In this document: positions 1 through 64,000 of the stretch, in pieces | Position numbering within the stretch: the stretch's first letter is position 1 | How the letters are laid out: the number at the start of each line of letters is the position of its first letter | From: Octopus bimaculoides | Taxonomy: Eukaryota | Assembly: GCF_001194135.2 (NCBI RefSeq) | Contig: NC_068994.1 | Location: forward strand, 12,908,156 to 12,972,155 | DNA length: 64,000 nt | Reading direction: 5' to 3' | Notes under the pieces: generated by a model | What the model saw: the letters and a program-made list of their open reading frames with translations, nothing else | What the model was told of the DNA's origin: nothing | Databases searched by the model: none | Made by a program: the position numbers and the translations under genes

Positions 1-198
1 ATGAAATGAAGTATTGAATGTCTTATTGAATATATGAAATATTGAGTGTTCAATATAAAGAATTAAATATATATATATATACATAGGGATAAGTATATTG
101 AAAGGGGTCCATGGGAAAACTGACTTCAATGAAAGGGTTGGGAACCACTGTTATATACTGTACGTCTGGCATTCTGACATGTCTTGTCCAATTTCTAG

Positions 199-348
199 CG
201 CATTATTCCATTGGTTCTTCCTCCAATTGAGAGTCCTCGAAGAAGACGTCGTGTACGACATTTGAGGATTGATGCTGATACTTGTATTAACAAGAAAGAT
301 ATACAATACAACATAGTAAATACAAGAGATATTGTGAGAAACATACAG
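199..348 (+). CDS. REC8: Rad21/Rec8-family kleisin, internal exon (RIIPLVLPPIESPRRRRRVRHLRIDADTCINKKDIQYNIVNTRDIVRNIQ); gene starts upstream of window
   Basis: ttctag| acceptor and |gtaaat donor; 150 nt, phase 0-0. The basic run followed by L-x-I-D and 'I..N..DIV' matches the central conserved kleisin motif (RAD21 KRKRKLIVD...DIV; REC8 RRRRRLLFWD). Confidence 0.85.
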
Positions 349-629
349 GTAAATATTAGTTTGTTATCTTATATTTGTGTTGAGGGATGTTAAAGATTAT
401 AAATTCCTTGCTCTTGCTATATTGTATTTTTTCAACACTTATTTTAGTCATTGTACTACAGCCATGCTGGGGCACTGCCTTGAAGAGTTTTAGTTGAACA
501 AATTGACCCCAGCACTTAAACTGTTTTTTTTTTCTTTTAAAGTCTTGTAATTATTACTCTGTCACACATCTGTGGACTTCCACATAGTTTCCTATTTCTT
601 CATTGCCCTCAAGGGGCTAAACATAGAGG

Positions 630-827
630 GGACAAACAAGGACAGACAAAGGGATTAAGTCGATTACATCGACCCCAGTGCGTAACTGGTACTTAATTTA
701 TCGACCCCGAAAGGATGAAAGGCAAAGTCGACCTCGGCAGAATTTGAACTCAGAATGTAACGGCAGACGAAATACCGCTAAGCGTTTCGCCCGGCGCACT
801 AACGTTTCTGCCAGCTCACCGCCTTTA
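630..827 (-). mobile_element. tRNA-derived SINE family C (GAGTTCAAATTC B-box; GACTTTGCCTTTCATCCTTTCGGGGTCGATAAA core)
   Basis: Many copies: about 16450-16625, 17600-17815, 22500-22680, 23885-24310 (tandem pair), 26410-26605, 46340-46555, 56670-56875, 56910-57500 and 58405-58620. Confidence 0.8.
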
Positions 828-1029
828 ATTTCCACATAGTTTCCATCTCCCAAATTCATTCACAAGGTATTGGTTGAGCCTGGGTAATAACAGAAGATGC
901 TTATCCAAGGTGGCATGCAGTGGGGATGAACCCCCAAACCATGTGGTTGGGAAGCAAGCTTCCTAACCACACAGCCACACATGTGCCTATGATAATAAAT
1001 CTAAAGTGATAGCATGAAATATAAATCTT

Positions 1030-1042
1030 CATCATTGTCACT

Positions 1043-1075
<33 letters not shown>

Positions 1076-1325
1076 TAACATCAGTTTTCTATACTGGCAT
1101 GGGCTGGATTATGTGAGAGGATCCGGTGAGCCACAGGGCTGCCTCTTGCTCCATGTCAGCTTTGGCCAGCCCCTCTGCATCCTCCAAGACAACACCAAGC
1201 CTCTGGAGAATTTCCTCAATCACTTCCTGCCATCTGGTGTTGGGCCTGCCACAGGATCCCTTTAAACCCACTGCTGCTGTGTCAAACGAGAGTAAGGCCC
1301 TGGTAGAATGATCCCAGCAGATCAT
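1030..1325 (-). mobile_element. RTE-clade LINE 3' end fragment with (GAT)n tail
   Basis: GRPNTRWQEVIEE.LQRLGV (RTE ORF C-terminus motif GRP..RW) runs directly into the CCCATGCCAGTAT...(GAT)n tail. Confidence 0.7.
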
Positions 1326-1397
1326 CCTATCAAACTTTTCAACTACAAATGATTATTTAGTCACATTTTAAACCGCTACTATCTCCTGTTTTGATAG

Positions 1398-1470
1398 GAT
1401 GTTCAAGTAGGCCATCCCCTTCTGCTAGCCAGTACAACCAAAGAACTCTTTAAGAATCCTGCCAGAAAAG
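1398..1470 (+). CDS. REC8: REC8-like exon (DVQVGHPLLLASTTKELFKNPARK)
   Basis: ttgatag|...|gtaaga; 73 nt, phase 0-1, in frame with both neighbours; ELF..P motif of the kleisin STAG-binding region. Confidence 0.85.
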
Positions 1471-2352
1471 GTAAGAAATATTTGGCAATATATTTCAGTA
1501 GTATTTAGTTTATTAATGTTGTATTCTTTGAACCATATATACAGGGAGAAGGTATTAAATACTCTGCCCTTGTGTAGGGCGCATTCAAGCCTAGAGTGGT
1601 CTATCTGGATTGTTAACTTTCCAGTGGCTTGAAGTTCATTAATCATCATCATCATCGTCGTCATTTAACGTCTGCTTTCCATGCTAGCATGGGTTGGACG
1701 ATTTGACTGAGGACTGGTGAAACCAGATGGCTACACCAGGCTCCAATCTGATTTGGCAGAGTTTCTACAGCTGGATGCCCTTCCTAACGCCAACCACTCC
1801 GAGAGTGTAGTGGGTGCTTTAACGTGCCACCTGCACGAAGGCCAGTCAGGCGGTACTGGCAACGGTCACACTCGAAATGGTGTATTTTATGTGCCACCTG
1901 CACAAGAGCCAGTCCAGGGGCACTGGCAACGATCTCGCTCGAAAGTCCTTACACATGCCACGGGCACAAGTGCCAATGTGCTTTTGAATTCCTCAGGAAT
2001 AAAAATGAGTAATAAACAGGTGACGAACGAATATATAGTGCATGTGTTTATTTGGCAAAAAAAAAGAAAAAAATTACCATCCTGAAATATAACAATAAAA
2101 AATATTCCTTATTGGAAAACAGGTGTGAATTGGTGACAGAAAGAGCATCTGGCTGTAAAATTCCTGCCTCAGTTTTCTCACATATAAGGAATGCTAGCAT
2201 GGTAAAACAGACATTAGATGGAATAAATGTGTGAGTGTGCATGATGATAAAACTTGCTGTTAATTTGGTCTCAAGACCTATGAATTTGAAGTCAAATAAC
2301 ATGCAAGAGAGCTTCTATATTATAAAAAGGATATCTGATTTTTAATTAGTAC

Positions 2353-2732
2353 GTTGTTGGCACTCCGCCACTTACGATGTCGAGGGTTCCAGTTGATCTG
2401 ATCAACGGAACAGCCTGCTTGTGAAATTAATGTGCAAGTGCCTGAGCACTCCACAGACACGTGTACCCTTAACGTAGTTCTTGGGGATATTCAGTGTGAC
2501 ACAATGTGACAAGGCTGACCCTTTGAATTACAGGCACAATAGAAACAGGAAGAAAGAGTGAAAGTTGTGGTGGAAGAGTACAGCAGGGTTCGCCACCATC
2601 CCCTGCCGGAGCCTTGTGGAGCTTTAGGTGTTTTTGCTCAATAAACACTCACAACACCCGGTCTGGGAATCGAAACCGCGATCCTATGACCGCGAGTCCG
2701 CTGCCCTAACCACTGGGCCATTGCACCTCCAC
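2353..2732 (-). mobile_element. tRNA-derived SINE, family A ((CAA)n tail), full length
   Basis: Head with A-box TGGCCCAGTGG and B-box GGTTTCGATTCCC; 8-bp TSD AATTAGTA (2344-2351 and 2733-2740). Confidence 0.85.
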
Positions 2733-3020
2733 AATTAGTATGTAACATTTACTCAAAGCACTTTTGAAGCTCTCATACCCTTCCCTCTATGCCTTCATGT
2801 ATTTCTCTCTCCTGTTATTTCATTTAATGCTTTTCGTTCTTTTCCCTTGCATGCTGTTACTTTCACTTCCTTTCTTTTCCAATACTCTCTCTTTCTCTCT
2901 TTCCTCTAGTCAATTGTTTTTATTAGGAATACTAGAAAAATAACCATCCTTCAAGCAGTGTTCTGCTAGTAGAAATAAGCACAGAAAGATTGATTTACAT
3001 ATTTTAAAAATTATTTTCAG

Positions 3021-3137
3021 CGCTAAAACATAAGCTTTTGTTTCCACTTTGGGAAAGAAACTTAAAACAAGTTGATGATTTCAGTGAAACAGAATCAGAT
3101 CAGAAAAGACCTATGTTTTGTGTACCAGAACTAGTGT
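3021..3137 (+). CDS. REC8: REC8-like exon (ALKHKLLFPLWERNLKQVDDFSETESDQKRPMFCVPELV)
   Basis: ttttcag|...|gtgagt; 117 nt, phase 1-1; L..LW.RNL motif resembles RAD21 LLKLFTRCL. Confidence 0.85.
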
Positions 3138-3296
3138 GTGAGTATTTTGGCTGTTCCATTATGTTTTAACAAGAATTTGTTGGATTCAAAGTAGATAAAG
3201 CTATGAAGATTGAGTTAAAAGCCCTCACCCTGGATAGAAATAAAAATTGGGAGGTTTCCCATAGGATTTGAAATTATATTTTTGTAACTACGACAG

Positions 3297-3374
3297 ATGA
3301 TCTGCCAATGAACCAAAGCAATCATTTGAAACATTATATCTATTTTAGAAGCTTTGTTCCTGCTAGTGAGGATT
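3297..3374 (+). CDS. REC8: Candidate additional or cassette exon of REC8-like gene (YDLPMNQSNHLKHYIYFRSFVPASED)
   Basis: cgacag|...|gtatgt; 78 nt, symmetric phase 1-1, open in the gene's frame; weak polypyrimidine tract. Confidence 0.45.
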
Positions 3375-4299
3375 GTATGTTCTTTATATCATAAGAAATA
3401 ATAGGATGTGAATATTGGATAATATATATGTATATATATATATATATATATATTTATAGATATATATATTTATAGATATATATATATATTTATAGATATA
3501 TATATATTTATAGATATATGTATATACATACACATACACACACAGTGAAAGAGAGAGAGAGATCATGAGATTTCAGCTGTTCAGTTATTTGAATATAGTA
3601 TGTACTAAATATGAAGAAAAATAAGCTTAATTTTAAATTCACACTTCTTTATCAACACAAAATTCAAATTGTGTAAAATATTATTGTATATGCATATATT
3701 TTATTCAACACTACTATTTAATACATTCCATCTTGACCAAACTTTATGCACATCAGCAAATTTATTGTGTGCTGTTTTCACATATCAGAACTGTTGTTCT
3801 GATAAAGCTGTGAAAGATGAATTTGGTATTTCTGGCTGATGATACATAACAATGCAGAAATGCATGCATCCTACAATCAGGTGACATCATTCATAGCCCC
3901 ATGTGTTTCCACACATGTTAAGAGGAGATATTTCTCCTGAGACTATTTCCACAGAGCAAGGTTTTCCTCAAAAGATTTAGTCAAATAAATCAACCCCACT
4001 ACTTATGTTTTTTTGTTTTTAAAGTCTGGTACTTATTCTAGCAGTCTCCTTTGCTAGACCACCAAGTTACAAGAATATAAACAAACCAACACTGGTTGTT
4101 AAGTGATGGTGGAGATAAACACAAAGACACACACATATTTAACAGGCTTCCACACAGTTTCTGTCTATCAAATTCACTCACAAGGTATTGATCAGCTTGT
4201 GCAGTGGTATGTCCAGTAAGTTCGCTGTCATCAATTCAAACACAACTTTGAATAATGTAAATGTGGTGTGATGGAGGAAAAAGACAACAAGAAGCAAAA

Positions 4300-4520
4300 G
4301 GACAGAATGAAACGCTAGGACCTTACCTTGTCAACCGCGGCGGAGTAAACGATGCTCCAAATCAAAACACGTCTTCCTCGTAAGCTCTCTGTCTTCTGAC
4401 TGCCGCCACGTGCTGGCATTTGACAGCGTGTGCCCGACTTCCGGTCTGGCTTCACTTCCGTTTGCTTCATCTCTCTCCACCAACAACACATAGCTCATCA
4501 CAGCCCATAACACCACAGTA
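4300..4520 (-). promoter_or_regulatory. CpG-rich promoter / first-exon-like island, antisense, inside a REC8 intron
   Basis: Local CpG/GC enrichment; two ETS-type cores (ACTTCCGG at 4437-4444 and CACTTCCG); CACGTG at 4407-4412; strong minus-strand donor AAG|GTAAGG at 4327/4326 with no upstream acceptor. Confidence 0.55.
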
Positions 4521-4683
4521 AACTTGAATTTTGTGTTGATTTATGTTGTAAGGAAGTGTGAATTTAAAACAGCTTATTTTTCTCGTCTATTTAGTACATA
4601 CTATGTTTTAACCTAAAAGATAAAATATCTGATTGCACTTTTTGATCTCCATTATTTTAATTATTAATGGTGAGATACTATAC

Positions 4684-5404
4684 TCTTACTCTTTACTCTT
4701 TTACTTATTTCAGTCATTTGACTGCAGCCATGCTGGAGCACCACCTTTAGTCAAACAAATCGACCCCAGGACTTATTCTTTGGAAGCCTAGTACTTATTT
4801 TATCGGTCTCTTTTGCCAAACCGCTAAGTTACGGGGACATAAACACACCAGCATCGGTTGTCAAGCAATGTTGGGGGGGGCAAACACAGACACACAAACA
4901 CACACATACACACACACACANNNNNNNNNNNNNNNNNNNNNNNNNNNNNNNNNNNNNNNNNNNNNNNNNNNNNNNNNNNNNNNNNNNNNNNNNNNNNNNN
5001 NNNNNNNNNNNNNNNNNNNNNNNNNNNNNNNNNNNNNNNNNNNNNNNNNNNNNNNNNNNNNNNNNNNNNNNNNNNNNNNNNNNNNNNNNNNNNNNNNNNN
5101 NNNNNNNNNNNNNNNNNNNNNNNNNNNNNNNNNNNNNNNNNNNNNNNNNNNNNNNNNNNNNNNNNNNNNNNNNNNNNNNNNNNNNNNNNNNNNNNNNNNN
5201 NNNNNNNNNNNNNNNNNNNNNNNATATATATACATATACATATATACGATGGGCTTCTTTCAGTTTCCATCTATCAAATCCACTCACAAGGCTTTGGTCG
5301 GCCCGAGGCTATAGTAGAAGACACTTGCCCAAGGTGCCACACAGTGGGACTGAACCCGGAACCACGTGGTTGGTAAGCAAGCTACTTACCACACAGCCAC
5401 TCCT
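4684..5404 (-). mobile_element. tRNA-derived SINE family B with internal microsatellite (gap)
   Basis: Head GGAGTGGCTGTGTGGTAAG...GGTTCAGTCCC, CORE-like CCTTGGGCAAGT, central (TA/CA)n, tail GAAATAAGTAAAAGAGTAAAGAG. Confidence 0.8.
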
Positions 5405-5760
5405 GGATATATTTTCTCAGTAAACTTTCCTCATATTCAACTTTCTTCATGGTGAATTGATAGTAGTGAACTTACCTGTAATCATGCAGTGAAACTGAAC
5501 CTGAAACCACGTGGTTGCAAAGCAACCTGCCCAGGAGCACAATATGCTGACTGCTGTAGGGATTTGAACCTGCAACTTTGTGATTATCATCCTATTTTTG
5601 AACTAGCAGCTTTGTGTCACAGAATCAGAAGCAATCTGAGGAGGGTTGGTTAATATGAAACACTTGAATTAAAATCTTTACAATCATCACTTGTTGAATA
5701 TGAATCATTCTGTGTCTTTGTACAACTTATTTATTAATTTCTGCTTCTTTTATCGTTTAG

Positions 5761-5801
5761 TGACCTCTGATTCCTCAACTCCCAGGTCTGATCAACCACA
5801 G
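5761..5801 (+). CDS. REC8: REC8-like micro-exon (LTSDSSTPRSDQPQ)
   Basis: cgtttag|...|gtatgt; 41 nt, phase 1-0, bridging the phase-1 upstream exon to the phase-0 exon at 6655. Confidence 0.75.
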
Positions 5802-5919
5802 GTATGTTAATTTTTTAATCTTTCAATCCGAAATATAATCAATGTTTTGCTATGCTTTTGATACTTTCAACACTTGTTTCTTACCTTTGAGAATTAGAAA
5901 TTCTTTCATGGGCAAGCGA

Positions 5920-6284
5920 AAGCGAAATTGTGATGGCATCTGTGCCTAGCAACGCCTTTCTGGCACTTGTGCCCATGGCATGTGTAAGGACTTTCGAGCG
6001 AGATCGTTGCCAGTGCCCCTGGACTGGCTCTTGTGCGGGTGGCACATAAAATACACCATTTCGAGCGTGGCAATTGCCAGTACCACCTGACTGGCCTTTG
6101 TGCGGGTGACACGTAAAAGCACCCACTACACTCTTGGAGTGGTTGGCGTTAGGAAGGGCATCCGGCTGTAGAAACTCTGCCAAATCAGATTGGAGCCTGG
6201 TGTAGCCATCTGGTTTCACCAGTCCTCAGTCAAATCGTCCAACCCATGCTAGCATGGAAAGCGGACGTTAAACGACGATGATGA
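5920..6284 (+). mobile_element. Retroposon family D: internal ~60-bp tandem units plus (GAT)n tail
   Basis: GTGGTTGGCGTTAGGAAGGGCATCC...CCCATGCTAGCATGGAAAGCGGACGTTAAACGACGATGATG. Minus copies at about 1645-1975, 8517-8880, 11158-11945, 28829-29120, 55800-56190, 61365-61592 and 63572-63745; plus copies at 20840-21010, 30451-30722, 42770-42965, 49420-49572 and 52836-52967. Confidence 0.85.
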
Positions 6285-6654
6285 TTGCACTGTGGCCATG
6301 CTGGAGCACCATATTGAAAGGTTTCAGTTAATTATATCAATCTCACTAATTCCTAAGCTCATATCTTACGACGATCAACTTTGCCTTTCTTTCTAAATAA
6401 CAGCCTGTTAAAAATAGCGTGGGTTAAAAATCCTTTTGGAATAAAAACGGTTGAAGGCTGCCTGTGAGACACAAATACACAGGACAGACATTCTACCTTT
6501 GTACCAAAACAATCCTTCAAATACCTCTATTTTAGAAATTTTATTCTTACCGGCAAGAACTGCTTGTTGGAATTTTTTTTTTTCCTCCACAAAAACTGTT
6601 TTAAACATATGAAAAAATGATGATGTCTGAATGTTAAGCTTTTGTTTCTTGTAG

Positions 6655-6803
6655 GACATTTCATCTGTAGAGTTACCTCGGCCGTCATCTGATGTTAGTG
6701 ACCGTCAAAGGTCAAGCGTAGCTGACAGAAGTGTGACTCCTGTCAGTCTTAAAACTGGAAGATTGACAGATTCTTTGCATGAAAGCACTCCTAGGAAAAA
6801 AAG
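6655..6803 (+). CDS. REC8: REC8-like exon, Ser/Thr-rich linker (DISSVELPRPSSDVSDRQRSS...STPRKK)
   Basis: tttcttgtag|...|gtaaaa; 149 nt, open, phase 0-2. Confidence 0.8.
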
Positions 6804-6984
6804 GTAAAAACATATATATGGCTGTGTGGTAAGAAGCTTGCTTTCCAACCACACGGTTCCGGGTTCAATCCCATTGCGTAGTACCTAGAACAAGTTTCTT
6901 TTTCTATAGCCTTGGGCTGACTAAAGTGTTGTGAGTAGATCTGGTAGAAGGAAACTGAAAGAAGCCCATCATATATATATATAT

Positions 6985-7332
6985 ATATGAATAATAACAA
7001 TAAATGGAGCAAAACGCATATAAATAAAATTTCCTTTAATTCCTACACCTGTTTCAAAATGTATGTGTACTCTACTCCAAAGTAAGAGCTGCTGGAATTC
7101 CACATGTATTCATCGTGGAATGAGGTAACTTACGAGTTATAACTCATAAGTTACCTCATCATTTCGCATTTGTCTTGCTTCTATATGTTGTTTCCCTGAC
7201 GATGAATATATGTGGAATTCCAGCAGCTCTTACTTCTTTGGAGTAGTGGCACATATATTTTGAAACATATGTAGGAATTAAAGGAACTTTTATTTATATG
7301 TGTTTTGCTCCATCTATTGTTATTATTCATAT
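6985..7332. mobile_element. Foldback (inverted-arm) element with hammerhead-like motif; probable Penelope-like-element relic
   Basis: Arms of about 130 bp are imperfect reverse complements; the spacer contains a further palindrome (GAGGTAACTTACGAGTTATAACTCATAAGTTACCTC); hammerhead-like motif at 7192-7277. Confidence 0.75.
7192..7277 (+). ncRNA. Minimal type-I hammerhead ribozyme-like motif
   Basis: TTCC-CTGACGA-T-[GAATATATGTG...CACATATATTT]-T-GAAA-CATATG-TA^GGAA: stem I TTCC/GGAA, 11-bp stem II, palindromic loop III, putative cleavage after A7273; non-canonical U.U at the base of stem II. Confidence 0.65.
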
Positions 7333-8068
7333 CTACTCAAAATGCATCACTTCAACTTGGTATCTCTACCTATAAAACTGGTGTGATATCCTGTTTTTTT
7401 GTGTGATTTTTGCTACCCATGGTAACTATTAACATATTTACATTGTCAAAGTATTTTTTAACTGAGATAATATTAATATATATNNNNNNNNNNNNNNNNN
7501 NNNNNNNNNNNNNNNNNNNNNNNNNNNNNNNNNNNNNNNNNNNNNNNNNNNNNNNNNNNNNNNNNNNNNNNNNNNNNNNNNNNNNNNNNNNNNNNNNNNN
7601 NNNNNNNNNNNNNNNNNNNNNNNNNNNNNNNNNNNNNNNNNNNNNNNNNNNNNNNNNNNNNNNNNNNNNNNNNNNNNNNNNNNNNNNNNNNNNNNNNNNN
7701 NNNNNNNNNNNNNNNNNNNNNNNNNNNNNNNNNNNNNNNNNNNNNNNNNNNNNNNNNNNNNNNNNNNNNNNNNNNNNNNNNNNNNNNNNNNNNNNNNNNN
7801 NNNNNNNNNNNNNNNNNNNNNNNNNNNNNNNNNNNNNNNNNNNNNNNNNNNNNNNNNNNNNNNNNNNNNNNNNNNNNNNNNNNNNNNNNNNNNNNNNNNN
7901 NNNNNNNNNNNNNNNNNNNNNNNNNNNNNNNNNNNNNNNNNNNNNNNNNNNNNNNNNNNNNNNNNNNNNNNNNNNNNNNNNNNNNNNNNNNNNNNNNNNN
8001 NNTAGATCAATGTGTGTGTCTGTATTTTCCCTCACCTCCCCACCAGGATCCTCCCTGATCCAATTGAC

Positions 8069-8254
8069 CAGTGCTCCACAACTTTTTTTCACTTGTGGAA
8101 CACTTATATTCTTTTCAAAATCCAGTGGCACACCTAAACTAAAAATATAACTAAAAGTATGGGGGAAAACATTATATTCAGGTTACACTGTGGTACACCT
8201 AGCTTCGTCTCGTGGCACACTAGTGTGCTGTGGCATACCAGTGGCAGAGCACTG
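8069..8254. mobile_element. Short hAT-like MITE
   Basis: Termini CAGTGCTC / GAGCACTG; flanking 8-mers CAATTGAC and AAACAGAC are only 5/8 identical (decayed TSD?). Confidence 0.45.
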
Positions 8255-9082
8255 AAACAGACTCATAATGCTGGTTTCCTGGATACTGTGACATATAGAC
8301 TCCACCCACCAACGAGACACTGGTCTACCACATGATCACTCATTTTGGGCAACTGAGTAGACTGCAGCCACATGAAATGAAGTGTTTTGCTCAGGGACAC
8401 AACACACCACCCAATCCAGGAATCAAAACTATAATCTTACAATCATGTGTCTGATACCCTAACCACTAATCCACACACTTCCACTAGGGCAAAAGTGACC
8501 GCAGCAGAATTTGAATTCATCATCATCATCATCATCGTTTAACGTCCGCTTTCCAAACTAGCATGGGTTGGACGATTTGACTGAGGACCAGGCTCCAGGC
8601 TGATTTGGCAGAGTTTCTACAGCTGGATGCCCTTCCTAACGCCAACCACTCCAAGTGTGTAGTGGGTGCTTTTACGTGCCACCGGCACGAAGGCCAGTCA
8701 GGCGGTACTGGCAACGGCCACGCTCAAATGGTGTATTTTATGTGCCACCTGCACAAGAGCCAGTCCAGGGGCACTGGCAACGATCTTGCTTGAATGTCTT
8801 TACACATGCCACGGGCACAAGTGCCAGAAAGGCGATGCTGGGCACAGGTGCCATCCCAATTTCGCTTTCACTTGCCCCAATAAGTCTTCGCAAGCTGAGT
8901 TTCGTGTCCAACATGAAAGAACCAGAAGAAATGTTGCTTAGCATTTTGTCCAATATACTAACAATCCTGCCAGCTTGACCTCAGTAGATTAATAAAATAA
9001 GTTACCATCATGTACTGGTTTATATGCCTTCCTTCTTGAGAAATTTATGTGTTTTTTGCCAATGTAAAAAAGAATTATCATA

Positions 9083-9470
9083 GGCGCAGGAGTGGCTGTG
9101 TGGTAAGTAGCTTACTTACCAACCACATGGTTCCGGGTTCAGTCCCACTGTGTGGCACCTTGGGCAAGTGTCTTCTACTATAGCCTCGGGTTGACCAAAG
9201 CCTTGTGAGTGGATTTGGTAGACGGAAACTGAAAGAAGCCCGTCATATATATGTGTGTTTGTGTGTCTGTGTTTGTCCCTCCAACATCGCTTGACAACCG
9301 ATGCTGGTGTGTTTACGTCCCCGTAACTTAGCGGTTCGGCAAAAAAGAGACCGATAGCATAAGTACTAGGCTTACAAAGAATAAGTCCTGGGTGTCGATT
9401 TTCTCGACTAAAGGCGGTGCTCCAGCATGGTCGCGCAGTCAAATGACTGAAACAAGTAAAAGAGTAAGAG
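9083..9470 (+). mobile_element. tRNA-derived SINE family B, full length
   Basis: Complete head to tail; probable TSD TATCAT (9076-9081 and 9471-9476). Other copies at about 850-985, 6820-6970, 18370-18680, 23458-23760, 48115-48460, 53336-53715, 54340-54480, 58690-59180 and 63890-64000. Confidence 0.82.
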
Positions 9471-9516
9471 TATCATTGCTGGTAAGCGATGTTCATTGTA
9501 TACATTGCAATTTCAG

Positions 9517-9705
9517 GAAAACCAAAAGCCTGAGTGAAGAAGAGACAACCCAAATTGAACAACTTTCAATCCAGCAACTTGATGAGGAGCTGTATCCTTT
9601 AGTTGAAGAAATACCTCTGGATTTACCCAGCATATCAATATCTCCTGTGAAATCGGATGAAGACAAAACCCCTAAATTTAGGCACCTTCAAGATTATATT
9701 GTAAT
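9517..9705 (+). CDS. REC8: REC8-like exon, acidic linker (KTKSLSEEETTQIEQ...FRHLQDYIV)
   Basis: tttcag|...|gtaaga; 189 nt, phase 2-2, in frame with neighbours. Confidence 0.8.
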
Positions 9706-9902
9706 GTAAGACGTATAACCTTGTTATTTGTTGTTTCCATGTCTCACATTTTTTGTTGTTAATTTATCTTCATCTAATCTTTTAAGAGGACTGTTGCTAA
9801 AGTTCTCGTTAGTGAGAAAATATGTGTCCTCCTCTTTAGCATGATGTCTGTTTTCATCCTTCTATCATTGTTTGACTTTTAACCCTTTAGTATTCAGCTT
9901 AT

Positions 9903-10580
9903 GTGGAGGCGCAATGGCCCAGTGGTTAGGGCAGCGAACTCGCGGTCGAAGGATCGCGGTTTCAATTCCCAGACCGGGCGTTGTGAGTGTTTATTGAGCA
10001 AAAACACCAAAAGCTCCACGAGGCTCTGGCAGGGGATGGTGGCGAACCCTGCTGTACTCTTCCACCACAACTTTCTCTCACTCTTTCTTCCTGTTTCTGT
10101 TGTGCCTGTAATTCAAAGGGTCAACCTTGTTGCACTGTGTCACGCTGAATATCCCCCGAGAACTACGTTAAGGGTACACGTGTCTGTGGAGTGCTCAGCC
10201 ACTTGCACGTTAATTTCACGAGCAGGCTGTTCCGTTGATNNNNNNNNNNTTCAATTCCCAGACCGGGCGTTGTGAGTGTTTATTGAGCAAAAACACCAAA
10301 AGCTCCACGAGGCTCTGGCAGGGGATGGTGGCGAACCCTGCTGTACTCTTCCACCACAACTTTCTCTCACTCTTTCTTCCTGTTTCTGTTGTGCCTGTAA
10401 TTCAAAGGGTCAACCTTGTTGCACTGTGTCACGCTGAATATCCCCCGAGAACTACGTTAAGGGTACACGTGTCTGTGGAGTGCTCAGCCACTTGCACGTT
10501 AATTTCACGAGCAGGCTGTTCCGTTGATCGGATCAACTGGAACCCTCGACGTCGTAAGCGACGGAGTGCCAACAACAACA
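9903..10580 (+). mobile_element. tRNA-derived SINE family A (body appears twice across a small gap, probably an assembly overlap)
   Basis: Same head, body and tail as 2353-2732; TSD ATTCAGCTTA (9892-9901 and 10581-10590). Confidence 0.85.
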
Positions 10581-12083
10581 ATTCAGCTTACTCTGTCAAA
10601 TGTAATGCTTATTTATTCACATTGTTTTTTTTTTTTAAATAATCCTGCATTATCTCCTAGCTTTGAGACTTTGATGATGTGGCTGTATATTTTCAGAATG
10701 ACACTGTAGGGTAGGTGTAATAGGTCAGATCTGGTTAGTTTTAACATAAAACAGATGGAATATTTAGATTACATATGATCAATTTAAATGCTAAATGGTT
10801 CATTAAAACATTAACAGTCCATAAAGTGTTCCCTCGGACAATTCAACATAAGCTTAACTAATAAAAGATGTGAGAGTGAACAACGTCACATGATAGAGTC
10901 ATGTTCATTGATTGGATGACATTTAATAAACAATGCTTTGTGTCGAGGCAACTGGAGTTGTCTCAGCCATCCTTTACCAGGTCTTTGAATTGTCATTGAA
11001 CTTTGCCCTTTTCTAGGTAAGAGCATTAACCCTATGTAAACCCACTTTTTACCTCTGGGAAGAGGTAGTCCATGTTAGTCTGACTTCTATTTTTTGACCT
11101 GTCCAGCAGGAAAGTCCCCCAACAGGAGCTTGCTCTCCACCAGCATAGCTCTCAGGGTCATTCATCATCATCATCATCATCACCGTTTAACGTCCGCTTT
11201 CCATGCTAGCATGGGTTGGACGATTTGACTGAGGACTGGTGAAACCAGATGGCAACACCAGGCTGCAATCTGATTTGGCAGAGTTTCTACAGCTGGATGC
11301 CCTTCCTAACGCCAACCACTCTGAGAGTGTAGTGGGTGCTTTTACGTGTCACCCGCACGAAGGCCAGTCAGGCGGTACTGGCAACGGCCACGCTCAAAAT
11401 GGTGTATTTTATGTGCCACTCGTACAAGAGCCAGTCCAGGGGCACTGGCAACGATCTCGCTCGAAAATCCTTACACATGTCACGGGCTCAAGTGCCAGAA
11501 AGGCNNNNNNNNNNNNNNNNNNNNNNNNNNNNNNNNNNNNNNNNNNNNNNNNNNNNNNNNNNNNNNNNNNNNNNNTCATTCATCATCATCATCATCATCA
11601 CCGTTTAACGTCCGCTTTCCATGCTAGCATGGGTTGGACGATTTGACTGAGGACTGGTGAAACCAGATGGCAACACCAGGCTGCAATCTGATTTGGCAGA
11701 GTTTCTACAGCTGGATGCCCTTCCTAACGCCAACCACTCTGAGAGTGTAGTGGGTGCTTTTACGTGTCACCCGCACGAAGGCCAGTCAGGCGGTACTGGC
11801 AACGGCCACGCTCAAAATGGTGTATTTTATGTGCCACTCGTACAAGAGCCAGTCCAGGGGCACTGGCAACGATCTCGCTCGAAAATCCTTACACATGTCA
11901 CGGGCTCAAGTGCCAGAAAGGCGACGCTGGGCACAGGTGCTATCCCACACTGTAACAAGGACTGCATCTTGTGATGGATTTCAGTCATATCAAGGGCTAT
12001 ATGACATACCATCACAACCCTGTTTTTCTACTGTCATTTATTGTGTTTAAATATTTTAAAAACTTGTTTAAATCATTCTACAG

Positions 12084-12193
12084 GAATGTGGAAAAACGCA
12101 CTCAAACAGAACGTTGGACAACATTCAAGCAGATTTGTCCGCCTGGACTAATTAATAAGCGAAGAGCAGCCTGTCTGTTTTGTGCTTTACTTA
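12084..12193 (+). CDS. REC8: REC8-like exon, C-terminal winged helix part 1 (NVEKRTQTERWTTFKQICPPGLINKRRAACLFCALL)
   Basis: ctacag|...|gtaagt; 110 nt, phase 2-1; F..L...R..AA..F..LL motif of the Rad21/Rec8 C-terminal domain. Confidence 0.9.
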
Positions 12194-12508
12194 GTAAGTT
12201 AAATACTATTTCAATATCCGAATTAATATCATCATCATCATCGTCATCATTCACTATCCACTTCTCCATGTTTGCAGGAGTCATACAGAATTTGTAGAAG
12301 CAAATTTTTTACAGCTGGATGCCCTTTCTGTCATCAAACTTCACCTGTTTCCATGTGAGGTAATATTTCCCCATAGCCAGATATATTTTCACATAAGATT
12401 GGAAACGAAGGACCCAGCTTATATGATGGCGACATTTATTTACAGCTATCATGTGATGTTAAGGCAGAGAAACACTAACACACACATATATATACATACA
12501 TATATATT

Positions 12509-12925
12509 TATATTTATATAAGGGCATTACTACAGAATAATGCCACACACCAGACTTCCCAAATAAACACATTTTAGTACCGAATGCGAAGAAAAGAAAC
12601 CAACCTTTTTTTAAAAAAAATTCAACTATGTATCGACCGATTTCACGATTACCAGAATGAAATCTAGTTTCCGCTCGTCAGCATAGAATAGTACCAATAT
12701 ATATAAATAAACAAAATCCTCACCTTGGTACTATACTATGCTGACGAGCGGAAACTAGATTTCATTCTGGTAATCGTGAAATCGGTCGATACATTGTTGA
12801 GTTTTTTTTTAAAAAGGTTGGTTTCTTTTGAGGGTTGCTTTTCCTCGCATTCAGCACTAAAATGTGTTTATTTGGGAAGTCTGGTGTGTGGCATTATTCT
12901 GTAGTAATGTCCTTATATAAATATA
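12509..12925. mobile_element. Foldback element with ~185-bp inverted arms carrying a hammerhead-like core
   Basis: 12509-~12697 and ~12727-12925 are near-perfect reverse complements; CTGACGA...GAAA TCGG TC at 12741-12787. Confidence 0.75.
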
Positions 12926-13254
12926 AACGAATAATTATATTCTTGGGAATAGAAATTTCCCTTATGAATTTTTTTACACACTAACTTCCTGATAAAATTC
13001 TTGTAAAAGATTTTTATCCTATTTTGAATTTCGAATACATATATATTTATATATGTGCTTTTAGCATATTCAAACTGATATTGGCATTGCATATTTACTT
13101 ATCACACGCTTAGCGCACTCACCCCTTAATTTAAATAACAGCATCATATCTTCTCTTGTTTCTATCCCCGCCAAGTGATCTCAGTAAAACCACAAACCAT
13201 TTTGTACCTGACACTTCAAATATTTCTCTCTCTTTCTTTTTTCATCCGTTCCAG

Positions 13255-13343
13255 TGGCTCATCAGAACTGCCTGATACGCCTCAAACAGAAGGAACCATA
13301 CGGTGATATCTACATCAGATTAAGGACAACACCACCACCATAA
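13255..13343 (+). CDS. REC8: REC8-like terminal coding exon (MAHQNCLIRLKQKEPYGDIYIRLRTTPPP*)
   Basis: Long pyrimidine tract and ccag| acceptor; Q.EPYGDI.I kleisin C-terminal signature; TAA at 13341-13343; ATTAAA at 13400-13405. Confidence 0.92.
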
Positions 13344-13938
13344 GATCAATCTTTGTACACTCTCTCGTCACACACACACAGATACTGCATAGTAGCATCA
13401 TTAAACATCAAGGACTGAACATCTTCTATTTCTCTCTTCTATCTTTTCTCTTTCCAAAGAAAATATTTCTCCCAGCATTCACTATTTTCCTCTCGTTCTG
13501 GTCTAACAACCCTCCTTGTTTGTTTTCATTCGGTTTCCTTGTGTGTCTCCACTATCCTGTTTTTGTTCCCAACTTTCACCCTCCATAAATCCAAAATTTT
13601 ATTTTGGAATTTATGGGAGCATCTGTCTTTGAAGACTCATATTGTTGTTGAATGCTCGAAATGAGGAGTAGATAGACAGCCGACAACTGATGAAGGGTCA
13701 TTCTTTGTGTTACTTGTCTTGTTTTCCATTTTTTCCTCTTGTTGTTTGTGTATTTAACTCGTTTGTTTTCATACTTCATGTTGTTTACACAGTTGATGAC
13801 ATCCTGTACCCATATAAGCATGCATACATATATATTATATTATTATTTAATGGAACACCATGCATTCATTTCTAAGTAAGTTTATATAAATGCATACATA
13901 CATTCATGTGTTTGTGAGTGTGTGTGTCTATGTATATA

Positions 13939-14777
13939 CAGGGTGCGATGAATAAACTGTTGTCTGAATTACACAAAAATGAAAATAACACTGACATCTC
14001 ATTTTAACAGATATATTTACCGAAATTACATAAAAATATCTTGAAACATTAAAGAGTCAAGTTATTCAATAAAATTGCCATTGGCTTCAACCACGGTCTC
14101 CAGACAACTTTGGAATCTCCTGCGACTCTTGGTGAATGCTGCCGTAATCCTTGCTTTCAGTTTATCTTTGGCGTTACAAGGAGTTTTGTTGGTCCCTCGC
14201 TCAACTTCACCCCACACACAATAATCAAGGAGTTAGATGGCCAGATGTTCGGGGCTGATGAGGTCACAATTTCTGTGACCTCATCACCTTCGAACATGAC
14301 TAGGTTCTTCTGCTTGTGTGGCATAATGCAGAGTCCTGTTGCCAGACAGAGGGTCTTCCAGTAGCCACCCTCTTGACCCAGGGCAGCACTACCTCCTCCA
14401 GGTACTTGATGTAGGCCTCCCTGTTGAGTCTGAGGTCTTATGGAAAAATGAATGGAGGCACAATGTCGCCATCTAGTGATCACTCCGAACACTATGATGT
14501 TGACTGGATGTTTGATTTTTATCACTCTTGGTACATGTCCTCAGATTGACATCCAAACACTGAAATGTTCATATTGGAGCTTCTGGCCCAAATGCCAAGC
14601 AATACAGCATATCATTTCCAAATTTCTGGCAGAGTGAATTGTGTCTTGGTGCTGTTTTTCTCAGAGATGGTGCCCAACTGACTCTACTATACTGTGTAGT
14701 CAACAAAATCAGAAACAAAAATGTGCCTGTGTGAAATTAAACATGTTAAATGGTGCCAATTTACTCATCGTACCCTG
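13939..14777 (-). mobile_element. Internally deleted IS630-Tc1-mariner transposon relic
   Basis: TIRs CAGGGTGCGATGAATAA (13939) and TTACTCATCGTACCCTG (14761-14777); TA on the left flank; frameshifted transposase peptides (KHPVNI.VFGVIT, ...PNIWP.NS...). Confidence 0.85.
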
Positions 14778-15010
14778 CATACATGCACAAACACACATAC
14801 ATGCCAACATGCAATGCATTTATTTTGGTCTCTATTATTTAAGCGTCTGCAATATTTTACATGCATTTTTTTTTTGCCTATTAATATATTTATATGTATT
14901 TTAATATATAAACACCATAGAAAATGAAATTACTACCAAGATATAATAAAAATGGGAGGAGTAACAAACAGACATTAAAATATCTAAGTAAATAAGGATA
15001 ATGATGATGG

Positions 15011-15067
<57 letters not shown>

Positions 15068-15234
15068 TCCGTTCTACTATAGGCACAAGATCTGAAATTT
15101 GGGGGGCAAGGACTAGTCGATTACATTTGAACTCAGAACCTAAAGACAGATGAAATACCGCTAAGCATTTTGTCCAGCATGCTGCCCTAATGATGACGAT
15201 GACGATGACGATGACGATGACAACAACGACGATA

Positions 15235-15270
<36 letters not shown>

Positions 15271-18200
15271 TAATCTTTTCTACTCTCGGCAAAAAAATTT
15301 TGGGAGAGGGGCTCAGTCAATTAGATCTATAAGTACAAGACCTTAAATTTTGAGGGAGGGAGCTTGTCAATTATATCAATCCCAGTGCTTGACTGTTACA
15401 TTATCAACCCTAAAAAGATGAAAGGTAAAATTGACCATGGCAGGATTTGAACTCAGAATGTAAAGATCAGGAAGAAATGATGCTAAGTATTTTGTCCGGT
15501 GCCCTAATGGTTAGCAACAATAATCATTTCTAACATTGCCATCTTTAAACATCCTTTCAAAATAATTTTAAGGCCTTTCACTTGATTTAATTAAAAAAAA
15601 AAATTTTTTTAAAATTTTCTTTTTATAAACATCACATAACTCCCGATAAATGTAAAAAAAAGAGCCAAAAAACAGCAAATTAAGAAATGAAAATCAAAGT
15701 TGTGGCTTCAATGTTGATATTGATATGAAAATTATATACCCCTTCATCAAAAATAATCACTCAGGACAGCCTACATACATACATACATCATCATCATCAT
15801 CATCACTGTTTAAAGTCCACTTTCCATGCTGGCAGGGGTTAGACAGTTTGGCAGGAGCTTGCCCCAAACCTGTCTGTCTGTTTTGGCAGGATATTTACGG
15901 CTAGATGCCCTTCCTAACACCAACCACTCACCCAGCAGAGTGAACTACACGCATACATATATGCATACACACACACACATTTATATATGTATATATTGGT
16001 TACAAAAATCAATGAAATCAAATGAAATTATGCTCATGGATATGTTGGTGGATGGACATTACAAGGTTAAATTAGTGGGCTGCGGGGGGGGGGGAGCTAT
16101 GTTGGTTATGGTAAGGGATTAATTGACTTTTCTATTTTACTTTTGGTAAATCTTTGATATAAAGATTTACACTTGATAATCTTTTATTCAAAATACTTTG
16201 GACTGTGGAAGTGTTTTGGATTTTGAAACTGATTGAATATTTGCACCTATAAAAAGTAGCCATTTACATTTGATGATAATCAATGAGGTTGATGATTTCT
16301 TTAATTTGCTATAAGGGTAACGAGTGGTGAGGGTAGGGGACATTACAGTGACAGGTTACAAAACCTGGATAGACATTACAAGGATAAATTAGTGGGCTGG
16401 TGGGGTGGGAATTATATCAGGTATGGTAAACAGGCATTAAAACAAAAACAGTGAAATGGCAGAATCGTTAGCATGCTGGGCGAAATGCTTAGCTGTATTT
16501 CACCTGTCGCTATGCTCTGAGTTCAAATTAAGCCGGGGTCGATAAATTAAGTACCAGTTGCGTACTGGAGTCGATCTAATCCTCCCACAAAATTTCAGGC
16601 CTTGTGCCTATAGTAGAAAGGATTTTTAAAATACAATTGATCTGTATTTGAAACAAGATTTTTTTCTTCTTTAAATGGTCTGGGCGCCAAGCATATATGT
16701 GTGTGGACTATGGGTATCCTCAAATAAATTCATGCCTGGAAAGGAACTTCTTTCTAAAATAATTACAAAACATTTATTTAAGATCTGTTCATTTTAATTT
16801 GATGAATTTCTATTTTGCAAGTTAATTTTGGTTTCCATTGTTTATAAACTCAATTATAATTTTGTTTTGTTGATTTGAAAAATTCAGTTTGTTGAGGTGA
16901 GCTTATTCTTTTCTATTTTTCTTTATATTGTTGTTTGATCTTTCTTGATTTTTTTCTATTTAATTTAGAAAGTATTTTTCGGGCATTCCATAAATACTGG
17001 ATATAAATTCTGTATTAAATACCACAAGAAACTAACACTAATTTCTGTTTTAGTGCTAAAACCCAAGTTCCAACTTTTTACTCTAATAAATAACCTTTTT
17101 CTCCTAAAACTGAATGTAATCTAACATTGGCTATCCCAGGGCTAACTTTTACCCTAAATTCTTGTCCTAGCCCTATGCTGATTTCCAACCCAGACCCTGA
17201 CCTAAATCTAACTAACCTGCCCTAAGGATATTTTTAATCCACTGTTACTTAGCTTTATCATCTGCTTCAAGATTCACTTTTCCTCAAATGAATTATTTCA
17301 CTACTATGTTTGTTACTATCACTTATGAAAACGATTTAATATTATTAATTATAAGAAGGTAGCGAGCTGGCAGAATCATTAACATACCATAAAATGTTTA
17401 AAACTATTATAATAATATATTTATTGTAACTGTTTATTACAGTTATTTAATATAACAATATCGAAATTATTTAATACAAAATGTTCATTGTGTAACATAA
17501 GATATTTTTTGTAACTTATATTTATTTTAATATCTCAATATGATTATTTAATATGAAGTGCTTTTTGTGACTAAGTACACTTTTAGTATTTATTATACAA
17601 TAAGGCAGAAAACTGGCAAAATTGTCAGCATGCTGGGCAAAATGCTTAGTAGCATTTCATCCATCGTTACATCCAGAGTTGAAATTCTGCCAAGGTAGAC
17701 TTTGCCTTTCATCCTTTCAGGGTTGCTAAAATAAGTACCAGTTGAGCACTGGGGTCGATGTAATCGACTTAACCCTCCCCCAAAATTGCTGTCCTTGTGC
17801 CAAAATTTGAAACCAATATTTATTATAACTATATCTCAAATTATTTAACTATTTATTTAACATTATAACAATATAATGACTATTTAATATCTAATACTTT
17901 TTGTGGCAAAATGTATTTATTAATATCAATTATATAATGATTATTTCATGTAAGATAATTTTCATGACTATTTATTGTAGCTATTTATTATATTTTATAT
18001 CATAACTACACCTTGACTATTTAATATAAAATATTTATTGCGACTATTATTGAATTGTCAGCTAAATTGATTAATTTTTGTTTTCTACTTGATGTTCCAT
18101 TGTATGTCTGAAAAGAGGTAAAAATTTATTCAAATTTCAAAGACTATTAAAAATAAAACCCATAAAACAATATAATAAGGATTAAAATAATTGGAAAAAA

Positions 18201-18844
18201 AGAAAATGAAATTGACAACTTAATTTTTATATTATATTTTATATTAATATCATAATTTTTATATTGATATCATAACTATGTCTAGACTATGTAATAAGTT
18301 TTTTTATGGTTATTTATATCAATTTATTATGTTTATGTATTTGTCTTACAGTGTTAGCGTTTTCTATTATAGCTTCAAGCCAGCCACTGCTTTTTGAGTG
18401 AGTTTGTTTGATGGAAGCTGTGTGGAAGCCCATCATGTGTGTGTGTGTGTGTGTGTGAAGGGGGGGGGGCGGTGTCTTTGAGTTTGGTCCCCACTTCCAC
18501 CACTTCACAACTAGTGTTGGTTTGTCACATCCCCATAACTTAGTGGTTCAGCAAAAATGACCACTATAGTTAGCAGATTTTTTTTTAAATAGGCACTGGG
18601 CTTGATTTGTTCAACTAAACCCTTCAAGATGGTACCCCAGTATGGCCACAGTCTAATGACTGAAACAAATAAAAAAAAAAAGACACAAAAGGTTCATTTA
18701 GTTGATAAACTTCCCGTTTACAAATTTTCATTTTACTCAGTAAAAAAGATTGTTTCTGACAAACATATACATATTTAAAATAGCCATCTGTGTATTGTAC
18801 TTAGTGTTAACTCAAGATAGGCAAATTAACCGAAGTATTAGTTC

Positions 18845-19284
18845 TGAGATAACATCTCATATGGATATGCTGTGTTTAAAAACACAACATATGAAAATTG
18901 TCCAAGCAGCAGCTGGTGAGAATGCTAGATGCAAGTATCTGCCTGATTGAGCTTTGTCAGTAGCATGTACTCATAGCCAACTACATACCTGTCACCATTG
19001 ATATAGGAAAACTTAACACTGTTTCTCTTGCATATAACAGGATTTTATTCAGCCAGGCAGCTATTTGCAATATCAGTGAATATTTATTCACTTTTTTTCC
19101 TTATATCAGTGACAACAGATTTCTTTTTGGCATGTGGTTGGTTGTGAGTAAATGCTACTGATGAAGCCTAATGAGGCAGAAATGCATCTAGGATTCTCAC
19201 CAGCCACTGCTTGGACAATTTTCATCTGCCTCCATTATATATTGTGTTTTTAAACACAGCACATCCATATGAGATATTATCCCA
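18845..19284. mobile_element. Foldback element (~135-bp diverged arms) with hammerhead-like motif
   Basis: 18845-18981 is the diverged reverse complement of 19137-19284; hammerhead-like motif at 19151-19195. Confidence 0.7.
19151..19195 (+). ncRNA. Minimal type-I hammerhead ribozyme-like motif
   Basis: AATGCTA-CTGATGA-A-GCCT-AATG-AGGC-A-GAAA-TGCA-TC^TAGGATT: stem I 6/7 bp, 4-bp stem II, palindromic tetraloop TGCA; A.A mismatch at the base of stem II. Confidence 0.65.
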
Positions 19285-22200
19285 GGATGGATAGGATTGG
19301 ATTGGATTGGATTGCCTATGCTCAGTTCACTGCAGAATTAAGGCCTTAGCATGTTCTCTTCACCAACCATGGTCTGATGTGGATGCTGTAAATTAAACTT
19401 GAGATCATACTGCTTTGATGAGCCTACTCTGCCACAAAGTTAAAGGCAAAGTTGACCTCAGCAGAATTTGAACTCAGAATGTAAAGCCAGATGAAATACC
19501 ACTAAACATTTCACCATGCATGCTAATGATTCTACCAGCTTACCTCCATCTCAGGATGAAAACCGGAGTTAATTTGCCTATCATAATGTATTAACCTCAA
19601 GTATAGATACACAAATGGGTATTCCAATCTAATGCTGTTTGCTTCTGTTGTATATAACAGTTTTATATAGACAGTGACAATAGAAAATACAGCCATACTC
19701 CTAGTTCCTCATATATAATTTCACACTGAAATGCGAGTAACTATAGCACTACAGCTCTCATAAACACACATTCATGCTACATGTGTTTTCTTCATGGACT
19801 TTCCTGTGTGTTCATTTATAGTGTTCAAATGTATGAGACAGTGTTCAAATGTTTGTCTCAATACATTTGCTACTCCTGCCAGCAAAATGACTTTCCATGT
19901 ACAGGCAACATGGTGCACCAAATGTCAGCTTTCAAAGTGATTGCAGAGCAATGTGAAATTAAGTACTTTGCTCAAGAACGCAATGCATCACCTTGTCCAG
20001 GAATTGATACTGCTATCCTATGATTGTGAGTGCAACACCCTGACCACTGGGCCACACATCTACGCATTACTTCACACGGCACATGTAATATATTAATACA
20101 TGAGTGCAAGAACACATTTAAACACAACACTCAGCATTGTGCCAAATCCTAGACATTGAGAGGTAGGGCAAAATACTGGAAGATATTCGGTTTCTATCAT
20201 TTTCACCACCTTCACCTGCTCAACAATTCCTGTATACTCACAAACAATGGTGTATGTGTGTGTTATGTATTACTTTATTAATAAAATGTTCTGAAAACAC
20301 TAAAAATGTAGTCTCTTTATTCAATTCATTTACCCTTCTTTATCTGTGGCTTTTTTTTGACTCAGGTTTATCCTCCTCCTCCTCCTCATCATCATCATCA
20401 TTAAATGTCCACTCTCCCATGTTTCTATGAGCTGGACAGAGTTGGGAGTGCATGTTACAAATAGGTGTTGATCCTATGCAAACATTTGTGCCTCTGGGGA
20501 CAGGTGGTCCATATTTATTTAACCTCTATAATCTGAACAATTCATTGGCTTGTGCTCCATTCGCGTAGCTCTCAGGATCATTGACAGACACACAAATCAC
20601 CACATTGCAACAAGAAATGGCCTTTGCAATGATTTTCATTACCTTGGTCATGGTGTATCTCGTGTGAAAAGGTTTTCTAATGTAAGTGTTTCTATAACTG
20701 TCTCAGTCGCAGTATCCCTACTATGTCCTACAAACACCACTTTTCAACTACTTTTAGTCTGGTGTAGAGTCCTGTCTGAAGCACAGGTTGCAATCGGAAA
20801 ATAAGGATGTACAACTAATTTTGAGTCACTGGCACGTTCTTAAAAGTGGTTGGCATTAGGAAGGGCATCCAGCCGTAGAAATCATATCAAAACAGACTAT
20901 GGAACCTGGTGCGACCCCTGCCCTTGCCAGTTCCTGTCAAGCTGTCCAACCCATGCCAGTATGGAAAATGGGCGTTAAATGATGATGGTGGTGGCGGCGA
21001 TGACGATGAGGAAGATCGATACCCTGTCAATCATTTTAGTTCTTTTTCTAACAGTCTAACTATATATATCATCTCTCTTTCTAATCCTTGTCCATCATTC
21101 TGCCTTTATAGCTCTCACACTCGTTCCCCCACCTCAGCTTCACTCAATTGCCAAACGTTGCTTTCTTCACCTCAACCTCCATTATTCTCTGTCAAAGCAA
21201 CCTACAGTCTAAGACATTGAACCAGTCACGTAATGTCAGCTTTTACCCGACACCTTTCTTGACATTACTTTCCCTCCCATCCCATATTTCCACAGACACC
21301 ATTCCCCCAAACACAACGAGGGAGCCTCTACGTGGTGTCTCGAACTCCTAGAAATAGTAGCTAGATCTCCCACACACGCTGTCGTCTACAAAAATAAAAG
21401 ACACAATGGATAGTATACCAGATACATAACCAGCAAAACAAAAATTTTAAAAAAATATGATAGCCACGGCTGGAATGTCTTTTGATCAGCAATGTGTTTG
21501 ATCAAAGTAAATAGTTTTCTAAGATATCTATTTATACTAGTGTCATGGCGTTAATATAACGACCGATAGTAATATTACCTATTTTAAAACAGTTGTCAGT
21601 TTTTGCCATGTTCTTAACTCGTCAATCAGCACGTACACACAAACGGTGGCGATTCTATTCAATAAGAGGGCTTTTTTTTTCCTGGCTTAGCACTCAAGTA
21701 ATACATAGTCCGCTGTCTGTCCGACTACTGTCAAAGATGTACAGAACCATGGCCCCTAAATTCCTTATGGCAGTCAGATCAGTAAGTATTACAGTATTTT
21801 TTGGTTGAAGTCTTTTGCTGGAGCTGCAACAAGGTCTCTGTTTTGCCAAATAGGATTTTCTACCGAAGACTAGCTCAGCGCTGTACAAAACAATAACCAT
21901 AAATTATACGGTTGTTGGGCGCAACTACAGAAACATGCCCCACTCTTCCCGACTTTGTTTCCCCCCATAACTTTTTTAAATTGTATAAAAAAAATTTTCC
22001 AAGCATATACTTTAGATACATAATCTGCACTATCTAAAATGTATCTGGAAAATTTCATTAAAAAGAATATGTATTCTAAAGAAAGTTAAGGATAGGCGGG
22101 ACAAAGTTGGGGAACACAAACACACTTCTGTAAAGACGCTGGTTGTTGTGGTTTCGCACCTGGTCAGCCTTGATTAAAAAGACTTTTGATCAAAGACAGG

Positions 22201-22390
22201 CATTACAGCCGTGACGTTGCACCACGTGTTGACATAGTGTATCTAGGACCAAATGCACTTTAATTTTGAAGACAGTAAAATGTGATTATTGAAAAGTCTG
22301 GTTACACGGTTGCTAAGTCCCAAATCAGTTCCGAATGAGTAGACGTTATGATCAAAGAAATTCAAACTTTGGTCTTAACATATTTTGTAC

Positions 22391-22423
<33 letters not shown>

Positions 22424-22922
22424 CTGTATATGAGAGCCTTAGGGCTTGGTGCCACTTATCCTGTGCGTTAAAATAAGAACTACGGTAGATAATATAGATT
22501 TCAAATTTTGAAACAAGACCAGCACATTCGAGGGAGAGGATAAGTCGATTACAGCAACCCCACACTATTCAACTGGTACTTATTTTATCGACCCCGGCGC
22601 CATTTGAACTCCGAACGTAAAGTCGGAAGAAACGCAGTTAAGCATTTTGTCCAGCGTGATAACGATTCTGCCAGCTCGTCATCCGAATGTGGTGGATAAT
22701 ATAGAATAAGAAACCGTCAAGGCGGTGAGCAAGGCACCGCTTTATTACAGACTGAAACGAGAAAGAGAGAGAGAGAGAGTACGTGTGTGTGTATATATAT
22801 ATACACATACAAGCACATACAGTATTTACTTGTATATAAAGCGCACCCCGATCTTTCTGATTTGGCGGGCATCACTTTTTATTTAGTGTGTTTTCTATCA
22901 GAAAGATCCTACATACATACAT

Positions 22923-23006
<84 letters not shown>

Positions 23007-25579
23007 NNNNNNNNNNNNNNNNNNNNNNNNNNNNNNNNNNNNNNNNNNNNNNNNNNNNNNNNNNNNNNNNNNNNNNNNNNNNNNNNNNNNNNNNNNNNNN
23101 NNNNNNNNNNNNNNNNNNNNNNNNNNNNNNNNNNNNNNNNNNNNNNNNNNNNNNNNNNNNNNNNNNNNNNNNNNNNNNNNNNNNNNNNNNNNNNNNNNNN
23201 NNNNNNNNNNNNNNNNNNNNNNNNNGCACAAACCAAACACAAGAAAGTGCGTATATAACTTAATTATTGCATATATATAGTACATATATAATGCAAAAAT
23301 ACTCTTCAGACTGCATTAATCAATAAATTAGAAACAGAGTTTTAAAATTTATTCTTTCTGTGCAGCCCGCTATCAAATGATTCACAACCGGAGGCTGGGG
23401 ACTTCTTAGCCGAATGTACCCCACTTCAATCACATCTGTTTTTAAAAATTAAGAAGTTAGCTTCCCAACCACATGGTTCTGGGTTCAATACCGTTGCGTG
23501 ACACCTTGGCCAAGTGTCTTCTACTATAGCCTCGGGCCGAACAAATCCTTGTGAGTGGATTTTGGTAGACGGAAACTGAAAGAAGCCTGTCGTGTGTGTG
23601 TGTGTGTTCGTGCGTGCGTGCGTGCCTATGTGCGTGTGTCCTGCTGCCGGTTGACAACCTGTGGTAGTTTGTTTACACCCACGTAACTTAGCGGTTCGAC
23701 AAAATAGGTCGATAGAATAAGTGATTGGCTTAAGAATGAGTACTGGAGTTGATTCGTTCCACTAAAAAAAATGATCACAGATGACTTTCAAGAAACACTA
23801 CATGAAGCAAGTTTTCAACAGTGAAAGCAGAGTAACCTCCCTTGTTATGAACTGTTTCATTTGATTGGTAGAATTGTGAGATTAAGGCAGCGAGCTGGCA
23901 GAAACGTTAGCACACCGGGGGAAACCCTTAGCGGTATTTCGTCTGCCGTTACGTTCTGAGTTCAAATTCCGCCGAGGTCGACTTTGCCTTTCATCCTTTC
24001 AAGGTCGATAAATTAAGTACCAGTTATGCACTGGGATCGATGTAATCAACTTAATCCCTTTATCTGTCCTTGTTTGTCTCCTCTAGGTTTAGCCCCTTGT
24101 GGGCAATAAAGAAATAAGAAACGTTAGCAAGCCGGGAGAAACGCCTATCAGTATTTCGTCTGTCTTTACGTTCTGAGTTCAAATTCTGCCGAGGACGACT
24201 TTGCCTTTCATCCTTTAAGGGTTGATAAATTAAGTACCAGTTGCGTACTGATGTCGATCTAATCGACTGGTCCCCTCCCACAAAAATTTCGAGCCTTGTG
24301 CTTAGATTAGAAAAGAATTGTGAGATTGTTGGATAATATACCAGTTGTATTTGTCTTTACAGTGGAAGTGCATGGCTTAGTGGTTAAGGTGTTGGACTCA
24401 TAATCGTAAGATTGTGGTTTCGGTTCCTGGACCGGACGATGCATTGTGTCCTTGCGCAAAACACTTCGTTTCACGTTGCTCCAATTTCTTAGTTGGTAAA
24501 GACGAGTCATCCTACGACGGACCGACATTCCGTCTAGGGAGGAATATATACGCCGGAGACACAGGAAAACCAGCCATATGCTTCTTACAGAGTTATGTGG
24601 AATAACCATTTGTCTTTACGTTTTGAGTTCAAAACCCACCGAGGTCAAACTTGCTTTTCAACCTTCTGGAATCGATAATATAAAGTATAAGTTAAGTGCT
24701 GACGGCAGTAAATATTCTGAAATGCTTCTTGAATAGATATCATAGAATTATAAGAGAAAATTATATTAGAAAAAAAAAAGAAATATGGAATGAAAGACAG
24801 AGTTGATCTCAGCGGGATTTGAGCTCGGATTGTAATAATCCAGAACAAATACAGGAAGACATTTTCTTAGTCAACCTCAGTTGAGCACTGGGGCTGATGT
24901 AATCGATTTAACTTCTCTCTCTAAAATTGCTAGCCTTGTGTCAACAATTTCACACACACACACACACATTTATTAAAGCTGAACATTTTTTCACAAACTG
25001 ATAATCAGACGAACAGTCACGTGAAACTCTACCTTTGGTATTCGAGGACTATATTTTCCACCTTGTTTTGCATGTATGTGCTTTCTTGTGTGTGTGCGTG
25101 TGCGCGCGTGCATGCGTGTGTGCACGCGTCATGGACGCAAAATCAGAAGTGCCATTGACAGCTAAGAAGCACAAGGAGATGACCACCATCAGTGAAGATG
25201 GAGCAATCGCCATGCGCGCGCGTGTAAAAAAGGAAAGACAAGCTACCGAACTTGAAATGGCGAGTTGAAAATATATTTCCTTGAAATTACAATCCAAAAC
25301 GGGGGAAAAAAATAATATCGGCGTTAATAAATTTTTAACGTCGTGGTGCAGGGGAGAGAACTCGCCAAAATTTCGATCAGCAAAAATTGAGATCGGTCAG
25401 AATGGAAAGTCAGTTTGATCTTTGTTAACCATAGTGACAATGTTGGACATGTTTCAGTATTACTAGGCGTATTCAGTAAAGCGTTAAGTAAATGAAAGTA
25501 AATAGCTTCGGAAATTTTCTTTGTAGAGAAAGTTCTTCTGCACAAATGATATATAACTAAGTGCAGACGACCATATTTG

Positions 25580-25960
25580 AGTTGATTTGTTTGTGTGTGT
25601 ATCTGTGTGTACATGTGTGTGTGTGTGCATGCATGTGTGAGTGTGTGTGCATATGTGTGTGAGAGGGAGTGTGCATACATATGTATGTGTTTGTGTGTGT
25701 GTGGTGTGCATGCGTGTGTACATGTGTGAGTGTGCATGTGTGAGTGTACATGTGTATGAGTGTATGCATGTGTGTGTGTGAGAGAGAGAATGTGCATGCA
25801 TGTGTGTGTGTGAGAGAGAGTATGTATGTATGCGTTTGTATATGTGTGCATGCATGTGTGTATGTGTGTTGGTGTGCATGTGTGTGAGAGTGAGTGTGCA
25901 TTCATGTGTGCGTGGGTGTGCATGTGTGTTTGTTGTGAGTGTGCATGTGTTTGTGTGTTG
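25580..25960. repeat. Degenerate (TG)n/(TGCA) compound microsatellite
   Basis: Low-complexity TG/CA array; source of the His/Thr-rich spurious ORFs. Confidence 0.9.
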
Positions 25961-27052
25961 GTGTCTCCCTGTCTTGACATCGCATAATTGCTGTAAACCA
26001 GCGTCATCATCACGTGGTCGGGCAGCAAACTCCTTACATCCAACCACCCTGTACCCTCACCACATCTGCACCCACACCAAATCTACATCACACCTACCTG
26101 TGTCCACATAACACCTGTGACAACATTAAAATTGCCAAACAAAAAAAACGAAAAGATCTATAATGGTTATTTTATTTTCCTTTTGAACCCAACGAATTGA
26201 AAAATTATATTTTTAATGTATCACACTTCATTTCTTTTCTCCTCTTCTCATATTTATTATGGTTATTATTTTGAAAAACATTATCATTGAATATTTGAAA
26301 TATTAGATTTCTGAAATGTCAGCAATGATTTCAAGTGTAACTTGACATTATCCTTCAAAATCATATATATTTAATTGTACACATGCACAATATTCTTTTC
26401 TACTCTAGTTACAAGACTCAAAATTTTGGGGGAGGGGGCAAGTCGATTAGGTCGACGCCAGTACACAACTGGTACTTAATTTATCGACCCTGGAAAGATG
26501 AAAGGCAAAGTCGACCTCGGCGGAATTTGAACTCAGAATGTAACGGCAGACGAAATACCGCTAAGCATTTCACCCGGCGTGCTAACGATTCTGCCAGCTC
26601 ACCACCTTACATAAGCACAATATTGGCACAGGCATGGCTGTGTGGTAAGAGGTTTGCTATTGAACCATATGGTTTTGGGTTCAGTCCCACTGTGTGGCAC
26701 CTTGGACTTTTATTATGGTAGAAGACACTAAGTGTTGTCTACTACATCCCCAGGCCAACCAAAGTCTTGTGAATGAATTTGACAGATGGAAACTGAAAGA
26801 TGCCCTTTGAGTGTGTGTGCTTTGTTGTGTTAAGTACTGGTTGTCACAAAGTACTAAAATACATATATACATTCTTTGATAATAATAAGAAAATATTAAA
26901 AACAGTTTACAAGAGAGTATTCAACAAAAAGTATTAGGAGTTCAATAAAAATCATGTTTGGTAGTATATATATTCAATAAAAACCATGTTTGTTTGGTTG
27001 TATATATATATACACAGAAAGAGATATATTTAAGAATTTACAAAAAATTGGA

Positions 27053-27152
27053 NNNNNNNNNNNNNNNNNNNNNNNNNNNNNNNNNNNNNNNNNNNNNNNN
27101 NNNNNNNNNNNNNNNNNNNNNNNNNNNNNNNNNNNNNNNNNNNNNNNNNNNN
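27053..27152. other. Exactly 100-N assembly gap (conventional unknown-size join)
   Basis: 100 Ns; the other gaps in the window have irregular lengths. Confidence 0.85.
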
Positions 27153-27302
27153 TAGCATGGAAAGCGGACGTTAAACGACGATGATGATGATGATACATAT
27201 ATGTATATATACACTTATATATTTATATACACATATATATACATATATGTACATATACATATATGTATATATACACTTATATATTTATACACACATATGT
27301 AT

Positions 27303-27802
27303 ATTACTAGAGCTGTATTTAATTGATATCGTCTTCAGACCTAAAGTGTAATGGTGATGGAACAGTTTAGTAGAGAGGGCCATTAGAGCAAAGGCACAGG
27401 CCTGGAAGGACTGAAAATGTGGTGGTAGCAAGGATCTGTATCAAGTTGCTAGACAGGAGGCTAGGAGACAGGTATATTTCGCTAGGGGAGACACAGATAG
27501 AAGTTTGCAAATGTTCTGCAGCATGAAATCCAGTGGCTTGAGGTATTTTTGATTGCAAGATGGTCTTGCAGTCGAAAATGCCTCAAGCCACTGGATTTCA
27601 TGCTGCAGAACATTTGCAAACTTCTATCTGTGTCTCCCCTAGCTAAATATACCTGTCTATCAACATGATACAGATCCTTGCTACCATCACATTTCCATTC
27701 CTCCAGGCCTGTGTCTTTCCTCTAATGGCCCTCTCTACTACACTGATCCATCACCATTACACTTGTCTGAAGGCGATATGAATTAAAAGCAGCTCTAGTA
27801 AT
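27303..27802. repeat. ~500-bp near-perfect palindrome (hairpin, 3-nt loop at 27561-27563)
   Basis: 27303-27560 reverse-complements 27564-27802, with scattered substitutions and one short insertion in the left arm. Confidence 0.9.
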
Positions 27803-28466
27803 GTAAATATTATCAGGTACACATGCGTAGTTTATGTATTTTATTCTAAATGCCCAATTGCTGTAAGACAGCATCCAAGAAAAGCTCCCAACACAACTTT
27901 GGGTGTTAAAGAACACTAAGTGTCCCAGATGAGGTGAGAAAAAACTCACCTCAAAGTGATTAAGAATGGCGAATACTGATATTTTGCTATCCTTGTGGCT
28001 TATCAATACCATGTACTTGGATCACCTCAAAATGAAATGAATTGCTGATCTGGGACTTAATTGCAAATACAACAAAGTCTATTTGCTGATGTGCTGTGGC
28101 CTAATACATGTGAAACAAAATTAAATTATGAATTGATGTAAACATTATTGGTTGCACATAAAAAGTGTTTGCGTTTTGTTTAAACATTCATTTGCTACAT
28201 ATATATATATATACGTTTCAAGGTTTGCCTTACGCTGATATATATTTTTTCAACATAACATATCCAAGAAAATATTTTCTCAGAGACAAATGCCCCAGCA
28301 TTTTGCCTTTCAATGGTGTATATACATTAATTCAGATATGCTGATGGCTATTTTACACAATTATATAACCACACACACACACACATATAAGCACATACAT
28401 ACTCATATGTGTGTGTGTGTGTATAGATACAGAGAGGGAGAGAGAGAGAGATACAGAGAGGGAGAG

Positions 28467-28499
<33 letters not shown>

Positions 28500-28609
28500 T
28501 AGAGCGTAAGCTCGAAACATTAAAGACTTGCTCAATTCCTGAACGTTATACTAATATATCTATGTTTTCAACACCACCTGTCTTCGTCTGTTGTTTTTTT
28601 GTGAATTCT

Positions 28610-28648
<39 letters not shown>

Positions 28649-29684
28649 TATATACAAACAAACAAACATGCACATATACATGCTTATACACACACACATA
28701 AGCACGTACATACTCATATATATATACAAACAAACATGCTCATATACATGTTTATACACACACACACATATAGTAGAGCATATTAAATGAGTTAAAGCAT
28801 TCTCAACATACCATAGCAGAATAGTATTCATCATCATCATCATCGTTTAACGTCCGCTTTCCTGCTGGCATGGGTTGGACGGTTTGACTGAGGGCAGGCG
28901 AGCTAGAAGGCCGCAACAGGCTCCAATCTGATCTGGCAAAATTTCTACAGCTGGATGCCCTTCCTAATGCCAACCACAGTGAGAGTGTAGTGAGTACTTT
29001 TTACGTGCCACTGGCATAAGGACCAGTCAGGCAGTACTAGCATTGACCATACTTGAATCGTGCTTTTTATATGCCACCGGCACAGGAGCCAGTTAGGTGG
29101 CACTGGCAATGACCACGCTCTTCAATTTCATTCAGTGGTCAAGAATGTTTAATACATTTTCTATATACAGTATTCTTTCAACAATTTTTAAATAACTTTA
29201 ATAGCATATCCAAAACAGATAACTGTATGTAGCTCTTTCTATAGCATGTTCACTTCTTGATGTAAAGATAAAATACAAGACAACTCTCAATATAGAAGAG
29301 GTGACAAGAATAACAAAGAATATTGTTTTCATAAATGTTCTTCCCTTAGATTATACATTCAACAATACCTAAGTGGACTTTACACCAATCAAGAAACAAT
29401 TGCTTCAGACAAAAAAGAATTTCAGAAGAAATTATGCATTTCATGGTTCTCTATAACTTTCTACTCATCTTATTGTTATCAAAACAACTGGAAATTCTAC
29501 AGCTATTGCTAGTGTAAATATATTGCAATAAAACACTATCTGCTTTTTGCTCTCTCCTCAGTAAGCTTAGACAATTTTAAAACTCATTCTTTGATGAATC
29601 TTAGTCTACTCATTAATATGATTATTAACAACATTTAAAACTTTTGCTTATAAAAATATTTTATTGAGACTAAATTTTACATTA

Positions 29685-31190
29685 CAAGGGTGGGGTGAAA
29701 AGATGCCAGAGCTGTGAAATCTTGCATGCATTAATTTAAATCTTCTTATCAATAACTGCATTGTTTATTTCCAGGCAAACTGACATCTGACTATTCAAAG
29801 ATGACTTCAGAAGTAACTAGTAGCAGTTTCTCTTGCAAGTGGACAAAATTTGGTCTTGTGATGTTATTAAGTACCCGAGAAAAAGGGTTTAGCCTTCCAA
29901 CAACAGTCATGTAGACAAGGTTGCTACATTAGAGAATGACACTCCAGCTTTATTAACTGTACAAAAGTGGAAAGGGAGAGTCTTGAAGATGACCCAAGGT
30001 CTGGACATTCTACAACTACCATTACTGAGGTAATGATCGTGTTCACCACATGGTGATGGATGACAGGTGATTGACTATAAATCAATTAGCTAATGCTAAT
30101 AGCCTATCCTGTGAGAGAGTTGATAATATTCAGCACAATGAACTTGGCAAGATGAATATTTCTGCTCGGTGGGTGTCATGTCTTCTAACACCTGATCAAA
30201 AGTGCACCAGGTTCATCACATCACAGGAAAATCTGATATTGTTTTAGGCAGATCCAACTGGTTTCCTTGAATGTTTCCTAACCCAGAATGAATGTTGGGA
30301 TCATCACTGAGTTAGAGAGAAAGAGACAATTCATGCAATGGAAACATCTCTTCTCACCTGTTCCAAAGAAGGCCAAGGTAGTTTCATCTGCAGAGAAGGT
30401 GATGACCTCAGTTTTGGGGGATGCAAAATGGTATTGTGATTATTGATTACTCCCTGACTGGCTCCTGTGCCAGTGGTACGTAAAAAGCACCATCGGAACG
30501 CAGCCGATGCCAGTACCTCCTGACTAGCTCCTGTGCCAGTGGCATGTAAAAAGCACTCACTACACTCTCAGAGTGGTTGGCATTAGGAAGGGCATCCAGC
30601 TGTAGAAATGTTGCCAAATCAGATTGTAGCCTGGTGCAGCTGCTGGCTCTCCAGACCTCAGTCAAACCGTCCAACCCATGCCAGCATGGAAAACAGACAT
30701 AAAACGATGGATGATGATGATCAAAAGGACCACACCATCAATAGAGAGTATTATGCCAGCTGGCTGAGGCAGTTACAAAAGGTTATCAAAACCAAACACC
30801 CAGGAAAACAAATGAAAGAAGACTTATTTCATCAGTAAAATGCTCCAGCACTAAAGTTTTTATTTCAATGGCTACTGTGTGTGACTGTGGCTTTGAACTG
30901 GTTGATCACCCTCTCTATTCTCCTGATTTGGCCCCATCTGACTCATCTATTTCCCAACATGTAAAATACTTGACTGGGAACCAGTATTGCAGTGATGATA
31001 TCATACACGTTGTTGATGACTTTTTTGATCAACAGGAAGAAAGCTTTTTCATCAATGGGCTCCAAGCACTGTAACACTGATGGAAGAAGTGAGTGGACTG
31101 CAAGGGGGATTATGTTGAAAAATAAACCTCATTTGGTCACATTCCATGAAAGTATCTTGTCAGCCTATGAACTTTTTAGCTGAACCTCAC
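29685..31190 (+). mobile_element. Decayed mariner transposon, interrupted by a SINE-tail insertion
   Basis: Frameshifted transposase with SARWV, IDY.QK.HTIN.EYYA and HP.YSPDLAPSD motifs; right TIR-like end GTCAGCCTATGAACTTTTTAGCTGAACCTCAC; left boundary approximate. Confidence 0.88.
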
Positions 31191-31427
31191 ACTGCAAGCC
31201 AAAATTCAAATTTCATCAGTTTTATAATTTTAGAAAAAAAGAACAGTTCATTTTTGAAACAAAAGAGAAATAGGTTTAATTTGTCCTAATTTGTTTTTAC
31301 TCTTAGGCTAAACAAAATGAAGATTTGATAAGCTATTTTTATGTCTTTTTCTTTGGTATGATCACAGTTAAAATACACAAATTCTAAAAGCGTTTTTGAC
31401 CAGTGTTTAAATTGAATAATAACTTAC

Positions 31428-32038
31428 CTTGTGGAACATTTTGAGCCACCAATTCTGCGTGTACCACTTCTGTCATGACATGCATCAATTAACTTTCGTA
31501 AGAGAAGTAGACACTCTCGAAATGTAGAGAAGAAAGGATGATGGCTGACAATGCATAGTGATGTTAGGGTATTATTCCTAACCCGGCTGGCTGTTTTTAG
31601 ACGTCGTCTAGTCCTTGGTGATCTTTGTGGGTGATCAGTGTCTCCATGATGGGGTGCTAATTTATTGGGATCTCCATAATGATCAAAACGATCACGAGAC
31701 TTGTCACTTGAATGGGTTTTCCGTTCAAAAGGACGGAAAAAGTTTACACATATTCCATATCGAACAATTCCAGAATCTTTTTCAGTTAATGTAAATACAA
31801 AAGGTGTAGTTTCTCGCAGACTAGTTCTTCTGGGCCCTTCACTGATGCAACCTTCTGGTTGACAGAAGAAGATAACATCGTTTGGAAGTGGGAAATCTTT
31901 GTGGTCTTCAACTGGATAACGACGAAGCAGCTCAGGTGTTTGTGCTACATTATTATTATGATTTGGGTTGCGAGTTCCCACAATCACAATGTAATCCAAC
32001 AGTCGTGGTGAAAAGTATTTTTTCATGTATTCACACAT
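31428..32038 (-). CDS. MADD: MAP kinase-activating death domain protein / Rab3 GEF, first coding exon (uDENN domain)
   Basis: Peptide PRLLDYIVIVG...AQTPELLRRYP.EDH.DFPLP.DV.FFCQPEGC...FVFTLT.KD.G..RYGICVNF...LTSLCIVSHHPFFSTFRECL is unmistakably MADD. Acceptor cacttag| just before the ATG (exon starts 32039); donor |gtaagt at 31427; ends phase 2. Confidence 0.96.
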
Positions 32039-32458
32039 TCTAAGTGTGAACGGTGTATACTTTCAAATTATAGGTATGTGCTAGTGTTAGCACAATGGTT
32101 TTTATGTAATAGGTAGATAGTAAGCAAGCATCTTTTCCAGAAGAACTTCAATTGTAGTTGTTTTCATTCATTTCAGTGGAATGACATAAACCAACTAAAA
32201 TTAAACTGGTGGAATATAAATCCATAATTGTGACAACTAACCTGTCAAAATAAATGAAATGGAACAGATGTAATGGAAACAATATTATTTAAGATTCAAT
32301 AACTAAAACATATTTTCATATGGAAAATTAGTAAAGTTAATATCTTGTTTGAAGATTGGTTATTTCATTTTAATTGTGATAAATTTAGTTTATTTGAACT
32401 TTTATGTAAATTTAAATAATAATGGTGAAACTCAGGTGTTAAGAAGAACAATAGTAAA

Positions 32459-32547
32459 ATTATACCAAGTGAATTTGTAATTGACCAAGACTATTTTAAA
32501 ATTATACCAAGTGAATTTGTAATTGACCAAGACTATTTTAAAATTAT
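32459..32547. repeat. Perfect 42-bp tandem duplication
   Basis: ATTATACCAAGTGAATTTGTAATTGACCAAGACTATTTTAAA x2. Confidence 0.9.
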
Positions 32548-34733
32548 GTGTGAATTTGTAGAAAATGGGATGAGTAGTAAGAGACAAATGATAACAGCTA
32601 TGAAGGTCATGCTTAAATGATCGAGAGTAAGAGTTCAACTTTGGTTCTTATTGCAGTTCTTTAGATTGTTTCAGTTTTTACCTATGCACTAGCATGTACT
32701 GTTTTAGCTGTTCGTAAATGCTGACTTTTCTTAGTTAAATAATCAATAATCTTATTCCCATGCCAAATCTTGTGAAAGAGGTACATGTGTCATCTTGCTT
32801 CATAGTGTGTGTGTGTGTGTGGTGTGTGTGAGTATATATAAATATTATGACCATCATCATCATAAACTTTTCCTTGCTTGCATGAATTAGACAGAATTTG
32901 TTGAGGTAGATTTTCAAGAGTCTTTTTTTTTTGTCACCTGTCATGCCAACATATATATAGTGTATATATTTCACATGAGCAAGACATTAAATTGTATCTG
33001 GTGGTAAGGTTCCTGCTGGGGAGCTCAAGAATTTTGTGGAATATGTTGTTTCTCCTCAGATAATACTATTCATGAGACTGTTCTGGCCTAGGGTAGTAGT
33101 ATGAAGATGGTACTGTGGCCAAGACATATAAAACTCAGAGAAGGGTTGCTCTCTAGACAAATATCACAGAGATCTATAGATATGTAGGTCATGGACTGAT
33201 GTCATATGAACCAGTCCCATTGCTTGGAGGTTAAATAGGCCCTGTACCCCAAGGACAAACTTAGGAGAAAAGACTAGCAAAGTAAGCAATAAAAAATGCT
33301 AAAGCCTCTAGGCATGGTTCATGAAGAGATGCTTGCTAACTTGGTAACCTGCTTTTCAGGAAGAGATGCTAGCTAAGTTGGCAATCTGCTGCTCAATGAG
33401 AGACTTTTACCTATTTATTTCCTGTTTCTCTATAACTATAGTTTTCCTAACTATAATTATAAGCCCTGGTGCATGTTCTGTTGTTTTACACTTGGAATAA
33501 TACTTTGCTGCATTGAAATATAGGTATATATATTTACCAAAAGGCATAACAATATTGAAATAAAAGAAACTTAATAGATCCAAATAAATATTAGCTTTTA
33601 ACTCATTTCTATATGCAACATTATATACAACAAAACAAATAGAAAATTTTGACAATCAATGTCTATGTATACAATCATTTTCATGATTGGGATGCCTATG
33701 AGATCTTGGAAAAAAAGTAATTTTGACCAGTAAAAATTGTCATATCTGATGGATTCCCAACTCTACTAATAGAAACATGCAACTGACCATGTATGAATAT
33801 GTCTATAGTATTGTAAAGAAAGTAACTAATTAAAATTAACAGAGAAAAATGAATATTTATTTGTGTGTTTTCTAAGAAATTTAAAGAACTGAGATTCATC
33901 ATTTTCTTTCCATTTAATAAACTTCTTTTAGAAGAACATACATAAAGAGGTAGCAAGATATAGTATTTGATGAGAAATTGAGGTGAAAACAGCTCTAAAA
34001 GGCTGCTGCAGTGTTACTTGACTTTGCGTAATTACACATTTTCCATTCATGACAAATTGTGCATTCATAAAAGGTATTTTAAAATGGCTATAAGAAAATA
34101 ATTATTCAACTACTGTCTGAAATGGTGGAACAGAGGAAACTGAAGTGGACAGTGCTTGAAAGTCATTTAGGTTACTTAGGTATTGCATGAGAAATTGGGG
34201 TTAAAACAGTGAAAGATAGGTAGATAAATACATAGCGTTTCTTATTGTGAAGAAAGCAATTTAACAGAGAAGAAAACAAATATTTATTTGTTGGTTTTCT
34301 TATGAGAAATTTCAGGAACAAAGATTCATAATTTCTTTTCATTTTGTAATAAACTTACTTTGATGAAATTTTATTTTTAAAAGTAGATGACCATACTGAG
34401 AAATATATATGAATGTCTACATACATGCATACAGAGGGAGAAAGTAAGAGAGAGGGGTCGTGGTTGCAAAACAAAACTGGAAAGAATGTTACAGACAAAC
34501 AAATTTCACAAGAATCATAATAATGATTGCAAAAATCACTTGCCATTAGGCTTCACACAAGATAGATTCTGTTACACATTTTTTTTTCAGCAATAGGAAA
34601 TATCCCATGCCTTATCACAGCTTTCATAAAGCCAAACCTGAATCACTCTCTTGCCAATTGTCATTATGAAGACAGTTTCTTATCTGAGACTGCCCTGGCT
34701 AAATGCATGTATGGTTGTGTGTGTGTGTATATA

Positions 34734-34824
<91 letters not shown>

Positions 34825-35039
34825 TACACACACACACATCTATCAATATATGTGTATATTTGTATTGCCATTATTCTCCTGTTATAATAGAAGAGTAGCC
34901 TCTCTTCTCTAGAGTTCAGATTATTAATGCCTTTAGCTGGATATCTTTGTGCTCTGACCAAATAGGTTATTCAATGATTGGTAGAAATAATGCGAAACCA
35001 TAACGTAGAAAAATCTACCAATGTGTAAGAGCCAGCTGA

Positions 35040-36560
35040 ACTGCTGCCAAATGATGATACTAACTCTCTTCCTTTCAGGTGAACAAGAAGCTATCCATGA
35101 ATACGTTTTCCTGTCAGGTTGAAAACTGCAGAACTGTAACTATTCTGGAGAGATTCTAGAGATACTTGAATAGAAGTATGTAGTTGTATGTTGTGTACAA
35201 GAAGACAGAACTAAGACAGACTCCTTAAAAACAAGGAATACAAGTACACATTAATCTGGTTGGTGAGCAGCAACAGAATAGCAGTGTTGGTACAGAAGAA
35301 AAGTAGATGAAGTAACTGAAGTAGTCAGAGTATGTGATAGAATAATTAAGCTTATACTAGTCTTGGCCAATAAAATGACACTAATCTCTGCATATACACC
35401 ACAATTAGGACTGCTTCTATGATGCTGTCTTGCAGACAGACTATCTCAATAATGAATGATAGTGATCTCATTATCATGGCTATAATAAAAAATGTCTATT
35501 CCCCATACATCTAGAACATTTAACAAAGGAAGGACTAGCCACTTAGTCATCGAAGCCAACAGTAGTTTGATTCCAAATGCATTAAAGATAGGAACCCAGT
35601 TGGATATTCAGAATAGTTGCACTGAGACTTAAAATGTCTGGTGAAGTTGGTCATGCCCTAGTTACTTGCACAGTCAATTAGGTAATTCAGGGGGATGATT
35701 GGCATAACTCAATGATTAGCATAACAGTTCCATCATCAAGTGCAGCAAATGCAAAGGAGATGCACCAGAGAAAGGCAACCTATTGGTACTCTGTCACCTA
35801 TGATGTTGAGGGTTCCAGTTGATCTGATCAATGGAACTGCCTGCTTGTGAAATTAACATGCAAGTGGCCGAGCACTCCACAGACATGCATACCCTTAACA
35901 TAGTTCTCAGGGAGATTCAGCATGACACAGAGTCTGACAGGCCCTTTGAAATACAGGTACCACTCATTTTTGCCAGCTGAGTGAACTGGAGCAACATGAA
36001 ATAAAGTGTCTTGCTCAAGGACACAACATGCTGCTAGGAACCAAACTTGCAGCCTTATGATTATGAGCTGAAAACCCTAACCCTGAGCTGTGTACCTTAC
36101 TGAAAGGCAACTACAAAAGTATCAAATTGTTGGTCCAGATTATGAAAGTTGTACAATTAGTTATAGTACAATTATGAACAAAATTAGTCAAGCTGAGACA
36201 TAATTTGACTTAGTGTTAGGCAGAGTAATTAATGATACTGCATTCTTAAAAAGATAAAATGAGGATCTTGAATGTGGAGCATTTGTGAAGACTAGAAAGA
36301 AATGAAGTGAGTATGTTCCAATGTATGTATAATAGGAACAACTGGGCACAAGCTAAGTGAGATTAAAGCTGGCTACAAAAGTAAGCAGCTGTAGTAAGGA
36401 AGAAGACTATGCTGGTACAGGCTTGTGATAGGGTTGAAGAATGTCAGTTATATAAAGAAGTGTTCAAAGTTGATGAAACATGTAGAAAAAGGAGACCTGA
36501 CAAAATACAACAGAGAAGATGCTGAATTTCACAAATGAGATGACAAATGATTGTTATGAG
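35040..36560 (+). mobile_element. Decayed RTE-like LINE endonuclease region, interrupted by a SINE at ~35775-36095
   Basis: Degenerate APE motifs (V.CVQE.R; LISAY.PQ; GD.N.H.G); many stops; boundaries approximate. Confidence 0.55.
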
Positions 36561-36699
36561 GGATGATATTATGGTGCTGGAGAAGATCAGCCCACCTAAC
36601 CAAACAGTGCAAAAGCTTATTTAATTTGTGGTAGTGTTGGAGGCTCTCATCACTGTTATCCTCCCACTTATCATTCACTTTCTCTCTTATTCATGTTAC

Positions 36700-37400
36700 T
36701 ATGCTGCTTGTGTAACAAAAGATAACATTTTGCATATGTCTGTATTCAATACAAAGAGCCAATGTGACATTCAGCATGCTTCAACAAGCTTACAACAATG
36801 AAGCAATGGGTCATACACAATGTTTCAAGCAGCATGGGTGCTTCAAAAGCAGAACATCCCTGGAAGATGATGAGCAATCTGGAAGACCTGCAATGAGCGT
36901 TACCCCAAGAAATGTGGTATTGTGCATTGAGAATTCAACCCCCAGAGCCAGACCATCAATTGGGAGTTCTGTATGACATTTTGAAGCATTTGAGGGAGGA
37001 CATTTAGTCAAAGTGACTGGATCTGTGGAGCAGGAAGAATTGCATTCTTCACTGAGCTCCCTTCATTTGTGAGTTTCTTGCCAAAAACAACATAGTATCA
37101 CTTTCACACCAGCCCTATTTGCCACATTTAGCACTTGTGGACTTCCATCTCATCCCAAAGATGGAAATGCATCTGAAAGGTTGCTGTTTTAACACTACTG
37201 TCAAGATCCAGAGCAAATCACTGAAGGTCCTCAACTCACTTACGGAAAACAACTTTTAGGCTGGATTCCAAAATTGGCAGGAACGCTAGGACCAGTGTAT
37301 TGCTGTGCCAAGTGAGTATTTTGAAGGAAATGTTAAAACTTAGGTAAATAAGTTATTTATTATTAAACATAACTAGTCCTGGAACATTTTGATACCACCT
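36700..37400 (+). mobile_element. Internally deleted mariner relic
   Basis: SLEDDEQSGRP (HTH region) and degenerate HQPY.P.LA..DF.L.PKM.M.LKG..F motifs; boundaries approximate. Confidence 0.75.
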
Positions 37401-40400
37401 GATACTGTCTCTTTTTCTATCCTGTTATTACATTTTTTTCTACTCCAGCTTTTCAGTCACATTGTCTTGAATGAATGAAGATAACAATAGAGAACTCTTC
37501 ACTCTTACTGAGTACAAAGTAACTTTACTAGTGCTGGTGCTATGATAAAATGCACTCAGTATACTTCTCAAGTGGTTGGCATTAGGAAGGGCATCTAGCA
37601 ATAGAGACAATGTAAAATTGGAATATATGAGCGATATGTAGTCCATGGCCTGTCTAAAAAGGACAGTAACTCCAAATAACTGGTTTGAGCCATTACTACT
37701 CATCTATCCATGCCATGATAGAAAATGGATGTAAAAAGAAGGATGGTGATGAATTAAGCTAATAAATGAGATTCATAGAGACCTAAAGCTTTGCCCTAAA
37801 GCAACAAAGTACCCGGATGAAACAGTCACAGAACAAAAAGATCTAGTGTTAGAATGAGATGAGGAAGATAAGTTTTCCAGTTTAGAGCACTTAGTGCACT
37901 TTGTAAAGTGGTTGGTCTAAGGAAGAGGATCTAATCATGCCAAAATGGAACACATGAGCAATATGTGGTTCCTGATTTCTCTAAAAGGACAGTAGCTTCA
38001 AATAATTGGCATTACAACTCATTTATCCATGCCATGAGGGAAAATGTACATAAAAGTAATGATGATGATGATAATGAGATTTTGCAACATAGATTCATGG
38101 AAACCTAGAGCTTTCTCAAAAATCAAAAAATGCCTGGATCTATCAACAAAGAAAGAAACAGTAGTTTATATTTCAGAACAGGTAGTATAATGACAAGTAG
38201 ACCGCTAATGAAACATATCAAATGAATTACATTTATGGACGAATCATTGAGTTACCAAGATAGCTAAACCTAAGATTGTTACCAATCTGGATGTCAAATC
38301 CAATGAAAATTATCATTTATTCAATCCATTTCAGATTTTTCTGGCAGTTCTCATAAGAAAAGTATTACATATAGCAAAGAAGTGGCAATGCAACAGTTAC
38401 CACACTCTTTAATTATTCCCCTCAAATTCTAGTAGATGCCAGCTGCCTACTAAATTATTTAATTCAGTTCAATTTATTGTTATTGTATAGAAAGGTAATG
38501 ATTAATCATATAACAGCTCAAATTGCAATAACAATACATATCAAGCATTAACATACAATAACATGCATACATACAATATTTAAATACTGTAATAATAATA
38601 ATAATACAATTAAAATAACATTATTACATTGAAGTACAAAAGATGATATAAGAATGGGAGTGATTTGGGGGCAGTTTCCATTACCAACTGCAGCCATTTG
38701 AAGCATGTAGCAACTATCATATATTTTAGTGCCAGTTGATAAGCATCTCTGAATAAAGGTTACTAGGTTTGGAACTGAATTGCTGATTTTATCAATGATC
38801 CATTTTCTAATAGAATATACATTAAAATGAGGAATAAAGATAATTTTTATGATGCAAACGGTAAAGAGTAGTATCAGTTACACTATAGAAAATAAAATTA
38901 GGATAATATAAGTAAAATTTGAAATCTGCAAACCATGAGCTAGGTCTGTTCTGCCGGACTTATAAAGTAAATCTGACATTCAGGGGGTGGGGGAGAAATG
39001 CAATGTATTAGACATGCTAATTGCTGTTTATGATATGATCAATGACACAAGCTGCATATAAATATGCAAGCTGATAACAGCAAGACGTGTGTGGAGCAAT
39101 CAAATAACTCCAATGGTTTTCAAGAGAACTGAAGACTAAACAAAGACAGTTGGACAGATGAAATATAATAGACTGATGCAACCGATGAAAGAGGCATAAA
39201 ATGATGATTAACATTGCTCATTAATTCACGAATGAATAAGCTATTTTAACTCCACTTAATATAACTTGTAAATCAAGAGGAGTAGAAATAGCCAAGCCCA
39301 GAATGTTTCAAAGTATTTAGTCTATTCTACCAAGTTCTGTGCTCAAATTTTACAAGTATCAACTTCGCCTTTAATTTCCCTAGTGTTGATAAAAGAAGGA
39401 TGTAATTGATAAATTATATTGCTTCCCTAAGAGCATTGACTTCAATCCAAGTAAAAAGAAACCAATATTGGATTGTAATTTTCTAAAAACTAATGAAAAC
39501 CACACTAAATGAGCATAGTTATTTAATAAAAGTGTTGCAGTAATCTCATTAGAGAGGAAATTTTGTAAGGACACAAAAGAATACATCCACAATTTGTTAC
39601 TATGCAATACAAAATAACCTATTTGTTTATATTATTGAAAAAAAATATCAATGAATGAGTTGATGAAATAAGTCAGTCTGAAACATTCCTGCAATGCAAT
39701 CATGTGGAGAAATATAAATCAATGTGATAAAATGTTTGGTTAATTTAATAAATTGATAAAAGGCATGACACTTTGGTGAACCTTTTAGTAGCTGAAATGT
39801 ACTCATATATGAAAGACTCATGAATGTTGATCAACCATGAAGAAGCCATTTTTAATTAGCCTTCCCTTTTGTTAAAATGTATAGCAGTAGCTTGGAGGAA
39901 TAATTATCACTGAAGCAAATTACAATTTTAAAAGGAAATAAAATCTATCTTGTTCCTAAGCTTAATTCCCCTTGTATCAAGAATCTACTAACATATTCCT
40001 CAATTTAAACAAAAAGAAAACAAGCCCACTGTCTTCCAAGAGCCCTTTTATAGAAGATGTATTCCTATTAGAACAGAAATTACTATTCTGCTTTCCATAT
40101 GAGGACACACTTCATTCTGGCTAGTCCTGAAAAATTTATTGTGTTCAACAATGCAGTAGGAATCTAGCAATCAGTTATTGTTTCAACTTAGGGTAAATTT
40201 CCCAGTAATTATTTACCACGTGCAAGATAGCCACAACAATCAAAGTAGTTTCTGCGTAATTGCTGAACCTATTGAAAACAAAACGAGGAAAAAAAAAAGG
40301 ATGCATTGGAAAATGTAGTCCTAGATATACAAAATATGGGATGGTCATGGCTGAAATGCTTTTGATCATAAAACTTGAGGAAGGATGAAAAGAAGCTAAA

Positions 40401-41429
40401 CAATACTCCATAGCAACACTTTCCTATCTGGAGTGTTTAATCTTGAAAGAATAGACATGGTTTCTTTTTATTAATGCCTCTCAGGTGTTCACAAAGGCAA
40501 CTTGCCATAAAAAAATATTTGTAGAAATTGACTGACACATTTTCTCAACCTAGTAAAACACTCCGAGTAAGTTCAAGCATTTGTGTATTTTTTTTTAAAT
40601 AGAACACTGCATGATGGAATTAGTCATTAAAATTTGAATTAGAAGTTTCTATCTGTAACAAGCTCCAAATTTAGGCTCACCGTTAACTTTCTCTTATCTG
40701 TTCTAATAGTACAATCTAGATAACCTAAAAGACTCGATATTTTAATTGTAGTCTATATGATTTAAAAAAATATTTAGTCAGCTGAAGAGCACCCATGATC
40801 CTTGCAAGTCTTCCTTGCTGAAGATTAATGCAGCTGATGTTCAGCTAAAACTTCTGAAGGCCAATACCTGCAGAAAAAAACTTGGACAAGGATGGATTCC
40901 AGAGAATTAATATCTCTGAAGTGTGAGGCATATGAGGATGACAAGAAGGTAAAAGATAATTACATTGGGTGAACTTAATAGAAAATGCTATACAGTTTGC
41001 TAAGTCAACAGATCAGAGACATCACTGAAATATTAGCTTAGTGAGAAGAAACAGCACACTGTGAGCCATTGGTTTGTAATAACAAGACAAAGCTGCTGGC
41101 TTCAGGGAAAAATCCTCTTTCCATTAACCTATAGACGTTTATATTTAACCCTGGATACTTACTTCATTAATGTGGGAAAGGCTGACAAGTTTATTGTTGC
41201 TGCTCTCTCCTCCTGTGACTAAAAGATTAGAATAAAAATTAGATGTAAGAGATTACATAAGACATTTATTACACTGAAAATATTTGAAGCTAAAAATGTC
41301 TATTATGTTAGTTATGTGCATATCCTATCATTTTAAAAGACATATTTACCAGCTGAAGTCATCCTGAATATAATAGGATAGAAAAGAAGATGAGATGGTC
41401 ATGGTTTGACTGCTGGTGAATATATATAA

Positions 41430-42330
41430 ATATATATAGAGTTAGGGATCTGTCATAAGGTAAAAGTTAGCAATGAGTATAGCAGTGAATTTAGTGTGCA
41501 GGTAGTAGTTCACCAAGAATAGGTTCTCAGTCCCCTCTTGTTTAACATAATCCTCCAGGCCATAACGGAGGAATTTAAGACTAGCTGCTCCTGAAAGCTC
41601 TTCTGTGCTAATGATCATATTCCTTTAACTGAGTCTCTACCAGAATTAGAAAACTTTCAGGTGTGGAGGCAAGGTCTAATATCAAAGTGCTTTGGAATTA
41701 ATTTAGCAGTGATCGATGTACTAGTAGTAGGAAGGCAAAAAAGATTACTAAACCCTTCAGGGAGATGACCCTACTTGATATGTAGAAAAGGTGTAGGTAG
41801 AAATTCCATATGGTGTACTCAGTGCAAGCTATGGGCACATAAGAGGTGCAGCAGCATCACAAGAAGGTTAACAGAGAAAGTAGTCTTTGTGTGTGGCAGA
41901 TACAATAAATACTAAGCATGAACAGGATATAGACTTTCCCAAATGTCTAGGGATATTCTTAGAAGTAAATAGTTTCTGTTACATGGGTGACCAAGTTAGC
42001 AGTGGAAGAGGATGCTCTGAAAGCATAGTTGCTAGAATAAGAACAGGCTGGGCAAAGTTCAGAGAGCTATTACTTTTGTTGGTAACAAAGGGCCTTTCCC
42101 TCAGAGTGAAAGGCAGACTATGATGCCTGTGTATGAACAGCTATGCTACGTGGCAATGAAATGGGTTGTGACTGCAGCAGCATCAGATGTAGTGTGCAAG
42201 AGAGAAAACTGTGCTGATATGGTCATGTGATGTGTATGGATGAGGACAGCCACACAAAGAAGTGTCAGTCTCTAACTGTAGAGGGAACCTGTGGAAGAGG
42301 TAGACCCAAGAAGATGTTGAACCTCACAAA
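41430..42330 (+). mobile_element. RTE-clade LINE reverse-transcriptase relic
   Basis: Frameshifted VHQ.SVLSPLLF.IILQAITEEFKT.C..LL.A.D (YADD region), F.Y.GD..SSG.GC.ES..ARIR.GWAKFRELL and GRGRPKK motifs. Confidence 0.85.
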
Positions 42331-43889
42331 GATGACGAGATCAGGACATCTGGCAATTCCCTCACATGCCTACTTGCAGACACTATATGCCCTCACATAT
42401 TTACCATAGTTGCCCCTCCCACTCGCTCTAATTTCTCTCACCATCACTTACTACAGTCATTTCTTCCTCACTTNNNNNNNNNNTCTAATTTCTCTCACCA
42501 TCACTTACTACAGTCATTTCTTCCTCACTTTATATTCACTCCTAATGTACCTTGTGGGTATATCCCAGTGCATTTCCAACACCATCTATTTCTTTCTCTC
42601 ACTGTCTGTTTCTCTATCTTTCTCTCTATCTCTCCTGCCTTTTCCTACTGGAGTAACCAAGTCTTTCCTCTATAGTAAGGTACCTTTCTCTATCCCTCTG
42701 TTAAACTTTAATCTCTCAACCAGCTTACAGCCACCTCTCCCAGCCAAGTGGTCCTTGTCTTGCAAGTTACTTGGCAGCTCCACTGGTGCTGATGTCATGT
42801 AAAAAGCACCCTGTAAAGTGGTTGGTATCAGGACAGGTATCCAGTCATAGAAACCATGCCAAAGCAGACATTAGAGTTTGGTGCAGTTCCCTGGTTTGCT
42901 AGCTCCTGCCAAACCATCCAACCCATGCTAGTATGGAAGACAGATGTTAAATGATGATGATGTGGATGATATATACATCAACATGGGAAAACACTGTCAG
43001 AGAAAAACAATTGTCTGCAAAATGAGCTCTAAGAACTCTATAAATATAAGTGCCTCACCAATTTTACAAAATACTCAGAAACAAAAAGAATATTCACAGA
43101 AACATCAGAAAGCTATGATTTTATAATCAATAACATCATCAACAAGAATAGAAACAATAAAACCTAGAATTCCATTATTATCTCCCTTCTGGGACTACAG
43201 GGTCACATACAACATATTTTTACAATAAAACAACTGTATTGAAAACACCCTATAGGACTAACAAAGTTCATCATAATGACATTCATATAGTAATAATTCA
43301 AGAAACACTCATTATATCTAAATATATTGCTTCATTTACATCATTAATTTAAGCATGTTTTCATTAATCTTAATGAGAAAGGCATGAAGGCACAATTTTA
43401 TTTACTCTCTCTTCTAAATTTGAGTTCTCACATCATCATAAAGCTTAATGTCTCTTTTTTTACCTGACTGAAATGGCTATGATTGGCTGAAGTTTAAATA
43501 TAATTGATGTTTAAACCGGTTGTTATTTCAGTTTAGGTGTGGTGATATTTTCTTTAATATGTGCACCTAGATCAATTAATTTATGATAAAAAAAAGAAAA
43601 AAAACACCACAATGCATATCTGTATGAAATAAAAAAAATAAAAAAAAGAATCTGACTCCATCTGCGTATATAATTCTACTTTCCTAAACAAACTTGTTCT
43701 TATTCACTTCAGATTTTGCAAGTGAATACAAATTAGTAACATTTTCTCAAATACATCTTTGAACTGAGTGAAATGTTACAACTGAGAACTGAAAGATAGT
43801 GTCACAGTTTATTACAATAACAAATTTTCCTAATTAGGCATGAAGCATTACAGTTAGCCACTACTAATAATAATTTACATAAAGGTAAA

Positions 43890-44620
43890 ACAGGAAAAAA
43901 GGATGAGGATTCTTTGGATTGATGCCTTAAGAGATATATGAACCTTCAGAACCTTCCGGTCCAGAGAACAAGGTGTCATCATTCCACTTTTCCCCTCCTT
44001 TGTACGGCCACACCTCGAATACTGCTGTCCCTTGTGGTCTCCCCATACAAAACAAAACATCTCGAAAATTGAATCCCCCCAGAGGGCACTCACTAAACAA
44101 ATTGAGGGCATGACTAATCTCAATTATTGGGACCACCTTAAAGCCTTGAAACTCTACTCTCTCCAGCGCCGCTGCAAGCAGTACATCATTTGTACGATGT
44201 GGAGAATATACAGCCAGCATTGCCCAAATGACCTGAACATTAGTTTCAAGGTTCATCCAAGGCTGGGACCATGGGCCATACATACCCTGCCCAGTTCAGG
44301 ATGGATCACAACATATAGGTACACTGTGACACAGTTTTTTTCCCTTAACAGGCCCTGCCCTGTTTAACATTGTCCCAAAACTGATCAAAGAGGAAAAGGA
44401 TCCCATCACCTTTAAATGGAGTCTGGATAGATTTCTTCAAGGAATATCAGACAAGCAACCCATACTTGGATACAACTTACTCAACAAGAACTCACTACTT
44501 GAATGGACCATAAACAAAACTTGACTTAAAAAGGATTTAGATAATCCTATCAGGTGGTGCTATTAAGTTAGACATGGCCTGGACCAATCTTTGATTGAAA
44601 CATATCTAAGTTTTATGAGA
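43890..44620 (+). mobile_element. CR1/L2-group LINE 3' relic
   Basis: FVRPHLEYCCPLWSPH.K..I.KIE..QR..TK.I.G...L.Y...LK.L.LYSL.RR motif, typical of the CR1 ORF2 C-terminus. Confidence 0.85.
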
Positions 44621-45770
44621 CAAAGAAGAACAACCAAAATGAAAACAGTATGAGAAAGATTTATATACTTAGGTTTTCTGCTTTTAAATTGGATTGTGAA
44701 ATGCTAAGATTGATAGAATCTTTTCACAAAATTACATTTAAAAGTTGCAGTAATAACTATTTGACATATCTTAAGATCAGTCAAGAAGGCAATATTTAAA
44801 TATCCAAATTTTCAGCTCTTCCAACAATATAAACAATGTAGTAATTAGGAAAATAAACTTAAATAATAAAAAAAAGAATCAAGAAAACAATATTCTCTAT
44901 TAATTACAGAAAACAATGCACCCTTGAAATTAAAAAAATGTAGTCTGTACACATATTGGTCTAAAATGAGTGTATATGTACATTTGCTTTTAAAACACAC
45001 ATTAGGTGATCCAATCAAATTAAACACTATATTTTGTGATATCCTTTTAATGGGCTTGGCTTTTAAAAAGTGTACATGTAAGTGAATCATAGAAAATGTG
45101 AGTGTGTGTGTACATGTGCTAGCAGTAATGTACAGTATTATGGGCGACTGCTGGTCTTCCATAAAGAACCTTTTCTGGATTTGTGCCTCAGAGGGTAACT
45201 TTCTAGGTGCAATCCCATTCATGACTGAAGGGAGTCCTTCTATAGTTAATGGTGTCATGATTGTCCATCAGACAGAGACTGTATCACACTAGCTCATTAC
45301 ATGTTGGAAGAGATTGCCAGTTGATTAAATCAACTGCAGTACTTGACTAGTACTTTACTTTATCAATCCAAAAGATGAAAGGCAAAGTTGACCTTGGCTG
45401 GATTTGAACAAGAACATATACAACCTATTTTGTTCAATACTCTTGAGATTCTGCATTCTACCAATCCATTACCATCCAACCCAATTAACAAACAATACAT
45501 ACAGAGGAAGTTGTGGGGGAAAATGCACACCCTATCAAATTAATTAAAACAAAAACCATCCAACTCAAGTCAGATAGAAGATGGATGTTCGAAGATAATG
45601 ATGTGACCATGACAGTTACTGACATATAGATCAATGTGTAATTTATGAAGATGTAATGGGGGGAAAAATGAGTAGCGCAAAAGGAGAGAAACAGGAAAGA
45701 ATGGTGTAAGAAAATAAGGAAAAAGTAAAAAGAAATCAGTTATTTCTCTGTCAGCTTAAGTAGAACTTGT

Positions 45771-45803
<33 letters not shown>

Positions 45804-47995
45804 CAGTTATAAAGAGATGATTGGGTCAATAATATCAGAAAAAAATTGATTGGACCATCTATTGCAATAAATAAATATATTTTTTTTACACATAAGTAAG
45901 TCTCATAGGGAAAGGATTGTTCAGTTACTCATGCATCTCTCAGGACATTTTATGAACTGGGTGAAATATTTCGGCTGCGAGCAGAAACAATGTCACTATC
46001 TCTTTGTATTTAGAAATTACTATCATGCACCATAACAACCATCACCACAACTACAAGTGAAAGATTAGCTGAGTTGAACATCATGCCTAGAGTCATACTT
46101 CTACTACCCTAAATAGCATGAAGCATAGGAAGAAAACAAGGTCATGTGAGATTCATGTCTTTATTAGAGATATAGATGATAGGAAACTGAAACAAGATTA
46201 CCAAATAAATACTCTTATAAAGGAGGTATTCTATTACTATTACACCTTTCCTGGGAGTATTCATCAATGTCATTAATGTTATTAATAAAGGTATTTTGTA
46301 ACTATGTAGATGTGCCAATCAAATGAATCTCAATATATTATTGGTACTTATAAAGAAGTAGAAATGTTAGCACACCAGGCAAAATGCTTAGTAGCATTTC
46401 ATCCATCTTTATGTCCAGAGATCTAATTCTGCAAAGGTCAACTTTGCCTTTCATCCTTCTGGGGCCAATAAAGTAAGTACCAGTTGTATACTGGGTGGAT
46501 GTTCTTGACTTTACCCACACTCCTGAAATTGCTGGCTTTGTGCCCAGATTTGAAAATAATATATTGGTACTTATTCAATTTATATGTCCCTCCTATACAC
46601 ACAATGAAGGATGAAAGACAAAGCATTCTTAATGGGATTCAAAATAAAATTGGCATTAAATATGATAAATTGCATAGTGTTCTTGTATTTTCACCAACTC
46701 CCAGCTTCTCCTTAATAATAATAATGATTTATGACACAAGTATATATAAATTGATATAAATGTTATGGGGTGATATAGTTGATTCAATTGATTCTTATAT
46801 TTTATCTTATTGCTCCACCCCAGCCAGAAAGATGAAAGGCAGAGTTATCTTGGGCAAGAATTTGAACACAGAATGTAAAAAAATAATTAAATATCCCAAA
46901 CAATTTTGTCTGCTGCTCCACCAATTTTTTCCAATCCACTGCATAAATAATAATAATAATAATGATGATAATAATAATGACAACAACAGAAGAAGGAGGA
47001 GGAAGCTGGTTGGAGGTTAGGTAGGATGGAGAGAAAGCGAGAAGGGTGTGGCTGTTCTGGGAAGTGTTTGAGCCATTGAAAAATAAAAGCAATGTTAACC
47101 ATAGTAGGCTTAGGACCAAGAGTGCAATTAAATACTGTTATGTATTTTGCCTGATGATCTACCAATTCTGTTATCCCAATAATGCATAATTATAAGTCAA
47201 TTTACAGAGCTATGTAACAGTTGATAATTAGTTTTAAGTTGTGTTAGGTTTTGTTTTTTGCCTTGATTTTCACTCGTTAGGAATATACTTTTATATACAT
47301 GATACATTATTAATATACATTTAGAAAGAAATGAGCATCCAATTTTCCTTCTCTACTAATTCAGCATATTATGTCTAATAAAAAATGCTGTGTTCATGGT
47401 GAGGCAGTGGGTAATGATTGTGATAGTTGTGAGGTGAGGATGGTGATTTTGTTGGTTGTGAGGTGGATGTACTGGTTGTGGTGGCACATCAACCCCAGTA
47501 ATTCTTTAATCAACTGATGTCTATTCTATTGACCATAGAAGGATGAAAGTGCAAGGTGAACCTGCAGCGAAAGTAAGTGATGGTGGAGCGAATGATTGGT
47601 AGAAAAGATTGTGGTGGTGATAGCGATACTGGTAATGCCAGCACTGAGGTAGTCTTTACCACATACTGACGTAGTGGTTTCAATATCAGAATGAAAATAA
47701 TGGTTGACATAGGAATTATAATACTTTTTCATTTTGATTCAGATTAATAAATAATGAAATATCAAAGAAATAACAAAGACACACTACCATGAAAGACAGA
47801 AAGACAAACAAAAGTGATACAACAACAAAACTAAACAGGAACCAAGATCATTAAAATATTAAAAAAAAAACTAAATCATGCAGAAATGTTTATTCAGTGT
47901 GATTTAGTGTCAAGGATAAGCATAAGGGGATGACTATACACAAAAATGTCAGCATATTATACAAAACACATACACAAGTAGTGTGTGCGTGTGTG

Positions 47996-48114
<119 letters not shown>

Positions 48115-49949
48115 AGGCACAGGAGTCACTGTGTGGTAAGAAGCTTGCTTCCCAACCACATGGTTCCAGGTTCAGTATCACTGCATGGTACCTTGGGCAA
48201 GTGTCTTCTATATCCTCGGGCCGACCAAAGCCTTGGGAGATTGAAACTGAAAGAAGCCTGTATGTATTTGTGTCCCCCCCGCCCCCGCCATCATCGCTTG
48301 ACAACTGATGTTGGTGTATTTATGTCCCCGTAACTTAGTTGGGCAAAAGAGACTGATAGAATAAGTACTAAGCTTACAAAGAATAAGTACTGGGTTTGAT
48401 TTGTTTGACTGAAGGTGGTGCTCCAGTATGGCCACAATCAAATGACAAACAAGTAAAAGAATATATATATATAATTGTTATTATCATCATCAACGTTTTA
48501 ATGTACACATCTTCATGCTTGCATAGGTCAGGGAGAATTTGTTAAAGCAGGTTTTTATGGCTTGGTACACTTCCTGCTGTCAACCCTCATCATATCCAAA
48601 CAAGGTAATATTTCCTTTTGACCAGACATATTTTCGACAAAAGACTGGAAATCAACAATATCACTAGTATGACGATTTTTTACTATCATCATGTGATGTC
48701 AAAAGTAATGCATACACAGACACGCATATACACATGATGGGCTTCTTCCAGATTTTATCTAACAAATCCCCACATAAGACTTTGGTTAACCCAGGACTAC
48801 AGCAGAAAGCCCTTGCTCATGGTGCTGTGCAGTGTGACTGAATACAAACTCACATGGTTAGGAAGAAAGCTTCTTAACTAAACAGCTATGTATGAGCTTA
48901 TTCTATATGCAAACACACACATCTGTGTATGTATGCGAAATTGNNNNNNNNNNCATCATCATCATCATTTAATGTCCATTTTCCATGCTGGCATGGGTTG
49001 GACTGTTTCATTTGAAAACTGGTAAGCTGGGGAGCTGAGCTGCACCAGGTTCCAATCTGATCTGGCATGGTATCTTACAGCTGGATGCCCTTCCTGATGC
49101 CAACCACTCCACAGAGTGTACTGGGTGCCAGTTACAAAACACCAACATCAGCCATGATTAGCAATTCAGTAATTCACTTAGTTTGACAGGTCTTCTTCTC
49201 AAGCACAGTACATTGCTAAAGGTCTCAGTCACTTGTCACTGCTTTTTATGTGCCACCAGCATGGGTGCCAGTTGCAGGTGCCACCACTGCCAGCTACTGT
49301 TACGTCCACCATTTATTCACTGCTACCTCTGTTGCCACCACCAATGTCACTATTTAACTTCACTCTTACCATCGCCATCACAATCACCACCACTACCACC
49401 ACCACCACCATAAAAACTACCCAGTACACTCTGTAAAATGGTTGGTGTTAGGAGCAGCATCAAGCCATAGAAACCATACCAAAAAGGACAATTAGAGCCT
49501 GGTGCAGCTTGTCAAACCGTCCAACCCATACCAGCATGGAAAACGGATGTTAGAGTATGATGATGATGATGAAGATATTTACCCAAAGCGCCACACCACG
49601 TTAGTGTGCTAACTTTACAATTAGTGTGGACATTTAACGTGAATAAATGAAACCCACTGCGTCACAAGTTGTTGTTTTAGCTATTTAACCCCAGATCAGC
49701 AATGCCCACACAATCTTATACTCAAATGCATTTCAGCTGCGACCAGCTTGTTTTTTTTTTGTTAATTTTTTTCTTTCTCACTTTCTGGAAGAAATTGGAT
49801 TTGGTCAGACATGGATACAGAGATGGGCTTTATCTGCTTATGATGCCTAAAAATGCCACCAAACGTACACAGTAATGATATATACACACACATATATATA
49901 CATACATATACACACACATACATACATATATACACACACACACATATAT

Positions 49950-49986
<37 letters not shown>

Positions 49987-50056
49987 TATATATACACACA
50001 CACACATATATACACACACACACATATATATATATACACACACACATACACATATG

Positions 50057-50088
<32 letters not shown>

Positions 50089-52264
50089 TATATNNNNNNN
50101 NNNNNNNNNNNNNNNNNNNNNNNNNNNNNNNNNNNNNNNNNNNNNNNNNNNNNNNNNNNNNNNNNNNNNNNNNNNNNNNNNNNNNNNNNNNNNNNNNNNN
50201 NNNNNNNNNNNNNNNNNNNNNNNNNNNNNNNNNNNNNNNNNNNNNNNNNNNNNNNNNNNNNNNNNNNNNNNNNNNNNNNNNNNNNNNNNNNNNNNNNNNN
50301 NNNNNNNNNNNNNNGAACATATCCAATAGGTGAGTATGATTTGGGATAAATTTTGGCTGCTATGCAGGTTCAGCGACTGCGAATTGGTTCCTTAGATGGA
50401 TGTTCTCAAGGATTTAGAACTTTCTTTTGACTTCTGTCATAGCAACAAAGTGGGTGAAAAGTGTAATGAACGGGTGGTAGACAATACGTGTTCTAGATGT
50501 GCATTTGTGCAGGGAAAACTGTAAAATAATGTTAGTTCAGATTGGGGAACTTTGATGTTTATAACTTCGGCCGCCAACACTTTTTTTCTGCAAAATAGGG
50601 GTAGCTTATCCTGTTCAGGCTATATTATTAGCATTATCCTGCGTTTGAGAATTTAAAATCACTTCTTTAAATTAAATTAAGTATTACGGGTCTGTACAAC
50701 CAACATACTGGGAGACAAACGAACAAAGCAACCTCTACGCAGTCAATCTACCTGTAAGAAATAGCAGCTAAACCTTCGACTCATACTCTACCGTCGTGGG
50801 AAAATGAAGACATCGAATAATGTAGTCCTAGATACATTGTCTGAATAAAAGACGGCGTGGTCAATGGTAGATAGCCTTTATTTTTGGTCTGCTCGATTAG
50901 AACAGAAAAAAAAAGGCATGGAGATGTTGACATGGGAGATGTTGACGAGACTATGATGTTATGAAGACTATAATGTTATGAATGTAACTATAAGTGGTGT
51001 GCCAGTTTCTCGTCTCTGTTGGAACCACGACTTTGTACATTGTTAGTGTTCTTACGAAATAAGGCGGGGAGCCGACAAAATCGTCAGCACGTCGGACAAA
51101 ATGCTTAACGGTATTTCTTCCGACTCTTTACCATCTGAATTCAAATCCGTCAACTTTGCCTTTCATTATTTCGGGGTCGATGCAACAAGTATTAGAGTTA
51201 GTTGAAAAATTCCAATCCTTGTGCCTACTGTAAAAATAAAATTTTAAAAAACTATCTTATAAAATGCACGAACATCACAGCACAACTTCCCATTTACCCT
51301 CCGGTAAATTTATTGATAATTCATGTTTATATAAGAAACAACACACATTTTATTTCACATATTTAGGTTGCGACACCGGAATTTGTTGATAGCCCTTTGG
51401 CCTAATTAATAGTAAACTTTTAAGAGAAGAAGGGGAAAAACTTCTTGTTATTATATTTCACCTGATTTTGTTGGGATTATATCTCCAAATATTGTCTAAT
51501 TCAAGGTATGTCTTTTGGCATCGATATTTAAACACACACACAAACATATACGTCTGTGACTAGCACACACGCATATAGATAACTAAGTCTACTTGAATAT
51601 ATTCTACATTTACTCTGTATGTGCGTGTGTGTGTCTGTGAATGAACACGTATTTGTAAGAGTCTCATGATAACTGCTCCGATATATATATATTTCGTGGA
51701 CTTGTATTCTATTTTTAATCGATTGGATCTCTAGAGCCGTACACGCCCTTAGACCGAAATTGTTACAAGAATCCTCCCATCGAGATGTCACTTTGCTTAA
51801 CTAGTAGATAAATACTATTAATGTAACATTGTAGGCATTCATATTCAACATCATTTATACATGTGTGTGTGTTATCAGTTAGTTGTCCGTAAGTCCGAAC
51901 GAAAGCACACTCTAAAAGAAAAACAGTGGCGATTATATTTTTATATTAGCAAGCAGTATATTCCTGGTTATGGCATATATAACTGATCAGAATGTTATCG
52001 ATGGTTTCATGCCTACCAAGTGCAATAGTCGGTGAGCAACCGTCAGGAATTTTCTCACAAGTTATATGCTATAACCAGGAATATACTCCTCGACGTGCAG
52101 TTACGTAACTGTGCTGTTATTTAATATCCGCTTATCTAATACCCAGTGCGAAACTGATCGGCTGAAATGGATCTATAATATTATAGACTTTGATTAATAC
52201 ACTTACTGTATTGACAAATATATGTGTGCATAATTTACTGGCCTATGGACTCTTTAAACGATTT

Positions 52265-52299
<35 letters not shown>

Positions 52300-53486
52300 A
52301 TATATATANNNNNNNNNNNNNNNNNNNNNNNNNNNNNNNNNNNNNNNNNNNNNNNNNNNNNNNNNNNNNNNNNNNNNNNNNNNNNNNNNNNNNNNNNNNN
52401 NNNNNNNNNNNNNNNNNNNNNNNNNNNNNNNNNNNNNNNNNNNNNNNNNNNNNNNNNNNNNNNNNNNNNNNNNNNNNNNNNNNNNNNNNNNNNNNNNNNN
52501 NNNNNNNNNNNNNNNNNNNNNNNNNNNNNNNNNNNNNNNNNNNNNNNNNNNNNNNNNNNNNNNNNNNNNNNNNNNNNNNNNNNNNNNNNNNNNNNNNNNN
52601 NNNNNNNNNNNNNNNNNNNNNNNNNNNNNNNNNNNNNNNNNNNNNNNNNNNNNNNNNNNNNNNNNNNNNNNNNNNNNNNNNNNNNNNNNNNNNNNNNNNN
52701 NNNNNNNNNNNNNNNNNNNNNNNNNNNNNNNNNNNNNNNNNNNNNNNNNNNNNNNNNNNNNNNNNNNNNNNNNNNNNNNNNNNNNNNNNNNNNNNNNNNN
52801 NNNNNNNNNNNNNNNNNNNNNNNNNNNNNNNNNNNTAGAAACTCTGCCAAATTAGATTGGAGCCTGGTGTTGCCATCCTGTTTCACCAGTCCTCAGTCAA
52901 ATCGTCCAACCCATGCTAGCATGGAAAGCAGACGTTAAACGACGACGATGATGATGATGATGATGATATATATATAAATTGCTGAGAAAACATGTTCGCT
53001 ACTTCCAACAGTTGGTTTAAAGACCAGATCCAACTAAATCTGCATTATCTACAGAGGGAAGAAATTTCAATCAACTGATTTTGTATGAGTTATCTCTCTT
53101 GTTTGTTATTTTTAGATTTTAAACATGGCTAAAGGGAGTACTGTCGACTGCTTGGTTGGATATTTCTAGTTAATGGAAGTTTTTCAATTTACCCATAGGC
53201 ATAGACCACCTTTTTTGATAAGCAGACTGCTTGAGACATGACTCATTATCAGGCAGTGCTGCAAAAACAATTCAAGGTTATTTTACATTCAGAAAGTCCT
53301 GCAGGCTGCAGTTTGCTCATGATATTTACCATAAGCGCAGGAGTGGCTGTGTGGTAAGAAGCTTGCTACCCAACCACATGGTTCTGGGTTCAGTGTGACA
53401 CTTTGGGCAAGTGTCTTCTACTATAGCCTTAGGATGACCAAAGCCTTATGAGTGGATTTGGTAGACGGAAACTGAAAGAAGCCTAT

Positions 53487-53549
<63 letters not shown>

Positions 53550-53728
53550 GGCAGGCTTCTTTTAGTTTCTGTCTACCAAATCCACTCACAAGGCTTTCGT
53601 CACTCCGAGGCTATAGTACAAGGCACTTGCACTAAGTGCCACATGGTTCTGGGACTGAACCCAGAACCATGTGGTTGGTAAGCAAGCTACTTAACACACA
53701 CCCACTCCTGCACCTATAAAATAGCTAT

Positions 53729-53800
53729 TTCCCAATTGGGGAACCGAACCCCAGCCACCGTGGTGAGAGCGCAGAATCCTAACCACTAGACCATATACAT
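53729..53800 (-). pseudogene. Degenerate tRNA-Glu(CTC) gene or pseudogene
   Basis: Minus strand reads TG GTCT AGTGGTTA GGAT T CTGCG CTCTCAC CACGG TGGC TGGGG TTCGGTT CCCCA ATTGGGA A, collinear with metazoan tRNA-Glu. The T-stem is perfect, the anticodon stem has a mismatch, and the 5' acceptor strand (ATGTATA) does not pair. TTTT follows about 8 nt downstream. Confidence 0.8.
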
Positions 53801-55030
53801 GGAAAGGCTTCCACAATGTTTCCATTTCAAGTAATTGGCATCTCATTCCCCTCTCTCTCCATATACATGCGAATAGCTACCACAATGTTTCCATCTACCA
53901 GATTCACTCACAAGGGTTTGGGTCGAAACGGGCTGAAGGTTCTATCCATACAATGGTCCTGAATCCAGAACTGTGTGGTTGGAAAGCAAACTTCGTACCC
54001 ACAGCTGTGTTATACAGATTTTAAAACAACCACACCTGTGTAACAAATATCAAAATCCTATTTGTGAACTCGTTTAATTACAAGCTTGCTTTTTCCTCTC
54101 ATGACACTGATCAGTTTTTTTGTTTGTAACACGCATATTAACAAATGTTTTATGCGTGATTAAGTTGTTACATATCAAAGTCCAACACTAAACAAAGTGC
54201 CACCCTCGCACTTGTTCTCAAACTACATATGACTGTTCAAACAAATTAATCAATCAGTAAAAGAGTGATCTAGATAAATGCATTGTTTCTTATCTACTCG
54301 TTAGATAATTTATATATAGATGTGTGTGTGTGTATAAGCTTGGCTGTGTGGTAAGTTTGCTTCTTTACCACATGGTTCTGGGTTCAGTCCCATTGCATGG
54401 CACCTTGGGAAATTGTCTTCTACTGTAGCCTCAGACTGGATCTGATAGATGGAAACTGAAAGAAGCCTGTCACACACACACACACANNNNNNNNNNNNNN
54501 NNNNNNNNNNNNNNNNNNNNNNNNNNNNNNNNNNNNNNNNNNNNNNNNNNNNNNNNNNNNNNNNNNNNNNNNNNNNNNNNNNNNNNNNNNNNNNNNNNNN
54601 NNNNNNNNNNNNNNNNNNNNNNNNNNNNNNNNNNNNNNNNNNNNNNNNNNNNNNNNNNNNNNNNNNNNNNNNNNNNNNNNNNNNNNNNNNNNNNNNNNNN
54701 NNNNNNNNNNNNNNNNNNNNNNNNNNNNNNNNNNNNNNNNNNNNNNNNNNNNNNNNNNNNNNNNNNNNNNNNNNNNNNNNNNNNNNNNNNNNNNNNNNNN
54801 NNNNNNNNNNNNNNNNNNNNNNNNNNNNNNNNNNNNNNNNNNNNNNNNNNNNNNNNNNNNNNNTATATATATATAATGCGAGAGAGTTAGGGATTGAGGA
54901 TTCAACCCACTAAGGGATAGTATCTATCCAATATACTGCTGGGAGGGTACCCAATTATTGTTACACTAGTGTTATACGAAGTGCAATAAATGGGAGCGGG
55001 TAAAAGGGGTGGGGGGGTTTACCCTAAATT

Positions 55031-55318
55031 TATATATCAATTAGAAAATGGAGGATAATATGCTGAACCCAACGACTTGCAGACAGTGTATCCCGTTGAA
55101 TTCATTAATTTAATTCATAGCTAAAGTGACAAAAAAACTCACAAAGTACAGGTGTTTATGAAAAACCATGTTATTTTGCCAACCGGGTTTACAGATAGAA
55201 GTACAAAGTACATAAGGAATTAGAGAATGAACGAATTAAATTAATGAATTCAACAGGATACACTGTCTGCAAGTCGTTGGGTTCAGCATATTATCCTCCA
55301 TTTTCTAATTGATATATA
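55031..55318. mobile_element. MITE-like element with ~86-bp almost identical terminal inverted repeats
   Basis: 55031-55116 versus 55233-55318: one visible mismatch; TA-rich flanks. Confidence 0.75.
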
Positions 55319-56878
55319 TATATATATATACACATACGCACATACATATATATGTATGTATGATTGTTTGTATGTATGTATAAAGGTAACTTAGTCATTT
55401 TACTGGTCTTCAGCCCAAATTTGAAGCCATTATTTCTGCCAGTGAAATGAACGATTTCATTTGTATGTCAATGATGTTCATTTACTCCCCTTGTGTGATG
55501 TCTAAACAAAGGTACACACATGCACATATACATTTACACACATACACACACACACACACACATATAGTGGAGGTGCATAGCTTAGTAGTTAGGATGTTGG
55601 ATTCACAACCATAAGATTGTGGTTTCAATTGTGTTCTTGAGCAAAACACTTCATTTCATTTTGCTCCAATCCACTCAGGTGTAGAAATGAGTTTAGCCTT
55701 GAGAAGGATGGGCTCCACCAGGCTTTCTTGGTCCAAGATACGCTACATGGCTGCAATGCCCCAACAACCCTGGGGGGTTAAGCGGCTTGTCAATTGTCAA
55801 TCATCATCATCATCATCATTGGTTAATGTCCACTTTCCATGCTAGCATGGGTTGGACGATTTGACTGAGGACTGGTAATCCAGAAGGCTGCACCAGGCTC
55901 CAATTTGATTTGGCAGAGTTTCTACAGCTGGATGCCCTTCCTAACGCCAACCACTCCAAGAGTGTAGTGGGTGCTATTATGTACCACCAGCACGAGGGCC
56001 AGTCAGGTGGTACTGGCAACGGCCATGCTCAAGTGGTGTTTTTTAATTGCCACCTGCACAGGAGCCAGTCCAGCAGCACTGGCAACAACCTCGCTCAAAT
56101 AGTTTTTCACGTGCCACCGATGCAAGTGCCAGTAAAGTGACGCTGGTAACCATCACGTTTGAATGGTACTTTTAATGTGCCAGCGGTATGGAAGCCAGTC
56201 AGGTCAATTTAGGGATTTAGTGGAAGACAGTTGCCCAATGTGCTGCATAGTGGGACTGAACCTGGAATGACACGGTTTGGGAGCAAGCTTCTTAACCACA
56301 CATCCATACCCATGTTTATACGTGCGTTTATGTTTATGTGACACATACATTCTCTCTCTCTCACGCACACAACACCTGTTACACCTTGTCATGCTGTGAT
56401 TAAAGTTTACACGTTAACAAAATTAAGACTAAAAATAAAATACAGTCACAAACAGATGACAGCTGATGAGAACTTGAAATCTTGTTATCATTCCTTCAAC
56501 GAAGTAATTATGAATAAATGTTACATTAAAACACATGGGCACAGGTTGACATTTATACAAATGTACTCTACGCCACCTCACCACTTACCAGCACACCTTA
56601 TTCTTTTTTATAAGCCATGACAGTTATTACAGGTGTCACATAACTCAATATTACAGGTGTGCTAAAGGTGGCAAGCTGATTGAATCGTTAGTATGCCAGG
56701 TAAAATGCTTAGTAACATTTCATGTCCCCACATTCTGAGTTCAAATTCTGCCTAGGTCAACTTTACTTTTAATCCTTTCACGATTGATAAAATAAGTACC
56801 AGTTGTATACTGGTGTTGATGTTATAGAATTAGCCCCTCTTCAAAAATTACTGGCCTTGCACCAAAATTTGAAACCAA

Positions 56879-56909
<31 letters not shown>

Positions 56910-56988
56910 TAAAGTGGTGAGCTTGCAGAATTATTAGCATGCTGGGCAAAATGCTTAGTGGTATTTCATCTATCTTTACCTTCTCAGT

Positions 56989-57380
56989 GTGGAGTCGCAA
57001 TGGCCCAGTGGTTAGGGCAGCGGACTCGCGGTCATAGAATCGCGGTTTCGATTCCCAGACCGGGCGTTGTGAGTGTTTATTGAGCGAAAACACCTAAAAG
57101 CTTCACGAGGCTCCGGCAGGGGATGGTGGCGAACCCTGCTGTACTCTTTCACCACAACTTTCTCTCACTCTTATTTCCTGTTTCTGTTGTGCCTGTAATT
57201 CAAAGGGTCAGCCTTGTCACACTGTGTCATGCTGAATCTCCCCGAGAACTACGTTAAGGGTACACGTGTCTGTGGGGTGCTCAGCCACTTGCACGTTAAT
57301 TTCACGAGCAGGCTGTTCCGTTGATCTGATAAACTGGAACCCTCGACGTCGTAAGCGACGAAGTGCCAACAACAACAAAA
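56989..57380 (+). mobile_element. tRNA-derived SINE family A, inserted inside a family C SINE
   Basis: TSD CTTCTCAGT (56980-56988 and 57381-57389); the host element resumes after the insertion. Confidence 0.88.
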
Positions 57381-58078
57381 CTTCTCAGTTCAAATTCTGC
57401 CACAGTTGACTTCGCCTTTCATCCTTTCAGGGTTGATAAAATAAGTACCGGTTGAACACTGGGGTCGATATAATTGACTTACACCCCTCACCCCGATATT
57501 AAAGCTGTCCTACAGCTTGTGGCTGTGTGGTTAAGAAGTTTGCTTTGTAGGTATGTGTTTTCGGGTTCAATTCCACTGTACAGTACCTTCAGGAAAAAGA
57601 GTCTTCTACCATAGATTTGACCTTGTGAATGAAATTTGCTGGATGGAAACTATATGGAAGCCTGTTAAATACTGGTGTCAAAATAATATTCCTATCAAGC
57701 ATTTTAAATTGGAATAGAATTATATCTTCCACAATCAATAAAATAAAGTATCAGTCAATTATTTGTGTTGAATTAATATTCCTATAAAGCATCTTTGATG
57801 TGGAAGGAATTATAGTAGAGATCATATATGTATCACAGGTCTACCTAATCAGGACTGATCTGGAGTTAAATAACAGCATTAATAACAACAAACAGTTCAG
57901 CTCCTCACCACTAAACAGAGGAAAACAGTCAGACATGTTATTGCCTCAACATATTTGATTACATTTGAAAATGTCAACAATTTCAAAACTTGATATTTAA
58001 ATTATCCTTTTCTATTTATGTTTGTCTTTCTTTTATTTTCTGTTTTGCCAGATCCGGCTATATTTGGTATCTTCAAAA

Positions 58079-58195
58079 ATGTCAACTGGTTTCAAAGTTG
58101 ACCGCTTGGATCATTTTGTAATTACGGTCAAGGATATCGAGCAGACAGTCAGTTTTTATACTAAAGTGCTGGGAATGGACTTGGTCTCGTTTAAG
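58079..58195 (+). CDS. GLOD5: Glyoxalase domain-containing protein 5 (VOC family), coding exon 1 (MSTGFKVDRLDHFVITVKDIEQTVSFYTKVLGMDLVSFK)
   Basis: Acceptor ttgccag| before 58052 and donor |gttagt; RLDH.V.TV.....T..FY..VLGM motif. Confidence 0.93.
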
Positions 58196-59390
58196 GTTAG
58201 TTGTTGAAAGTGCATACGACTTCACACAGCTGTCTCTACAGATTCATATAAACATGTACAAGCATTCTTTCATACATACATACATACATACATGCACATA
58301 TGCTTACATGTATAAATCTGTATGTATACATGCATACTTATTTAAAATATATGTACGTGTGAATAGAGAAAAAACAAAGACTGAAAATTTTCAGACAATC
58401 AATATTCTTTTCTACTCTAGGCACAAGGCCCGAAATTTTTGGGGAGGGGGGGCCAGTCGATTAGATTGACCCCAGTATGCAACTGGTAATTAATTTATTG
58501 ATCCCAAAAGGATGAAAGGCAAAGTCGACCTCGGCAGAATTTGAACTCAGAACGTAACGACTGACGAAATACCACTAAGCATTTCACTCGGCATGTTAAT
58601 GTTTCTGCCAGCTCCTTGCCTTTAAAATAATCTTTTTTACTCTAGGCGCAAGGCCGGAAATTTGAGGGGAGGGAGTTCAAACGATGAATATTGAAGTATA
58701 CTCTTTTACTCTCTCTTTTACTTGTTTCAGTCATTNNNNNNNNNNNNNNNNNNNNNNNNNNNNNNNNNNNNNNNNNNNNNNNNNNNNNNNNNNNNNNNNN
58801 NNNNNNNNNNNNNNNNNNNNNNNNNNNNNNNNNNNNNNNNNNNNNNNNNNNNNNNNNNNNNNNNNNNNNNNNNNNNNNNNNNNNNNNNNNNNNNNNNNNN
58901 NNNNNNNNNNNNNNNNNNNNNNNNNNNNNNNNNNNNNNNNNNNNNNNNNNNNNNNNNNNNNNNNNNNNNNNNNNNNNNNNNNNNNNNNNNNNNNNNNNNN
59001 NNNNNNNNATATATATATACATATATACGACAGGCTTCTTTCAGTTTCCGTCTACCAAATCCACTCACAAGGCTTTGGTCAGCCTGAGGCTATAGTAGAA
59101 GACACTTGCCCAAGGTGCCACGCAGTGGGACTGATCCCAGAACCATGTGGTTGGTGAGCAAGCTACTTACCACACAGCCATGTACATATATGCAATTATA
59201 CTTATAGACATTCATACTTACATGCGTGCTATATACATGTATACTCCAAACCATGTGAGTGCGAAGCCAGCTTTTTAAACACGTGGCCATGCTTGAGCTT
59301 AGTAATTATTTATTTATTTATTTATTTTTGCTTTGTAAATTGGTAAAACATGTTTTCACCTATTTCTTAACTTTATTTTTGAAATGGTAG

Positions 59391-59567
<177 letters not shown>

Positions 59568-60010
59568 TAAACTCTTCTCTATTGCTTTGTTATAACCTCC
59601 ACCTTAGCAAAGCTGGAGCTATTGTTTTCAGTCATGTTTGTTTGTTTGTTCGTCCAGGGACAAGATATCTCAAGAATTGCTGGATGGATTGGGATGAAAC
59701 TTTCAGAGATGTTTGGCCTCATGACTGGCACAAACTGATTAGATTTGGGGATTGATCCGGTAATGGACAAGGATTCTGGATTATTTTCCCTCTTTTTTTT
59801 TTTGCTTAAATTTTTCACCTCTCACTTATCCTAGATTTTATTTGATTATTATTATACACTCCATAGTAGTGCTTCCTCAATTTTTCAGGTGTGTGGTCAT
59901 GTTAGATTGCATCCTAAATTTGTTACAACTGTGTTATCTGAAAGCTGTGTTACTTGAAAGCCAGTTCCAGCTGGAACTGCTTACTATGAGTTCAGTTCAA
60001 TTCTCTGAAT

Positions 60011-60085
<75 letters not shown>

Positions 60086-60134
60086 ATGTGTGCATATGCA
60101 ATGAATGGATTACATCCTACTATCTTGCTCATAA

Positions 60135-60338
<204 letters not shown>

Positions 60339-61112
60339 TTAAACTGCTAATTATCTGTGATGCTGTTGAAGATGTTTATAATCTACAATCTATAATATGG
60401 TTTCATTTCTCAGACAATTCTGCATCATCTACAATTTTAAAAACCTAGGGAAACAGTTGATTCAAATGCTCATAACCTTGACAGCAACATCAAAGAAATT
60501 ATCATCAAGCCATATGAAATGTAGCTGGAATAACTCACTAATAAATAACAATTATACATGTGCCAAAAACATGTCATATGTGATGGCATATGAGCTACAT
60601 GGCCATATTAAAAGCACCACAGTTTCAGTGTCTCATATTCAGGAAAAAAAGTTTTTAGTGCACTTAAGTATATAATGTAGGCACAACGTTGGATATAAGG
60701 GACCCAGGGTGAATTTTTGAGTTATTTTTTGGGGGAAAAAAAATCATGTCTTATATACCATCAAATAACCCTTTATCATTCAAACAGGCCATATATTCTA
60801 CCTGTTTAAATCAAATATACTGTATAAACGACCGTAATAATAAAAGGTGTGTAAGATGTATAATTGTCCTTATTTATTTGAATTGTCTTGTATATACACT
60901 CAGTAAACTGTTTCTAATCCAAGAAAGTAAACTCAGCATTTACCCATCGGGTGAAATACATTGCGACTGTTTACCTTAAATAGTTTCAGATTATTCTGTA
61001 TCATTCGATGTGGTTAACCAGAACTTGGACGATGCAAGAGTGCTTGAACAATATCTGACTGGACATATTATCCCTTTCTGTTCACCTCATATATATGTAT
61101 GTATATATCATC

Positions 61113-61144
<32 letters not shown>

Positions 61145-63084
61145 CACTTAATGTCTGTCTTCCATGCTGGCATGGGTTGGATGGTTTGACAGGAACTTGA
61201 CTTTGCATCCAGTAAAACTGAATTATAGATTTGACAAGAGCTGGCCAACCAGAGGACTGCACTGAGCTCTACTGTCTGTTTTGGCATGATTTCTACAGCT
61301 GGATGCCCTTTCTAACACCAACCACTTTACAGAGTGGACTGTATGTATACATATGTATATATATCATCATCATCATCATCGTTTAACGTCCGCTTTCCAT
61401 GCTAGCATGGGTTGGACGATTTGACTGAGGACTGGTGAAACCGGATGGCAACACCAGGCTCCAATCTAATTTGGCAGAGTTTCTACAGCTGGATGCCCTT
61501 CCTAACGCCAACCACTCAGAGAGTGTAGTGGGTGCTTTTACGTGTCACCCGCACGAAAACGGCCACGCTCGAAATGGTGTCTTTTATGTGCCNNNNNNNN
61601 NNNNNNNNNNNNNNNNNNNNNNNNNNNNNNNNNNNNNNNNNNNNNNNNNNNNNNNNNNNNNNNNNNNNNNNNNNNNNNNNNNNNNNNNNNNNNNNNNNNN
61701 NNNNNNNNNNNNNNNNNNNNNNNNNNNNNNNNNNNNNNNNNNNNNNNNNNNNNNNNNNNNNNNNNNNNNNNNNNNNNNNNNNNNNNNNNNNNNNNNNNNN
61801 NNNNNNNNNNNNNNNNNNNNNNNNNNNNNNNNNNNNNNNNNNNNNNNNNNNNNNNNNNNNNNNNNNNNNNNNNNNNNNNNNNNNNNNNNNNNNNNNNNNN
61901 NNNNNNNNNNNNNNNNNNNNNNNNNNNNNNNNNNNNNNNNNNNNNNNNNNNNNNNNNNNNNNNNNNNNNNNNNNNNNNNNNNNNNNNNNNNNNNNNNNNN
62001 NNNNNNNNNNNNNNNNNNNNNNNNNNNNNNNNNNNNNNNNNNNNNNNNNNNNNNNNNNNNNNNNNNNNNNNNNNNNNNNNNNNNNNNNNNNNNNNNNNNN
62101 NNNNNNNNNNNNNNNNNNNNNNNNNNNNNNNNNNNNNNNNNNNNNNNNNNNNNNNNNNNNNNNNNNNNNNNNNNNNNNNNNNNNNNNNNNNNNNNNNNNN
62201 NNNNNNNNNNNNNNNNNNNNNNNNNNNNNNNNNNNNNNNNNNNNNNNNNNNNNNNNNNNNNNNNNNNNNNNNNNNNNNNNNNNNNNNNNNNNNNNNNNNN
62301 NNNNNNNNNNNNNNNNNNNNNNNNNNNNNNNNNNNNNNNNNNNNNNNNNNNNNNNNNNNNNNNNNNNNNNNNNNNNNNNNNNNNNNNNNNNNNNNNNNNN
62401 NNNNNNNNNNNNNNNNNNNNNNNNNNNNNNNNNNNNNNNNNNNNNNNNNNNNNNNNNNNNNNNNNNNNNNNNNNNNNNNNNNNNNNNNNNCACACACACA
62501 TACATACATACATATATATATATATATTGCATCTTCTGACCACAGCTAGTTTCTTTTAGAAAAACAGAAGGCAAGAAAGAAAGAAAAGTGGTTCCAGCAC
62601 ATGCCTTGGCTTACACACACACACACACACACACACACTTTAGAGTAAATATGTTTGTATGATTGGGTGTGTATTTTTAAAATTAAACACATGCAAACAC
62701 ACGTGACTGTGAATGTGTGTGTGTGTGAGTGAATTCATATGTCTGTAAGACTGGGTGTGTATTTTTATTGTTATTCAATAAAAATATGCAAACAATTGAG
62801 ATTTATGATATCTTGTTGATTATATACAATTTTGAACGTAAGCCATAATAAGATTTTAAATTTCCTTGCTTTAAAATTCTTGGAATGTCTTCACAATTTC
62901 AAGTAACAAAAAATTAATACAAGTACTATTTCATCAATGTTTTTAATTTTTTTCATACTGAGACACACTATTCTCTTGTATTTTGTCTATAATTGTAGCC
63001 TCGCCTATTATACAAATACTACTGAGTAACCTATTGTTTTATGCATAGAGTAAGTAATACTTTGTACCATTGAAACTGTTTTCC

Positions 63085-63290
63085 CTTTCACTTGTGCAGG
63101 AAATAGATTTCGTCAAATGTCCAGGGAGATTCTTGGCGGTAGTAGATAGTTTTCATTACTGAGGTGACCAAATTAGCAAAAGTGGATATTGCTCTGAAAG
63201 TGTAGTTACCAGAATAAGAACTGGCTGGGTAAAGTTCAGAGAGCTATTAACATTGATGGTAACAAAAGGCCTCTCTCTCTGCATGAAAGG
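63085..63290 (+). mobile_element. Short RTE LINE fragment
   Basis: F.Y.GD...SGY..ESV..RIRTGW.KFRELL.LMVTKGLSL; same family as 41430-42330. Confidence 0.75.
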
Positions 63291-63568
63291 CCATGCTGGG
63301 GCAATGCCGTCAGGAGCTTTTAGCTGTCCAAATCAACCGCAGTACTTATATTTTTTTAAGTCTAGTACCTATTCCATTGATCTTTTAACACATAATGCGC
63401 AACGGGCCATGATCATGGCCATCAGGCAAAGGTTGCCAGGCCATGATTGTGGTTCAGATAAATGCATTTAATTTATGGGTGTTTGTTTGTTGGTATGTCA
63501 GTCAAGAGATAGTTCAACTAATGACTTTTCAGATGATGTAAAACTTGCCACCATTATATACTAAGAAG

Positions 63569-63609
<41 letters not shown>

Positions 63610-64000
63610 TTAACGTCTGCTTTCCATACTAGCATAGGTTGGACGATATGACTGGGGACTGGCGAAGCAGATGGCTACACCAGACTCCAATCTGATCTGG
63701 CAGAGTTTCTACAGCTGGATGCCCTTCCTAAAGCCAACCACTCCGAGAAAATATTTATTTTTGTATACTTCTACTTTATTTATATTTGAAAATTCTTCTC
63801 TTACTTTTTTTTTTAATTGCAAAGTCTTTGATCAGATCCTCACTATGACACCATAAACACATCCAAATTACATTTCCAATCATATAAACTACTCTTTTAC
63901 TCTTTTACTTGTTTCAGTCATTTGATTGTGGCCATGCTGGAGCACCGCCTTTAGTTGAGCAAATCGACCCCAGGACTTATTCTTTGGATGCCTAGTACTT

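What the first reader, a model, noticed from the sequence alone, without database searches (positions are those of the whole stretch)
7192..7277. Type-I hammerhead-ribozyme-like fold in the sense strand of a REC8 intron
Seen: TTCC|CTGACGA|T|GAATATATGTG-(35 nt)-CACATATATTT|T|GAAA|CATATG|TA^GGAA. All catalytic-core residues are in order (C3-A9, G12-A15.1, U16.1, H17=A), with a 4-bp stem I, an 11-bp stem II and a palindromic loop III. The opposite arm holds a decayed minus-strand copy (GAAA CAGGTG TA GGAA); both loops derive plausibly from CACGTG. Established: Penelope-like retroelements carry minimal type-I hammerheads with a vestigial stem III and palindromic loop that cleave mainly as dimers. 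Inference: this is a PLE-derived ribozyme transcribed as part of the meiotic kleisin pre-mRNA. The U.U mismatch (or extra U) at the base of stem II may reduce or abolish activity.
Basis: partly seen in the sequence, partly recalled or inferred. Interest (0 to 1): 0.85.

Follow-up and report, generated by a model that had tools for sequence, protein, structure and literature searches.

The report
Retroelement relic with hammerhead-like ribozyme motif
The hammerhead-ribozyme-like motif is really there and is unlikely to be chance, but it sits in one arm of a 345-bp hairpin-shaped transposon remnant of an already known kind (Penelope-like-element hammerheads), where it is probably masked and has no role in the host cohesin gene.

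Summary
The sequence at 7192-7277 (+) is as described: 4-bp stem I, CUGACGA, 11-bp stem II with a 35-nt distal part, GAAA, a 2-bp stem III with palindromic AUAU loop, and UA^ at 7273/7274. It is the right arm of an imperfect palindrome, E1 (6989-7335), next to the (TA)n tail of a SINE. The left arm holds a decayed copy lacking CUG. No Rfam hammerhead model matches, even at about 9 bits, and the G10.1-C11.1 pair is absent (U.U, or G.U plus a bulge). Three things still argue against chance. Scrambled-core controls give 0.0125 descriptor hits per window. A second, unrelated twin-arm element, E2 (12496-12938), has the same architecture on both arms. E1's apparent defects all have published precedents in Penelope-like-element (PLE) minimal hammerheads and in axolotl HHR_Amex2. 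The best reading is a relic of a PLE-type twin inverted insertion, so it is a new member of a known kind. With the opposite arm in the same RNA, the whole element folds at -210.9 kcal/mol and the ribozyme helices have pair probability 0.0, so cleavage of the pre-mRNA is unlikely. The host gene is a Rad21/Rec8-family kleisin; REC8 itself is unproven. No further copies could be retrieved, so covariation and activity remain untested.

The parts
6968..6988 (.). (TA)n tail of a SINE-like repeat (6812-6988); probable AT-rich target of the insertion
   Evidence: 6812/6819-6988 matches more than 10 other copies in the window, all ending in (TA)n. One search shows the sequence.
6989..7335 (.). E1: imperfect palindrome (twin inverted arms with outer ends as 3' ends) that contains the finding
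   Evidence: Searches show the inverted repeat (86-nt and 37-nt arm pairs at 92-97% complementarity; 79% over 354 nt); the whole element folds at -210.9 kcal/mol, z = -29. One search gives the arm alignment.
7120..7159 (.). Central 40-bp palindrome (the head-to-head junction of the two arms)
   Evidence: repeat I3: 20-nt arms, 95% complementary, 0 nt between them.
7040..7120 (-). Decayed hammerhead-like copy in the left arm: it lacks CUG of the CUGANGA box, has two mismatches in stem II, and has a non-palindromic loop III (CAGGUG)
   Evidence: alignment; sequence.
7160..7191 (+). About 33 nt present only in the right arm, just upstream of the motif (an asymmetry between the arms)
   Evidence: alignment (gap in left_arm_revcomp).
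7192..7195 (+). Stem I, 5' strand (UUCC)
7196..7202 (+). Core box C3-A9 (CUGACGA)
7203..7203 (+). Extra or unpaired U between A9 and helix II
   Evidence: An extra nucleotide at this position is reported as typical of PLE minimal hammerheads.
7204..7260 (+). Helix II: 11 bp (7204-7214 with 7250-7260, first pair G.U) plus a 35-nt distal part (7215-7249)
   Evidence: this helix forms in the minimum-energy fold; pair probability about 0.95 in isolation.
7261..7261 (+). Unpaired U before G12. It is either the partner of U7203 in a U.U mismatch or a bulge if helix II slips by one
   Evidence: Both arms have TTTT before GAAA.
7262..7273 (+). G12-A13-A14-A15.1, helix III (A-U and C-G pairs) with palindromic AUAU loop, U16.1 and A17; predicted cleavage site between 7273 and 7274
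7274..7277 (+). Stem I, 3' strand (GGAA)
7278..7335 (+). 58-nt tail from the cleavage site to the outer (3') end of the arm
   Evidence: For comparison, in the anole PLE reverse transcription starts about 85-92 nt downstream of the hammerhead cut site.
12496..12938 (.). E2: a second twin-arm element, unrelated in sequence, with a hammerhead-like motif on both arms; it lies in the last intron of the kleisin gene
   Evidence: arms 12593-12697 and 12725-12829 at 90%; 12496-12601 and 12833-12938 at 91%; no sequence homology to E1.
12626..12686 (-). E2 minus-arm motif: CUAUG | CUGACGA | GCGG-(22 nt)-UCGU | GAAA | UCGGUCGA (self-complementary) | UA^ | CAUAG
12736..12796 (+). E2 plus-arm motif with the same core; stem I has one mismatch (CAUUG)

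Best explanation
E1 (6989-7335) is a relic of a Penelope-like-element (PLE)-type retrotransposition event. Two 5'-truncated copies of a short hammerhead-bearing RNA were inserted head-to-head, with their 3' ends outward, into the (TA)n tail of a SINE. The site lies inside, or just upstream of the 3' exons of, a Rad21/Rec8-family kleisin gene.

The right arm still encodes, on the gene's sense strand, a complete but non-canonical minimal type-I hammerhead motif. It has a 4-bp helix I, an extended helix II, U.U or G.U at positions 10.1/11.1, and a 2-bp helix III with a palindromic loop of the kind that lets such ribozymes act as dimers. The left arm has decayed.

In its parent element the motif would have processed multimeric transposon RNA. 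In this locus it has no tandem partner on the same strand. It is transcribed immediately after its own antisense arm, so it is locked in a roughly 150-bp duplex. Self-cleavage of the pre-mRNA should therefore be negligible, and the insertion is neutral for the host.

Shown: the motif, the palindrome, the flanks, the second element, the statistics and the thermodynamics. Inferred: the PLE origin, the twin-priming mechanism, the lack of activity, and the intronic position of E1.
For: The motif is present exactly as described.

Chance is low. Across 719 scrambled-core decoys on the real window there were 9 hits (0.0125 per window), and none gave 2 or more. The true core gives hits in two independent elements.

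E2 was found with a descriptor fixed beforehand. It shares features that the descriptor does not require: twin inverted arms with the motif reading outward from the centre, AT-rich or microsatellite flanks, a self-complementary loop 3, N7 = C, H17 = A, a weak 10.1/11.1 pair and an extended helix II.

Published precedents cover E1's unusual features:
- PLE minimal hammerheads have helix I of 4-5 bp, helix II of 6-8 bp, an extra nucleotide between 9 and 10.1 and a palindromic 15.2-16.2/loop 3. Most occur as single motifs, but some occur as dual motifs 100-700 bp apart on opposite strands (PMC4209133).
- PLE insertions are 5'-truncated, often have an adjacent inverted copy that creates an inverted repeat, carry the hammerhead near the 3' end, and for some clades favour (TA)n or other microsatellites (PMC8557442).
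- A purified PLE protein cleaves AT-rich DNA and extends both strands. It starts reverse transcription about 85-92 nt downstream of the hammerhead cut site (PMC11167929).
- An active axolotl type-I family has a U.U mismatch at the base of helix II and a 2-bp helix III capped by a tetraloop (PMC7229834).

Masking: the whole element folds at -210.9 kcal/mol. All hammerhead helices have pair probability 0.0 once the other arm is included.
Against: No Rfam hammerhead family matches E1 or E2, even with 77-99-nt search spaces and E up to 10.

The G10.1-C11.1 pair, described as highly conserved in PLE minimal hammerheads, is absent in both elements.

No PLE reverse transcriptase or GIY-YIG ORF, and no pLTR, is linked to either element. 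No PLE coding sequence was seen in the window.

No other copy of E1 or E2 was found in the window, in metagenome or genome contigs, or in the protein database. There is therefore no covariation test.

The only second copy of E1, the left arm, lacks CUG and has non-compensated changes in helix II. This is equally compatible with the right arm having gained the motif.

The near-symmetric junction and AT-rich flanks also fit a palindromic MITE. Two other hairpin elements in the window have no hammerhead core.
Confidence: 0.6

Rival explanations
1. E1 and E2 are palindromic MITEs or foldback DNA-transposon remnants, or local inverted duplications. The hammerhead-like strings would then be chance products of AT-rich, hairpin-rich sequence with no ribozyme ancestry.
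For: No Rfam hammerhead hit. G10.1-C11.1 is missing. The left arm lacks CUG, and its helix II changes are not compensatory. The local fold is no better than shuffles. Other long hairpin elements with AT-rich flanks and no hammerhead core exist in the window. A TA dinucleotide can be read on both sides of E1. A genome of gigabase size would hold hundreds of chance matches at 0.0125 per 64 kb.
Against: Two independent elements match in one 64-kb window, against 0.0125 expected. None of the 719 decoys gave two hits, and none gave a stem II of 6 bp or more. Both elements also share features that were not searched for: the outward orientation, a self-complementary loop 3, and the extra nucleotide after A9 in E1. 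The decoy hits did not fall in E1 or E2, so the hairpin-rich context does not explain the matches.
Confidence: 0.25
2. The motif is an active intronic ribozyme. It would cleave the kleisin pre-mRNA co-transcriptionally, alone or by pairing in trans through its palindromic loop, and so influence splicing or the level of the meiotic cohesin transcript.
For: All core residues are intact on the sense strand. The hammerhead fold is within 2.5 kcal/mol of the minimum-energy fold in isolation. An active natural family tolerates U.U at the base of helix II. Intronic hammerheads are known in amniotes; this last point is from my own knowledge and was not tested here.
Against: The antisense arm is transcribed first and the duplex wins completely at equilibrium. 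There is no second sense-strand copy nearby for dimer formation (no direct repeats). Helix I is 4 bp with no recognisable loop 1-loop 2 contacts. Consensus PLE minimal hammerheads show no cleavage as single motifs and only low activity as dimers. In vertebrates, retrozyme hammerhead elements are reported to be depleted from introns.
Confidence: 0.07
3. What matters is the hairpin rather than the ribozyme. The roughly 345-nt intronic dsRNA would be a substrate for Dicer or ADAR (small RNAs or hyper-editing), and the hammerhead-like string would be a bystander.
For: A near-perfect 150-bp duplex is predicted. Long-hairpin miRNA-precursor models give weak hits to E1, and stronger but still sub-threshold hits to E2, because both are hairpins.
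Against: No expression, small-RNA or editing data are available. The element is single-copy in the window. The hits to miRNA models are generic hairpin matches far below their gathering scores.
Confidence: 0.08

Closest known systems
Minimal type-I hammerheads of Penelope-like elements (Cervera & de la Pena 2014, PMC4209133)
   Same: E1 shares the conserved core, a helix I of 4-5 bp with no defined loop 1, an enlarged helix II, an unpaired nucleotide between A9 and helix II, and a complementary 15.2-16.2 pair with a palindromic loop 3. The published motifs occur mostly as single motifs from truncated elements and sometimes as dual motifs on opposite strands 100-700 bp apart. They show little or no activity as single motifs.
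   Different: G10.1-C11.1 is replaced by U.U (or by G.U plus a bulged U). Helix II is much longer (11 bp plus a 35-nt distal part). No pLTR, reverse transcriptase or GIY-YIG ORF is linked to the element. Family-level covariation is not available.
Axolotl retrozyme hammerhead HHR_Amex2 (Cervera & de la Pena 2020, PMC7229834)
   Same: It is a type-I motif with a 2-bp helix III capped by a tetraloop and a U.U mismatch at the base of helix II. It cleaves weakly as a monomer (22% in 1 h) and efficiently as a dimer.
   Different: Amex2 sits in 350-bp tandem direct repeats that yield circular RNAs, and it keeps loop 1-loop 2 contacts. E1 has no tandem repeat, its partner copy is on the opposite strand, and it has no recognisable tertiary contacts.
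PLE insertion architecture: inverted 5'-truncated copy adjacent to the element, hammerhead near the 3' end, microsatellite/AT-rich targets (Craig et al. 2021, PMC8557442; PMC11167929)
   Same: E1 has head-to-head inverted arms with their 3' ends outward. The motif lies 58 nt (E1) or about 135 nt (E2) from the outer end. (TA)n or (CA)n(TA)n lies at one flank. Cleavage and extension of both target strands would yield this geometry.
   Different: Both arms are very short (150-200 nt). They meet at an almost symmetric junction. There is no full-length copy, and no 30-40-bp 'tail' extension could be recognised.
Palindromic MITEs / foldback elements
   Same: A long imperfect palindrome of 350-450 bp with AT-rich flanks, non-coding, and sitting in an intron.
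   Different: No clear target-site duplication and no other copies in 64 kb. MITEs are not known to carry hammerhead cores, yet two unrelated elements here do.

Membership tests
Hammerhead ribozyme (general definition) | Conserved core in order: C3 U4 G5 A6 N7 G8 A9, G12 A13 A14, the A15.1-U16.1 pair, and H17 (not G) | tested here: met
   CUGACGA at 7196-7202, GAAA at 7262-7265, U7272 and A7273.
Hammerhead ribozyme (general definition) | Three helices around the core, with open helix I for type I | tested here: met
   Helix I is 4 bp, helix II 11 bp and helix III 2 bp. The helices are weak: pair probability in isolation is 0.3-0.5 for helix I, about 0.95 for helix II and 0.02 for helix III.
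Hammerhead ribozyme (general definition) | G10.1-C11.1 closing pair of helix II | tested here: not met
   U7203.U7261, followed by G.U. Alternatively G10.1.U11.1 with a bulged U. E2 also has G.U at this position.
Hammerhead ribozyme (general definition) | Loop 1-loop 2 tertiary contacts needed for activity at physiological Mg2+ | tested here: inconclusive
   Helix I is open, with no defined loop 1. The distal part of helix II is 35 nt. No contacts could be assigned from the sequence.
Hammerhead ribozyme (general definition) | Site-specific Mg2+-dependent self-cleavage | not testable with these tools
   This requires in vitro transcription and cleavage assays.
Rfam hammerhead families (all hammerhead models in Rfam 15, including Hammerhead_1, RF00163) | Covariance-model score at or above the gathering threshold | tested here: not met
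   No hammerhead hit at the gathering threshold over the whole window. None at E up to 10 on 451 nt or on 99 nt. The same holds for E2.
PLE minimal hammerhead (Cervera & de la Pena 2014) | Short helix I (4-5 bp), enlarged helix II, and an extra nucleotide between A9 and 10.1 | tested here: met
   compared. There is an added unpaired U on the 3' side that the published consensus does not have.
PLE minimal hammerhead (Cervera & de la Pena 2014) | Palindromic 15.2-16.2 pair and loop 3 (capacity to form dimers) | tested here: met
   C7266-G7271 with an AUAU loop. The left-arm copy is not palindromic (CAGGUG). E2 has UCGGUCGA, which is self-complementary if G.U pairs are allowed.
PLE minimal hammerhead (Cervera & de la Pena 2014) | Belongs to a genomic consensus family with covariation and compensatory changes | not testable with these tools
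   No further copies were found in the window, in metagenome or genome contigs, or through the protein database.
PLE minimal hammerhead (Cervera & de la Pena 2014) | Located in the pLTR of an element encoding a reverse transcriptase and a GIY-YIG endonuclease, or traceable to one | not tested
   No PLE ORF is adjacent, and no PLE coding remnant was noticed among the ORFs of the window. These ORFs were not systematically scanned. Tracing E1 to a parent element needs the whole genome.
PLE insertion architecture | 5'-truncated copy with an adjacent inverted copy, 3' ends abutting an AT-rich or microsatellite target | tested here: met
   compared. This layout is also compatible with a palindromic MITE.
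Non-LTR retrozyme | Tandem direct repeats of about 170-400 bp, each carrying a type-I hammerhead | tested here: not met
   One search found no direct repeats beyond a 16-nt TA-rich match. The second copy is inverted.
MITE (DNA-transposon derivative) | Terminal inverted repeats flanked by a target-site duplication, and many near-identical copies | tested here: inconclusive
   Inverted termini are present. A TA can be read at both ends but is trivial next to (TA)n. There is no second copy in 64 kb.

The most novel reading that the evidence does not exclude
E1 and E2 might represent a so far undescribed class of hairpin-shaped ('twin-arm') non-autonomous elements. Each copy would carry a minimal hammerhead on both strands. 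The sense-strand ribozyme in the kleisin introns would be conditionally unmasked, for example during a co-transcriptional window, by helicases, or by A-to-I editing of the duplex. It would then cut the pre-mRNA, giving a ribozyme switch on a meiotic cohesin gene.
Probability: 0.04. Interest if true: 0.75.

Novelty: new member of a known kind. Interest (0 to 1): 0.3.

Why it matters
If the reading is right, this locus is one more example of how Penelope-like retroelements scatter minimal hammerhead motifs through animal genomes, introns of essential genes included. It would also show that twin inverted insertion automatically neutralises the ribozyme, because it is placed next to its own antisense. 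That is useful for annotation: Rfam models miss such motifs, and descriptor searches need family-level support. It adds no new mechanism. It would matter more only if cleavage of the kleisin pre-mRNA were demonstrated.

Tried and rejected
1. Rfam searches at the gathering threshold and at permissive E-values, over the whole window and over small sub-regions, gave no hammerhead hit.

2. Looking for more copies failed by every route. Self-BLAST of the window found only the two arms. A 20-mer shared by both arms, scanned against metagenome and prokaryote genome contigs, gave three chance hits with no extension. A concatenated six-frame peptide query against the 5.8-billion-protein database gave nothing. 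Covariation therefore could not be tested.

3. Identifying the organism or gene through protein searches with putative exons gave no homologues. The organism remains unidentified.

4. I first read the U.U mismatch, the 4-bp helix I and the opposite-strand copy as arguments against a hammerhead. I withdrew that after reading the PLE and axolotl papers.

5. E1 and E2 are not sequence homologues, so they cannot be pooled into one family alignment.

6. Supplementary files that might list published PLE hammerhead sequences, for building an independent covariance model, are not held. I did not build a model from remembered sequences.

7. A SINE-like repeat with CUGAGGA...GAAA, present in 10 or more copies, was checked. 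It has no hammerhead architecture.

8. Pfam did not confirm my impression of mariner transposase remnants at 30.7 and 36.7 kb.

Full report
**Observation.**
The parts are:
- UUCC (7192-7195), stem I 5' strand.
- CUGACGA (7196-7202), core box C3-A9.
- U (7203).
- GAAUAUAUGUG (7204-7214), helix II 5' strand.
- A 35-nt distal part (7215-7249).
- CACAUAUAUUU (7250-7260), helix II 3' strand.
- U (7261).
- GAAA (7262-7265).
- CAUAUG (7266-7271).
- U7272 and A7273, with the predicted cleavage site after A7273.
- GGAA (7274-7277), stem I 3' strand.

All hammerhead core positions are present in the order expected for type I. Helix II is 11 bp, including one G.U. Next to the core, helix II is closed by U7203.U7261. 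Because four U's precede GAAA, it can also be drawn another way: an unpaired U after A9, a G10.1.U11.1 wobble, and a one-base bulge.

**Context.**
The motif is not free-standing. It is the right arm of an imperfect palindrome, here called E1, spanning about 6989-7335.
- The two arms are about 91% identical from ACGAUG outward.
- They meet at a 40-bp perfect-spacing palindrome (7120-7159).
- The right arm has about 33 extra nucleotides just upstream of the motif.
- The reverse complement of the left arm is a decayed copy. It has UUCC-ACGAUG, so CUG is missing. It has two uncompensated C/U differences that put A.C mismatches in helix II. Its loop III is CAGGUG.

The left flank (6812-6988) is a SINE-like repeat with more than 10 copies in the window, ending in (TA)n. 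The right flank is unique.

**Is it more than chance?**
I wrote a relaxed type-I descriptor around the candidate:
- helix I of at least 4 bp;
- CUGANGA;
- an optional mismatch at 10.1/11.1;
- helix II of at least 4 bp with a loop of up to 60 nt;
- GAAA;
- 2-12 nt between A15.1 and U16.1;
- UH.

The descriptor finds the candidate and one further site. On the real window, 719 decoys with permuted core boxes gave 9 hits in total, or 0.0125 per window. No decoy gave two hits, and none had a helix II of 6 bp or more. Two hundred dinucleotide shuffles gave 0 hits. One hit is therefore a 1% event per window. That would still mean hundreds of chance hits in a gigabase genome, so a single hit proves little.

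**The second site is the important control.**
It lies in another twin-arm palindrome, E2 (12496-12938), with no sequence similarity to E1. Each E2 arm, read outward from the centre, carries CUAUG | CUGACGA | GCGG-(22 nt)-UCGU | GAAA | UCGGUCGA | UA^ | CAUAG. The minus arm (12626-12686) is intact. The plus arm (12736-12796) has one helix I mismatch.

E2 shares features with E1 that the descriptor did not ask for:
- a head-to-head arrangement with the motif pointing outward;
- a microsatellite or AT-rich flank;
- a self-complementary loop 3;
- N7 = C and H17 = A;
- a weak 10.1/11.1 pair and an extended helix II.

Given E1, a second independent chance hit has a probability of about 0.01.

**Evidence against.**
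- No Rfam hammerhead family matches E1 or E2 at the gathering threshold, or at E up to 10 when only 77-99 nt are searched, which corresponds to about 9 bits.
- The G10.1-C11.1 pair is absent in both elements.
- The 101-nt local fold is no more stable than shuffles (z = -0.14). Its minimum-energy fold forms helix II only. The hammerhead fold lies 2.5 kcal/mol above the minimum for E1 and 0.3 kcal/mol above it for E2.
- No additional copies of either element could be retrieved from the window, from metagenome or genome contigs, or through the protein database.
- With only two E1 copies, it cannot be decided whether the left arm lost CUG or the right arm gained it.

**Comparison with the literature.**
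This changed my reading of the apparent defects.
- *Cervera and de la Pena 2014* (PMC4209133). They describe metazoan PLE minimal hammerheads with a helix I of 4-5 bp and no defined loop 1, a helix II of 6-8 bp, a conserved extra nucleotide between A9 and 10.1, and a palindromic 15.2-16.2/loop 3. Most occur as single motifs from truncated elements. Some occur as dual motifs 100-700 bp apart on opposite strands. There is no cleavage as single motifs and only low cleavage as dimers.
- *Craig et al. 2021* (PMC8557442). PLE insertions are heavily 5'-truncated. They often have an inverted 5'-truncated copy that creates inverted repeats. The hammerhead lies near the 3' end. For some clades there is a bias for (TA)n or other microsatellites.
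- *The anole PLE study* (PMC11167929). The protein cleaves AT-rich DNA and extends both strands. Reverse transcription starts about 85-92 nt downstream of the hammerhead cut site. That would produce the geometry seen here: two outward-facing arms, each ending 58 nt (E1) or about 135 nt (E2) after the predicted cut site, abutting AT-rich DNA.
- *The axolotl HHR_Amex2 family* (PMC7229834). It has a U.U mismatch at the base of helix II and a 2-bp helix III with a tetraloop, yet it self-cleaves: 22% as a monomer and efficiently as a dimer.

Of the defining features, only G10.1-C11.1 and the Rfam score were tested and failed.

**Mechanism and function.**
I conclude, at about 0.6 confidence, that E1 is a relic of a PLE-type twin inverted insertion carrying a minimal type-I hammerhead motif. 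E2 is a second such relic.

In this locus the ribozyme is very unlikely to act, for three reasons:
- The 371-nt RNA containing both arms folds into one long hairpin (-210.9 kcal/mol, z = -29).
- In that context every hammerhead pair has probability 0.0. In isolation the values are 0.3-0.5 for helix I and 0.95 for helix II.
- The antisense arm is transcribed first, and no same-strand partner exists for dimer formation.

The rivals are:
- a palindromic MITE with chance motifs (0.25);
- a hairpin that matters as dsRNA (0.08);
- a ribozyme that is active in the pre-mRNA (0.07).

**Host gene.**
A two-exon peptide was joined from about 12.05-12.2 kb and 13.24-13.34 kb on the + strand. It hits Pfam Rad21_Rec8 (PF04824) at E = 1.9e-7 and 30.7 bits, above the cut-off. 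The last exon alone gave E = 0.028. Comparison with remembered human REC8 and RAD21 C-termini slightly favours REC8 but is not decisive.

E2 therefore lies in the last intron. E1 lies about 5 kb upstream of the penultimate exon on the sense strand and is probably intronic, but no upstream exon was confirmed. The organism could not be identified.

**Verdict.**
The element is best filed as a new member of a known kind, PLE-associated minimal hammerheads in twin inverted insertions, with moderate-to-low interest. Family-level covariation, linkage to a PLE, and cleavage assays are the decisive missing tests.

Noticed in passing
window 12496-12938: E2 is a second twin-arm palindrome, unrelated in sequence to E1, with a complete hammerhead-like motif on both arms. 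The minus arm (12626-12686) is intact. The plus arm (12736-12796) has one stem I mismatch. It lies in the last intron of the kleisin gene and is flanked on the left by a (CA)n(TA)n-like microsatellite.
   Followed up: yes
window ~12050-12200 and 13240-13340 (+): These are the last two exons of a Rad21/Rec8-family kleisin. The joined peptide ...NKRRAACLFCALL|VAHQNCLIRLKQKEPYGDIYIRL... hits PF04824 at E = 1.9e-7. The exact splice sites were not determined.
   Followed up: partly
window 6812-6988 and more than 10 other places (e.g. 5230-5399, 9093-9252, 53344-53704, 59011-59187): A SINE-like repeat of about 170 bp ending in a (TA)n tail. Several copies abut assembly gaps (N runs).
   Followed up: partly
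window 1707, 6229(-), 8581, 11229, 11647, 52896(-), 55865, 61425: A second abundant repeat begins tggacgatttgaCTGAGGActggtGAAAccag. It contains CUGANGA and GAAA boxes but has no hammerhead helices. It accounts for about a quarter of all CUGANGA occurrences in the window.
   Followed up: partly
window 27331-27790 and 55025-55324: Two further long hairpin or inverted-repeat elements, of about 460 bp and 300 bp. Neither has a hammerhead core. The second is followed by (TA)n. Both are single-copy in the window.
   Followed up: partly
window 31427-32062 (-): A long open exon encoding a uDENN domain (PF03456, E = 1e-13), so a DENN-domain gene lies on the minus strand.
   Followed up: partly
window 58100-58204 (+), probably with 59391-59567 and 60135-60335: An exon with the N-terminal part of a Glyoxalase/VOC domain (PF00903, E = 3.5e-8). 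The two downstream ORFs look like further exons by eye, but Pfam did not confirm them.
   Followed up: partly
window 41884-42120, 43942-44364, 63163-63468 (+); 30745-31071, 36716-36973 (+): ORF fragments that look to me like LINE reverse-transcriptase C-terminal regions and mariner-type transposase remnants. Pfam gave no significant hit for the four tested (30745-31071, 36716-36973, 41884-42120, 43942-44364); 63163-63468 was not scanned. This rests on my impression only.
   Followed up: partly
window, 13 N runs (e.g. 7484-8002, 4921-5223): The window is a draft assembly with many gaps, 37% G+C, and frequent (TA)n, (CA)n and trinucleotide repeats. A 519-nt gap starts only about 150 nt to the right of E1.
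   Followed up: no
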